Source: Curvularia clavata (taxonomy: Eukaryota). From it: a stretch of 40,469 bases of DNA. A model generated the notes under the pieces. That model worked only from the letters and a program-made list of their open reading frames with translations, searched no databases and was not told the origin of the DNA. Position numbers and translations under genes: made by a program. The DNA is taken from assembly GCA_023920165.1 (NCBI GenBank), contig CP089279.1, positions 2,976,001 through 3,016,469 on the forward strand, in the 5' to 3' direction. Numbering within the stretch: the stretch's first letter is position 1; each line of letters begins with the position of its first letter. This document shows, piece after piece, positions 1 to 40,469 of this stretch.

Positions 1-2391
1 TGGGATGCCCAGTTGCTACGCCGCGCTGGCAACCTAATGGGCGCCGAGTCGCGACACAAGGGCGCCAGCGTCCTCCTGGGTCCTACTGTCAACATGCAGC
101 GTAGCCCCCTCGGTGGCAGAGGCTTCGAATCCTTCTCAGAAGACCCAGTCCTGGCCGGCATATGTGCCGCTGCCGTCATCAATGGCATTCAGGATACGGG
201 GGTGCAAGCTGCCATCAAGCACTTTGTCGCCAACGACCAGGAGCACGAGCGCATGGCCGTCAATTCCATTGTTACACAGCGTGCCCTCCGCGAGATCTAC
301 CTATTGCCATTCCAGATTGCAGTTCGGGACTCCAATCCTGCCTCGTTCATGACTTCGTACAACAAGGTCAATGGCACCCACGTCAGTGAGGACAGCAAAG
401 TCCTCAAGGACATTCTCAGGCATGAATGGGGCTGGCACGGTCTAGTCATGAGCGACTGGTGAGCGAGTGTGGTCATTGTAAGGGCCTAGCTAATGACCTC
501 ACAGGTATGGCACCTATTCCACCTCAGAAGCAGTCAACGCAGGCTTGGATCTTGAGATGCCAGGCCCCACAAGATGGCGAGGACAGCTTCTTCACCACGC
601 CCTTGTTGCGAAGAAGGTCAGGCCCGATGTCATTGATGAGCGCGTTCGTGCTGTCTTGACTTGCATCCAACGCTCCATCGCGGCTGGTATACCGGAAAAT
701 GCTCCCGAAGAAGAGCGGGATACTCCAGAGACCGCTGCTCTGCTGCGTGACATTGCCAGCCAGGGCATCGTCTTGATGAAGAATGAACAGGATGTCCTTC
801 CATTCAAAAGAGATAAGAAGGTCTGCAAACTCACGTAATTGGCTACGCGCTTGCAGTACTGACAACCATTACCAAGGTTCTTGTCATCGGGCCCAACGCA
901 AAAACTGCCGTATTTTCAGGAGGTGGTTCGGCCTCCTTGAGGCCATACTATGCTGTTACTCCCTTGGACGGGATATCGCACAAGGCCGAGAATGTCGAGT
1001 ACACCGTAGGCTGCCACGCACACAAGATGCTTCCAGTCCTCGGTCCTCGTATGCGTACGGCTGAAGGACGAACCGGTGTTACATTCAGAGCCTTTACGGC
1101 CCCACCTTCAGATACTGATCGCAGAGCGATCGACCTGATCAATCTGGTTGATACCGATATGTATTTCGCTGACTATTACCACCCAGAGATAACAGAGGAT
1201 CTGTGGTGGGGCGAGATCGAGGGTTTTTTCACTCCAGACGAGTCCGGAGAGTTCGAGTTCGGCCTTGCCGTCTTCGGGACAGCGAACCTCTACGTCGATG
1301 GTGAGCACGTAATTGACAACGAGACAAAACAGCGAGGTGGTGGTACGTTCTTCAATGTCGGCACTATAGAGGAGACAGGCACGAAATTCCTCGAGGCCGG
1401 CAGATCCTATGAGATCTTAGTGTCTTTCGCCAGCGGTGCAGCATCTAAAGTCGAGGGAGCAGACGGCGTGGTATCGTTCGGGGGTGGAGGTGTCCGCATC
1501 GGCGGTGCAAAGCTCTTGAACGCCGATGAAGAGATCGCTGAGTCGGCTCGCCTCGCCATGAGCGTCGAACAAGTCGTACTCTGCGTCGGTTTGAACGCAG
1601 ACTTTGAGCAGGAGGGTCACGATCGCTTACACATGAAGCTCCCTGGCCGTACGGATGATTTGATCGCGGCAGTCGCCGCCGCCAACCCTCGAACCGTCGT
1701 GGTGGTACAGTCCGGCACACCAGTAAGCATGCCGTGGGCCGATACGGTGGCAGGCATCATGCAAACCTGGTACGGGGGTAACGAGACTGGCAACGCTATT
1801 GCTGACGTACTCTTTGGAGATGTCAATCCGTCAGGCAAGCTGCCCCTATCGTTCCCCATCTGTGTCGAAGACAACCCGGCTTACCTACACTATCGATCGG
1901 AGCGCGGACGCGTTCTCTACGGGGAAGATATCTACGTCGGCTACCGATATTATGAGACGGTCAAGAAGCCTGTCCTTTGGCCTTTTGGTTGGGGTCTGTC
2001 GTATACCAGCTTCAAACTCTCCAACGTCGACTGCGAGCAGGGCATACGCGGCGGGAAGAATGTGATTTCGGTTACGCTATCTGTCACTAATACGGGGCCA
2101 GTGGACGGCGCTGAGGTCGTGCAGATGTACATCGCACAGCGGTCCTCGTCCATCAAGCGACCTCAAAAGGAGCTGAAGGGCTTCACGAAGGTCTTTGTAC
2201 CAGCTAAGGCCACGAAGGCAGTACAAGTCATCGTCGAGAGGAAATACGCGACGAGCTTTTGGGACGAGGAGCGTAATCAGTGGATCGAGGAGGCCGATAC
2301 CTACGATGTCTTCATGGGCACGAGTAGCGCTGATGCCCGTCTGTCGGCTACGTTCAAAGTCAAAGCGACAAGCTGGTGGTCTGGGCTATGA
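1..2391 (+). CDS. GH3 beta-glucosidase with PA14 insertion and C-terminal Fn3-like domain (5' end lies before the window)
   Basis: Motifs [41 protein letters not shown], nucleophile region [39 protein letters not shown] introns 459-504 and 821-876 join three ORF pieces in frame. Confidence 0.95.
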
Positions 2392-2942
2392 GAAACCGTC
2401 CAATGAAGCCGTCACTTTGCTCAGCTAAGCCTGCAGCAGTAGTAGAGTCTCAATGAGTATGCTTGACAAGCGTCGTGTGTGAGTCGTGGCAAGTCGCAAG
2501 TGACTGAACGCTAGCCGTGCTGTCGAGTCAGCACGCGTGTTGCAGGTGAAATGTAGCTAAAAGGTGCTGTCTCAGCCCTGCCGCGTGAGGTTTGTCAGCC
2601 AAACTTCACAATTGAGGGGCGGCGTCACCGATCGCAGGAAGCGATGAACCGCGATCATGCTAGGCTCAACCGCACGGTTACGGCATCGCGCCCGTAGCGC
2701 ATTAGCGCCATTCACTAGGCAATCTGAAGATCCCGGATTTCCGCGGGCGCACGGGCTGCTCCGCTTTTCGCCTCGCCCCGTCTATGTTATCCCCTTGTTG
2801 ACCGCACAAGTACGCCATCCTACAGAAGCTTAGCGTGCAGCACTTCCTACAGACTGCAGCGGTTGGTCCTTGGGTATAGAAGTCTGTGACTTCACTCCCC
2901 AGTCCGGCCTTCGCCTTTGTGACGACTTTTTGGCACGCGACA

Positions 2943-5423
2943 ATGGATGCTTCGCTCCTTGACACCGACTGGATCTGGCACTCAGGTTGGATTGACCATG
3001 CGAAAGGGTCGGCTGGCGGTTTCGTGCATTTCCGCAAGCGATTAAATATCGGCGAGGTCCCTTTGGGTCCCCTCCGGATCCAAATCACAGCTGACACAAG
3101 ATACAAGCTGTATGTGAACTCGCAGATGGTCTCTGCCGGTCCTGTCAAAGGCGACGAGCACATGTGGTTCTACGATGAGGTGGATGTACAGCCGTTCCTC
3201 AGGAAAGGCATCAATCGCGTGAGCGTTCGAGTGTTGCGCTTCTATTATGCCACGCCCTACGCAACTAGCTTCCCTCGCTTACCTACCCCAGGCTTGTTCG
3301 TTAGGACCTCCGATCCGCAGCTCCGGAGGTGCTTCGGACTCCAGACCGATCGAACGTGGGAAGCTGCGCTGGATGATACGACGATCCTCCGCGTAGACCA
3401 GAAGGAGGATGATTTCCTGCATGTCTACGAGGATGTGAAGGCGTCGCGAGATGCAGTTGGATTAACCTGGGTGGCTGCGACGGTCTTGCGACTTTCGAAA
3501 TCACACGGCCTTGCTCCGCCCTGGAGACTCTCGCCCAGACTCATACCAGTCTCCACCTCGTTGCCCATACGGTTCAAGCGCATCAGCAAGCTTGATAGTC
3601 CCCTCCCACTAGCAGATTGGGAAGGCGTATTGCTGCCTGCCTTGGACCCTCCCAAGATCCTCACACTCGCTGCGGGCTCGTCACACCGTATTGAGATTGA
3701 AGCCGACCATCATACAACTGCTTCGCTCTCCTTTCTATTTCAAAGGCCCTTGGGATCCGGGAGTAATCTACGTGTCACCTACTCTGAATGCTATGAGGAC
3801 GAACCCGATCTGGTACCGTACCTTCGTAGGAAAGGTGACCGTACTGATAACCGAAAACAGCTCTACGGGCCCCAAGACCAGTATCACTTCGTGGGAGCAG
3901 CCGGCGCCGACATTGCCCACGACCTATCCTATGAACCAGGCGCTCGAGATCTCGAGATCTTCTCACCGTTCCACTTCCGTACACTACGGTTTATAGCCCT
4001 CGATATCGATGTCGCTCCTGATAGTGATCTGGTTTTCGTCGGTGTCAAAATGAGCGAGACACATTATCCGCTGGAAGTGCTGGGGGGATTCGAATTGCCT
4101 TCAGCTGATCCGCACGCGACCCCGTACAATACGATATGGGATAACAGCGTACGGACGCTCACGAATTGCATGCATGACTGTTATGAAGATTGTCCGTTCT
4201 ACGAGCAGCTCCAGTATGCCATGGATGTCAGGAGTTCCTGCCTATTCACGTATGCAATCTCAGGTGACGACCGATTGGCGCGTCAAGCTATCGTTCAACT
4301 GCACAATTCTTACCGTCCAGCATTGGGGCTCGTAGCCAGCCGAAGTCCGGCCCACCAGGTGCAGATTATCCCAAATTTCTCTCTCTTTTGGATCTGTACC
4401 GTTACAGACCACTTCGAGCACTATGCCGACAAGACATTTACTGGCCGATTCCTCGCAACATGCGACAGCATACTCGAATCTTTCGCCGGACGGATAGACT
4501 CGAAGATTGGATTGGTCGCCTCGAGCGACAAGGAGCTAGGGACGGCTTGGGACTTTGTGGATTGGGCTCCAGAGTGGAAGCCTATGGGCATACCACCACA
4601 ACGTACCGGCTTTCAGACATTCACCAGTATGCTTTACGCGGTCGCTCTGCAGCACATGGCGGCCACGGTGAGATGCATTGGTCGAGCAGCAATTGCGGAA
4701 GATTATACCTCGCGAGCCAATCTCATCATCAGTGCTATCCAGCGGCACTGTTGGAACGGAACGGTCTTCACAGACGGGCTTGTTGACGGCGCAGATTACT
4801 CCAGAGACATCAGTGAGCAAGTCCAGATCTGGGCGATTCTGTGCGGCGCTACGCAAGGCGTCGAAGCGCGCAATTTACTAACGCGCTGCTTACTGCAAGC
4901 ACAAGTGAAACCACTGCCTGAGATTGAAACCTCAAGCTCTATCACTAGAGCTTCCATGGCCATGTCTATTTACACTCTGCGCGCCATGTCACAGATCGGT
5001 GGATCCTTCTACGACACCCACTTTCATGATTTCTGGAACCCGTGGCGCGCGCAGATCGCGCAGAATATGACAACCTGGTGCGAAGACAATGTCAGTGTGC
5101 GCTCAGACTGCCACGCATGGAGCTCTGTACCACTGTACGAGTTTATGGTAGAGGTTGCCGGAGTGCGTCCTGCAGTGCAGGGCTGGGATCACATTTTGAT
5201 CAAGCCTCGGGTGAAGCTTTTCACGCAGTTCGATGCGAGGGTACCTCTTGGAGGGGTTTTGAGACCGGGGGTTGCACGTGTCAAGTGGCACAAGAGAGGG
5301 AGAACGCAAATCACGGTGGATATTGAGAATGCGCCTGTCAGCTCTGTGTTGATGCGGCTGGTTCTGCCAGATGATAGTTTTCATTTGCACAACGGACTGA
5401 ATGTTGTTGTACATTTGGATTGA
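2943..5423 (+). CDS. GH78 alpha-L-rhamnosidase (intronless, no obvious signal peptide)
   Basis: ITADTRYKLYVN N-terminal domain, YEDCPFYEQLQYAMD catalytic region, TTWCE..RSDCHAWS C-terminal motif. First ATG at 2943. Confidence 0.92.
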   Translation: MDASLLDTDWIWHSGWIDHAKGSAGGFVHFRKRLNIGEVPLGPLRIQITADTRYKLYVNSQMVSAGPVKGDEHMWFYDEVDVQPFLRKGINRVSVRVLRFYYATPYATSFPRLPTPGLFVRTSDPQLRRCFGLQTDRTWEAALDDTTILRVDQKEDDFLHVYEDVKASRDAVGLTWVAATVLRLSKSHGLAPPWRLSPRLIPVSTSLPIRFKRISKLDSPLPLADWEGVLLPALDPPKILTLAAGSSHRIEIEADHHTTASLSFLFQRPLGSGSNLRVTYSECYEDEPDLVPYLRRKGDRTDNRKQLYGPQDQYHFVGAAGADIAHDLSYEPGARDLEIFSPFHFRTLRFIALDIDVAPDSDLVFVGVKMSETHYPLEVLGGFELPSADPHATPYNTIWDNSVRTLTNCMHDCYEDCPFYEQLQYAMDVRSSCLFTYAISGDDRLARQAIVQLHNSYRPALGLVASRSPAHQVQIIPNFSLFWICTVTDHFEHYADKTFTGRFLATCDSILESFAGRIDSKIGLVASSDKELGTAWDFVDWAPEWKPMGIPPQRTGFQTFTSMLYAVALQHMAATVRCIGRAAIAEDYTSRANLIISAIQRHCWNGTVFTDGLVDGADYSRDISEQVQIWAILCGATQGVEARNLLTRCLLQAQVKPLPEIETSSSITRASMAMSIYTLRAMSQIGGSFYDTHFHDFWNPWRAQIAQNMTTWCEDNVSVRSDCHAWSSVPLYEFMVEVAGVRPAVQGWDHILIKPRVKLFTQFDARVPLGGVLRPGVARVKWHKRGRTQITVDIENAPVSSVLMRLVLPDDSFHLHNGLNVVVHLD

Positions 5424-6089
5424 TCAGCATGGACTTGCACTCTTGTCAGTGTATTTGTAAAGATTACATACTTTCCACAAAAGATTGACTGTGGATGCTC
5501 AAAGATCACCAGCATTGTGAAGAACGGCTCATTGAAATGGGATAACTTGATAGATGTGAGTCTGGGACAGCATGCGAAGGAAGGGTCAGTCGTTCTTCTT
5601 GCCTCTTAACTACAGAATAGTACGTCACGTGGGCAACCTGGCATCACCTCAGCCAATGCACGGTAATGAGGGAAATTTGAAGGCTTCTTGGAACACTGCC
5701 ACCCCGTCCCCCCTCCCCCCCCAAAAAAGCCGTTTCTGGCTGGGTAGTATGGAAAAACACGATTTACAGTAGTGTAGTGAACTCATTCTAGGGACTGTCA
5801 TACAAGTACGCAGGTATATACCTAGATAGTTGAATGGGAAACGAAACGTGAAGATGGAGTCTGGATCTGTCGTCAGGTTGCAAACTTGGTTAGTACACGT
5901 AAAGTACGCGAGACTGATAGTTGGACAAACTCACAGTCCAGACCATATCTTTGTGGCATCCAGTTGCTCTGACACAAGGCATGAAACTGTTCAATGATTC
6001 AAGATATGCTAAGTGGATTGCTTGATTCGTTCTAGAATGCTTAGTGTTGAACTCAAGGCTTTCTCAAGCGCCTAATAGCTTTCGAGTCA

Positions 6090-7050
6090 GGTCAGAGGCC
6101 TGCGAGTTAGTGAGGCACTGCTGTCTGCTAACGGTAATCCGATATTAGCTCGGTTCAACACAGCATGGCTATCGCACAACAAGAGGTAGAGCTTGGAAAG
6201 CATGTAGAGGGGATTATGTGTGCGGCGATAGATCAGCCCTACCCCTGATCTCCTCTGAGAGTCCACCGAGAACACCTTCCAATCAAGCCAGAGGTTTACT
6301 CTGTGCTTACATCCTGACCATTTTAAGGGCATAACAACAATGGGATAGGCCTCGCTTGGCTCAAACAGGTGTTTAGTCGCTTACCGTCTCATAGTGCTCG
6401 ATGGCCACGGCTCTCCTGTGATGATAGACTTTGTCAACAACTGCGATCAGAACAAGATGCTTCTGGCTGTACTTCCTCCTCATTTGGCCCACACGCTGCA
6501 GCCAATAACCAGATTGATGTTCAATCGTGTATCGACTAAGTCCTTTCAGGCAACAGTTCGCTGGAAATAAAGAGCCCGTCGCAGAATGTAGACAAGAATG
6601 AAATTGATATGGATCTGGAAATGAATAGCCGCTCACTCCACCATATCTCAATTGAGAACGCGCTTCTCCACTTTGAGAATATGCGTCTTCAAGAAACTCA
6701 TAAAGTTCAAGAGATTTACAAGAATAAAAGCAAAGCTATTCAGTTCTAAACTCGCAAGCACTATCGCGGCGGGGCTGAGCTCTACTCTCCTAGTGCAGGA
6801 GAGAAAGCATGCTCTGATAGGAGGGCAAGACGCAAGAGACCAAGGGCAGAAGGACTCAAAATGGCGGAAATATCGAGATTCGGGCATACTAGTAAGCTGA
6901 ATAATGAGAAGATGCCTTAGGAGAGGCGTAAGCAATAGGCGAGGGAGAAGGCAGAGCGAGACTAGGTTAGGATCAAGAAAGCTGGAGAAACAGCCAAACG
7001 CAAGGCTCAGAAAGAACATAGTAGGCTATTGCGCAACCCTGAAAAGCCAA
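6090..7050 (+). mobile_element. Degenerate pogo/Fot1 (Tc1-mariner, DDE_1) transposase relic
   Basis: Manual translation of about 6345-6525 gives IGLAWLKQVF...LIVLDGHGS.VMIDFVNNCDQNKMLLAVLPPHLAHTLQP, the DDE_1 signature. A K/E/R-rich C-terminal tail with stops follows at about 6830-7020. Frameshifted, boundaries approximate, TIRs not found. Confidence 0.75.
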
Positions 7051-7308
7051 ATAATTGACCTAAACAAGTAAGAGAAAGGCCTTACAATCCAAAGCCATGG
7101 TGATGAGGTGAAATGATGGTGCAGTGGCTGCTTGTCAAAACACACTGTTTAAAAACCAGTCACGTATACCATTCCGTTGATTATCTACATAGCACTACTT
7201 TGTGGACAACGCAGCAGATGCGCCGATCATTTCTTAGTGTTCCTGTTTGTTATGCTAACAGTGTATCGTAGGGGGGCGATCGATGATACGCTGCTGATGA
7301 TTATCCCC

Positions 7309-8935
7309 TTAAACTCTCAGCGCATTCTTGTCCGTCATCTCGATCTGAACCATACTATCTCCCTTCTCGGATACAACAATATTCCCAGCATCAAGGCCAT
7401 CGAAGAGGATGGCAATCTCCTCGAGAGAGGGACCTTTTGTTTCCGGATATACAAGCCAAACCACGAAGATCTCTATTATGACCCATGGTATAAAGATGAG
7501 ATAGAATTTCCATGCAATGACTTGGAGACCGATTGGAACAACGTAGGTAGATATGAGCGAGAAACAGGTTGAGAAGAGCTGGAAGCAGGCCTGACCCTGC
7601 ATACGAAGGCTGAAAGGTAATATTTCTGTAATGTAGAGACCGAGGTTGCCGTTTAGGCCAAGGTTGTATGCAGGGGAGAACAGGTAGAGGAACGCCACAA
7701 CGGCACCGCCGGCGGCTTTGTTTGATGAGTCGTTGGCAAACATGGCGCTGCCAGTAGTGATGCTGACCAAGCAGATCAGAATCATGGAAAGTGATGTCAG
7801 GAAGAGGGGTTTTCGACCAAACTTCTGGGGAAGGGTCGCAAAATACAGAGCGGAAAACCAGGAGAGCATCTGTTGAGTGGCATTGATCAGCGTCTGCTGG
7901 AGACTAGTGGTCAGACCAACGGTTGTCAGAACTGGGGAGAGGTAGTAAGAAATGAAAGCGTTGCCGGACATCTGTGCGGTGCAGGATGCCCAGAGAATGA
8001 TAAAAAGACGCTTTCGATTGCCGGGTGTGCGGAACAACTCTAGGTAGTTCTGAATCCAGCTGCCACGGTCGATCTTCCTCTCGTATTCCAGCGCGTTGCA
8101 GATCTCGTTGTACTCAAATTGCACAAGTGGATCCTGGATGTTGCCTTCAGCATGGTACTCTGCTAAAATCGCAAGCGCCTCCTTGTTGCGATCGCGAGAC
8201 ACCAACCAACGAGGGCTCTCGGGTACGAACCACAGGCCAAGGAGTTGGATAACAGAAGGAAGGCCTTGGAGAGCTGATGGAATACGCCACGAAGCGCTGG
8301 ACTCAATGCGGAATGTACCGAATGTAGTCCACCCGGCGACGATAGCACCAAGAGCGTAGGAGGTATTGAACAGAGCAGTTGCGGTAGCACGGTGGTCAGG
8401 ATGTGCCGTCTCAGTGATGAGAGGAGCACCGGAAGCCCCAAGGAAGACGGTACCACAGCCCAGGATACCTCGAGCCACGACAAACATAGGTAGATTTTGA
8501 GCGCTGGCTTGAACAGCGGCTCCAAGTAGACAGATAGTTGCACCACATGCAAGACCGAAGCGACGACCGAATCTATCGCTCACTATAGATATGAAGGGGA
8601 TGGCGCAGAGTCCTCCGATAGGATATGCCGCATTGAAGAGACCGAGTGTAGAACCTTTCGGTTCGCCAAAGTAAAGTCGCCATTGCTCTACAGACTGGAG
8701 CCCATTCATCATGGAGCCATCAAAACTAGGTCGAATATCAGACATCGTTCTGTCATCTGCAACGGATGAAATGTGGCATATCGACTTACCCTTGCGTAAA
8801 GATGGAGAGCATAGGGATCATCAGGAGCAGGTTCAGCTTCCGCAAATTTTGCGACTGCCACCATTTCTCTGTGTCTACACTGCTAACCGGCATCACTGAC
8901 AGCGCAGGCGCAGCGAGAATCGAATCGGAGCGCAT
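7309..8935 (-). CDS. MFS sugar porter (lactose permease/cellodextrin transporter-like)
   Basis: Exon 1 MRSDS...IFTQG, intron 8726-8789, then GFDGSMMNGLQ. Motifs SDRFGRR, WRIP..LQ, PESPRWL, PETKG.SLEEI. Confidence 0.93.
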
Positions 8936-10241
8936 GGCGTGCCAACTAGGATTGTCGCACAGTCTCACAGATCGAGTAGTTAAGCGAGATAGTCCTCACT
9001 TGATCGCAACGGTGGAGGGAAGAGCAGAGGATAGAAGTCAGTTGAGGATCGTTGTGGTGGATGCCTCGTGGATGAGATCTAGCACTGTATGGGTTAATGA
9101 CGAACATTTAAACACGAGGAAGTTGTTCTCATGCATAACACGCGATGGCGCCAAGAGCGCAGAATCTGGGGTTGTGGGGTTGACCAAATCCTAATCTGTG
9201 GGAACATGAGTCTGCGGAAAGTCGGGACTTCTCAGGTCACTTTTCAAGGGTCCGAGTACAGAGCTGGTGCGCCCACCGCGGAAAGCCGGAAAGCCTTTGA
9301 GTCTAGAGTCTGAAGCCAACGCCATTGCGGAATAGCGTTCAACAGTTGCTAGGATGAGTGAGCTAAGAAGAATGCCAATCTCTTGCAGGGAAAGATCTCG
9401 CCTTTCCGCGTGAAGTGCTGTCAATGCGATCCGCCAGATCATCGATACGAACCAGCGTCGAATAACGGACTGTGCGATGGCTTTCTCCCCATGGCAATGA
9501 GTGGGGTCGGCAATAGATTCGTTGCCTGGCTGGACGTCTGATCCTTGTAACTCAACAGCTAATGTAGGTACGAAAATACACGATCCCTGGAGCAACCTCG
9601 TTACGCCTGAACGCCTGCTCTTCACGCGATCGCGTCTTCTATTGGTATCTTCGCATCAACGTTGACCGCATGAACCCAAGATCTTTTGCTATCTATGTCC
9701 GAGATGTATATTCTGTCTTTCACACGTACCATGCTCTGCAATGGTGTCTTGCAGCGTTATCGTGGCGTTGAGTTATGGGGTTGTGGAGTATAGATGCAAA
9801 GGACGCCTTGGCGCATTGCGGCGATCCAGGCATTGCGGCAATCCGCGCATTGTGCACACGAATCAGATAGGGAACAATCTATGCCACATTGATTGTTAAG
9901 CAAAGTGGTGAGTCTATTACGCATTAGATTCCTGTGCTGATATTGCGGACCAATCGTTGGGTACGAAGACACTATACAATTAGTAGGGTGAAGAAGCGCT
10001 GATAAATCGGAATTGCACAATCGAGCTTCGATGACCAAAGCATTGAAGGTAAAGTCCCTGGAGGACGATCGATACCAACGGACGAATGTAGCTCCGATGA
10101 GTGGCTCGCCAAGAGTAAGATCCCAACTCTCAAAGCCCGAGTGCGAACGCGGGACTTTCATGAATAAATAGTTTCTCTTTGAATTGATATCTGTTGTCCA
10201 GCTCATCCATCACAATCGCTTAGCTTGTTCTACTAGCCAAG

Positions 10242-11105
10242 ATGCCGACTTACGTCATTGTGGGAGCCTCTCGGGGTCTTGGAGTATGCATTTCCCTTTC
10301 ACAACTCACTCGCCTGCATCGCTAAGAATATTAGTATCAATACCTCAAGACACTCTCGAAGGATTCGGAGAATATCGTTATTGGCATCGCTCGTAACTCT
10401 TCCAAAGTGCAAACCCAGATCGATGCTGATGGCCTGCCCGGCAGCGTCCACGTGGTGCACGGTGACATGGCTGCAGCCGCGTCTATCACTGCTGCAGCCC
10501 GGTGCGTTTCTTCGATATCAGATACGGTCGACTATCTGATTATCAACGGTGCATACATCAATGATGGTGAAACATTTTTCATGAAACCATCAGATTTTAC
10601 GGGAAAAGAAGCATTGTTCGAGATGGAGCTAGGCAAAAGCATGGCCACCAATGCGTCAGGTGTTTTATTCACAATTAATGCCTTCATTCGCCTTGTTCAG
10701 AGATCGGACATCAAGAAAATCGTGGTGGTCTCAACAGGAATCTCCTCTCCGGAGTTCATCAGCACAGTTGGTCTTGTGGATGCACTTCCATATTCGATGA
10801 GTAAGACAGCCGTCAATCTTCTTGTTCAGAAGTTTGCGATAGAATACAAAGAGGAGGGAATTATATTCTTGTCTCTAAGTCCAGGGTTAGTCGCAACCGC
10901 AAGCGAAAGCTTGTCTACGATATCAGATGAGAGGCTCGCGGCATTCAAGCTATTGAGTGAAAGGTTCTTGAAGTACGAGCCCAACTTCACTGGGCCGATC
11001 TCGCCGGAAGAAAGTGTCGAAAAACAGTTGATGGTGATTCACAACATCACTCTCCGCGACTCAGGGGCGTTCTTGTCGCATCACGGTAATCAGAGATGGA
11101 TCTAA
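10242..11105 (+). CDS. Short-chain dehydrogenase/reductase (C-factor/CsgA-like)
   Basis: MPTYVIVGASRGLG, intron 10284-10334, then INGA, YSMSK (YxxxK), LSPGLVAT. Confidence 0.88.
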
Positions 11106-12751
11106 GATGATGTTATGTAGATCCTTTCAACTGATGTATCTTTTGACAATTCCACCATCAAATTACAATAAAACGTGAAAGTATGAAGCCTGTAGCAAGG
11201 TCGCCCCTAGGCCAAAGTGTTTCTACTCACTCCCTTCCCTTGCAGACTTGCACCCTTTCTTCTGTCGACCTGTTCATAACTGCGGCCTGTTTATACTTTT
11301 CAATATTCATTTTTAGTTCATCATCTATTTGAATTCAAGATACGGATCATGTACAAATCTGCAGGCTGGTTACAGTCATGCATTGTCAATGCGCTGGGTT
11401 GGATGGGGTTTATCAGACTCCAGTTATAGGAGATGACCCGAGAATTGACTAAGAGTGGCGGCAGACACTTTATATGAGTTTGATGGGCCACCAAATGGAC
11501 TTACACTACAAGTGTAAAGTAGCGACAACAGAAGCTGACGGGCATGGGCAAGTAAACTTTGTGGCTTGCCGTTATCGACCCGTAACCCTCTCATCAACTA
11601 TTTGCTGGCTTCTGCCCAACTATAAGATTGGATCTACGATTCGTAAAGTACGAAAATGATTCTTGTTTGCATTACTGTGTTCGAGACAGATTCAATCGCG
11701 AAGAGATTGGATTGGGCAAGACACGAGATCGTGTAAGTCAAGTGATCTCATCACCATCAGTTGTCTAGAAGTTTCGGCCGGTTGCAAGGTCAGACTGTCC
11801 TTGAAGTGTGGCTCACGAATATTCGAACGCATATTTCGGAGCAGGACGACATGCCACTCAGGCTTCTATTGAAGCAAAAGTTGTGGTTGACTCAGCGTCA
11901 ACACTGCAAGTTTGATATCTTGCAAATAGCAATGGACCATGCGATCCTAGTCAAAAGCATACTAAACTCGGTCGATTATGAAGAACCACTCATCATCAAC
12001 TTCTTTTTTCTGTTCCTATCTTAGGATCGTACATGTGACGAGAGGAGTTTATTTCAGTCGCTGCATGACATGTCTGCCAAGTCAGTAGCACCAGGGGTTA
12101 TCTCTGTAAGTAATTCTAGTGCAGATATGTTGCAAGATCTGCCTTAGCAGTTCGTCGTCCGAATGAAGAAGAAGGGCTGTTTCAGAGGGCGTCGGGATTG
12201 GCATGCACTGCGAAGAGCCATGTACAATATCCGCTTCTGTATTCTGGACTTTCTGCCTTTATTGAGCAGTCAGCAAACTATTCTCTAGTTGAGTAGTACT
12301 AGACGTGTTGCTTTTGTCATCGCTATAAGTCGACAGGATTTATGTAAGTGAGATTTTTAAAACTCCTTGGATGTGTCATTACCTCCAAATTCCCTTATTG
12401 TGAACTTTACCGGCGACATCCTGGTGGAATCTCGCAGCGACTAAGTAATTAATTAGCGACAGCTGGGAATATTCAGTGCTATAACCAGCTTCCATGAATC
12501 AAGTTAAAGATTGTGAGCTAAACGACATACAAATAGGCAGAGACACAATCTGGCCAGCGCAACAACTTATTCCACGTCGAGCCGTGCCAGTCTAAGTAGG
12601 AACGATATAGAATGTGGCATAAGCATATTTTCAAACATTAATCAGCAGACGATTAGCGCATACTGTATTTGTTACATCGCTCTAGAAGATTGAAGATAAA
12701 AACAAAGGTTCTAAAGTCCTGCTAGAATGCTAACGCTCGTGCAACGCCGCC

Positions 12752-13703
12752 TTACTTGTACAAGAGGGTGGCATCTCGGCCAAAGTTGAGCTCGAGTTCA
12801 CTCAGAGAACCATTGTTGGTGAGTCCGAAGTACCTTGTGAAGATCGGTGTGAAGTTCTGCGTGACCAGTATTCGGTTGAACAGATCGACATCGTTCGTAA
12901 AATCGGCACGGGTTGGATTTGCGCGGAGATTGATCGCCTTTTTTGCCGCAACAATACCATCTCTTGGGAATAAAGTTAGCCGCTCAGTGATTTCTCCGAT
13001 ATGAGCGTACATGTCTTTAGATGAATCGAACGCTTTGTTGATCCAACCAATTCTCTCCGCCTCTTTAGCTGTGATGTCCTTGGAGGTCAGAATGTACTCC
13101 ATTGCCAGGCCTTTTCCGATCAGCCTGTGCAATTGTTGACTTCCTCCTCCTCCAGGAAAGGTGCCGAAAGCATTTTCCACCTGACCAAGGAAGACATCCT
13201 TCTTTGTCGCGAAGCGCATGTCCATTGCCATCAGCAATTCATTTCCGGCAGCACGAGCCCTCCCTTCGACGGCAGCGATCGTGATCTGGTTAAGGTTCGA
13301 GATGTTGTACATGAGTGCAGCAAAATTGTCCACGGCTTTGTCTGGTTTTTCAATCAGTATCCTCTAGATCTAAAATTGCACTATTCTGGGTGGACACAGC
13401 AATGAACTTACCGACAAAGAAGATCGCAGGGTCCAGATGATTCAGGAAGAACCTAGGAACATCGCTCTTGAAGATGACCACTCTGGTCTCATTGTCGTTT
13501 CCAAGTCTTTGGACAAGATCTGTGAGCCCATACTGAATATCTTGATTCCAAGTATTGATGGTAGAATCGGGGTTATGGATCGTGACTTCCAGGATGTTGT
13601 TGCTTGCAGTCGTTTTCAGGGCTCTGTACTGGGGGAGATCCAATGCCAAGATCGAAGGAATAATCAAAGCCATCGCTTTGATCGTGAGCCACTTGGGAGC
13701 CAT
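12752..13703 (-). CDS. Enoyl-CoA hydratase/isomerase (crotonase) family protein with a predicted N-terminal signal peptide
   Basis: Intron 13342-13411 (GTAAGT...CTGAT...CAG) joins exons in frame (IFFVD|KAVDNF). Motifs TIAAVEGRARAAGNE.LMAMDMRFA, PGGGGSQ.L..LIG, A.EAERIGWIN. Hydrophobic N-terminus MAPKWLTIKAMALIIPSILA. Confidence 0.88.
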
Positions 13704-14786
13704 GTTGTTCAGCACAATGGATATGGATTTGAAGTAGGTGAGAAAGATCAGTCAAACTAGTACTGTGTGTGAGGACAAAGTATGAGCTTAGCTGCAGGAG
13801 AATTGTAGCACTTATACAGTTCATAAGCTTACCTCCACCATTGACATTTGTTTGCACGTTGCCGATCAAATTTGTCATTCTACCAATTTGCCATTAATTG
13901 CTTTGTAATGCGCTAGGAGATATTCACCACAGGGGTTCATCTCCGTTGGTTGTTGATAGAAAGGAAAAGAGCGCTTTAGAATTAGTTTGTTTTGTTCGCA
14001 AGGCTCGATAGCGTTCTCTTACGACCAATCGAAAGGGTTCGGAAAGCTGGGACGATGACAAAGCTCTCGTCTGTTGTTGGCTTTGTCAGTCATGCCCAGT
14101 CATGCGTTTACTTCTGCCAGTACAGGGAACCCATGGATAAATCGCTGGTGTAGCTGATTATAGTGTCTACCATTCGTTCTTACTGAGTCAAAGCTATTTG
14201 ACCAATTCAAAACGACGTTCCCATTGCTTCACTCCACTCAATGCGAGGCGCATAAGGTTCCATAGACATTGGGCAATTCCAGAACTGCTGGATTATCCCC
14301 GGCATCAGCAGAGCTCCGGTGTGGAGTTCTCACACGTCACATTGTCGTACGACAATTTGTCTGTGCGAACGGCTTCAAGGCGAGGTGAAATTCTGCACCG
14401 ACTTGGAGTATGCCCTAGCGCAGAGCACTAATCTTTATCGGGAAGTTGAGCCCGCTAACGTTCGCAACAAGCTGGTCTGCGGAATGTCGGGACAACTTTT
14501 CGTGCGACGGATGAACATATGCACCGTTTGCCAAAAGTCCTCCTGTTTTGCAAACGATAACACTATTTTCGGAAATTTTGGTTTCTAGACGAATTCTTGC
14601 GCCCAGGCCTTTACAACTCTGACCACATATTAATCACCCGACATTCATGAGCATAATAACACAGTACTCAAAGCTGTGCAATCAAACATCGATCTCTGCA
14701 GACATACGCCTTGAAAGGTCCCGGAAAGCAACCTAGGGAAATCTAACAATCCTGAGTCAGAACCGGAGAAAAGACGGACTCTTCGA

Positions 14787-15931
14787 ATGACGAGAAAGGG
14801 TACAAAGACAATTGCGGTGGTTGGTATCACTGGTAATCAGGTATAATGTCCTGCTAGATATCTATTGATGACATTGTATCATGCTAAGAGAAGACAGGGA
14901 TCGTCTGTTGCAGCGACGTTTCTCGCCGATCCTGATTGGACTGTGAGAGGCATTACTCGTGACCTCACAAAAGAGACATCTACAAAATGGGCCAACCGCG
15001 GTGCTGACATGGTAGCCGGGGATCTTGATGTTCCCGACAGCATGGAGAAGGCTTTTCATGGCGCGAACGTTATCTTTGGGACGACGGACTTCGTACAACA
15101 TCTACAAGATCCGCAGATCATTGCAAACGCAGGGGCTCGACATGTCAATGAAGTTGCCACTGAACGCGAATTCGAACAAGCAAAACGACTCATCGACGCG
15201 GCTGCTGCGCACACCTCCACTCTCGAACGGTTCATTCTCAGTACGCTTAGTGATTGCAAGGGATTGAGCGGTGGCAAGATACAGTATAACTTGCACTTCG
15301 ATTGCAAGTGGGCAGCGGTCGAGTATCTTCAAGAGAGATATCCTGAGCTGTGGAAGAAGACAAGTCTCCTTCAACTGGGCATCTTTGCGAGCAACTGGAG
15401 AGTTCCTTATTATACGCCCAAGAAGCAAGCGGATGGAAGTTTCAAGGTCAGCTTACCCATGAGCGGTGACAAAAAGTTCCCAATCATAGATCCGAACAGT
15501 GATACTGGTAAGTCACGGACAGAGAACCCTCTTTCTCCAGTCAGCTAATCCTCACAGGTGTATTGACCCAGGCTCTCCTGAAGATTAAAGCAGGAACACA
15601 TTTGGTTGGAGCCAGCTCTATGATAAGTTGGATAGAGTGGTGTAAGATTTGGAGTAGTACAACTGGAGTGGAGTGCAGCTTCGAAACCATCGATCGTAAG
15701 ATACTGGAAGATGCTATGGGGCCTCTCGGAAGAGAGATTGCGGATATGTTCCAGGTATGTCGAACAATGTCTTTCAAGATGGTTTGCTAAAACTTGGAGC
15801 AGTACATGAATGACTTTGGATATGATGGGAACGATCCAAACGTGGTGTACCCCTGGGATTTGGAGATGAAAGTGGAGACTACCCCTATCGACAAGTATTT
15901 CAAGATGCAGGATTGGTCAACAGTCTTATAG
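14787..15931 (+). CDS. NmrA-like NAD(P)-binding protein
   Basis: IAVVGITGNQ|GSSVA, VRGITRD, HFDCK, FGYDG. Introns 14841-14897, 15508-15557 and 15755-15802 give a continuous frame ending QDWSTVL*. Confidence 0.88.
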
Positions 15932-16358
15932 GATGTCTGTTATCATTAATAAGTTGCGCATATGGTTTTCAATCCTAAGGATCAGGTCAATGTAAAGACG
16001 TCTGAATCGAGATCTACACCTAGGTCCACGTTTTTTGATATAATTACAACACGGTACAACGGGATCCATGGGTCTGCAGTCCACACACTTTGCGAGCATG
16101 GTCTCCGCCATATTTGGGCCTGCATGATCCAATATTAGAGCAATAAGAGAATGAGCGTGATAGGATACTCATCTAGTCTATTCAAGATGGGAGCAGCCTC
16201 ATGCAAGCAGAAAGGGAAGATGCGTCCGAGTGTTATGGTTTAAGTATTTTATTTTGAGTGATCCAATGTTTACAAATCGTCTATGCATACACAGCGATGC
16301 ATCTAAAATACTGTCTTTTCCCAAGATCCATCGATGCAGCCAAGAGTCAAAAGAGACT

Positions 16359-17204
16359 CTAACTCATGTAAATTCCTCCACCTGACTGGATTGTCTGTCC
16401 CGTGATCCATCTGCTTGCCGGATCCGCTACCATTGCAACAATCAGAGCGATGTCCTCCGGGTTGCCAAGCCTGTGCTCCAGCGGAGTCATCATCTTTTGC
16501 ATTTGAATAGATTGCTCGAACTCGGCACCAGATCCCATACGACCCATCATATCAGTCTTGGTAAGAGCCGGAGCCACCACATTGACTGTATGGCCGAATA
16601 CGCCGAGCTCCGATGCCCAGCCACGACTGAGAGCTTCCAGGGCGGCTTTCGTGGCTGAGTAAATGCTTGACTTTGGATATCCAAGCCTACCCATTACAGA
16701 TCCAATGTTAATGATGCGCCCTGGGCTCCTAAGGTATGGAATTACGGCTTGCGTCATGAAGACTACGCTGCGGACATTCAAATCGAAAACCGTGTTATAG
16801 CCATCCAGAGTGATGTCGGTGAGGGCATTTGAGTATTCCTTGCCAGCATTGTTGACCAGGATATCGATCGAGTTCCCGAAAGCGGCAACGGTCTCTGCAA
16901 CAATCTTCTTTGGGGAATCAAGATTGTTCATGTCGGCTTGGATTTTGATGGCAGATGCGCCATTTCCAAGGTTGTTGATGGTAAAAACTAGGTCATCTGC
17001 CAACTTGGCGCTGCTCGACGATACAAATGTAATTGCTACCTGGTGTCCTGTTAACCCTTGGGACAAAGCTGTCTAGACGTGTATGCTAACCTTTGCCCCG
17101 CGATTTGCAAGCTCAAGAGAGATCGCGGCTCCAATGCCCCGAGACGCTCCAGTGACAATGGCAACTTTACCAGATAAGGGCAATGATTGAGAATTCGTAG
17201 CCAT
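16359..17204 (-). CDS. Classical SDR (3-oxoacyl-ACP reductase-like)
   Basis: GKVAIVTGASRGIG, intron 17040-17090, DILVNNAG, YSATK, VNVVAP, WITGQTI. Confidence 0.92.
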
Positions 17205-17932
17205 TTCGAACAAAAGGTGGTTGGGTTCCAGATGATCTGAGGACTGCAGAATGATCTACAACGAGGCACTGTGCTTTATAAACTCGGTGACCAATATTAG
17301 TGTTTGCATTTAGTACACTGGACCCTGTTCTCGGTGGAATGATTCGTCCGATCATGAATGCCGACGGGCAAACAACAATCCGCACGCTTCAAGATTACTG
17401 ATCTTGTTGGGAACAGGGATGATGTGTGAACAATGCAGGATTCAGCATTTGGCCGCATGTTTACGTCGCGCGAGTCTAGAGACTTGTGCTTAACTAACAA
17501 GAGACGTGATTGACCCCCCTCACTCTATAATACGATAAAATGGAGTCGGTTTTATTAGGATTTGCTGCAAAGCTAAAAACTGCGCACGGACACATTCATG
17601 TTACAAGCAAACAAGCTATACCTTTGACAGGCCCGCGGAAGGATGCAAAAGGTCAAAGAGAAGTTATTACCGTGTATAAAAAGGTTTAAAGGGACACGGA
17701 AACAGGTATCGCAGTACAAACAGTCATGTGATATGCTATTCTGCTAAGACTGGCCATCTGGGATGGTAGTGCATGAAGGGATGGCAGCGCCATCCCAAAC
17801 CTAGCCAATATGAGGCTGCGAATCGCACCTGGATTCGTGCCAAATTAATCTATCTCTTGGTGTATATTTATGTTGGGCTGTTTTCTCTGACCTTGTCTAA
17901 GTTGTAGCCTAACAGTAGACACTGCGAACAGC

Positions 17933-18135
17933 TGTTATACATACGGATACTCATCTGCAGATCTGACTATACTGAATTATCAAGGTTATAGGATTCTTGC
18001 TTAACTAGGGAAGTAAGGAGTCGTGTCTAAAGGAAGCTAAAGGGCTCCTCTTTATAGAGCCGAAGCCAAGTCCTCACGACGCTATGTTACCTCGTCGGCG
18101 CTAAGAAAGTCTCTCTCTCTACTATTCTATATAAT
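17933..18135 (-). mobile_element. Possible degraded solo LTR
   Basis: The minus strand has a TATA-like CTATAAAG and ends ...ATAACA. It is TpA-rich and lies just upstream of the 5'-truncated O-methyltransferase. No second copy or TSD seen. Confidence 0.3.
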
Positions 18136-18306
18136 TCCATGGCCAGAATCTGCCTTAAAGCAATCATTTGGATCATCCATGTCAGTAGCCGCGATCGCTA
18201 TTATGGTGTACATGTGCTGATTAGCAAGAAAGATCAATCGCAAAAAGGTCGCAAAACCAACCCTTGTCTGTCCGAAACCTTCTAACACTGACTTGTGCTG
18301 GCACAG

Positions 18307-19061
18307 ATTCGACGAATACCTCCCGTCCTTCCTGCACATGCCGAGTTACTTTGACAAGTATGGTGCACGCGAGCTGTTGGGCCGACTGCACAGCATCAAG
18401 GCGTCTGCCGAGGGCCATCCGGAGCTGACGGCTACCAAGATCATGTACGCGCAGCGAGAGTGAGTCGCTAACATGGCGCTCGCCATATCGTCAATGGAGA
18501 ACATGCACCCACTGGCGGGTGTATACGACTACAGCTGGGTCGCTGCTACTACTAGGGATACAGAACCCGACTGCGCCTTGATCGTCGATGTCGGCGGCGC
18601 CAAGGGACATACGATCGAGGTCAGTCCGGCCCCGAAGATGGTGGGCGTGGACTTTTTCGACGAGCAGCCTGCCAAGGGTAAGAAACTTGTTTTTTTTGAT
18701 ATTATTGCTCAGCTCACCCAAGCATGACTATGTTTGCATTGACCTGACTGTTTCCAGGTGCGTTGGTATACATTATCCGCCGCTGTCTTCACGATTTTAG
18801 CGATGAAGAATGCTTCCAAATCTTAAATCATCTCAGTGACGCCATGGCGCGGGATAGTAAGCTTCTCGTCGGCGAGACGGTTCTGAGCAACCCGCCGGGC
18901 CGGCCCACGGCCATGATAGACTTGCTGCTGTCCACTATCGGGGGCAAGGAGCGGACGATTGAGGGTTTCAACAAGGTTGCAGAGCGTGCAGGATTGTAGT
19001 TGTCAGTGTGCTCAACGTATCTTCTGGCGACTTCTACGTCATTGAGTATAGCAAGGCGTAA
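18307..19061 (+). pseudogene. O-methyltransferase (Methyltransf_2) pseudogene
   Basis: IVDVGGAKGH, DFFDEQP, YIIRRCLHDFSDEEC, GGKERT. In-frame TGA at 18461, apparent internal deletion between GHT and DFF, frameshift near 18997, N-terminal domain missing. Confidence 0.8.
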
Positions 19062-19198
19062 GCCAAAAAATACTCATATTCGTGCTGGGATAAAGAGAAC
19101 TACATGAATTTCCAGTGATGAAAGAACTTTGAATGTTGAGTAAAAAAAAGATGCCCAGATAATCTTTGTTTTCGTCACATACAGTTACGTATAGATAC

Positions 19199-21676
19199 TC
19201 ACCAAAGTGACGGTGTACCCATGCTGGGATTGTCATTCAACATCCAACCCATGGATTCCGTGTTTGCAAAATCGAAAAGATTGTCCACCGCCTAAAGATT
19301 AGATTAGTCAAAGAAACGAGGCCTTGTTCAAATACCGGTATTGACTCACCATGGGCCCAAAATCGTCCATTGTATGATTGCCTTGGACCATATTCGTCGA
19401 CTCAAGTGCGTCACTGGATCCAGTCCCCCGGACATGAAATTCAGACGCCATAGCAGTCAAGATTGGCATGCAATCTTCTTCGACTCCTTCCACAGCCTTG
19501 ATCAATTGCCCAGTAATCTCGCCTTCACCAAACCCCAGCATGAGCCCTTTGACCTGAGCCGCAATGACACTCATGAGAAGGTAGCCCTTGATACTCGTCT
19601 CTCCGGCCTCAACAGCCTGCAGAAACCACTGCTTCGACTCTTGAATGACAGAAAGTAAGTCAGGCCGCAGTGGGGCAGGCTCAAGGCTGTCGTCTTCTTT
19701 CAACTGCATGCGGAGATCTATGGCAATGAGAAACGCGGCGTGGATAGCGCCGGCTGGATGGAACCCTGCCGAGCACGTAATGAGCCGCTGCAATTCATTT
19801 GCTTCTGGAGTAACCGGGCTGTTATCGATAGTCACTGGATAGGCCGCGCGCCAAATTTTCAAAGACGACTCCACAACCACTATGCGGGAAAAGGCGTAAA
19901 GCGTCTCGCTGAACGCGGCACCAAAATACGGGGCGTGGAGAGCCAGGAGGTATCGATGCATGATGAAGTCGGCCATACGCATCTCATAAGGCGAAGGTGT
20001 CCGGGTTTTCGTTGAGCCGCTATAAGCCAACAAGCTGCGTCGCAGTGACTTGTAGGCGTCACGGAGCTTAGAGTCAAGCTGAAGAGTCTTGTCGTAGGCA
20101 ATGGGAGATGCGAGATCGTTCAAAAACTTCACCACGGCCAGGCGCTGCGGAAACGTTTCACGGAATGCTATCGCCATTGAAACTTGTGTGAAGGAGCTTG
20201 GTGGTTGTGGTACTGGGTCGTCGGTCATGATCTGATCATCATCAAAGTTACCTGGCGGTGCCGTGTCAAAGTCATCAAGGGAGATGAAAGGAGGACCCCC
20301 AGACGTCAAGCTCGACTGCAGAGCCATCTCTAAAATGGTGTTCCATAGCCTTCGTCGCATCTCAGCGGCGAATATCGTTCTCGGGGGCAGGACGGCAGGA
20401 TCCCGATGCAATCCCATGTAAATTGCTTTCCTGAGAAGTGCTCCGACCGAGATCCAGGTCGAATCTTCGACCAACCCCAACCTTTCCTGAGCGACTAGCA
20501 AGAGAAGGCTGGTCTGAAGGGTTTGGATGTCGAGTTGCGACTTTGATTTTGGTTCCGACAGCCAGCTTCGCGCGGCGCTAACCCATCGAGTAGCTGAGGT
20601 GCGCAGGGAAAAGCGTTCGTCATACGTCACGGCGCCGATGGCGAGCACGAGTGACAGCTGAATCATAAATCCCCTGTCGGCAGCGGTCATTTTGGATATC
20701 CAGACTGCCTCATAATCCCGGCGGAAGGACGGAATGTGCAGGATGCGATGAATACATTCAGCCGACCTAAAATAGCAATCCAACAGTGCATCGGAGATTT
20801 CCTTGTGAGGCAGGTCAGGCGTAGATGAAGGGATCCATGAGAAAGTCCGCTGTGATTTGATGAACTTTGCGAGGGATTTGCACCGCTCGATTCCTGACCA
20901 GGCCTTTACCGCCTCTGAGTGTGCATGTGCATCGATGGACTCGAAGACATCACGAATCTTGTGCCCGTTAGTCGTGTTTTGCTCGTGGTGACAAGGATAT
21001 GTGATAGTCTTACTAGGAGAACGCCATTGACGGCCCAGTGACTTTGGCCAAACAAACGTGTCTTGTGTGTCACGCTCCGGGCAATTGACTGTTGCTGTCC
21101 CAGCGAGCTACCTTCACAGTGAACATGAAAGGTACCGCTGATAGTTGAGTTAAGGGTTTGGATGTTCCAGTGGGGGGTTTCAGAAGATGTATTGGCGGGG
21201 GTTGAGGTCAATTTGGACAACTGCTCCTCAAGATCTCGGATCCTGAGCTTGAGTCTCAGTGACTCGGCATCTGGCGTTGATATCTGAATTGGAGGTGTCG
21301 ATGCAGCTGTAGAACTGGTAGCCTGTGAACTTGATGCATGGTTCGGAAGAGACGACCTGCTTGTGGTGGATGCACTATTACCCGGCGGGGCTCCCAGCAA
21401 GACTGTCTCTTTGTGCCTAGGAGCCAGCGTCGTTTGAGCCTGGGTAAGGCGGGTGCGGGAAAATGGCACGGGGTGGTTGTGAGATTCATAGACGCAGTTT
21501 TCATTCTTTGCGCGGAGACAGTTGCTGCACGGAGACTCTTGATTGCACCGGATCTTCCTTTTCCTACAAAGCAAGCACGACCTATGATATGGTTAATGTA
21601 AGAACACTGATAGATGCGAAAATTGAGCCTACGTTGCCGTCCGCTTTCTTCGTCCATCAGGGACCTGATCGGCCAT
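19199..21676 (-). CDS. Zn(II)2Cys6 transcription factor with fungal-specific TF domain
   Basis: CLLCRKRKIRCNQESPCSNCLRAKNENCVY, MGLHRDP, EMRRRLW. Introns 21582-21632, 20958-21013 and 19292-19349. Confidence 0.92.
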
Positions 21677-22612
21677 GGCGGATGATGTGACGAACAGCTA
21701 GGGATGATGCGCGTCACGTCCTGTGGAACGCCAACGGTCGTGCGAGTTTGGATGAGTGGTATCGTTATATATCGCCAGAGGGTGATGGTTGTATGTAGAA
21801 GTTGGGTTGCCTGCGCAGCCCGTATGGCGGTGCAAGCGGCTCGACGCGGCGCAGTGCTTGGGTGGCAGTACAACCTTGGCTTATTACATAATAACAAGCC
21901 CTTCACGAGATGCCTTTCTTCTTCTTATGAATATATTAGTAACTGTGTAATACGCAGGTAAATATGTCGAATACGCGGAGAATTAGAATCATTTTATTAG
22001 TCCATATTTCTAGAGTGCATTATTTCCACGAACATCTCTAGTAAAATTCTAGTAGGTAGCAAATCCTTTCTATACCTGTATTGACTACCTATTGATGATT
22101 TTTCTTCACACTACATGGCCTGACCTTCAGCCGCTGCCTATGCTACCCCTTCTAGGGGCAAAATCACGCTTTCGGCCGCGTTACACCGCGGCGACGATCT
22201 CTGGTCGGAGACAGATCGGTTCAACCGAACTCGCTCCGCTCCGTCTCTTAATCTGGACACCAAACTCAGTCCGCCCTCTAACCCGCGTCTACCTACCCCC
22301 AAACTCTTAAGATAAATTAAAAGGAAGGTCCTTTGCTCGCCAATGCTTGTAAGTTTTTCTCTTTAGCTATCCGCAGTCAGCCTGCGACCCATAGTGCAAC
22401 AAACACTAGTATGGTTACCACCTACTACTGAAATAATAACAAGCCTTCGTATCCCTTGCATTCCTCTAGCATGAGACTATCCCGCTTCTGGAACACCACT
22501 ACTACCAACTTACCTCGACAATAGCCTCACGGTCTTACTTGAACCGCCAATCAACTCAGTCTATACCCCATCCCACTCGAGAGAGTCTACACATCCCAAA
22601 GTATTGCCAAAA

Positions 22613-24002
22613 ATGGCTGCAGACCAAGCATCCCCAGCCTCACCCCGCATGCCCAAAGAATCCTACTCCATGCATGGCGATGTTTCGCAACGCCTACGCG
22701 CCACAGAAGAACCTTTCGCCATCGATGACGAATTCGGGCCAGCGCCCGAAGGCGGCCGGCGCGCGTGGATTGTGGCGGCCGGTGGGGGCGCCATCTTCTT
22801 CAGTACGCTGGGGTTCGCCAATTCCTTCGGGACCTTCGAAGCGTACTATCTCGGCCATCAGCTGAAGGATTGGTCGGCGTCGGATATCTCATGGATTGGG
22901 TCGTTGGCTATTTTTCTTCAGTTTTTTGCTGCGATGCTTAGTGGACCTTTGTTTGATTGGTATGGTGAAAATGTAGGTCATAAACTCGTTTTCTTTTTAC
23001 CGATATGACGACAAGATTGCTAATGAATCTACTCGGGATTAGATGCTTCGGCCAGCAGCAGTGCTTTACGTCCTCTTCATCATGATGCTCAGCCTCTGCA
23101 AAAGCTACTGGTCCATCATGCTCGTCCAAGGCGTTCTCATGGGCATCGTCATGGGTCTCCTGCAGATCCCAGCTTTTGCTGCTGTCTCGCAGTATTTTGA
23201 GAAGAACCGTGCTGGCTCACTCGGTCTTGTGGCCTCGGGCTCGTCAATTGGCGGCGTCGTCATTCCAATCGCGCTATCCAAGATGCTGAATGGAAGCTCG
23301 CTGGGCTTTGGCTGGTCAGTACGCATCATCGGGTTCATGATCTTGCCCTTTGTAATATTTGCCGCCGCGGGCATCAAGCCTCGCTTGCCTCCGCGCGAAA
23401 CTGACTTCTGGCTCATGTCTGCGTACAAGGAAGGCCGCTTCCTCATGTTGATTCTCGCACTCTTCTTCATGCTCTTCGGCATGTTCACGCCCTTCTTCTA
23501 CCTGCCCACCTACGCCGTCACCAGAGGCGTGAGCCCCACAATGGCTGGCTATTTGCTCTCCATTCTCAATGCCGCTTCCACCTTTGGCCGCATTATTCCC
23601 GGCGTGCTCGCCGACAAATGGGGCAAGATCAACATGTTCGGCTTTGGAGGCGTTATTACTGGCATAGTCATCTACACCATGAACTCGGCTGTCAGCAACG
23701 CCAGCCTGATTGTGTACGCAGTCTTCTTTGGCTTCACTTCCGGCACCATCATCTCGGGAGGCTCCGCTGCGTTTTCGACGTGCCCAAAGGATGCACGAAA
23801 TGTTGGGACGTACATGGGTATGGGAATGGCTATTGCCGGTGTTGGAGGCCTCATCGGACCCCCTGTCAACGGAGCCATAGTCAAAGCTTATGGAGGATTC
23901 CACGAGATCTGTATGCTCAGCGGTACCCTGTGTATTGTTGGCGGCCTTATTGCAATCGCGGCCAAGCGGTGGACGCCACAAGGCCTCATGGGCAATGAAT
24001 GA
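22613..24002 (+). CDS. MFS monocarboxylate-type transporter (Mch-like), divergent from the Zn2Cys6 gene
   Basis: PEGGRRAW, NSFGTFEAYY, ISWIGS, GPLFDWYG, GSSIGG, GRIIPG.LADKWG. Intron 22973-23042. Confidence 0.92.
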
Positions 24003-24869
24003 ACCTATAGTACCAAGTTAAAAGTTTCGCAAACCACTACGAATCCCCACCCCTACCAAACCTTTTCTAACATGACTCTCCTACTAGAATCTCTACTATA
24101 ATAATATACTTTTCAAGTCTAATAAATAAATCTGATGTTTAAATACTAGTAACTATTTATTAAACTATCTACTCTAATCTAGATTAAGATTAGATAAGTA
24201 TATTCCACCACGGGCGGGACACCCGGCCAAAAAGAATAGGTGCACCAAAACAGTAATATAGTACATGTATCGTGGATCAGGCTGGAGGTGAGGCTAAGTA
24301 CAGGGCTGCTGCCAAGGCACTAACGCCCAAAGGGCCCTTGGCTGTCCATCACATATTCCTACTAACGTAGACTCTGTGTAATATTAGGTTCTATACTAAA
24401 TTCGGTCATTTTCTATCTTTAAACTCGCAGATTTTAACCCCTCTAATTCGTGCCTAAATAGGCTTAGTGCTAGATAGTTTTTCACGATTTGGTACGTTCA
24501 AGTCAAGACGAGAATACCGACAAAATGACCTGAATCTACTTTTTTACCGATCGGACAAGCCTATAGGTCTGATCACTGACGTAGAGAGAGCTGCGCAACA
24601 ATTCCAGAGAAAGAATTAGGACAGATACTGTAGGGCCGGACCAGTCTTGAGCGTCAACCACCACCGCCCCATATCCGACCCGCCCACTTCCGCCAACAAC
24701 TTGATATTAGCGGATTTACGCATCAAAGTCTATTGTCAGTGACTTTGAGGCACGAATGTGTAAACCAGGCACAGATTCCGAGAGGAATTAGCTCCATCGG
24801 ACCACTTGAAAGTTCCAGGGATATATAACCCAACAGATGCGTACAAAACATTATGTGAGTAGAGTTGAG

Positions 24870-26798
24870 ATGCCTTCTGACAAGTATCTCGAAATCTATA
24901 GCGATTCGTTCCCTTACATCTTTATGAAACACAAGGATATCCCGCTGAAGACATACGACATCAGTATCCTGCGTTACGATATCTATCTACCCAAGGACGG
25001 TGCGCCTTTGGCAGTGAAAGATATCCCGTCATTGCGACTTACGGCCCTTGTGCGTGGCTCAGTCCAAAACTCACCCAGAGAGTTTTTCAGAATACTGACG
25101 TACTGTGCAGATAGAAAAGATGTCCCATACAAGATATTTTCCCCCAAATCTTGGATTCAACTTAGTCACGCCATGACATCCGACCACTCGTCCTGGGAAA
25201 CACCAGACCCAGGCTACTGGACCTCACAGGGATACATTATCATAAGAGGAGACGATTGTGGAGCTGGCCAAAGTCCAGGAGAGCTGGATACGATGTCTCG
25301 CGGTTCCAGTGAGGCTTTCTTTGACGTGGTAGAGTGGTGTGTAGATCAAGAGTGGTCATCCAGAAAAGTTGGACTGCTTGGGATCAGTTACTACGATGGC
25401 ACTAAGTGGAGAGTGGCTGCGAGGAGACAAAAAGGTTTAGCGGCAATAATCCCGTGGGAGGGTATGAGTGATTATCATCGCGATCGTGTGAGGCATGGCG
25501 ATATCCTCTCAGATAAATTCATCAGTGGGTACCCACCATTTCTTAAATTTCGACCAATTCTAACGTTTGCTCCCAGAATTCTGGTGGGAGAATGCTGTTG
25601 AAAAGAACCAGTACGGCAAGCCCGGTCGTGCGGCGCAAGGTTGGGGTTTTGATACCTTAGACGGCGATCTAGACGAGGCAACCTTGATCGCCAATCGACG
25701 GAATCAGATGGAAGATACAGAAAAACACCGATACCTGGACGAGGAGTACTTTTCCAGTCGCAATTTTGATGTACAAGACATTGAGGTCCCGCTTCTTAGC
25801 GTGGCGAATTGGGTATGGCGGTTTTGCTCTCGCCAATGATTTTGACTTACAACTGCGAATAGGGTGGAATTCTGCTTCATCTCCGTGGCAACGTCCTTGG
25901 TTGGATGCGCGCCTCTTCTCAACACAAGTTCCTGCATTTCATCGTTGGCCGGCATGACTTGCCATTCTATTATGACCATTCCGCCAAGCTTCAGAAGTCA
26001 TTCCTCGATGCATTTCTCAAAGGCGACGACTATGACGGCTGGAAGACCGGTCACCAACCCCGGGTCCGATTGACATTAAGACAAGGGGATTGCGGCGTCG
26101 ACGACCCCCTACGCGAACTCAGCTTTCCAACACGGGGAGAGGATGACTGGCCCCTACCTGATACGAGGTACACCAAGTTCTTCTTGACAGCAGAAAATGA
26201 GTTATCGGAGACAGCAAAAGACGTGAAAAGAGTATTCTCATATGACGCATTGTCGGGTGAGCCACTGCAATTCCGGTACACGGCTGACACAACGGTAGAA
26301 TTGACAGGCGATGTACTTGCAAACCTGAGCGTCTCAATAGATCGCAAGGATGAAAACGTTCCCAGGGACATGGACCTCTTTCTGGCCCTACGAAAACTAG
26401 CTAAAGACGGTTCGGAAGTCTTTTATACAGTCACGATAGGCGATCCTGTTCCCCTCGTTGAAGGCTGGCATCGCGTATCTCTGTGAATAACCGATCCATC
26501 GAATTCTCTCCATCAATCATACTTGCCGTATCGAAGCTATTGCGCCTCAGATGTTCAGGAGGTCAAAGCTGGCGTAATATATGAAGTCGAAGTTGAGATT
26601 TGGCCGACTAAAGTCGTGCTAGAGGACCGGGAAACCTTGGTACTTGAAGTCGCCGGACATGATGCTCAAGGTGCAGGTATCTTTTCGCATAGTGATTCCG
26701 AAGATCAAAAGACTAAGCATATGGATGGGGCGAATAATGTTCACGTTGGTAACAAAGACAGCTGGTTGCTGCTCCCTACCATTCCAGATAGGCGATAA
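24870..26798 (+). pseudogene. CocE/NonD (peptidase S15) alpha/beta hydrolase, probably pseudogenised
   Basis: WETPDPGYWT, nucleophile GISYY, LHLRGN, GRHDLPFY, EIWPT. Frameshift near 25005 (restores PFGSERYPVIATYGP) and in-frame TGA at 26484. Introns approximately 25050-25110, 25525-25577 and 25813-25862. Confidence 0.8.
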
Positions 26799-28078
26799 GT
26801 AAATACACAATGAGTCTACATATACGAACACTTACTCTGCATGCAGTGTGTTAGGACTAGGAAGCATTGCGCAGATCATGTTGTAGATCCTACTCTCTAG
26901 CTATAGACCTAGGTGCAACAAAGTCTGTTTTGTCTGACCTTGCTCTATGTACTTGCCTGTTCTGATTATGTTAGCTGATAGCAGGTATCAATCTATGCAC
27001 TGGAAACAAATATAAGTATATCAGTGTATGAATTCATCGACGAAACTCGACACTACTCAGTCAAACAACGTAGTGCTTGGTCACTGATGGGTTAGTCATT
27101 GTAGAAAGCCCAATGTGAGAGCAACCTCATACATCTGCATGAACAATACTTGCCGCGGCAGACCGAGCCGAGAACGTCCATCCAGACGAAGCGATATCAA
27201 CGTTCGGACCTGTAGATTCTGTTCGCAGATCTAAATCCCCTTAAGCAAGGCATCCCCTGCGAAAGTTCTTGATCGTCCTTGTATGGGAGCCAATGCACAC
27301 TTCTAAGGCAATTTAATAAGCCATTTAAACATCACCAAAACGCGTTGGAAGGGATTAAGAATATTCTCTGTGACCTACATGATATTCAGATAATCAGGAG
27401 TGTATTCAGTGTAGGATCGAAGCACAAGACCCTGCGATTAGGATCAGGCTCTGTTCGTGCTACTCGTAGTAGATGGTCCAAAGTAAATGCATTTAATCTT
27501 TGCATCGAGGCGATATCATGCACAAAGGAACTTACGACGAGTCTCAGTCCATGAAACGTGGCTGACCGTACGGTTCGATGAAGCAGTTTGATAGCTGTAG
27601 AAGGCTACGAGTTCGAAGGTTCCGCAGCTTTCCTTTTATTCTCCACATCGATTGCGCACGTGCGATACACATGCGTTCATCACCAAGGTTGTCCATTTCC
27701 AAGCTGACGGCTGTGTCAGGAGTATCCCCCTGAGAGTGCCTGTTGAACAACTCCCCTACTTTAATTGATCCAATGCCTAGCGCAGCGCTTCGATAGTTGA
27801 GCGTGTGCAGCGTCACCTCTAGCCTGTTCTCTGTTTTGCGCTCGAGCACGCCGTGAGCCGGCTCGTATCCTACACATCTTGCGCATCGTGCTAAACTTAG
27901 TTGCTATAGCTGATCCCAAATACTATCTGTATATATTCTTAGAACCCGTCATGTACCTTTTCCGGACTTGCCAACAACGTTGGCTTTCTTCCATTGCTTA
28001 ATTGTACCGTCCTTCAGCTGACAGCATGTGGTCGTCTTGATTCGTTAGTCAGCGTACGCGCCGTGGCCTCTATATCCG

Positions 28079-28287
28079 CCTTCCCAGACCATACTAGCGA
28101 TAATGTCGCCCTGGTCATATCAAGAGGTATCCTGGCCGACCTCCTTGAGTGTGCCGACGAAATCGCAGCCTAGAACGGCGCCGTCTCCAAAGGCAGGTAG
28201 AGGGAGTTCGACTGCTTTGAGGGCAAACTCGGAGCTACTGCCTCCACGTTGGACTTGAGCATAGGGTTGTAGTTACTTTCATGTCAT
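28079..28287 (-). pseudogene. Fragment of a zinc-binding oxidoreductase / trans-enoyl reductase-like gene
   Basis: Minus-strand translation AFGDGAVLGCDFVGTLKEVGQDTS*YDQGDIIASMVW matches the GCDFxGxVxxxG..GD motif. The rest is not reconstructable. Confidence 0.55.
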
Positions 28288-28861
28288 GAATGCTCATGTT
28301 GTTAATTTATGTGTTTGTGAGAGAAACTTGCTATCAAAGGCTTCTTCTGCATATCTATGAAAAGCAGAGCTTATGTGACTGGACATGCAACCACACCTTG
28401 TAAGCTTAATTCCAATGTTGTTGGCCGTTGGCCGTTGGCCGTTGGAGGTGGGACTTTGCTCCAACGGTTTACAAATAGTGCAGCTGACTAGAGCCTCAAT
28501 ACCGCTTTCGGCATGCTGAGGGAGAGCGCCCTGTACTCGACCCTTACACTGTGTTGGACGTGGCTGTCGATCGCAATGATGGTTGAGACACGCGTGCGGT
28601 GAGGAACCGCCTATCGCAGCGTTGAGAATCCGACTACAACGACGTCATGATTGTACTTGTAACTGCAAAGATTTTCTAAATTGCTGCTGACAACGAAGAA
28701 GCGAGTTTTTCTCACAGGTCTGCGTGTTGAAGATTCTGCGATTGATGTCGTTCTTCAATTGAGTGCGGTACTTCTCATGGGAGAAGGCGAGTGAAGTGGG
28801 ACCCTTCTAGTTGACGCGTTGCGTACCTGCCTCCTCGACACCCTCAGCTCCCTCACAGTAC

Positions 28862-30135
28862 TCAGATCTGACTTCTCGAACGAATCCTGACATAGAAATC
28901 GCTCTGTTTGACAAACCACGCATTATGCAGCGTCCATTCCCTGTCCGGGTACGCCAATTCGATCTGTCGCAGACATCAGCAAGGACTACATCTACCACAA
29001 GAAGACGCCCACATCGAAGCTACGCAATACTGCAGGAACCAGCTTATACATCTCCAAATAGCTGACGTTCTTTCCAATGTAGGTGCGCGAGCCAGCCCCA
29101 AAGGTAAACAGGCTGTTTTTCATCTTGGCCTGATTTTCCTCGCTAGCTTCAAGCCACCTTTCAGGTCTCCACTCCCGTGCGTCCTGACCCCAGAGATCTT
29201 GGTCAAGATGCAAAGTCCAGGCGCTGCAGCCAATGTTAGTACCGCCGGGTATGAATACGTCATCAAGCTTAATGCCCTCAGCTGGGGCGATACGTTCTAG
29301 AGGCAGACCTGCGGCAGGGTGGGTCCTCAACGACTGATTGATAACCGCACTAAGGTACGGCAGCTCTCGCACATCACTGCACGCTACCAGTGCGTTACCA
29401 GTTCCAGTCCGGACTGTCGAATCAAGTTCCTCGAACTCTGCGCATAGCTTTGTGAGCTTTTCTGGGTTTCTGATCAAGTTGTAAAAGATCGCTCGGAGTC
29501 TGGGCAGGGATGAGCAAGGACTCTGTCAGTCAATGACAACACCTACGATATAGCAGTAGTATCAGAGCCCTGTAGTTCAATTCAGATGGGCGCGAGTACT
29601 TTGCAGTAAACTAACCGCGAACATGTTAGCTACTGTGAGTGCAAAGATATGTTCTTGACTCATGAAGTCTGGGTCTTTCTGGTGCGTCTCTTGGAATCTC
29701 GAGAGAAAGACATGGCGTGATTGCCTCTGAGCTAGCATTTCCTTCTCGACTTCCCTCGTATCACGTTCCTGTATAAGTTTACTGGCAAACACGACTACCG
29801 GTGTGCTTGGTATGAAACCACGTGCACTCAGCCAGCAACGTATAGGATTCCTCACGAGCAGTCGATCAAGATAAGGGACCTGCCCAATCTAGCGACGCTG
29901 TTAGCACACACATCTATGGGCTTGGACTATACTGACTACTGCAGGATAGCTCAAAAGTCATTCGAGACTCGATATGACGTTTTCAACGTCTTGGCCGCGA
30001 TCTACAAAACCCATCCGCTTAGAGTAAGTCAGCTCACAGATGACATCAAAGGCTGAGTACTGAAGCTATGCGCCAAAATCGATGACACTACGCTCGCCCC
30101 TTTTGTTGGCGTATCGCTGAGTCAATTGCTTCACT
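28862..30135 (-). pseudogene. Cytochrome P450 pseudogene, 5'-truncated
   Basis: AFDVI.ELT, I-helix ANMFA|GSDTT, PERW, heme loop FGAGSRTYIG (Cys replaced by Tyr, codon 29079-29081), C-terminus WFVKQ. Stops at 30066 and 29958 fall at likely Trp sites. N-terminal third replaced by repeat DNA. Confidence 0.88.
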
Positions 30136-30194
30136 TACTATAGTAGCAGCTATACTATAGTCTCTTGATAAGTCTAGGAAATAGCACTAGCGCT

Positions 30195-30495
30195 TGTTAG
30201 ATAGCTTCCTCTGTTGACCAAGATTAGATAGATTGCGTCATTACAGGTTTAAGTTTAGCTAACTCTTGGGTTGCAGCTCTAGTAACTAGCTTCCCCGCTA
30301 TTTCGTTATCACAACTCGCAATTTGGGACCTATCTAGCAAATCAGACGTCACTTTGTCTAGACTAAAACTGTATAATACAGTGGCGCGACAGCGCTGCAG
30401 TGTCGCTTAAGGAATGCCTCAACAGCGACTCGCTGGTGGGTCACTGGCACGTAGTATAAGACGACTACCAGGGAATACCCTTCCTAACTGTTACA
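30195..30495 (-). mobile_element. Putative LTR (TGT...ACA), minus orientation, abutting the truncated P450
   Basis: About 300 bp bounded by TGTTAG and GTTACA. No TSD and a single copy in the window. Confidence 0.45.
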
Positions 30496-30701
30496 CTATG
30501 TTGGGCTATACTTCTCTAATGCTTAATCTAGATCAGAGCAAGTTATCAAGTTAATAGTAAGTAGTGTGATTGCCAAACAGTTCCACTAGAAAACAGTTAT
30601 AAGAATTTAAATAATAGTAGAGATATTCATTTCTATGTAAGATAGAATAATAAAGTAGTAACTAAATTCAGTAAGTGATAAACTTGTAAAAAAGTGTTAT
30701 A

Positions 30702-30733
30702 TACAGTGGGGTGACACGAAAAAAGATCACAAG
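30702..30733 (+). mobile_element. Possible Tc1/mariner (impala-like) terminal inverted repeat end
   Basis: TA followed by CAGTGGGGTG, interrupted immediately by the LTR at 30734. No partner end seen. Confidence 0.35.
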
Positions 30734-32049
30734 TGTCAGGACCTGGTCCAAATTGGGACATGTTGGTCCAATTCCCTCCTTCTTCACGCTAGTTAGTTAG
30801 CTAGGGCTTACCTAAGGCTATAAAGCCTCCACGATCGCTAGAGGTGCTCGATAGCGATTCGTCTCGTGAATATATGGCTGTTAAAGTATAGTTCTCTCTT
30901 ATCTATCTCGTGCTGTACTTTCACGCTACTAACAGTCTAATATTCGAATCGCTCTCCTTAAGTACACCTACGAGATGTTAGAGAGAGCTATGCCGAATCT
31001 AGGTAGTTGCCAAACTTGGAGCCGCCCAAAGTTAACTCGAAATATGGTAGTAGGGGACTTATAGCCTACTCTAACTAGAGACTTAATCTAGCTATCTTTA
31101 AGTAAACTATCCGAGCCTGCCGTTACGGAGGCAGATTAGGCTGGACTGGTATAGAGAAGCTTAATTTAGGGCAGCCCAGCTCGACTTGAACTACCTCAGA
31201 CTACTATTGCTTAATAGCTAGACGAACTGCGCGCTTGGAGGTAACGAGCGCTTAATGAGTAAGAACTGAAACGTCTCTAGGAAATTAAGCGTTAGTTTGA
31301 CTAAGGTGACACAACAGTACTGACAGAGGATCTATATGAACTACACTATATAGTGGGGATACAACTAGAACTAAACGTGGGAGCTCTACGACTAGAAAAA
31401 CTAATATAGTTTATAAACCGCGATTGTGTTGAGTATAATTGCTAGAAACGCAAATATAAAGCAATATTTAGGAGAAGCCCTAAAACGTTCTAAATAGAGG
31501 TAGTTAAGATTAATTTTAGACTTAGGTATATTACTGACCTCCTACGCTCTATATAGGACGCCTATTATTACGACTACTATAGAAAAGATACAAATTGGAT
31601 ACCTATATGGCTAGACCTGAAGACTATAATAGTGGATTTACTAGAACTACTAGAATAATAGAAGCTTAAAGCCTACTAAGCTCTTAAATATATTAGATAG
31701 GACTAGTCTTAGGACCTAAACGACCTATTAGCCAAATTAGATATACTTTAGTCTGAATTAGATAATTCCTACTTAGAAGAGTAGAGAGTAAAAGACTTTA
31801 TAGGCGCTTTAATAATAATAATATAGAAAGAGTTGCTTTTACTTAAACTAGATTAAAGAAGTATAATCTTAGACCTAAACGCGCGAGCGCGACTTATCTA
31901 GAATAGAATAAAAAGAGAGAAGCCTAGTAGCGCTAAAATAACGCAGAATAAGTAAGCTAAGAGCGGTATACTACCAAAGAATATAAGAAAGTATAAAAAA
32001 ACTCTAAAAAAATAAAGACAGAACTCTACAGATATAAAAGATTTATACA
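30734..32049 (+). mobile_element. RIP-mutated LTR retrotransposon 5' part (209-bp LTR 30734-30942 plus degenerate gag-like region, probably Ty3/Gypsy)
   Basis: LTR is near-identical to 32705-32913. It is followed by a stop-riddled TpA-rich gag-like sequence. Superfamily assignment is tentative. Confidence 0.65.
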
Positions 32050-32564
32050 TGTAAGAAAGTTGTAGGTAGGTAAATAGGATAACTTTCTTAATTAACTAAA
32101 ATAGCTTATTAAGAGGTGAGAAATAGATATAAAATATCTAGTAAGTGGTCAAAATGTAGGTAATAAGTAGATATATTGGAGCTAGGTTCTCAAATAACTA
32201 TAGACAGTCAGCGTCTTTTATAGACAACTAACGGAGATAGGCGCTGCGTCTATTTCCTATCTTGATTTCAAATCAACTACTAGACTAAAGTATAATTAGA
32301 TTAGTTTTTTATCTTTTTTATGATTTATAAGATTTTATTTTAGACTAAAATCTTTATAATCTAGCTTGCTAAGCAAGCTAGAGCTAAAATATAGAATAAT
32401 GACGTCTTATATCTAGATAAGAAAGCGGAGAAATACTTAAAATACTCGGCAGTTAATAGCTACATCAAATGTAGAGCTACAAGAACAAAAACAACTAATT
32501 TGAATAGCTAATCTTTTATAGAATAATACTAAAATATAATATAATAATTATATTATAATTTACA
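32050..32564 (-). repeat. Putative 3' LTR of the Copia element
   Basis: A minus-strand polypurine tract AAGGGAG (32567-32573) directly precedes TGTAAA. The other end is TGTAAG at 32050 on +, giving TGTAA...TTACA termini. Confidence 0.55.
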
Positions 32565-32704
32565 CACTCCCTTAATTATTATATTATTATAATCTTATCA
32601 TTTAGCTTAATATACTAATGGTAAGTAATATAATTATATATCTAATAAGCTTAATATTCTTAATTAGATATTTTCATTAGACTAAATTTGCTTTTAGATA
32701 ATAG

Positions 32705-32913
32705 TGTCAGGACCTGGTCCAAATTGGGACATGTTGGTCCAATTCCCTCCTTCTTCACGCTAGTTAGTCAGCTAGGGCTTACCTAAGGCTATAAAGCCTC
32801 CACGATCGCTAGAGGTGCTCGATAGCGATTCGTCTCGTGAATACATGGCTGTTAAAGCATAGTTCTCTCTCATCTATCTCGTGCTGTACCTTCACGCCAC
32901 TAACAGTCTAACA
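32705..32913 (+). mobile_element. Solo LTR (209 bp) with 5-bp target-site duplication AATAG
   Basis: TG...CA ends, AATAG at 32700-32704 and 32914-32918, same family as 30734-30942. Confidence 0.9.
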
Positions 32914-33096
32914 AATAGCTTAATATACTAAATATCTAATTTTCAAAATAGTCTATTTATACTTTTATAATCGTAGCGATTATAAATAGTAATATTGTCT
33001 ATATAGCTATAATAGCTAATATAGGTCTAAATTATATTAGTTGTTGTAACTAATACTTAGCGCATTTAGGGGTTGAAAACCTAAATACGAATATAT

Positions 33097-33127
<31 letters not shown>

Positions 33128-33136
33128 AATATAGAT

Positions 33137-34938
33137 CTAGTTTATATTTACTAGATGCAGTCTAGTATTAAAGCTATTTAGCTTTTCTATACTAGTTGGT
33201 TTAGTTAATATATCTGCTAGTATTGTTTTAGTATTTTCATATACTAAATTAATATTATTTTCTTGTAGATTTTCTCTTACAAAATGGTAAGTTATATCTA
33301 CATGTTTTGTTCTAGCGTGATATATTGGATTTTTAGCTAATTCTATAGCGCTCTGGCTATCTGTTTTTATAATATTTGTAATATTAAATATATTACTAAT
33401 ATCTTGTATAGAATTATAGCTAAATAGTTCTTTAAGAAAGTTATTCAAATATAGACTTTCTTTAGTTGCTTCTTTTAAAGCTATATATTCAGCTTCAGCG
33501 CTTGAAATAGCTACTACTTTCTGAAGCTTTGAAATCCAGCTTATAGCTATATTTTTATTTTGCCAGTTATTTAAATTATTTTGCAAAATAAATAAATTTC
33601 CACTAGTGGATTTTCTAGTGTCTAAATCACCCCCCCAATCTGAATCACTAATTCCAATAAGATTGATTGTTTTATTTATATATTTTTGAGATTCAGTTTG
33701 TAGAGTAAGATTTAATCCATAGTTTTTAGTTTTTAATAAATAGCTAAATATATTATTTAGATATTTATAGTGCTCTAAGCTAGGATTACTCATATATCTA
33801 GCTAAATAATTAACACTAAATGCTAAATCCGGCCGAGTAAATATAGTTAAATATATTAAACTGCCGATTTCTTTTTGGAAATCTTTAGTTAATTTAGTAT
33901 TAATTTCTTCTTGGTTTTTAGCTAGTTTACTACCTATAGCTATAGGTATATCTTTTGGCTTATTTAGTAGCTTATTATACTTAAACAGTATTTTATTTAT
34001 AAAGCTACGCTGAGTAATTACAATAGATTTCTTAGATCTATCTCTTATAATTTCTACACCAAGAAATTCTCTAATTTCTCCCAAATTAGTTATTTCTAAT
34101 TTAGATATATCAGAAATTTCTTTATATAAATCGTCTATTAGATATTTAGTTTTTGCAAAAACTAGAATATCATCGACGTGTGTAGCTAAAATAACTGCTT
34201 TTTTATTATGGATATAAATACTATTGTCTATTTTTAGTGGAGTAAAATCTAGCTGTTTTAGTATATTTGCTAGAAATAATTGCCACTGTCTAGACGCTTG
34301 TTTTAATCCATATAGTGCTTTATTTAGTCTACAAACTATATTATCATAGTTTTTGGTAGCTATTATATTTTGAATATATTCAATTAAAGCTTTGTCTGTT
34401 ATAGTTTTTAAAGCTTGATGTAATATATATTCTTCTAATCCAATTGGTAGTTGGACTAGTGTATTTTTATTATCTAATTCTGCATTGGGAAAAGCTTGTT
34501 TTACATCCCAAGTATAAATTTCCCAATCTAAATAGCAGAATATAGATAATAATAGTCTAATAATACTAGGCTTACTAGTAGAAGCAAAGGTTTCTTTATA
34601 ATTTATATTATATTGTTGTAAAAATCCTTTTGCTACCCATCTAGCTTTATATTTTTTAATAGTATTATCAAGATTTAGCTTTTTATTTAAAACCCAGCGG
34701 CCTTTTATCATATTATTTTTAGTAGCTGGCTTTTGTATTAAATCCCATGTATTAGATTTAATTAAATTGTCTATTTCTAGCTTCATAGCTTCTAGATATA
34801 GATTTTTATCAGATCTAGTTAATACTTCTTTATAGCTTTTTGGCTCAACTAAGCTAGTATTTATAGAAGTATTTAATATATTATATAATATAGAGTTATT
34901 ATATAGACTTTTCCAATCAGCTCTAGATTTGATATTAT
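33137..34938 (-). mobile_element. Ty1/Copia pol fragment: reverse transcriptase (RVT_2) plus RNase H, reading frame open
   Basis: EPKSYKE, KGRWV, KARWVAKGF.Q, DVKQAF, RLNKALYGLKQASRQW, HVDD, RPDLAF, SDSDWGGD..TRKSTSG, SSAEAEY, HARTKHVDI.YHFVRE, ADILTKP. Gag, protease and integrase are absent. Confidence 0.95.
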
Positions 34939-34950
34939 TAGACTGGTAAA

Positions 34951-35235
34951 TGGGCTGGGGCAGGGCTGGGGCAGGGCTGCTAAGAGTTGGGTAGGGGTAG
35001 GGCTGGGTCAGATGACTAAGCAACCCAGCCCTGCCCCTACCCAACTCTTGGCTAACCCAGCCCTACCCCAGCCCGCTTATTAAGCAACCCAGCCCTGCCC
35101 CTACCCAACTCTTGGCATTTAAGTTGGGTAGGGGCAGGGCTGAGTCAGTCAAGAGTTAGGTAGGGGCAGGGCTGGGTTGCTTAATAAGCGGGCTGGGGTA
35201 GGGCTAGGTTGCTTAGTACTAGGTTATGCTGGGTC
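34951..35235. repeat. G-rich subterminal repeats in alternating orientation (AAGAGTTGGGTAGGGGCAGGGCTGGGT unit)
   Basis: Inverted pairs about 34982-35008/35023-35049 and about 35055-35114/35150-35210. Each unit has four G-tracts. Confidence 0.9.
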
Positions 35236-35423
35236 TTAGTTATTAGATATATATATACTCCGTATATATCAAAGACTTATCACGCATAATTATCACAGTA
35301 GTAAATTAAAAATTAAGAACTTATAAAACTTTCATTTAACTTCTAGCATATAGCTAGTTCTCAATTATAGCTATCCCTCAATCATAAAAGCCATCAGTAC
35401 TTGATACTCCATCATAAAAGCCC

Positions 35424-36392
35424 TCAGTACTTAATACCACCCATACCAAGCCTATTAAGATAGTGCTTAACAAGATCCCCATCCTTCTTCTAAATAGTAA
35501 CTCTCTTAGCATAGATAGCGTTCATATTACAGTCTAGATCCGTTAGCAGCTATAATTAATATCTGTAATAATATAACATACCCTCAAGAAATCCAACCAA
35601 AAAATACTCAGCAGCCTCTTAAAGACCTTCCAACGCCTCTCTCTAGATACATAGAGGGTGTTGCGGATATACGTCTCCCATAATCTCCCTAACAAGTTTT
35701 ACAAATCGAGTCCTTAGAATAAGCAGATCAGTAGACTTCTAGAATCTTTTAATCTCTTTTAGTACAACAGCTAGTAATTATTAGTCGCTTACTGTAATAA
35801 ATAACTATAATAAACTTACTACCAGACTTAAACCTACGCCTCTTAGAGGCGCCAGACGTAGATAGTTGAGCACCAGGCGGTGCAGGAGGGCCGGACTCGT
35901 CTTCCTCGCTGCTTTCCGACTCTTAATCCTCATTATCGGGCTTAGGCGTGGGCGGCCTATAATTAACTGGCTGCTTACGAGCGGTTTTGCCACCTACACC
36001 ATAGAACATAGTGCCAGTCCTACTATTAGTTAGCTATTACTTGTAATAAATTACCGTGATAAACGTACGCAAAAGATACAAGATAGCCACTAGTCAAGAT
36101 ACGGGGCGGAGAGGGATAATCGTAAGTAGTAGTCCTAGCATTTATTAGCCATTTCCTATAATAAATTACTATAATAAACTTACGGATTTAGTTGGCCACC
36201 TTCGGCAGAAAAAGTAGGATTGCCAGTCATCTAAGCTCCCAAAACCTCAAATTCGTCTTCAAGAGCTTCTAATTCGCGAGGTGACAGCAGCTAAGACACC
36301 TGTCTTTCAGGCGACGGGAGCACATTTAACCGTTCTACCATCTCCTCAAACGACTCATCGTCTAGCCCCCCCACCTCGTCTACTGCTAACAT
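35424..36392 (-). pseudogene. Histone H3-like gene with long N-terminal extension, RIP-inactivated in this copy
   Basis: Five exons (introns 36135-36183, 36023-36068, 35771-35819, 35534-35581) splice to 777 nt without frameshift: ART...GGKTARKQP...KRRRFKSGTVVLKEIKRF*KSTDLLILRTRFVKLVREIMGDVYPQHPLCI*REALEGL*EAAEYFLVGFLEDCNMNAIYAKRVTI*KKDGDLV. The four histone-fold stops lie at Gln positions of fungal H3. Confidence 0.9.
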
Positions 36393-36916
36393 AGTACGTG
36401 ATAAATCTCTGTAATAACTAGTAGGGTTGAGTTGAGAAATTTGGCGTTAGGCTAGGAAAGTTAGATTTAGATTAAGAGAATTGGTGGACAAATACTTAGC
36501 TATAGAGTAGTTAAGAATTTTAGGGATATATAAGTAGGTAAAGATAAAGGTAAAGGTGAGTGCACAGATCACCCAGAGTCTTGCTAAAGGTCTGCGAGAT
36601 AGTTAGCAAGAAATCGCCATAACTCAACGAAGCAGTAATTAAATACTATAATAACTAGCTCATTAGATAGAGCTACTCCAGGGCTTTCAAATAAGACTAA
36701 AATCAAAGCACTCCAACTTTTATTATCCAAGATATTGGCTATATGAAAGATGTTGTTCGCTAGCCCAACGCTAGCGCGAAATCCAGAGCGCACGGACCCC
36801 TAATTACCTTAATAGATAGACTATCACCAAACTTCCTACTCTCTCTTAGCAACCATCCCCCCCCTCCCTACCCCCACCATACTAGACGTTATATCAGTAC
36901 TTTATCACAGTCAACA

Positions 36917-38113
36917 ATGCCGCGCACGCCAGAAATCAAGCGCGAGTCTACGACAGAGGCTGATAGCAACGTACCTAAGGGTCTAGCACCTCCACGCGTT
37001 GCCCAAATACCCAAGGACTTTACTAAGCAGAAGTAGGCAGATCTTACTAAAATAATAATCCCAGTCTATTATCACAGTAAATACTAACGTTAGTAAGGCT
37101 TTAAAAATAAGCAAAACAAAATCAATTTTATCATTACGCAACGTAGATCTAGAGGTTCCCAAAAGAGTCGTCCAACTAGTCTGCGAATCCAATATCAAGG
37201 TCAGCTTAGTAACACAGCTCGAGCTATTGCACAGAGAGATCTCGCCGCGTCACGTACCAAGGAAGAAGCCGCTCTCCAACGCGCCAAAGATACTAACCGC
37301 GCTACTCGGGCGAAATTTCTCAAGTCACTCAAAGAGAAAGAATAGTATAAGACCGCCAGAGAGGATAAGAAGAATAGAATTATAAAGAGCCATCTTAAAG
37401 AGCATGAATCCAAGCGCTTTAAAGAAAAGCAAAATAGTAAGTTATCACAGTCTTTTATTACAGACATCTACTAACAGTTATTAGCTAATTGGATGGCGTT
37501 TGCTCTCCAAGCTGTGCACGCGAAATGGTCCAAGATCCAGAATGAGATCGACAAAAGACGGCATCAGCTTATTCTCCAGACTACCTCTAGCGACGCCCCG
37601 TCTAATACCTCTACTAAGAGGTTACGCGTTTCTGCTCGTCTCTATAGTCGAAAGGGGGTTATTAACTCACTTATACGCAAAGAATATCTTCGAGAATTGG
37701 CTAAGCTAAACAACAACGCCTTTAAGAGCGAGCAAGCACGAGATAAATAGCTCAAGTTTTACAAGAACCTTTCTCCCAAAAAAAAAGAACTTGCTATAGA
37801 TAGTTCCTAGCAGTAAGTTTATCACAGTTTATTATCACATTCAAGAACTAACTAGTATAGACAAGAAAAGCCTACTTCTATTCTCAACCAGTTTGATCCA
37901 GATACGCGTCTTAAGGATAATAAGCCATATATCGAAGGCTATGATAGTAACAAGTATGAAGAAGAGATTAATAACGAGGATAAGATTATAGACGAGAATG
38001 AGGATGGCTATAGTAGTAACGATAGCTTTTTGGCTCCAGAGGGGGCTGATAGTGCTAAGATAGAGGAGGCTGAGGATCAAGACGAAGAGGCTGAAGAAGA
38101 GAAGTCTAAGTAG
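36917..38113 (+). pseudogene. Unknown protein with basic coiled-coil region and acidic C-terminal tail, RIP-mutated
   Basis: ATG 36917, introns about 37033-37093 (donor uncertain), 37437-37484 and 37813-37860. K/E/R-rich helix (RTKEEAALQRAKDTNRATRAKFLKSLKEKE) and tail EEEINNEDKIIDENEDG...EEAEDQDEEAEEEKSK*. Confidence 0.65.
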
Positions 38114-38410
38114 TGCTGGCTGTCCAAGCATATCTCTGACAATGCTCTAGTAGTTAGGGTTTAGAGTATTATGCCAGGGTTTATCCCAGCCAATAATCAC
38201 AGTATAACCCCTGTGTCGATCCAAACTTTCTCTTATATAAAACCTACTTCAGACATATGTCAAACAACACTAGTATTTTAGACAATCTTAGCTATGCTAG
38301 AAGCTAGAGGACTTAAAACTTCCTACCATATCCAGTTTTCCACAGATAATATTTGTCCATCTAGTAACTTTAATTTATCACAGTTATTTATCACAGGTAC
38401 AATCTTCACA

Positions 38411-40299
38411 ATGGCTAAGCCTTCTACAGAACCGCCAGATATCCTTGCGCATCTCAAGATAAATACTCCACACCAAGACAAAGGTGGTCTTAAAGTCACA
38501 CTTACACTCATCCAGTATCCAGTACTTGAAAATAATAGCAATAAAGAGAACAAAGCAATTATTTCAAACTAGAAGGAGTAGTGGAATAAAACACCATAAG
38601 CCCGAGATCCTTCGAAGCCAGTTCCACACTAGGGCTCTTCTTGTCGTACGAGCCAAATCTGGGCAAACTTTGGAAAGGCTGCAGAGATCCTAACTGGCCG
38701 TCCATATATCTTCTGCTCGAACTGCAGTTATATACTCGCGCACCCATCAGCTGGAAATATTAGTACAAAGCATCTTCATAGACATCGTCAAACCCAAACT
38801 TACCAGCTTATCTCTTCGCCTATACACAACAAGCTATCGAACTCACTCCGCCAAAGTATCCCACCACCAATAAATATTAATCCTCGCGCAATACCAGCCT
38901 ACTCAACTAAGACATACGAACAAGAACTAGTAAGAGTAGTAGTTAATAACTACTAGAGCTTCCGAACACTTAAGCGGCCATCATTTCAACGATTTCTCCA
39001 GTTTCTCCAGCCCAACGCTGTAATTATTAGCCGTTATAAATTCAAGCTAGCGTTTAAGTTACAATTTAAGAAGGCTTCAGCTAAGCTTCTCAATGATCTT
39101 AGCCAAGGAACAAAAATATCACTTGCATTAGATAGTTAGGCTTCAAGTAACCATCTTAGTTTCCTTACAATCAAAGGTTACTATATCAATACTCAATAGC
39201 AACTCAAAGAAAAACTTTTAGATTTTATACCGATCCATAGGAGACATACTAGAGCTTCAATAGCAGATAAAGTTCTAAAACTTCTTTCTAGAAGTGAACT
39301 CCAAAAAAAATTGCTATCCATTACTTGCGATAATGCCAGCAATAATAGCACTCTTACGCAGTCTCTTCAGCAAGGTCTACAACAACTTAGTATAAGCTAG
39401 AGTCCAAGTAAAAACACTATTCCCTACTTAGCCCATATTATCAACCTCGTTGTCCAGGATATTATCCAGCACTTAAGGCTGTCAGCTTCTACCAAGTTAG
39501 ATAATATACAAGATTTACAGAGACAACAGATCAATAAAGTAGATGCCAACATCTCAGTCCCCAATTCACTTCGCAAGGGAAGAATTTTTTATCACAGTTA
39601 TTTATCACATACTAACTACAATATAGATTAGAGCAATCTGCATTATAGTTGACTCATCTCCTCAGCGATACGAACAGTTTCTCGCAACACAACGGGATCT
39701 ACCACCAAAAAAACGCCTTAGTGTTATCCGTGATGTTAGAACACGATAGAACTCGACATATAATATGTGTAAGCGCGCAGTCAAGCTTCGGCAATATATC
39801 AATAAATGGCTCAAAGATAAAATCGCGTTAAGGGTTCCTATCCATACCAAAAACCTCTCAGAGGCCGACAACAATACTGATATTGATTCTCAGGATCTTA
39901 AGAGACTACGACTATCTGCACAAGAATAGTCGCATCTTAAGATAGTTACTAAAATACTTAGCCATTTCAAGACTACAACAATATCTCTAAGTCAGAGTTA
40001 AAAACCTCAAATACCATATATCTAGCTCATGTATAATCAGCTTTTTAATTTTCTTAATTAGATGGAGGTTGATTTAGAAGAAGACTCAGAGAATAGCAAC
40101 TGGCCACAAGTAGTAAGAGCTACGGCGGCGAAAGAGAGAGCAAAGTTAAGTAAATACTACTCGAAAACTAATAAAGAGCGTAGCTTCTTATTCAACTGCG
40201 CGACGATTCTTGATCCAACGCAAAAGCTTACAGCCTACGAGGTATTATCACAGATATTTATCACAGATAGATACTAATAGAAGATATAGAATAAGATAT
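38411..40299 (+). pseudogene. hAT transposase (BED-like zinc finger plus RNaseH-fold DDE core), RIP-mutated and 3'-truncated
   Basis: SQIWANF...CSNC...HLHRH, ISLALDS*, ITCDNASNN (about 39320), AHIINLVVQ (39431), SSPQR, DVRTR*NST (about 39732), ILDP (40206). Introns about 39578-39626 and from 40242. No C-terminal dimerisation domain before the telomere. Confidence 0.92.
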
Positions 40300-40415
40300 G
40301 GGGTTAGGGTAGGGTTAGGGGGTAGGGTTAGGGTTAGGGTTAGGGTTAGGGTTAGGGTTAGGGTTAGGGTTAGGGTTAGGGTTAGGGTTAGGGTTAGGGT
40401 TAGGGTTAGGTTAGG
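40300..40415 (+). repeat. Telomeric (TTAGGG)n tract
   Basis: Tandem TTAGGG with the G-rich strand running toward the end. The first units are imperfect (TAGGG, TTAGGGGG). Confidence 0.97.
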
Positions 40416-40469
40416 AGGTGCTGTCACACGAGTATGGAAGTCGTTCTTTAACCTTAGCAATACGTAACC
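40416..40469 (+). other. Untrimmed Oxford Nanopore native barcode and adapter (artefact)
   Basis: AGGTGCTG + 24-mer TCACACGAGTATGGAAGTCGTTCT + TTAACCTT + AGCAATACGTAAC matches the native-barcode flank layout and ligation adapter. The 24-mer matches barcode 13 as I recall it. Confidence 0.93.

What the first reader, a model, noticed from the sequence alone, without database searches (positions are those of the whole stretch)
35277..40266. Every intron and 5' leader of the element's three genes carries a paired TTATCACAG motif with a 13-nt period
Seen: TTATCACAG-N4-TTATCACAG (or RIP/degenerate forms TTATTACAG, TTATTATAG, TAATCCCAG) occurs in all 4 H3-like introns, all 3 introns of the middle gene (37056/37069, 37442/37455, 37819/37832) and both transposase introns (39589/39602, 40245/40258). 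It also lies just before all three ATGs (36396-36417 on -, 36889/36902, 38375/38388) and downstream of two genes (35277/35290, 38181/38194). Within genes it is always on the sense strand, flipping at the divergent promoter. I did not see it in the host-gene introns of this window. Inference: an element-wide code, either an RNA signal for co-regulated splicing or a DNA site for the transposase BED finger, a cargo protein or a GATA factor (the reverse complement contains TGATAA). It could mark self DNA for H3-like deposition. It also shows the three genes co-evolved as a unit.
Basis: seen in the sequence. Interest (0 to 1): 0.88.

Follow-up and report, generated by a model that had tools for sequence, protein, structure and literature searches.

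The report
Paired 9-mer code in histone-carrying transposon
A fungal cut-and-paste transposon that carries its own histone H3-like gene has the same 9-base word written twice, exactly 13 bases apart, in every intron, gene leader and end region; the word pair is kept across distant relatives of the element, so something reads it, most likely a protein that binds the element's DNA.

Summary
TTATCACAG occurs 10 times exactly in the window against 0.33 expected, all between 35290 and 40266. At 4 or fewer mismatches, 15 pairs with 13-nt spacing lie inside the element and 1 lies in the other 35 kb. All 9 introns carry a pair.

The element is a RIP-damaged copy of the known Pleosporales hAT transposon with three genes: H3-like, central ORF and transposase. 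It is cut off by a telomere. Contigs of two public runs join exactly across 7 introns and leave an eighth at its donor site.

The pair is conserved in non-RIPped relatives from metagenomes:
- 28 of 31 orthologous introns carry it.
- Spacing is 13 nt in 43 of 43 adjacent cases.
- 16 of 16 protein cluster representatives that read into one intron show it.

Relatives also carry inward-pointing pairs beside both ends, pairs in promoter modules, and an antisense pair inside the transposase coding sequence.

My best reading, at about 0.45, is a DNA address label for an element-encoded binder. That binder would be the transposase BED finger or the central ORF protein. An RNA signal is the main rival, and a GATA site is unlikely. 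I found no description of the motif in print.

The parts
34939..34954 (+). Left terminal inverted repeat, TAGACTGGTAAATGGG. This is the RIP form of the TAGGCTGGTAAATGGG seen in relatives.
   Evidence: Both ends of L036 and L003 and the ends of L007/L006 begin with TA(G/C)GCTGG(T/C)AAA. Window sequence.
34951..35240 (.). Block of G-rich repeats in the terminal region, of the GGGCTGGGGCAGGG type, about 32-nt units in both orientations.
   Evidence: Direct and inverted repeats. Equivalent inverted blocks lie at both ends of L007, L036 and L003.
35277..35298 (+). Subterminal pair pointing into the element (TTATCACGC-ATAA-TTATCACAG). It is antisense to the H3-like gene.
   Evidence: Relatives have inward pairs beside both ends.
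35424..36392 (-). H3-like gene: 5 exons with RIP stop codons and a histone fold of the H3 type.
   Evidence: Frames. Junction peptides ..KSG|TVVLKEIKRF.. and ..FLE|DCNMNAIYAKRVTI... Stop position.
35534..35581 (-). H3-like intron 4 (48 nt) with a pair at 35550-35571.
   Evidence: No contig joins across it, so splicing here rests on the reading frame and homology only.
35771..35819 (-). H3-like intron 3 (49 nt) with a pair at 35792-35813.
   Evidence: A contig of run X4 joins across it.
36020..36068 (-). H3-like intron 2 (49 nt) with a pair at 36041-36062.
   Evidence: A contig of run X4 joins across it.
36135..36183 (-). H3-like intron 1 (49 nt) with a pair at 36156-36177.
   Evidence: A contig of run X4 joins across it.
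36396..36417 (-). Leader pair ending 3 nt before the H3-like ATG.
36889..36910 (+). Leader pair ending 6 nt before the central ORF ATG.
36917..38164 (+). Central ORF gene: 4 exons with RIP stop codons. It belongs to a family found only with this element.
   Evidence: Homologs P0005 (64% identity), P0006 and P0007, aligned. Stop position.
37052..37096 (+). Central ORF intron 1 (45 nt) with a pair at 37056-37077. RIP changed its splice sites from GT to AT and from CAG to TAA.
   Evidence: Gap in homolog gene models. A contig of run X1 joins across it. The L007 ortholog is also 45 nt.
37437..37484 (+). Central ORF intron 2 (48 nt) with a pair at 37442-37463.
   Evidence: A contig of run X1 joins across it. 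16 of 16 protein representatives that read into this intron show the pair.
37813..37860 (+). Central ORF intron 3 (48 nt) with a pair at 37819-37840.
   Evidence: A contig of run X1 joins across it with GT..AG ends.
38169..38202 (+). Three degenerate copies starting 5 nt after the true stop of the central ORF, in sense orientation.
38375..38396 (+). Perfect leader pair ending 14 nt before the transposase ATG.
38411..40305 (+). hAT transposase gene with RIP stop codons. It is cut off just after intron 2, so the dimerisation domain is missing.
   Evidence: P0009 of Pyrenophora tritici-repentis is 57% identical. Weak hAT RNase-H hit.
39018..39039 (-). Degenerate antisense pair inside the transposase coding sequence, where it encodes ..AVIISRYKF...
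   Evidence: The same site has 2 mismatches in L003, L007 and L039, with identical codons.
39578..39626 (+). Transposase intron 1 (49 nt) with a pair at 39589-39610.
   Evidence: A contig of run X4 joins across it.
40242..40289 (+). Transposase intron 2 (48 nt) with a perfect pair at 40245-40266.
   Evidence: A contig of run X4 leaves the window at 40242 and continues with sequence that translates as ..ETWEFQDKH.., like the next exon of P0009.
40303..40411 (+). Telomere repeats that cap the truncated element. The perfect TTAGGG run is 40328-40405.

Best explanation
The pair TTATCACAG-N4-TTATCACAG is a cis-acting address label on the element's DNA. It is read by a sequence-specific protein with two reading heads, or by a dimer. 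I think this protein is encoded by the element itself. The first candidate is the N-terminal BED-type zinc finger region of the hAT transposase. The second is the central ORF protein.

Copies beside both ends point inward, as transposase-binding subterminal repeats do, and would serve end recognition. The internal copies fill almost every non-coding slot: three leaders, the introns and a 3' flank. They would raise the local concentration of the binder on its own element, feed back on expression of the three genes, or both.

What is shown: the motif exists, its spacing is exact, it is confined to the element, it is under purifying selection, the end copies are symmetric, and the introns are real.

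What is inferred: that it is read as DNA, who reads it, and what binding achieves.
For: 1. Exact geometry. In 8 non-redundant elements, motif hits with at most 1 mismatch that lie within 40 nt on one strand are 13 nt apart in 43 cases, 26 nt in 3 and 39 nt in 2. No other distance occurs. The 4-nt spacer varies. L036 has a tandem array of 6 copies at 13-nt period beside one end. A rigid period fits a structured binder on duplex DNA.

2. End symmetry. In the 3 relatives with both ends (L007, L036, L003), every pair beside the left end is on the + strand and every pair beside the right end is on the - strand. All sit just inside the G-rich terminal blocks and are antisense to the neighbouring gene. 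The window's 35277 pair follows the same rule.

3. Sites that a sense transcript need not contain, or would read backwards. L007 has three roughly 200-bp promoter modules upstream of the H3-like gene, each with a pair. An antisense pair sits inside the transposase coding sequence in L003, L007, L039 and the window. In L003, L007 and L039 all of its codons but one (ACT/ACA) are identical: GTG ATA AC. AGC CGT TAT AAA.

4. Selection.
- 28 of 31 orthologous introns in six elements keep the pair at 4 or fewer mismatches, although the proteins are only about 35-60% identical.
- 16 of 16 cluster representatives that read into central ORF intron 2 encode L-S-[QHR]-x-[FLV]-I-T. This evidence is independent of the DNA pattern scan.

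5. Specificity.
- None of the 12 pairs at 3 or fewer mismatches lies in the 35 kb of host DNA.
- Of 117 stored loci from the pattern scan, 10 encode the element's proteins and carry 2-16 pairs each, or 8-16 in those that also encode the transposase. Most of the other loci hold a single pair or a simple 13-mer tandem repeat.

6. The transposase has a Cx2Cx17Hx3H pattern near its N-terminus. That BED fingers of hAT transposases bind subterminal repeats is recalled knowledge, from Hermes and Ac.
Against: - No binding was tested.
- Every internal non-coding pair lies on the sense strand of its gene: 13 in the window, 11 in L007, 8 in L036 and 9 in L003. Pure DNA reading does not predict this. I can only suggest that the antisense form would disturb these 45-51-nt introns.
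- The ends carry a second repeat system of their own, the G-rich 32-nt units. That system could be the true transposase site, and it differs between elements while the 9-mer does not.
- L008 has the H3-like gene and the central ORF but no detectable transposase in 16 kb. It still keeps weak or variant pairs.
- A DUF3716 gene outside any recognisable copy of the element has the pair in its only intron and in its 3' flank, both in sense orientation.
- The central ORF shows no known DNA-binding fold.
Confidence: 0.45

Rival explanations
1. The pair is an RNA signal. It is read on the pre-mRNA and on the untranslated regions by an RNA-binding protein of the host or of the element. The protein would co-regulate splicing, retention, export or decay of the three transcripts, marking them as one regulon or as 'self'.
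For: - All internal non-coding pairs are on the sense strand in the window and in L007, L036 and L003.
- The pair sits 4-13 nt after the 5' splice site in introns of a uniform 45-51 nt.
- The introns are really spliced.
- A DUF3716 gene has the same layout, GTAAGT followed by the pair in its intron plus a pair in its 3' flank.
Against: - Pairs beside the ends are antisense to the neighbouring genes and mirror each other.
- An antisense pair is conserved inside the transposase coding sequence.
- L007 has pairs about 270 and 470 nt upstream of the H3-like ATG, in repeated promoter modules.
- Strictly invariant spacing and 13-nt tandem arrays are less usual for single-stranded RNA sites; this last point rests on my general knowledge.
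- Inward antisense transcripts could rescue this reading. One contig with CT..AC joints exists.
Confidence: 0.25
2. The pair is a binding site for a conserved host transcription factor, such as a GATA factor reading TGATAA on the other strand. In that case it acts as a promoter or enhancer module that ties the element's expression to a host programme.
For: - Pairs lie just upstream of all three ATGs and in repeated promoter modules.
- The 9-mer is constant across elements whose terminal repeats differ.
- The DUF3716 gene carries it too.
Against: Mismatch profile over 118 motif copies:
- the position that pairs with the G of GATA departs in 14 copies;
- the neighbouring T departs in 15;
- the two bases outside the GATA core (A, C) depart in only 1 and 2.

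This is the opposite of what the HGATAR rule predicts; that rule is recalled knowledge.

Other points against:
- No pair lies in the 35 kb of host DNA.
- Intron placement and strict strand bias are not expected of an enhancer.
Confidence: 0.12
3. The motif has no function of its own. All the mini-introns descend from one copied intron, in the manner of introners, or are kept alike by gene conversion. The motif is simply what remains of that shared origin.
For: The introns have one template: a 5' splice site, the pair, a branch point of the CTAAC type, and YAG. All are 45-51 nt long. In the window the H3-like gene has two extra 5' introns of the same build.
Against: - Only the two 9-mers and their spacing are conserved. 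The spacer and the rest of each intron are not.
- Orthologous introns keep the pair across protein divergence of 50% and more.
- The pair also occurs outside introns, in leaders, 3' flank, ends, promoter modules and an exon.
Confidence: 0.05

Closest known systems
H3L-carrying hAT transposon of Pyrenophora tritici-repentis (Manning et al. 2013, PMC3538342; passages read)
   Same: Same three-gene plan of H3-like gene, central ORF and hAT transposase between terminal inverted repeats, about 5.6 kb. The window's transposase exon is 57% identical to a P. tritici-repentis protein. P0019 looks like the chimeric short form that the paper describes. The paper reports ESTs with introns.
   Different: The window's copy is damaged by RIP and cut off by a telomere. 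The paper's text has no hit for 'repeat motif' or '13-bp', and neither its one mention of introns (in a figure legend) nor its one 'binding site' hit concerns such a motif. I could not see its figures or supplements.
H3-carrying hAT elements of Pseudocercospora fijiensis and relatives (Dhillon et al. 2019, PMC6710886; outline and passages read)
   Same: A hAT element carrying an H3-like sequence, RIP-inactivated, in AT-rich blocks.
   Different: That element is about 9.5 kb, has 20-bp terminal inverted repeats, and is described as holding an intron-less H3 retrocopy. Here the H3-like gene has 4 spliced introns. The word 'motif' does not occur in that paper.
Subterminal transposase-binding repeats of hAT elements (Ac AAACGG; Hermes GTGGC bound by BED domains; recalled, not checked here)
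   Same: A short word repeated many times, in mirrored orientation beside both ends, in an element whose transposase has a BED-like finger.
   Different: Here the word comes as a strict pair at 13-nt period. It is spread over the whole element in introns, leaders and a 3' flank. Inside the genes it follows the sense strand. The ends have a second, G-rich repeat system.
En/Spm TnpA 12-bp motif and the PIF/Harbinger Myb-like accessory protein (recalled)
   Same: An accessory protein of the element binds repeated motifs, links end recognition with control of the element's own promoter, and recruits the transposase. The central ORF could play this part.
   Different: This is a different superfamily. 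No DNA-binding fold was found in the central ORF. Those motifs are subterminal, not in every intron.
Introner-like elements of Dothideomycetes and other introners (recalled)
   Same: Families of introns with shared sequence.
   Different: Introners are near-identical over their whole length and spread through many host genes. Here only 18 bases and their spacing are shared. The introns are confined to the element, apart from one DUF3716 gene.

Membership tests
hAT superfamily transposon (H3L-carrying Pleosporales family) | hAT transposase with a C-terminal dimerisation domain (Dimer_Tnp_hAT) | tested here: inconclusive
   The window's gene is cut off before that domain. Its exons are 45-57% identical to P0008 and P0009. 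P0009 has Dimer_Tnp_hAT at E = 1.5e-20. The window's own Pfam hit is weak: hAT-like RNase-H, E = 0.0013, below the cut-off.
hAT superfamily transposon (H3L-carrying Pleosporales family) | Terminal inverted repeats and an 8-bp target site duplication | tested here: inconclusive
   The left terminal repeat at 34939 matches the termini of relatives. The right end is lost to the telomere, so the duplication cannot be checked.
hAT superfamily transposon (H3L-carrying Pleosporales family) | Three genes in the order: H3-like on the minus strand, then central ORF and transposase on the plus strand | tested here: met
   The same order is seen in L007, L036 and L003.
Transposase-binding subterminal repeats | Repeated word beside both ends in mirrored orientation | tested here: met
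   L007, L036 and L003 have pairs on the + strand at the left end and on the - strand at the right end. The window shows the left end only.
Transposase-binding subterminal repeats | Confined to the few hundred bases next to the ends | tested here: not met
   Pairs occur throughout the element, about every 110-1200 bp.
Transposase-binding subterminal repeats | Bound by the element's transposase | not testable with these tools
   No protein-DNA prediction or assay was available.
Introner / introner-like elements | Introns alike over their whole length and present in many unrelated host genes | tested here: not met
   Only the two 9-mers are conserved. No pair occurs in host candidate introns of the window. 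Only one outside gene was found among 117 loci.
GATA-factor site (HGATAR) | The GATA core is the most conserved part of the site | tested here: not met
   Core positions depart in 14 and 15 of 118 copies. The flanking A and C depart in 1 and 2.
Intronic splicing regulatory element | Located in transcribed sequence on the sense strand only | tested here: not met
   Antisense copies lie beside both ends and inside the transposase coding sequence. Further copies lie in upstream promoter modules.

The most novel reading that the evidence does not exclude
The pair is a self-recognition code by which the transposon builds its own chromatin. In this reading an element-encoded reader, either the central ORF protein or the transposase, binds the pairs planted in every non-coding slot. 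It then directs the element's own H3-like histone onto the element. The mini-introns, including those gained by the captured histone gene, would be kept mainly as carriers of these sites.
Probability: 0.12. Interest if true: 0.95.

Novelty: new variant of a known kind. Interest (0 to 1): 0.78.

Why it matters
DNA transposons are known to carry repeated binding words next to their ends. Here a strict two-word code also occupies nearly every intron, every gene leader and part of a coding sequence, and it has survived protein divergence of 50% and more. I know of nothing like this described for any transposon.

The code sits in a family that carries its own histone H3 variant and has near-identical, expressed copies in a major wheat pathogen (Manning 2013). 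It therefore gives a defined 22-bp probe for three open questions:
- What does the unknown central ORF do?
- Does the transposase regulate its own genes?
- Is the H3-like protein targeted to the element?

It is also a clean case of strong selection on intron sequence outside the splice signals.

Tried and rejected
I used the window's own 35 kb of host DNA and one metagenome scan instead.
- Sequencing runs: no RNA holder is listed for the window's stretch. The runs I laid are only guessed to be RNA.
- Transcript starts and ends: contigs cannot show them, so I do not know whether the leader pairs are transcribed.
- H3-like intron 4: no joint was seen across it.
- Central ORF:
  - no Pfam family;
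  - nothing useful in the protein Atlas;
  - AlphaFold2 model all-helical, pLDDT 75.5, pTM 0.46;
  - no PDB match at E of 0.001 or better, best E 3.7;
  - only family-internal hits among 1.84 billion representatives: 89 hits, many of them fragments.
  - An invariant GS.KGRPT stretch looks like an AT hook. That is a resemblance from memory, not a test.
- DUF3716 protein: the homolog search returned only itself.
- Gene modelling: the greedy spliced-model script removed false introns and was dropped. The junction search gave spurious answers wherever exon homology was weak. Only rows with recognisable junction peptides were counted, and the missing introns were located.
- L008: I considered it a natural experiment, since the transposase is lost and the pairs have decayed. 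I left it open because it keeps variant pairs (TTATAACAG) and its context is unclear.
- Literature:
  - 'TTATCACAG' anywhere in the text gave 239 papers, and the 15 listed are unrelated;
  - hAT, subterminal repeats, transposase binding sites and introns, and H3-like, hAT and transduplication, gave no description of the motif.
  - Subscription journals and figures are not covered.
- Earlier notes of this scan on two other genomes describe the same motif. They are not independent evidence.

Full report
**1. What is there**

The right end of the window holds one copy of a three-gene DNA transposon.

- It starts at 34939 with TAGACTGGTAAATGGG. Apart from one G-to-A change of RIP type, this is the terminus TAGGCTGGTAAATGGG at the left end of L036. 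The termini of L003 and of L007/L006 are close variants of it.
- About 300 bp of G-rich repeats follow.
- Next come an H3-like gene on the minus strand (35424-36392), a central ORF (36917-38164) and a hAT transposase gene (from 38411).
- All three reading frames carry TAG/TAA stops of the RIP type.
- The transposase gene breaks off a few codons after its second intron and runs into TTAGGG repeats, with a perfect run at 40328-40405.

The family is known. Manning et al. [quoted passage not shown]

Homologs of the window's proteins:

| Window protein | Homolog | Identity |
|---|---|---|
| Central ORF | Exserohilum turcica protein | 64% |
| Central ORF | Bipolaris sorokiniana protein | 38% |
| First transposase exon | P. 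tritici-repentis protein | 57% |

**2.

- Exact TTATCACAG occurs 10 times, all between 35290 and 40266 on the + strand. Shuffles expect 0.33.
- Twelve pairs at 13-nt spacing with 3 or fewer total mismatches lie in the window, and none of them is in 1-34942. Shuffles of the element give a mean of 0.005.
- At 4 or fewer mismatches there are 15 pairs inside the element and one, with 4 mismatches, elsewhere.
- Every one of the 9 introns has a pair with 0-4 mismatches, of which 0-2 are not of RIP type.
- The weaker copies sit on the minus strand. This fits RIP having hit one strand only: all 185 differences between the window and the contigs of run X1 are window A against read G.
- Seven host intron candidates with strong splice signals in 1-30000 have best-pair mismatch counts of 7-10.

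**3. The introns are real**

Gene models of homologs skip the three central ORF introns and both transposase introns.

Contigs of two public runs were laid on the window. The runs are coded X1 and X4, come from one organism label, and their RNA nature is only a guess of the tool. The contigs join exactly across H3-like introns 1, 2 and 3, central ORF introns 1, 2 and 3, and transposase intron 1. One contig leaves the window at the 5' splice site of transposase intron 2 and continues with sequence that translates as ..ETWEFQDKH.., like the next exon of P0009. A third run that behaves like DNA (X6) shows no such joints. H3-like intron 4 has no joint and rests on reading frame and homology.

The introns are strikingly uniform: 45, 48, 48, 48, 48, 49, 49, 49 and 49 nt. 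Each consists of little more than a 5' splice site, the pair, a branch point of the CTAAC type and YAG.

**4. Relatives**

I scanned metagenome contigs once for the perfect pair. Of the 117 stored loci, 10 encode homologs of the central ORF, and 5 of these also encode the transposase. After removing duplicates they give seven elements without RIP damage: L003, L007, L008, L020, L035, L036 and L039.

Ascertainment guarantees only one perfect pair per locus. Yet L003 has 12 pairs, L007 has 16, L036 has 15 and L039 has 8, all at 3 or fewer mismatches.

Across these elements plus the window, hits on one strand within 40 nt of each other are 13 nt apart 43 times, 26 nt apart 3 times and 39 nt apart twice. 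No other distance occurs.

I located orthologous introns by exon homology, not by the motif. They carry the pair at 4 or fewer mismatches in 28 of 31 cases in six elements. The three misses are all the last H3-like intron, in L007, L036 and L003. So 'every intron' is true of the window but not of the family. The most divergent relative, L008, keeps it in 1 of 5 introns and tends toward a variant, TTATAACAG.

An independent line comes from proteins. Among the 89 cluster representatives of the central ORF family, 16 read 7 or more residues into intron 2. All 16 encode L-S-[QHR]-x-[FLV]-I-T, which is the translation of the pair with its 4-nt spacer.

Within the pair, the spacer and the flanks carry little information. 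Selection therefore acts on the two words and their distance, not on the introns as wholes.

**5. Where the pairs sit**

L007 gives the full picture.

| Position in L007 | Strand | Location |
|---|---|---|
| 277 | + | Just inside the left G-rich block, antisense to the H3-like gene |
| 758 | - | H3-like intron |
| 1005 | - | H3-like leader |
| 1214, 1416 | - | Repeated ~200-bp promoter modules upstream of the H3-like gene |
| 1602 | + | Central ORF leader |
| 1747, 2133, 2513 | + | The three central ORF introns |
| 2852 | + | Just after the central ORF stop |
| 3098 | + | Transposase leader |
| 4331, 4999 | + | The two transposase introns |
| 3780 | - | Inside the transposase coding sequence, antisense |
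| 5820, 5879 | - | Just inside the right terminal block, antisense to the transposase gene |

L036 and L003 follow the same plan. L036 has a six-copy array at 13-nt period beside one end.

Three rules emerge:
- Non-coding sites inside the gene region follow the sense strand without exception.
- Sites beside the two ends point inward and mirror each other.
- One site is embedded antisense in coding sequence. Its codons are all but identical (one differs, ACT/ACA) in L003, L007 and L039 although the proteins differ elsewhere.

**6. How it most likely works**

Several features point to a structured binder on duplex DNA: the exact period, the tandem arrays, the mirrored end copies, the promoter-module copies and the antisense exonic copy. 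The mirrored copies beside the ends resemble the subterminal transposase sites of other hAT elements (recalled: Ac, Hermes). The transposase has a Cx2Cx17Hx3H pattern near its N-terminus.

I therefore favour, at about 0.45, an address label read by an element-encoded protein. The end copies would serve end recognition. The internal copies would serve recruitment in cis, feedback on the three genes, or both.

The strict sense-strand rule is the main fact this reading does not predict. An RNA-level reader is therefore the chief rival, at about 0.25. It gains from a DUF3716 gene on two metagenome contigs (L019, L073). That gene has GTAAGT followed by the pair in its only intron and a second pair in its 3' flank, both in sense orientation. 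It lies next to a retrotransposon, and no part of this hAT element can be recognised on either contig.

A host GATA factor is unlikely. Over 118 motif copies, the base opposite the G of GATA and its neighbour depart 14 and 15 times. The A and C outside the core depart once and twice.

Shared descent without function is contradicted by the pattern of conservation.

The ends carry a second repeat system of their own. These are the G-rich units, which differ between elements. Which of the two repeat systems the transposase uses is open.

**7. The central ORF**

It has no Pfam family and only family-internal relatives. Its model is all-helical with an acidic tail, has no PDB match and finds nothing in the Atlas. 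It remains a candidate reader or histone partner, but nothing here shows that.

**8. Novelty**

The element family is in print. I found the motif in neither of the two papers on such elements nor in three further full-text searches. Figures, supplements and subscription journals were not seen.

Two earlier notes of this scan report the same motif in other genomes and reach a similar reading. I treated them as leads. My tests of conservation, geometry and strand rules agree with them.

I class the finding as a new variant of a known kind: cis-acting binding repeats of a DNA transposon, with an unprecedented spread into every intron and leader. Interest 0.78.

Noticed in passing
window 40303-40469: The truncated transposase exon runs into TTAGGG repeats at a short GGG overlap. 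The last ~58 bases after the repeats (AGGTGCTG, then 24 nt, then TTAACCTT and AGCAATACGTAACC) look like an untrimmed Nanopore barcode and adapter. That identification is from memory. If it is right, the contig ends at a true chromosome end that healed inside the element.
   Followed up: partly
window 34951-35240; L007 1-264 and 6003-6095; L036 172-432 and 6146-6423; L003 ends: Both terminal regions of this hAT family are roughly 100-300-bp blocks of G-rich, telomere-like repeats in units of about 32 nt. The types are GGGTTGGGGTT, GGGTAGGGTCGGGG and GGGCAGGGCTGGGG. The blocks are inverted between the two ends and differ between elements. Their role is unknown.
   Followed up: partly
window 37182-37259 and 37468-37670: One contig of run X4 skips these two stretches, and at least the second skip has CT..AC ends, that is GT..AG on the minus strand. 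It does not skip central ORF intron 2. This suggests a spliced antisense transcript across the central ORF.
   Followed up: no
L019 6850-8250 and L073: A DUF3716 gene next to a Ty3-type retrotransposon has the pair directly after the 5' splice site of its 68-nt intron. It has a second pair about 260 nt after its stop codon. Both are in sense orientation. No part of the hAT element is recognisable on either contig.
   Followed up: partly
L008 / L026 (same contig, opposite orientation): A divergent H3-like gene and central ORF pair sits in GC-rich DNA. No transposase is detectable in 16 kb and no G-rich end blocks are seen. Its pairs are weak or of the variant TTATAACAG. It could be an immobilised copy, a domesticated copy or an ancestral locus.
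   Followed up: partly
L007 950-1460 (minus strand): Three tandem modules of about 200 bp lie upstream of the H3-like gene. Each has a CCCACTTTT box, TCGCACAAT and one pair.
   Followed up: no
protein P0019: This protein has the central ORF N-terminus fused to a transposase C-terminus (..AKDILAIPIAQVGVERVF..). It matches the chimeric protein of the 2.3-kb short form described for P. tritici-repentis.
   Followed up: no
window 35385-35450: Two copies of a ~33-nt unit (TACTGA.GGCTTTTATGAT.G on the minus strand). The first spans the H3-like stop codon and the second follows it.
   Followed up: no
window 31000-34938: AT-rich DNA (24-36% GC) lies directly left of the element. It is probably older RIP-degraded repeats. 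An isolated TTATCATAG at 34341 is the only near-motif there.
   Followed up: no
central ORF intron 2 in P0007, P0018, P0034, P0046, P0055: In five lineages the 48-nt intron is open in frame into the next exon. A retained intron would therefore add 16 residues (..LSQxFITxxYL..) rather than stop the protein. This may be chance.
   Followed up: no

Follow-up and report, generated by a model that had tools for sequence, protein, structure and literature searches.

H3-like genes carried by hAT transposons have been described in two papers. In Pyrenophora tritici-repentis, Manning et al. (2013, G3, PMC3538342) reported a hAT element of ~5.6 kb that combines an H3-like gene (H3L) with a central open reading frame and a transposase. 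They described 26 H3L copies and ESTs for H3L and read the case as the first fungal transduplication, while translation of H3L is called only 'possible' in their account. Dhillon et al. (2019, Mob DNA, PMC6710886) described 9.5-kb hAT elements in six Mycosphaerellaceae, which harbor intronless H3-like copies inactivated by RIP. Among the papers listed by our literature searches, none beyond these two treats a hAT-borne H3, and the word 'histone' is absent from Muszewska 2017 (PMC5751038). The class has therefore already been published (2013, 2019), and the main addition made here is the comparison across related elements.

The stretch of DNA analyzed here (40,469 nt of Curvularia clavata, hereafter the window) came with an original prediction, made from the letters alone, of a five-exon H3-like gene inside a hAT transposon. 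That prediction also referred to an earlier report of such genes on hAT elements of P. tritici-repentis, which is indeed the paper of Manning et al. (PMC3538342).

A RIP-damaged H3-like gene in a telomere-capped hAT element

The H3L gene is located at positions 35424-36392 on the minus strand of the window, where splicing joins five exons into 774 nt, corresponding to 257 codons and a TGA (Table 1). The predicted five-exon frame on the minus strand was thus borne out, with 257 codons plus stop in place of the 258 aa given originally. The four introns measure 49, 49, 49 and 48 nt. Their donors are GTAAGT/GTACGT/GTATGT, their acceptors are TAG, and their branch sites resemble CTAAC. The frame through intron 2 holds with the GTACGT donor at 36068; GTAATT at 36054, tried as the donor of the same intron, breaks the frame and was rejected. 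A 568-nt contig from X19 (record 16) is joined at 36133/36183(+1), 36018/36068(+1) and 35770/35822, matching introns 1, 2 and 3 exactly and including the joint between exons 1 and 2, and an unspliced 1664-nt contig from X16 spans all four introns. X19 comes from the same organism as the best-matching DNA run; we presume X16 and X19 to be RNA, which is a guess, as no RNA label is recorded for them. The predicted junctions were hence recovered for introns 1-3, and no spliced contig across intron 4 was present among the assembled sequencing contigs. Intron 4 rests on homology to the proteins P0001 and P0344 and on the same intron position in related loci, since this position is common to the window, L001, L003/4, L005, L010, L015 and distant loci. 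P0344, a 263-aa protein of Exserohilum turcicum that clusters at 90% with the best homologue, P0001 (162 aa, also E. turcicum), is collinear with the whole H3L product of the window, with 178 of 256 aligned columns identical. The five-exon model is real, as it is supported by two independent lines, the spliced contigs and the E. turcicum homologue.

Table 1 Features of the hAT element in the window.
Feature	Positions	Strand	Remarks
Element left end	34939..35240	+	TIR starting TAGACTGGTAAATGGG; G-rich subterminal repeats, present in both orientations, come next
9-bp motif TTATCACAG, copies	35290..40266		Many paired 13 nt apart; in introns, near ends, 5' of starts
H3L exon 5	35424..35533	-	Loop 2, alpha3, family-typical C-terminus ...KDGDLVKHYLNRLG; stop at codon 236; TGA at 35424-35426
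H3L exon 4	35582..35770	-	Histone fold with alphaN, alpha1, loop 1 and alpha2; codons 169, 201 and 209 are stops; 74% identical to P0001
H3L exon 3	35820..36019	-	H3-tail remnant GGKTARKQ, acidic stretch, RRRFKSG; stop at codon 124
H3L exon 2	36069..36134	-	Both flanking joints seen in X19 contig
H3L exon 1	36184..36392	-	ATG at 36392; acidic N-terminal extension; stops at codons 34, 54; collinear with P0344 (60/92 extension columns identical)
Central gene	36917..38116	+	~349 codons, 4 exons, acidic C-terminal tail, RIP stops
hAT transposase	38411..40242	+	RIP-damaged (Trp codons to stops), 3'-truncated; intron near 39576-39624
Telomere repeats (TTAGGG)n	40301..40414	+	Cap the truncated element

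The reading frame of H3L is interrupted by seven in-frame stops (5 TAG and 2 TAA), four of them within the fold. Four stops of the gene align with Gln of the intact homologue P0344, and when P0001 is aligned by tblastn, a Gln stands opposite the stop at codon 236. In P0344, P and H face the two N-terminal stops, which are located in the extension. The claim that all four stops of the fold are TAG or TAA at Gln positions was upheld by these alignments to P0344 and P0001. Missense changes have accumulated as well, for example, His to Tyr in AIHAKR. The TpA/ApT ratio is 1.2-1.9 in the region from 30 to 40.4 kb compared with 0.4-1.2 elsewhere in the window, and the coding strand of H3L contains 67 TpA, 16 CpA and 56 TpG. 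When the contigs were compared with the plus strand of the window, the only differences observed were 187 A>G in X16 and 153 A>G together with 3 T>C in X19 (the 40 of ~1000 differences listed individually do not include the single H3L stop positions). This direction indicates that the H3L coding strand of the window copy underwent C-to-T changes and that a less mutated version exists in the organism. DNA run X1 yielded 434 matching pieces with 440 C>T, 215 A>G and 165 G>A changes, a mixture that points to many copies with other RIP patterns. On the plus strand the direction is G to A, and consequently the stops of the transposase align with Trp in P0348. The window copy is a RIP-mutated repeat in which one strand was hit, so that stops arose from Gln codons in H3L and from Trp codons in the transposase. 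It is dead: with seven stops plus missense changes, no protein can come from its H3L, and a function of the gene at this very place finds no support.

The order of the elements is left TIR, H3L, central gene, transposase and telomere repeats, the H3L gene being antisense to the other two. In the complete contig L001 (5902 nt), both ends (TAGGCTGGCAAAAA...) align with the left TIR, as does the right end of L005; the repeat families D4/D6 and the inverted repeats I1-I3 are found at the left end of the element. With the left TIR, the repeats and the transposase located, the proposed placement of H3L between hAT subterminal repeats and the transposase proved correct; the original prediction had contained neither the central gene nor the telomeric truncation. 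As the telomere has taken the place of the right end, only the left TIR is readable, without a TIR pair or a target-site duplication. Depth in DNA run X1 falls from ~1000 to 28 in the last bin at the telomere end, and an X19 contig that shows the transposase joint 39575/39625 continues after 40242 with 233 nt unlike the window. At the end of the chromosome, telomere repeats truncate the window copy within its transposase gene.

A search with exon 1 of the transposase (407 codons, X at stops) returned 72 protein matches. Among these, P0268 (Logan, 406 aa) covers 100% of the query with 83% identity, about 40 metagenome and Logan proteins (JGI, ENA, Logan; 356-723 aa) are 41-60% identical over 82-100% of the query, and P0308, a 691-aa 'Dimer-Tnp-hAT dimerization containing protein' of P. 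tritici-repentis from a cluster of 28, is 57% identical over 57% of the query. The 'Dimer-Tnp-hAT' proteins of P. tritici-repentis match at E=2.2e-72. Distant matches carry PF05699 and PF14372, and P0308 carries PF05699. In the RIP-damaged transposase pieces of the window, Pfam gave hAT-like_RNase-H at E=3.5e-4, below the cut-off, and the C-terminal hAT dimerization domain (PF05699) is absent from the window, where the copy is truncated at about 40243-40300. By homology of its transposase to hAT transposases, the element is assigned to the hAT superfamily.

For the central gene, the joints 37048/37095, 37430/37484 and 37812/37861 were observed in X16 contigs. Using the exons of L003 as tblastn queries, we detected the gene in the window, L001, L003-L006, L009 and L010, and it is present in every member of the subclade of the window that reaches the place. 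It matched no Pfam family at E<=0.04 and gave no Atlas match. AlphaFold predicted helical structures for exons 2 and 3 (mean pLDDT 75.7 and 74.6, from only 5-6 sequences), and a PDB-wide search with the exon 3 model returned single-long-helix matches only (Z<=5.7 over 42-48 residues), which are uninformative.

The element is further marked by a 9-bp motif, TTATCACAG, which occurs in the subterminal arrays, inside most introns and just 5' of the start codons of at least H3L and the transposase. For TTATYAYAR, 19 of the 25 matches in the window lie within 35290-40266, with 3.4 expected for the whole window; the same motif has 25 matches in L003 compared with 1.6 expected and is found in L001 and L005, too. 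Paired motifs in the leaders and introns of three genes may point to co-regulation or to binding by a protein of the element.

The histone fold of H3L and its possible action in chromatin

Exon 4 of H3L by itself, with X at the stops, matched the Pfam Histone family PF00125 with E=3.7e-9 and 37.3 bits (cut-off 26.4), and exon 5 added a sub-threshold match to the profile positions 99-114. A chance open reading frame is ruled out by this score together with the homologues. The spliced product shows the complete succession alphaN-alpha1-L1-alpha2-L2-alpha3, collinear with P0001, P0344 and the canonical H3 rows, so that the complete H3 fold seen originally in the frame stood up to the profile search and these alignments. 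The fold is ~55-60% identical to canonical H3 and keeps GTVALREI, LVREI, LQEAAE and AIHAKRVTI.

Outside these segments, the protein departs from canonical H3. The canonical tail ARTKQTARKSTGGKAPRKQ... and the canonical C-terminus ...RRIRGERA are both missing from the H3L of the window, in which GGKTARKQ is the sole remnant of the tail and which ends ...KHYLNRLGMGGIKY (canonical rows, e.g., P0063 and P0067). Relative to canonical H3, loop 1 has two additional residues; the tail is long and divergent. Throughout the family, GTVALREI..YQKS, LVREI, LQEA.E and AIHAKRVTI are kept, and the canonical ...MPKDIQLARRIRGERA is replaced by ...Q.KD..LA..YY[RK]K[YF], or by HYLNRLG in the window; ...NAIHAKRVTIQ.KD..L...YY[RK]K[YF] is the diagnostic C-terminus of the H3Ls. 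Tails vary greatly among them, and because they differ so widely, no single lost modification site explains them.

A search with P0001 against representative proteins, clustered at 50% identity, gave 12117 matches, which beyond P0001 comprised only canonical-H3-like representatives, since close relatives are collapsed at 50% identity. A homologue search with the same query returned mostly duplicated canonical H3 predictions; only P0241, P0256, P0260 and P0265 were family-specific. Relatives of H3L are multicopy in Paraphoma (5 accessions, two sequences) and in Boeremia (4 members).

We tentatively propose that H3L acts in chromatin on behalf of the element. Through its intact histone fold, an undamaged H3L protein would pair with H4 and could enter chromatin as an element-encoded H3 variant. 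The altered alpha3, C-terminus and tail would then change contacts with the nucleosome or with chaperones to the benefit of the element, for instance, by counteracting heterochromatic silencing or by favoring excision.

The features that distinguish H3L from canonical H3 would also suit a protein that is maintained but non-nucleosomal, a decoy titrating H4, chaperones or histone-modifying enzymes and thereby weakening the silencing of repeats. I130, R131 and their neighbors in canonical H3 are changed to YY[RK]K[YF] or HYLNRL, and C110 is changed to N; with the residue numbering that we assume, these positions presumably lie at the H3-H3' contact in the tetramer. The highly variable tails and the conserved neighbor gene with its acidic tail would fit a decoy as well. 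Nevertheless, the parts of the fold that face DNA and H4 (GTVALREI..YQKS, LVREI and AIHAKRVTI) are conserved, as expected of a nucleosomal histone. We favor an H3 variant that is incorporated into chromatin and consider the soluble decoy unlikely.

Linkage and descent of the H3-like genes

Starting from an alignment of 34 transposases, 80 metagenome loci were fetched of 506 relatives. We regarded as testable those in which the transposase match is preceded by 2200 nt or more (n=18); the other 61 loci were shorter and not judgeable. In tblastn searches with P0001, an H3-like open reading frame was detected in 14 of the 18 testable hAT loci (L001, L003, L004, L005, L010, L012, L015, L035, L038, L063, L067, L078, L079 and L080), and no H3-like match was obtained in the remaining four (L019, L031, L050 and L075). 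Counting the near-copies L003/L004 and L078-80 once each leaves 11 of 15 distinct elements with such a gene. The expectation that H3-like homologues are linked to hAT elements was thus met in most loci in which it could be judged. The usual layout is that of the window, with the gene antisense ~2 kb upstream of the transposase; in L035 it is on the same strand as the transposase, and in L030 an H3-like open reading frame is situated downstream of it. Within the subclade of the window (clade A), 6 of 6 testable elements, the window included, have the H3-like gene, and H3L, the central gene and the transposase occur together in the window, L001, L003/4, L005 and L010.

In a tree of 46 H3 rows, the window, P0001, L001, L003, L005 and L010 form the starred clade A (98/91), which also takes in five database proteins from Paraphoma chrysanthemicola, Alternaria gaisen, Boeremia exigua and two Logan entries. 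A second starred clade (97/92) unites the H3Ls of the distant elements, and L015 is placed next to it. Support for the group that contains the two H3L clades is weak (84/83), and L012 is a long-branch outlier outside this group; forcing all 19 H3L rows into one clade cost 0.99 log-likelihood units (AU p=0.425), a constraint that is not rejected. The transposase tree yielded a starred clade at 100 for the window (12 rows, with P0308 of P. tritici-repentis inside) and a starred distant clade at 98. The clades of H3L match those of the transposases. Furthermore, close and distant H3Ls agree in the position of the intron separating alpha2 from loop 2 wherever their models have one there, and the intron after ...PG is common to most H3Ls. 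In every comparison between different elements, pN (0.26-0.57) was lower than pS (0.65-0.95), and dN/dS amounted to 0.11-0.39 where estimable, values that are rough due to saturated synonymous sites.

The presence of H3L at deep transposase divergence, the one shared intron position and the pN values far below pS favor a long-maintained gene of the element over a recent capture. It is well supported by these comparisons that H3L is an old gene of the hAT lineage that was probably inherited together with the transposase under purifying selection. The idea of a transposon-maintained variant rather than a passive capture, raised in the original prediction, hence gains support from the 14 of 18 loci, the matching clades and the excess of pS over pN.

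The opposite reading is passive transduplication, in which a host H3 gene or transcript was recently picked up by a hAT element and is carried as a functionless passenger. Both published cases were interpreted in this way (PMC3538342, PMC6710886), the event in P. tritici-repentis is called 'recent and independent' in PMC6710886, the Mycosphaerellaceae copies are described there as intronless and all RIP-dead, and the gene in the window is dead, too. Yet a recent pick-up fits poorly with H3-like genes at the same place next to transposases that are only 28-52% identical to the query, and with H3L clades that mirror the transposase clades. The H3L models are open in all metagenome loci except L010, which has RIP-like stops, and pN is far below pS. 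The family has a C-terminus unlike canonical H3 and a common intron position, and contigs are spliced at introns 1-3. We consider transduplication improbable and retain the maintained element gene as the preferred reading.

That H3L is a host histone variant gene of the CenH3/Cse4 type merely adjoining a transposon is highly improbable: the source name of P0344, 'centromeric DNA-binding histone H3-like protein cse4', the longer loop 1 and the long, divergent tail would suit it, but the gene is an internal part of the element, with the left TIR on one side and the transposase on the other, was RIP-mutated together with the element, is represented by many differently mutated copies among the 434 pieces of DNA run X1 instead of a single copy, and has multicopy relatives in Paraphoma and Boeremia and relatives on hAT contigs in metagenomes, a rejection drawn from context, not phylogeny, as the tree is without labeled CenH3.

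The explanation as a whole, a dead H3L in a hAT element that represents an old, maintained gene for a variant acting in chromatin, appears likely to us, and our confidence is high for the identity of the element and for the maintained gene. A wider scenario is possible, although we would call it speculative. Instead of being captured cargo, H3L could be ancestral to a widespread fungal hAT clade, kept there by selection as one of its core genes, and provide the element with its own chromatin module, consisting of the H3 variant and possibly an escort protein, that would be deposited on or near the element and would resist heterochromatic silencing or license excision. H3L would be inherited along with the transposase and, in one subclade, also with the acidic-tailed partner gene; the 9-bp motifs, paired with a period of 13 nt, are common to all three genes and occur in leaders, introns and the ends of the element.

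Comparison with described systems

As a sighting, the window copy is ordinary: it adds a further dead copy to a transposon type described in 2013. By its transposase clade and its architecture, we regard it as settled that the window copy is a RIP-killed, telomere-truncated member of the H3L-hAT family known from P. tritici-repentis, whose H3L and central open reading frame enter this sequence-based comparison through their published description. The two share the three-gene architecture, a multicopy state and H3L transcripts, and the ~5.6 kb reported (PMC3538342) compare with at least 5.35 kb left here. The transposase of the window is 57% identical to the multicopy P0308, with which it falls into the joint starred clade at 100. 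The copies in P. tritici-repentis are nearly identical and intact according to the published description (PMC3538342), whereas the copy in the window is RIP-dead and telomere-capped. Compared with P. tritici-repentis, the H3L of the window and of Exserohilum carries an acidic extension of 92 codons at its N-terminus, and its tail no longer begins with ARTKQTARKS.

The Mycosphaerellaceae elements resemble the window in the H3-like sequence within a hAT element and in AT-rich RIP blocks, with all copies described as inactivated by CpA-to-TpA changes (PMC6710886). They differ in that the H3 copy is reported as intronless and the element as 9.5 kb long, whereas the gene in the window has four introns, three of them seen spliced, in an element of ~5.4 kb or more. 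Two of the four intron positions of the window H3L recur in related elements, unlike the situation in the intronless Mycosphaerellaceae copies (PMC6710886). The comparison presented here counters the view of a 'transduplicated' host gene taken in both papers, as H3L travels with the transposase across deep divergence.

With canonical H3 and CenH3, H3L shares the complete H3 histone fold. It differs from canonical H3 in being encoded by a mobile element, multicopy and divergent in its C-terminus and tail, in evolving about as fast as its own transposase and in its position outside the canonical H3 rows in the tree. On this comparison, the element would be one of few cut-and-paste transposons that maintain a core-histone gene for their own use, and H3L provides a tangible starting point for studying possible manipulation of chromatin by mobile DNA. 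Among other selfish elements, giant viruses, for example, encode core-histone homologues, which package viral genomes. The likeness is that of a mobile element with its own core-histone homologue; the difference is that here the carrier is a cut-and-paste transposon of 5-6 kb residing in host chromatin.

A recurrent motif in the hAT element

A 9-bp motif, TTATCACAG, is strongly enriched in the hAT element, which holds 19 of the 25 matches in the window (positions 35290-40266), and in L003, a metagenome contig with a related element, 25 matches stand against 1.6 expected. The copies are mostly paired with a spacing of 13 nt, both in the window between these positions and in L003 and two further metagenome contigs with related elements, L001 and L005. 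The motif is present in the inverted subterminal arrays of the element, and it lies immediately 5′ of the start codons that were checked, i.e., those of the histone H3-like gene and the transposase in the window and of all three genes in L003. Furthermore, it adjoins the donor site in most introns of the H3-like gene, the central gene and the transposase, so that the introns of these three genes resemble each other. A protein of the element may bind to the motif, or the motif may serve as a shared regulatory element.

Positions of the features discussed, in the window unless a contig is named
Feature	Position	Strand	Remarks
Ordinary subtelomeric fungal genes	1-30000		
Copia-type reverse transcriptase fragment	33137-34938	-	RVT_2, E=3.7e-44
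Central gene, between H3-like gene and transposase	36917-38116	+	~349 codons, four exons
hAT transposase cut-off and contig end	40243-40469		Truncated transposase, then telomere repeats
H3-like gene of related element, soil metagenome contig L010	395-717	-	TAA/TAG stops

The central gene

The central gene was kept in all close relatives whose sequence extends to that place. Its product matched no Pfam family in the Pfam search, and the predicted model of exon 3 gave no convincing fold match in the structure search. Since its strongly acidic C-terminal tail is encoded next to a histone gene, one may speculate that the product is a histone escort. A single contig assembled from X19, a putative RNA sequencing run, omits 203 nt within 37467-37671. 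The gap has CT..AC ends. On the minus strand, which is not the strand of the central gene, these are the ends of a GT..AG intron, and there may be an antisense transcript over this gene.

Related copy, probable insertion site and chromosome end

The H3-like gene of L010 carries its TAA and TAG stops at Gln and Trp-like positions at a G+C content of 39%, and L010 looks like a further copy of a related element with damage from repeat-induced point mutation (RIP). In the window, the left end of the hAT element interrupts the copia-type fragment at 34938, and the element thus seems to have inserted into it. Oddly, ~600 codons of this fragment are open despite a G+C content of just 24-27% and a location inside the RIP block.

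The ordinary genes encode a GH3 glucosidase, a rhamnosidase-like protein, a sugar transporter, short-chain dehydrogenases, an enoyl-CoA hydratase, an NmrA-like protein, a Zn2Cys6 regulator, an MFS transporter, an S15 peptidase and a cytochrome P450. At the other side, the final ~48 nt (40422-40469) look like what we take to be a nanopore barcode and adapter left untrimmed. Before them, (TTAGGG)n at 40301-40414 caps the truncated transposase, and the contig therefore terminates at a chromosome end whose healing took place within the hAT transposon.

Follow-up and report, generated by a model that had tools for sequence, protein, structure and literature searches.

The window analysed here comprised 40,469 nucleotides of the Curvularia clavata contig CP089279.1 (assembly GCA_023920165.1, positions 2,976,001 to 3,016,469, forward strand). 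On its minus strand, between 35424 and 36392, five exons with GT..AG introns could be joined into a histone H3-like frame of 258 codons (H3L), which is interrupted by seven internal TAA or TAG stops. The position of this gene and of the neighbouring features is given in Table 1.

Table 1. Annotated features of the window in and around the H3-like gene.
Feature	Positions	Strand	Remarks
Ty1/copia reverse-transcriptase fragment, RIP-degraded	33137..34940	-	Pfam RVT_2 E 3.7e-44; neighbour, outside the hAT element
Left terminal/subterminal region of hAT element	34944..35300	.	presumed to begin TGGTAAATGGG; G-rich GGGTAGGGGCAGGGC-type inverted repeats 35015-35217; inward-facing paired TTATCAC ~35279-35300
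H3L exon 5	35424..35533	-	end of helix 2, helix 3, C-terminus ..CNMNAIYAKRVTI*KKDGDLVKHYL..IKY; one internal TAG; stop TGA 35426-35424
H3L intron 4	35534..35581	-	48 nt, GTATGT..CTAAC..TAG; same place in L001, L004, L053
H3L exon 4	35582..35770	-	covers helices N and 1, loop 1 and the larger part of helix 2; three stops within the exon, each at a Q position
H3L intron 3	35771..35819	-	49 nt, right after ..K-S-G; 21-nt motif inside; same position in L001, L004, L012, L053
H3L exon 3	35820..36022	-	H3-like tail: V-G-G-K-T-A-R-K-Q, acidic Pro-rich insert (one TAA), K-R-R-R-F-K-S-G
H3L intron 2	36023..36068	-	46 nt, GTACGT..CTAAC..TAG; 21-nt motif inside
H3L exon 2	36069..36134	-	66 nt; part of putative N-terminal extension; colinear with P0004 residues ~76-97
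H3L intron 1	36135..36183	-	49 nt; 21-nt motif inside
H3L exon 1	36184..36392	-	ATG 36392-36390; putative acidic, Ser/Pro-rich N-terminal extension, interrupted by two TAG; colinear with P0004 residues 7-75
Central ORF	36917..38113	+	introns, acidic C-terminus, RIP stops; alignment A3
hAT transposase	38411..40282	+	RIP-mutated, 8 stops in first 400 codons; last exon with dimerisation domain missing
Telomere repeats (TTAGGG)n	40283..40413	+	truncate the element ~22 nt into the last exon of the transposase

Exon 4 alone matched the Pfam Histone family (PF00125) with an E value of 3.7e-9 and 37.3 bits (cut-off 26.4), and was 74% identical to protein P0002 of Exserohilum turcicum. The H3-specific blocks P-G-T-V-x-L-x-E-I, L-V-R-E-I and A-I-H/Y-A-K-R-V-T-I are present in H3 order, and the best matches among solved structures were H3.1 and H3.3 (E ~3e-26 over the fold). 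Both the structure match and the alignment showed a loop 1 that is two residues longer than in H3. Across the boundary between exons 2 and 3 the frame reads ...F-A-R-T-G-T-M-F-Y-G-V-G-G-K-T-A-R-K-Q-P, in which the A is formed by a codon split as GC and T; an acidic Pro-rich stretch with one TAA, K-R-R-R-F-K-S-G-T and the histone fold then follow in this order. An alternative start Met is located in exon 3 at 36009-36007.

The preliminary description had treated the H3-like gene as part of a mobile element, and indeed it is adjoined by a central ORF and a hAT transposase. A search with the transposase returned 47 matches, the best being P0261 at 83%, and a 'Dimer-Tnp-hAT' protein of Pyrenophora tritici-repentis (P0300), from a hAT cluster of 28 members, was 57% identical over 58% of the query. 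In the window the transposase gave a weak match to PF14372 and its stops fall at conserved W positions. The domain PF05699 was found at metagenome locus L003 (E 4.5e-19) and, as a precomputed assignment, in P0300, while the corresponding exon of the window copy was lost to the telomere. P0300 would appear to be the H3L-linked transposase of Manning 2013. The intact transposases P0261 and P0322 were considered as the plain un-RIPed form of the window copy and were ruled out, 13-20 out of 400 residues differing in a non-RIP manner.

For the central ORF, tblastn with the intact exons of L003 located 37097-37444 (E 1.6e-17) and 37481-37795 (E 2.9e-16), and homologues were found at metagenome loci L001-L005 and L007. 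A contig of run X19, which is guessed to be RNA, skips its intron at 37813-37860 (48 nt, GT..AG). The central ORF gave no Pfam family and no ESM Atlas match; an AlphaFold model of its exon 3 (6-row alignment, pLDDT 77, pTM 0.54) had no Foldseek match at E <=0.001, and a wide structure search with the same exon returned single long helices only (Z <=5.9).

The window retains the left terminus of the element but not its right end, and the length up to the telomere cut is at least 5.3 kb. The metagenome relatives L004 and L002 carry, at both of their ends, the start seen in the window (TGGTAAATGGGTTGGGG) and G-rich inverted arrays, and the exact left terminus was placed, presumptively, by likeness to L004. 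The G-rich inverted terminal regions of these hAT elements measure 200-350 bp. The layout of H3L, central ORF and transposase was also found at L001-L004. In the nearest sub-clade the central ORF accompanying H3L is conserved, and paired TTATCAC motifs occur in the H3L introns, near the starts and introns of the other two genes and at both ends of the element.

The GC content was 0.24-0.29 over 32001-35000. Between 30001 and 40000 the TpA/ApT ratio was 1.2-1.94 and the composite RIP index was positive, while the index was negative in 29 of the 30 preceding intervals. Copy number was taken from public runs only, X1 and X2 being DNA runs of one species label; contig pieces at least 80% alike to a 5.1-kb stretch numbered 412 in X1 and 649 in X2, with differences that are mainly transitions. 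Compared with the window, an un-RIPed copy in run X19 (same species label) differed at 138 places, all 138 being A>G on the plus strand. The H3L copy in the window is dead and no protein is made from it; in this species the family has many copies and carries heavy RIP damage.

An intact orthologue was found in E. turcicum (P0004, 263 aa; Pfam Histone E 9.8e-30). It aligned end to end with the window frame with 178 of 257 aligned residues identical, a likeness far beyond chance. Differences of the C>T/G>A type make up 41 of the 79, and four of the seven internal stops fall on a Q of P0004, with one more lying beside a Q at an alignment gap. The E. turcicum gene may likewise reside in a hAT element. 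Of the records KAL6166231.1 and SETTUDRAFT_99795 for this orthologue, the former carries the NCBI name 'centromeric DNA-binding histone H3-like protein cse4'. A HMMER search with P0004 returned 11,545 H3-family proteins, none outside its own cluster being closer than generic H3, and the extension-bearing sub-lineage is represented here by fewer than three sequences.

From the letters of the window alone, a tail had been proposed that has lost K4, K9 and K27, retains equivalents of K14 and K18 and carries an acidic, Pro-rich stretch in the K27 region. These features were seen again in the window frame, and P0004 has the same three losses, the GGK..RKQ (K14/K18) block, an acidic insert and an N-terminal extension. 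Alignment A1 shows P0004 to be without lysine at the K36/K37 and K79 positions, whereas those of L-Q-K and A-K-R-V-T-I-Q-K-D remain. The 'ART' of the window is internal, not N-terminal, and is not conserved; P0004 has A-N-G in its place, both differences being of non-RIP type. Set against P0004, three out of five lysines in the window tail (codons 119, 152 and 157) derive from E or R by RIP-type changes. The proposal that lysine loss is older than RIP was borne out, because Lys codons are not removable by C>T/G>A changes and the intact orthologue of E. turcicum shows these losses too; moreover, the X19 copy differs only by A>G on the plus strand, so that no Lys codon was made or lost on the coding strand. 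The odd tail is therefore genuine and has been inherited within this H3L sub-lineage, the intact E. turcicum gene having it too.

The proposed N-terminal extension of about 90 residues could be followed in part. Exons 1 and 2 contribute ~92 codons that are open but for two TAG, with in-phase introns, and are colinear with the gene model of P0004. The second E. turcicum gene model, P0002 (162 aa), on the other hand, begins at the Met just before V-G-G-K. The extension is probable for the window and E. turcicum H3L as far as gene models can indicate. A contig of run X19 across 35582-36854 is unspliced, this run being only guessed to be RNA. Exon 1 showed no Pfam family, and the ESM Atlas offered no usable look-alike of the extension, its own model having a pLDDT of 0.58. 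The extensions of P0004 and P0142 are not significantly alike (BLASTP E 0.11, different register), and a V-L-P-S-P motif common to both was dropped.

The linkage of H3-like genes to this type of transposase extends beyond the window. An H3-like ORF was present in 15 of the 80 metagenome contigs recovered by transposase similarity. Where at least 2 kb of upstream sequence was available, it was found at 12 of 17 loci, on the strand opposite to the transposase as in the window; it was not found at the other five (L007, L009, L020, L054 and L064), and L007, which carries the central ORF, is probably too short to reach it. Three more metagenome loci have an H3-like ORF on the same strand. The transposases beside these ORFs are as low as 24-50% identical to the query. 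Since the linkage persists across deep divergence and the frames are intact, we infer that the intact genes of the family encode genuine H3 variants of the transposon and are kept under selection.

Similar arrangements are known from the literature. The part of Manning 2013 (PMC3538342) used here describes a 5.6-kb hAT element of P. tritici-repentis in which H3L accompanies a central ORF and the transposase, the same set as in the window (at least 5.3 kb here), and places this H3L in neither H3 nor CenH3. It shares with the window E-D-C-N-x-N-A-I-H-A-K-R-V-T-I-Q..K-D and a ..R/H-Y-x C-terminus, and the Figure S3 text gives paired TTATCAC upstream of its start, a motif also present in the window. 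According to the same part, however, the copies in P. tritici-repentis hardly differ from one another and are un-RIPed, whereas the window copy is RIP-dead, and their H3L has 157 aa, a MARTK start, a basic tail and a retained T-R-K-A. In the window and E. turcicum form, in contrast, K4, K9 and K27 are missing, an acidic insert is present and the N-terminus is probably longer by ~92 codons. For the Mycosphaerellaceae, the sections of Dhillon 2019 (PMC6710886) drawn upon report, as in the window, hAT-borne H3-like sequence in AT-rich blocks, with all copies dead by CA-to-TA RIP; these elements are ~9.5 kb and contain one or two intron-less, mostly truncated H3 retrocopies, whereas the window H3L has four introns and the full fold.

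In comparison with canonical H3 and H3.3, this form of H3L keeps the G-G-K-A-P-R-K-Q block, P-G-T-V-A-L-R-E-I and A-I-H-A-K-R-V-T-I, but the A-R-T-K, A-R-K-S (twice) and K36 sites are missing from its tail, and it is 258-263 aa long versus ~136 aa. Helix 3 and the C-terminus are rewritten, the C-terminus of the window H3L reading ..K-D-G-D-L-V-K-H-Y-L-N-R-L-G.. instead of ..K-D-I-Q-L-A-R-R-I-R-G-E-R-A/S. Across the family this region takes the form ..K-D-[SG]-x-L-[AV]-x-[RH]-Y-[YFL] instead of ..K-D-I-Q-L-A-R-R-I-R-G. The helix 3/C-terminal region of H3 forms the H3-H3' interface. A further, evolutionarily derived motif, E-D-C-N-[ILM]-N-A-I-H-A-K-R-V-T-I-Q, is common to P. tritici-repentis H3L, the window, P0004, P0142 and P0071.

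Two quick trees based on ~100 columns grouped the window with P0004 (SH-aLRT 99), and both nested with P0071, P0141, P0142, P0207, P0216, L001, L003 and L004, in a family group of 8-10 sequences with an SH-aLRT of 91-93, which is below the starred level of the tool. With moderate support, this group was separated from 17-18 CenH3-type sequences, including the Dothideomycete P0087 and P0090 and the named CenH3 of Cryptococcus and Blastocladiella.

The minus-strand gene at 35424-36392 is therefore very probably not a host histone but a RIP-inactivated pseudogene copy of the H3L of a three-gene hAT transposon, with an odd tail inherited in a sub-lineage. What the gene is, its setting in a transposon, its inactivation by RIP and the greater age of the tail are established by the data. 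The element carries H3L on one strand and the central ORF and transposase on the other. The window copy is one of many RIPed copies, situated in a subtelomeric AT-rich block, its right end removed by the telomere. In the sub-lineage, the tail is devoid of K4, K9 and K27 and, as far as the alignment shows, of K36 and K79; it keeps G-G-K-x-x-R-K-Q and carries the acidic insert.

It is highly improbable that the gene is a decayed paralogue of centromeric CenH3/Cse4, although KAL6166231.1 bears a cse4-type name and CenH3, Cse4 and CENP-A share with the window H3L an H3-type fold, a long and divergent N-terminal tail and a longer loop 1, the latter not being specific to CenH3. Both trees speak against this CenH3-like role, which had been suggested earlier, in placing the gene with the hAT-linked H3L sequences; it has R-I-Q where the CenH3-type sequences have R-W-Q, it lies in a transposon and is multi-copy and RIPed, and no CENP-A or Cse4 chain was named among the 60 structure matches listed, which were led by H3.1 and H3.3. 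The original proposal of a silencing-proof histone can be sharpened to that of a methylation-blind one: intact members, with K4, K9, K27, K36 and K79 absent and K14, K18, K56, K115 and K122 kept, would be deposited on the element and could not carry H3K9me3 or H3K27me3, so that no HP1/DIM-2-type heterochromatin would form on the transposon. The intact P0004 speaks in its favour, combining the same losses, including those at K36/K37 and K79, with a strict G-G-K-A-P-R-K-Q and the retained L-Q-K and A-K-R-V-T-I-Q-K-D lysines; Gcn5 recognises H3 at a site that has G-K-x-P as its core. The linkage to the transposon family over deep divergence also argues for some use to the element. The alignment of intact tails, by which this idea was to be judged, gave a divided answer. 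The nearest intact homologue has no ARKS-type motif, but among 11 intact tails from close relatives nine have [AST]RK[STAKQN] at the K27-like position, three start with MARTK and two keep a K at the place of K9. Since ARK is retained at the K27 position in most intact relatives, and ARTK in some, the loss of methylatable lysines is lineage-specific and not family-wide, and the conserved role of the family is therefore independent of it. The MARTK start of the P. tritici-repentis H3L, in the available text of PMC3538342, points in the same direction. More distant hAT-linked H3-like genes have tails without any H3 likeness, which fits free drift, and the family was massively RIPed in the species of the window, where this copy is dead. 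A silencing-proof function is thus quite unlikely, and the lysine loss would rather have arisen late and in this lineage alone, the tail being free to vary from one family member to another.

Across the hAT-linked copies the histone fold is conserved while the tails range from canonical to unrecognisable. This pattern would suit a transposition cofactor with a largely dispensable, drifting tail, in which H3L and host H4 would build a tetrasome- or nucleosome-like particle, either to bend or organise the long G-rich subterminal repeats or to flag the element for the transposase. The family-specific change of helix 3 and the C-terminus and the G-rich inverted terminal regions agree with such a role, which is purely inferential, the searches with the central ORF having given no clue to fold or family; we consider it doubtful. 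The high variability of the tails would also be expected of a functionless passenger, captured once ('transduplication') and carried along while its tail decays by neutral drift. The consulted parts of Manning 2013 (PMC3538342) and Dhillon 2019 (PMC6710886) explain such transposon genes by the capture of a host H3, the former in P. tritici-repentis and the latter in one Mycosphaerellaceae clade. Against this stand the H3-like ORFs linked to transposases of only 24-50% identity and the metagenome loci with a tail readable from a Met (L001, L003, L004, L005, L012, L053 and L014), in which the tail exon is open in seven of seven; such persistence is unlikely without function, and the passenger reading is accordingly rated unlikely. 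It would be a bold step, and an improbable one at present, to combine the two strands by regarding H3L as an ancient core gene of one entire clade of fungal hAT elements, not a sporadic passenger, and the window and E. turcicum form as a 'methylation-blind' H3 (no K4, K9, K27, K36 or K79, acetylatable K14, K18 and K56 kept, acidic insert) that keeps the chromatin of the element free of H3K9me3 and H3K27me3.

As a RIP-inactivated copy, the locus in the window changes nothing for its host. It points, however, to an under-studied class of histones, the H3 variants encoded by DNA transposons. If the H3L genes serve the transposon, they would represent a eukaryotic mobile element with its own chromatin protein, for chromatin evasion or for transposition. 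Intact natural alleles exist in E. turcicum and P. tritici-repentis, which makes their role directly testable.

The window carries a copy of a three-gene hAT element that RIP has killed and the telomere has truncated; the tail features of its histone H3-like gene (H3L) are inherited. Two further broken genes, a central ORF and a transposase, lie downstream of H3L on the + strand. The best transposase homologue was 83% identical (Logan), and a 28-member multi-copy 'Dimer-Tnp-hAT' cluster of Pyrenophora tritici-repentis was 57% identical over 58% of the query. Against Pfam, the window transposase gave a weak hAT RNase-H match below the cut-off (E 5e-4); in the intact relative L003, a metagenome contig locus, the hAT dimerisation domain was detected (E 4.5e-19) within an exon missing from the window. 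The central ORF, with window matches of E 1.6e-17 and 2.9e-16, is kept in the closest elements (loci L001-L005 and L007) and has a very acidic C-terminus; family and fold matches were sought for it and none were found.

Features of the element, its surroundings and related metagenome loci
Feature	Location	Strand	Remark
H3L, five predicted exons	36392-35424	minus	four GT..AG introns of 46-49 nt
Central ORF	36917-38113	+	homologous to same-position ORFs in L001-L005, L007
Transposase	38411-40282	+	47 homologues at E 1e-3 or better
Telomere repeats (TTAGGG)n	40283-40413		replace right end of element, ~22 nt into last transposase exon
G-rich inverted arrays	window 34944-35217; L002 110-377, 6093-6333; L004 1-264, 6003-6095		
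Central ORF counterparts	L003 1374-2513; L004 1779-2825		
GH3 beta-glucosidase-like ORF, alpha-L-rhamnosidase-like ORF	within 1-30000		
Sugar transporter, MFS transporters	within 1-30000		
Fungal-specific transcription factor, S15 peptidase, short-chain dehydrogenase	within 1-30000		
H3-like ORF upstream of transposase	L001-L005, L012, L014, L024, L044, L053, L059, L066	opposite to transposase	
H3-like ORF just upstream of transposase	L052, L069, L075	same as transposase	

From 34944, the left end of the element opens like the L004 terminus and continues with G-rich inverted repeats, likewise present at both ends of L002 and L004. The ends are inverted arrays of 200-350 bp composed of G-rich, telomere-like units (GGGTTGGGG, GGGTAGGGGCAGGGC); such length and G content are unusual for hAT termini, and G-quadruplexes might form. 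The window has 11 occurrences, against 0.1 expected, of a 21-nt motif of two TTATCAC half-sites (RIPed form TTTATYAYRGTNATTTATYAY), all of them within the element (35552-40264): six on the minus strand in the H3L part and five on the plus strand in the central-ORF/transposase part. The motif is placed directly after an intron 5' splice site (GTAAGTTTATCAC..) or shortly upstream of start codons, and close to the element ends it is oriented inward. Each of L001-L004 contains the un-RIPed motif 6-8 times, L005-L008 contain it 1-3 times, and the remaining 72 metagenome loci lack it. Possible readings are a binding site for the transposase that is also present in introns, or a single intron that has multiplied.

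The GC content of the last 10 kb is 0.24-0.43, compared with ~0.5 in the preceding part. RIP signatures (TpA/ApT of 1.15-1.94, positive composite index) mark all ten 1-kb windows from 30001, while 29 of the preceding 30 have a negative composite index. Positions 1-30000 are ordinary gene-dense fungal DNA, with a sharp switch to the RIPed block at ~30 kb. About 20 TTAGGG repeats close the chromosome inside the last transposase exon (40283-40469). The last ~55 nt (AGGTGCTG...TTAACCTT AGCAATACGTAAC) resemble an untrimmed nanopore barcode flank plus adapter; if this is right, the read, and hence the chromosome, truly stops there. Two public DNA runs of one species label, X1 and X2, contained 412 and 649 contig pieces with at least 80% likeness to a 5.1-kb stretch, differing overwhelmingly by transitions (X1: C>T 442, A>G 213, G>A 166, T>C 10); the element is thus a multi-copy RIPed family in that species label. 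Long pieces from run X19 (guessed RNA) and from X3, which has another species label, carry G at the RIP-type A positions of the window. In X19 a 48-nt GT..AG stretch of the central ORF is skipped and H3L introns 1-3 are unspliced.

The predicted joined H3L frame, including a putative N-terminal extension, comprises 258 codons with seven internal stops, every one TAA or TAG, and a terminal TGA. Exon 4 alone matched Pfam Histone (PF00125; E 3.7e-9, exceeding the gathering score), and the H3-type fold blocks R-R-R-F-K-S-G-T-V-V-L-K-E-I, L-V-R-E-I and A-I-Y-A-K-R-V-T-I are present. The tail quoted in the preliminary description was reproduced exactly at the exon 2/3 junction, with an acidic, Pro-rich stretch containing a TAA downstream of it. 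The sole hit of a word-indexed search with exon 4 was P0002 of Exserohilum turcicum (162 aa, 74% identical), whose 90% cluster also contains the 263-aa model P0004 (KAL6166231.1). The alignment of the spliced window frame to P0004 runs from end to end, and 178 of the 257 aligned residues are identical. C>T/G>A changes alone can explain 41 of the 79 differences; because the other 38 are not of RIP type, the window gene is a diverged orthologue rather than the same gene. Of the internal stops, four fall on Q of P0004, one lies beside Q at an aligner gap, and those at codons 34 and 54 face P and H.

The reported absence of K4, K9 and K27 from the H3-like tail recurs in intact P0004, in which A-R-T-K is absent, the K9 region is replaced by other sequence and an acidic insert occupies the expected A-R-K27-S site. 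P0004 also reads R-R-R-R-F-R-P-G-T without K36/K37, and its loop 1 has no K at the H3 K79 place (alignment A1). Since P0004 has A-N-G at the position of the window 'ART', that resemblance to H3 is accidental; relative to P0004, three of the five lysines in the window tail derive from E or R by RIP-type changes. The proposal that the tail predates RIP was borne out. AAA and AAG codons are indestructible by RIP, as follows from the genetic code, and the losses are the same in P0004. The X19 copy, of the same species label, differs from the window at 138 positions, all 138 being A>G on the + strand; this is T>C on the H3L coding strand, which neither makes nor removes Lys codons, so the un-RIPed copy in that species has identical lysines.

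Eleven intact tails of close relatives were compared (L001, L003, L004, L005, L012, L053, P0071, P0141, P0142, P0207 and P0004). The G-[GR]-K block (K14) is present in all except L053. Five start with M-A-R-T, followed by K4 (L003, L012, P0071), R (L004) or E (L053), and only L003 and P0071 have K at the K9 place. Consistent loss of K9 and K27 among intact homologues was seen only in part: P0004 lacks both, but nine of the eleven tails keep [AST]RK[STAKQN] at the K27-like place, P0141 having V-R-K-N and P0004 alone nothing. In a distant group (L014, L044, L052) the tail bears no likeness to that of H3. It follows that the ancestral H3L tail was probably canonical-like. K9 was lost often within the family, and the combination of an acidic insert with the absence of all of K4, K9 and K27 (and, by alignment, K36 and K79) is specific to the window/E. 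turcicum lineage.

For linkage analysis, 33 transposase homologues were aligned and metagenome contigs were scanned by pattern, giving 598 matches, 329 of them encoding a relative; the best 80 of these 329 loci were kept. An H3-like ORF was found in 15 of the 80 by tblastn with five H3L proteins. Where at least 2 kb was available upstream of the transposase match (17 loci), in 12 it lies upstream and opposite in strand to the transposase, matching the window, and it was not found in five (L007, L009, L020, L054, L064); L007, holding the central ORF, probably ends too soon to show it. In three more loci (L052, L069, L075) it is just upstream and shares the strand of the transposase. The other 60 loci have less than 2 kb upstream and are little informative. 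Among the H3L-bearing loci, transposase identity to the query ranges from 24 to 52%, which makes the linkage an old one. L012, a very AT-rich contig, combines a hAT transposase 28% identical to the query with an upstream H3-like gene of nearly canonical tail, and its host is probably outside the same ascomycete group.

A CenH3-like nature, one of the functions proposed earlier, is unlikely from two quick trees of moderate support on a short alignment. In the first (161 rows, fold region only), the window grouped with P0004/P0002 (SH-aLRT 99), nested with P0071, P0141, P0142, P0207 and P0216 (93), separate from 18 CenH3-type rows (90) and from canonical H3. For the second (105 rows), nine long-branch rows as well as P0002 were dropped, the canonical rows were reduced to a sample of 14, and 13 fold sequences assembled from locus pieces were included. 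It placed the window and P0004 (99) among L001, L003, L004, P0071, P0141, P0142, P0207 and P0216 (91), with L012 and L053 close by (85). The more distant hAT-linked genes (L014, L024, L044, L059 and L066 at 97; L052/L075; L069) fell on long branches outside every H3 and CenH3 row. P0102 (Colletotrichum shisoi, 1398-bp contig) and P0169 are H3-like proteins with non-canonical tails from tiny contigs; they carry I-K-K-L-Q-K and T-L-[QM]-K-K-D-[VI]-D-L-V blocks, and the trees pair them with each other (86-88). H3-like genes of the transposon type may also occur beyond Dothideomycetes.

Manning 2013 (PMC3538342) describes 26 copies of an H3L-bearing hAT element in P. tritici-repentis and states that these H3L genes "belong to neither group", the groups being H3 and CenH3. 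The derived block of the H3L in its Table S10, E-D-C-N-I-N-A-I-H-A-K-R-V-T-I-Q..K-D-S..R-Y, is shared by the window, P0004, P0142 (Parastagonospora nodorum) and P0071. Dhillon 2019 (PMC6710886) describes H3 copies killed by RIP within hAT elements of Mycosphaerellaceae that are unrelated and 9.5 kb long; histones are unmentioned in Muszewska 2017 (PMC5751038). Full-text searches for hAT-linked H3-like genes returned only Manning 2013 and Dhillon 2019, and no published statement of linkage across many hAT lineages was found, subscription journals lying outside their coverage.

The anti-silencing histone proposed earlier is an attractive but speculative idea for the window/E. turcicum sub-lineage, because its tail retains acetylatable sites only. 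Such a function is unnecessary for the conserved role of the H3L family, and RIP overcame this element family. At least as likely are an architectural function during transposition and neutral drift of the tail. For the family as a whole, we infer that the transposon lineage has kept H3L because the gene is of some use to it.
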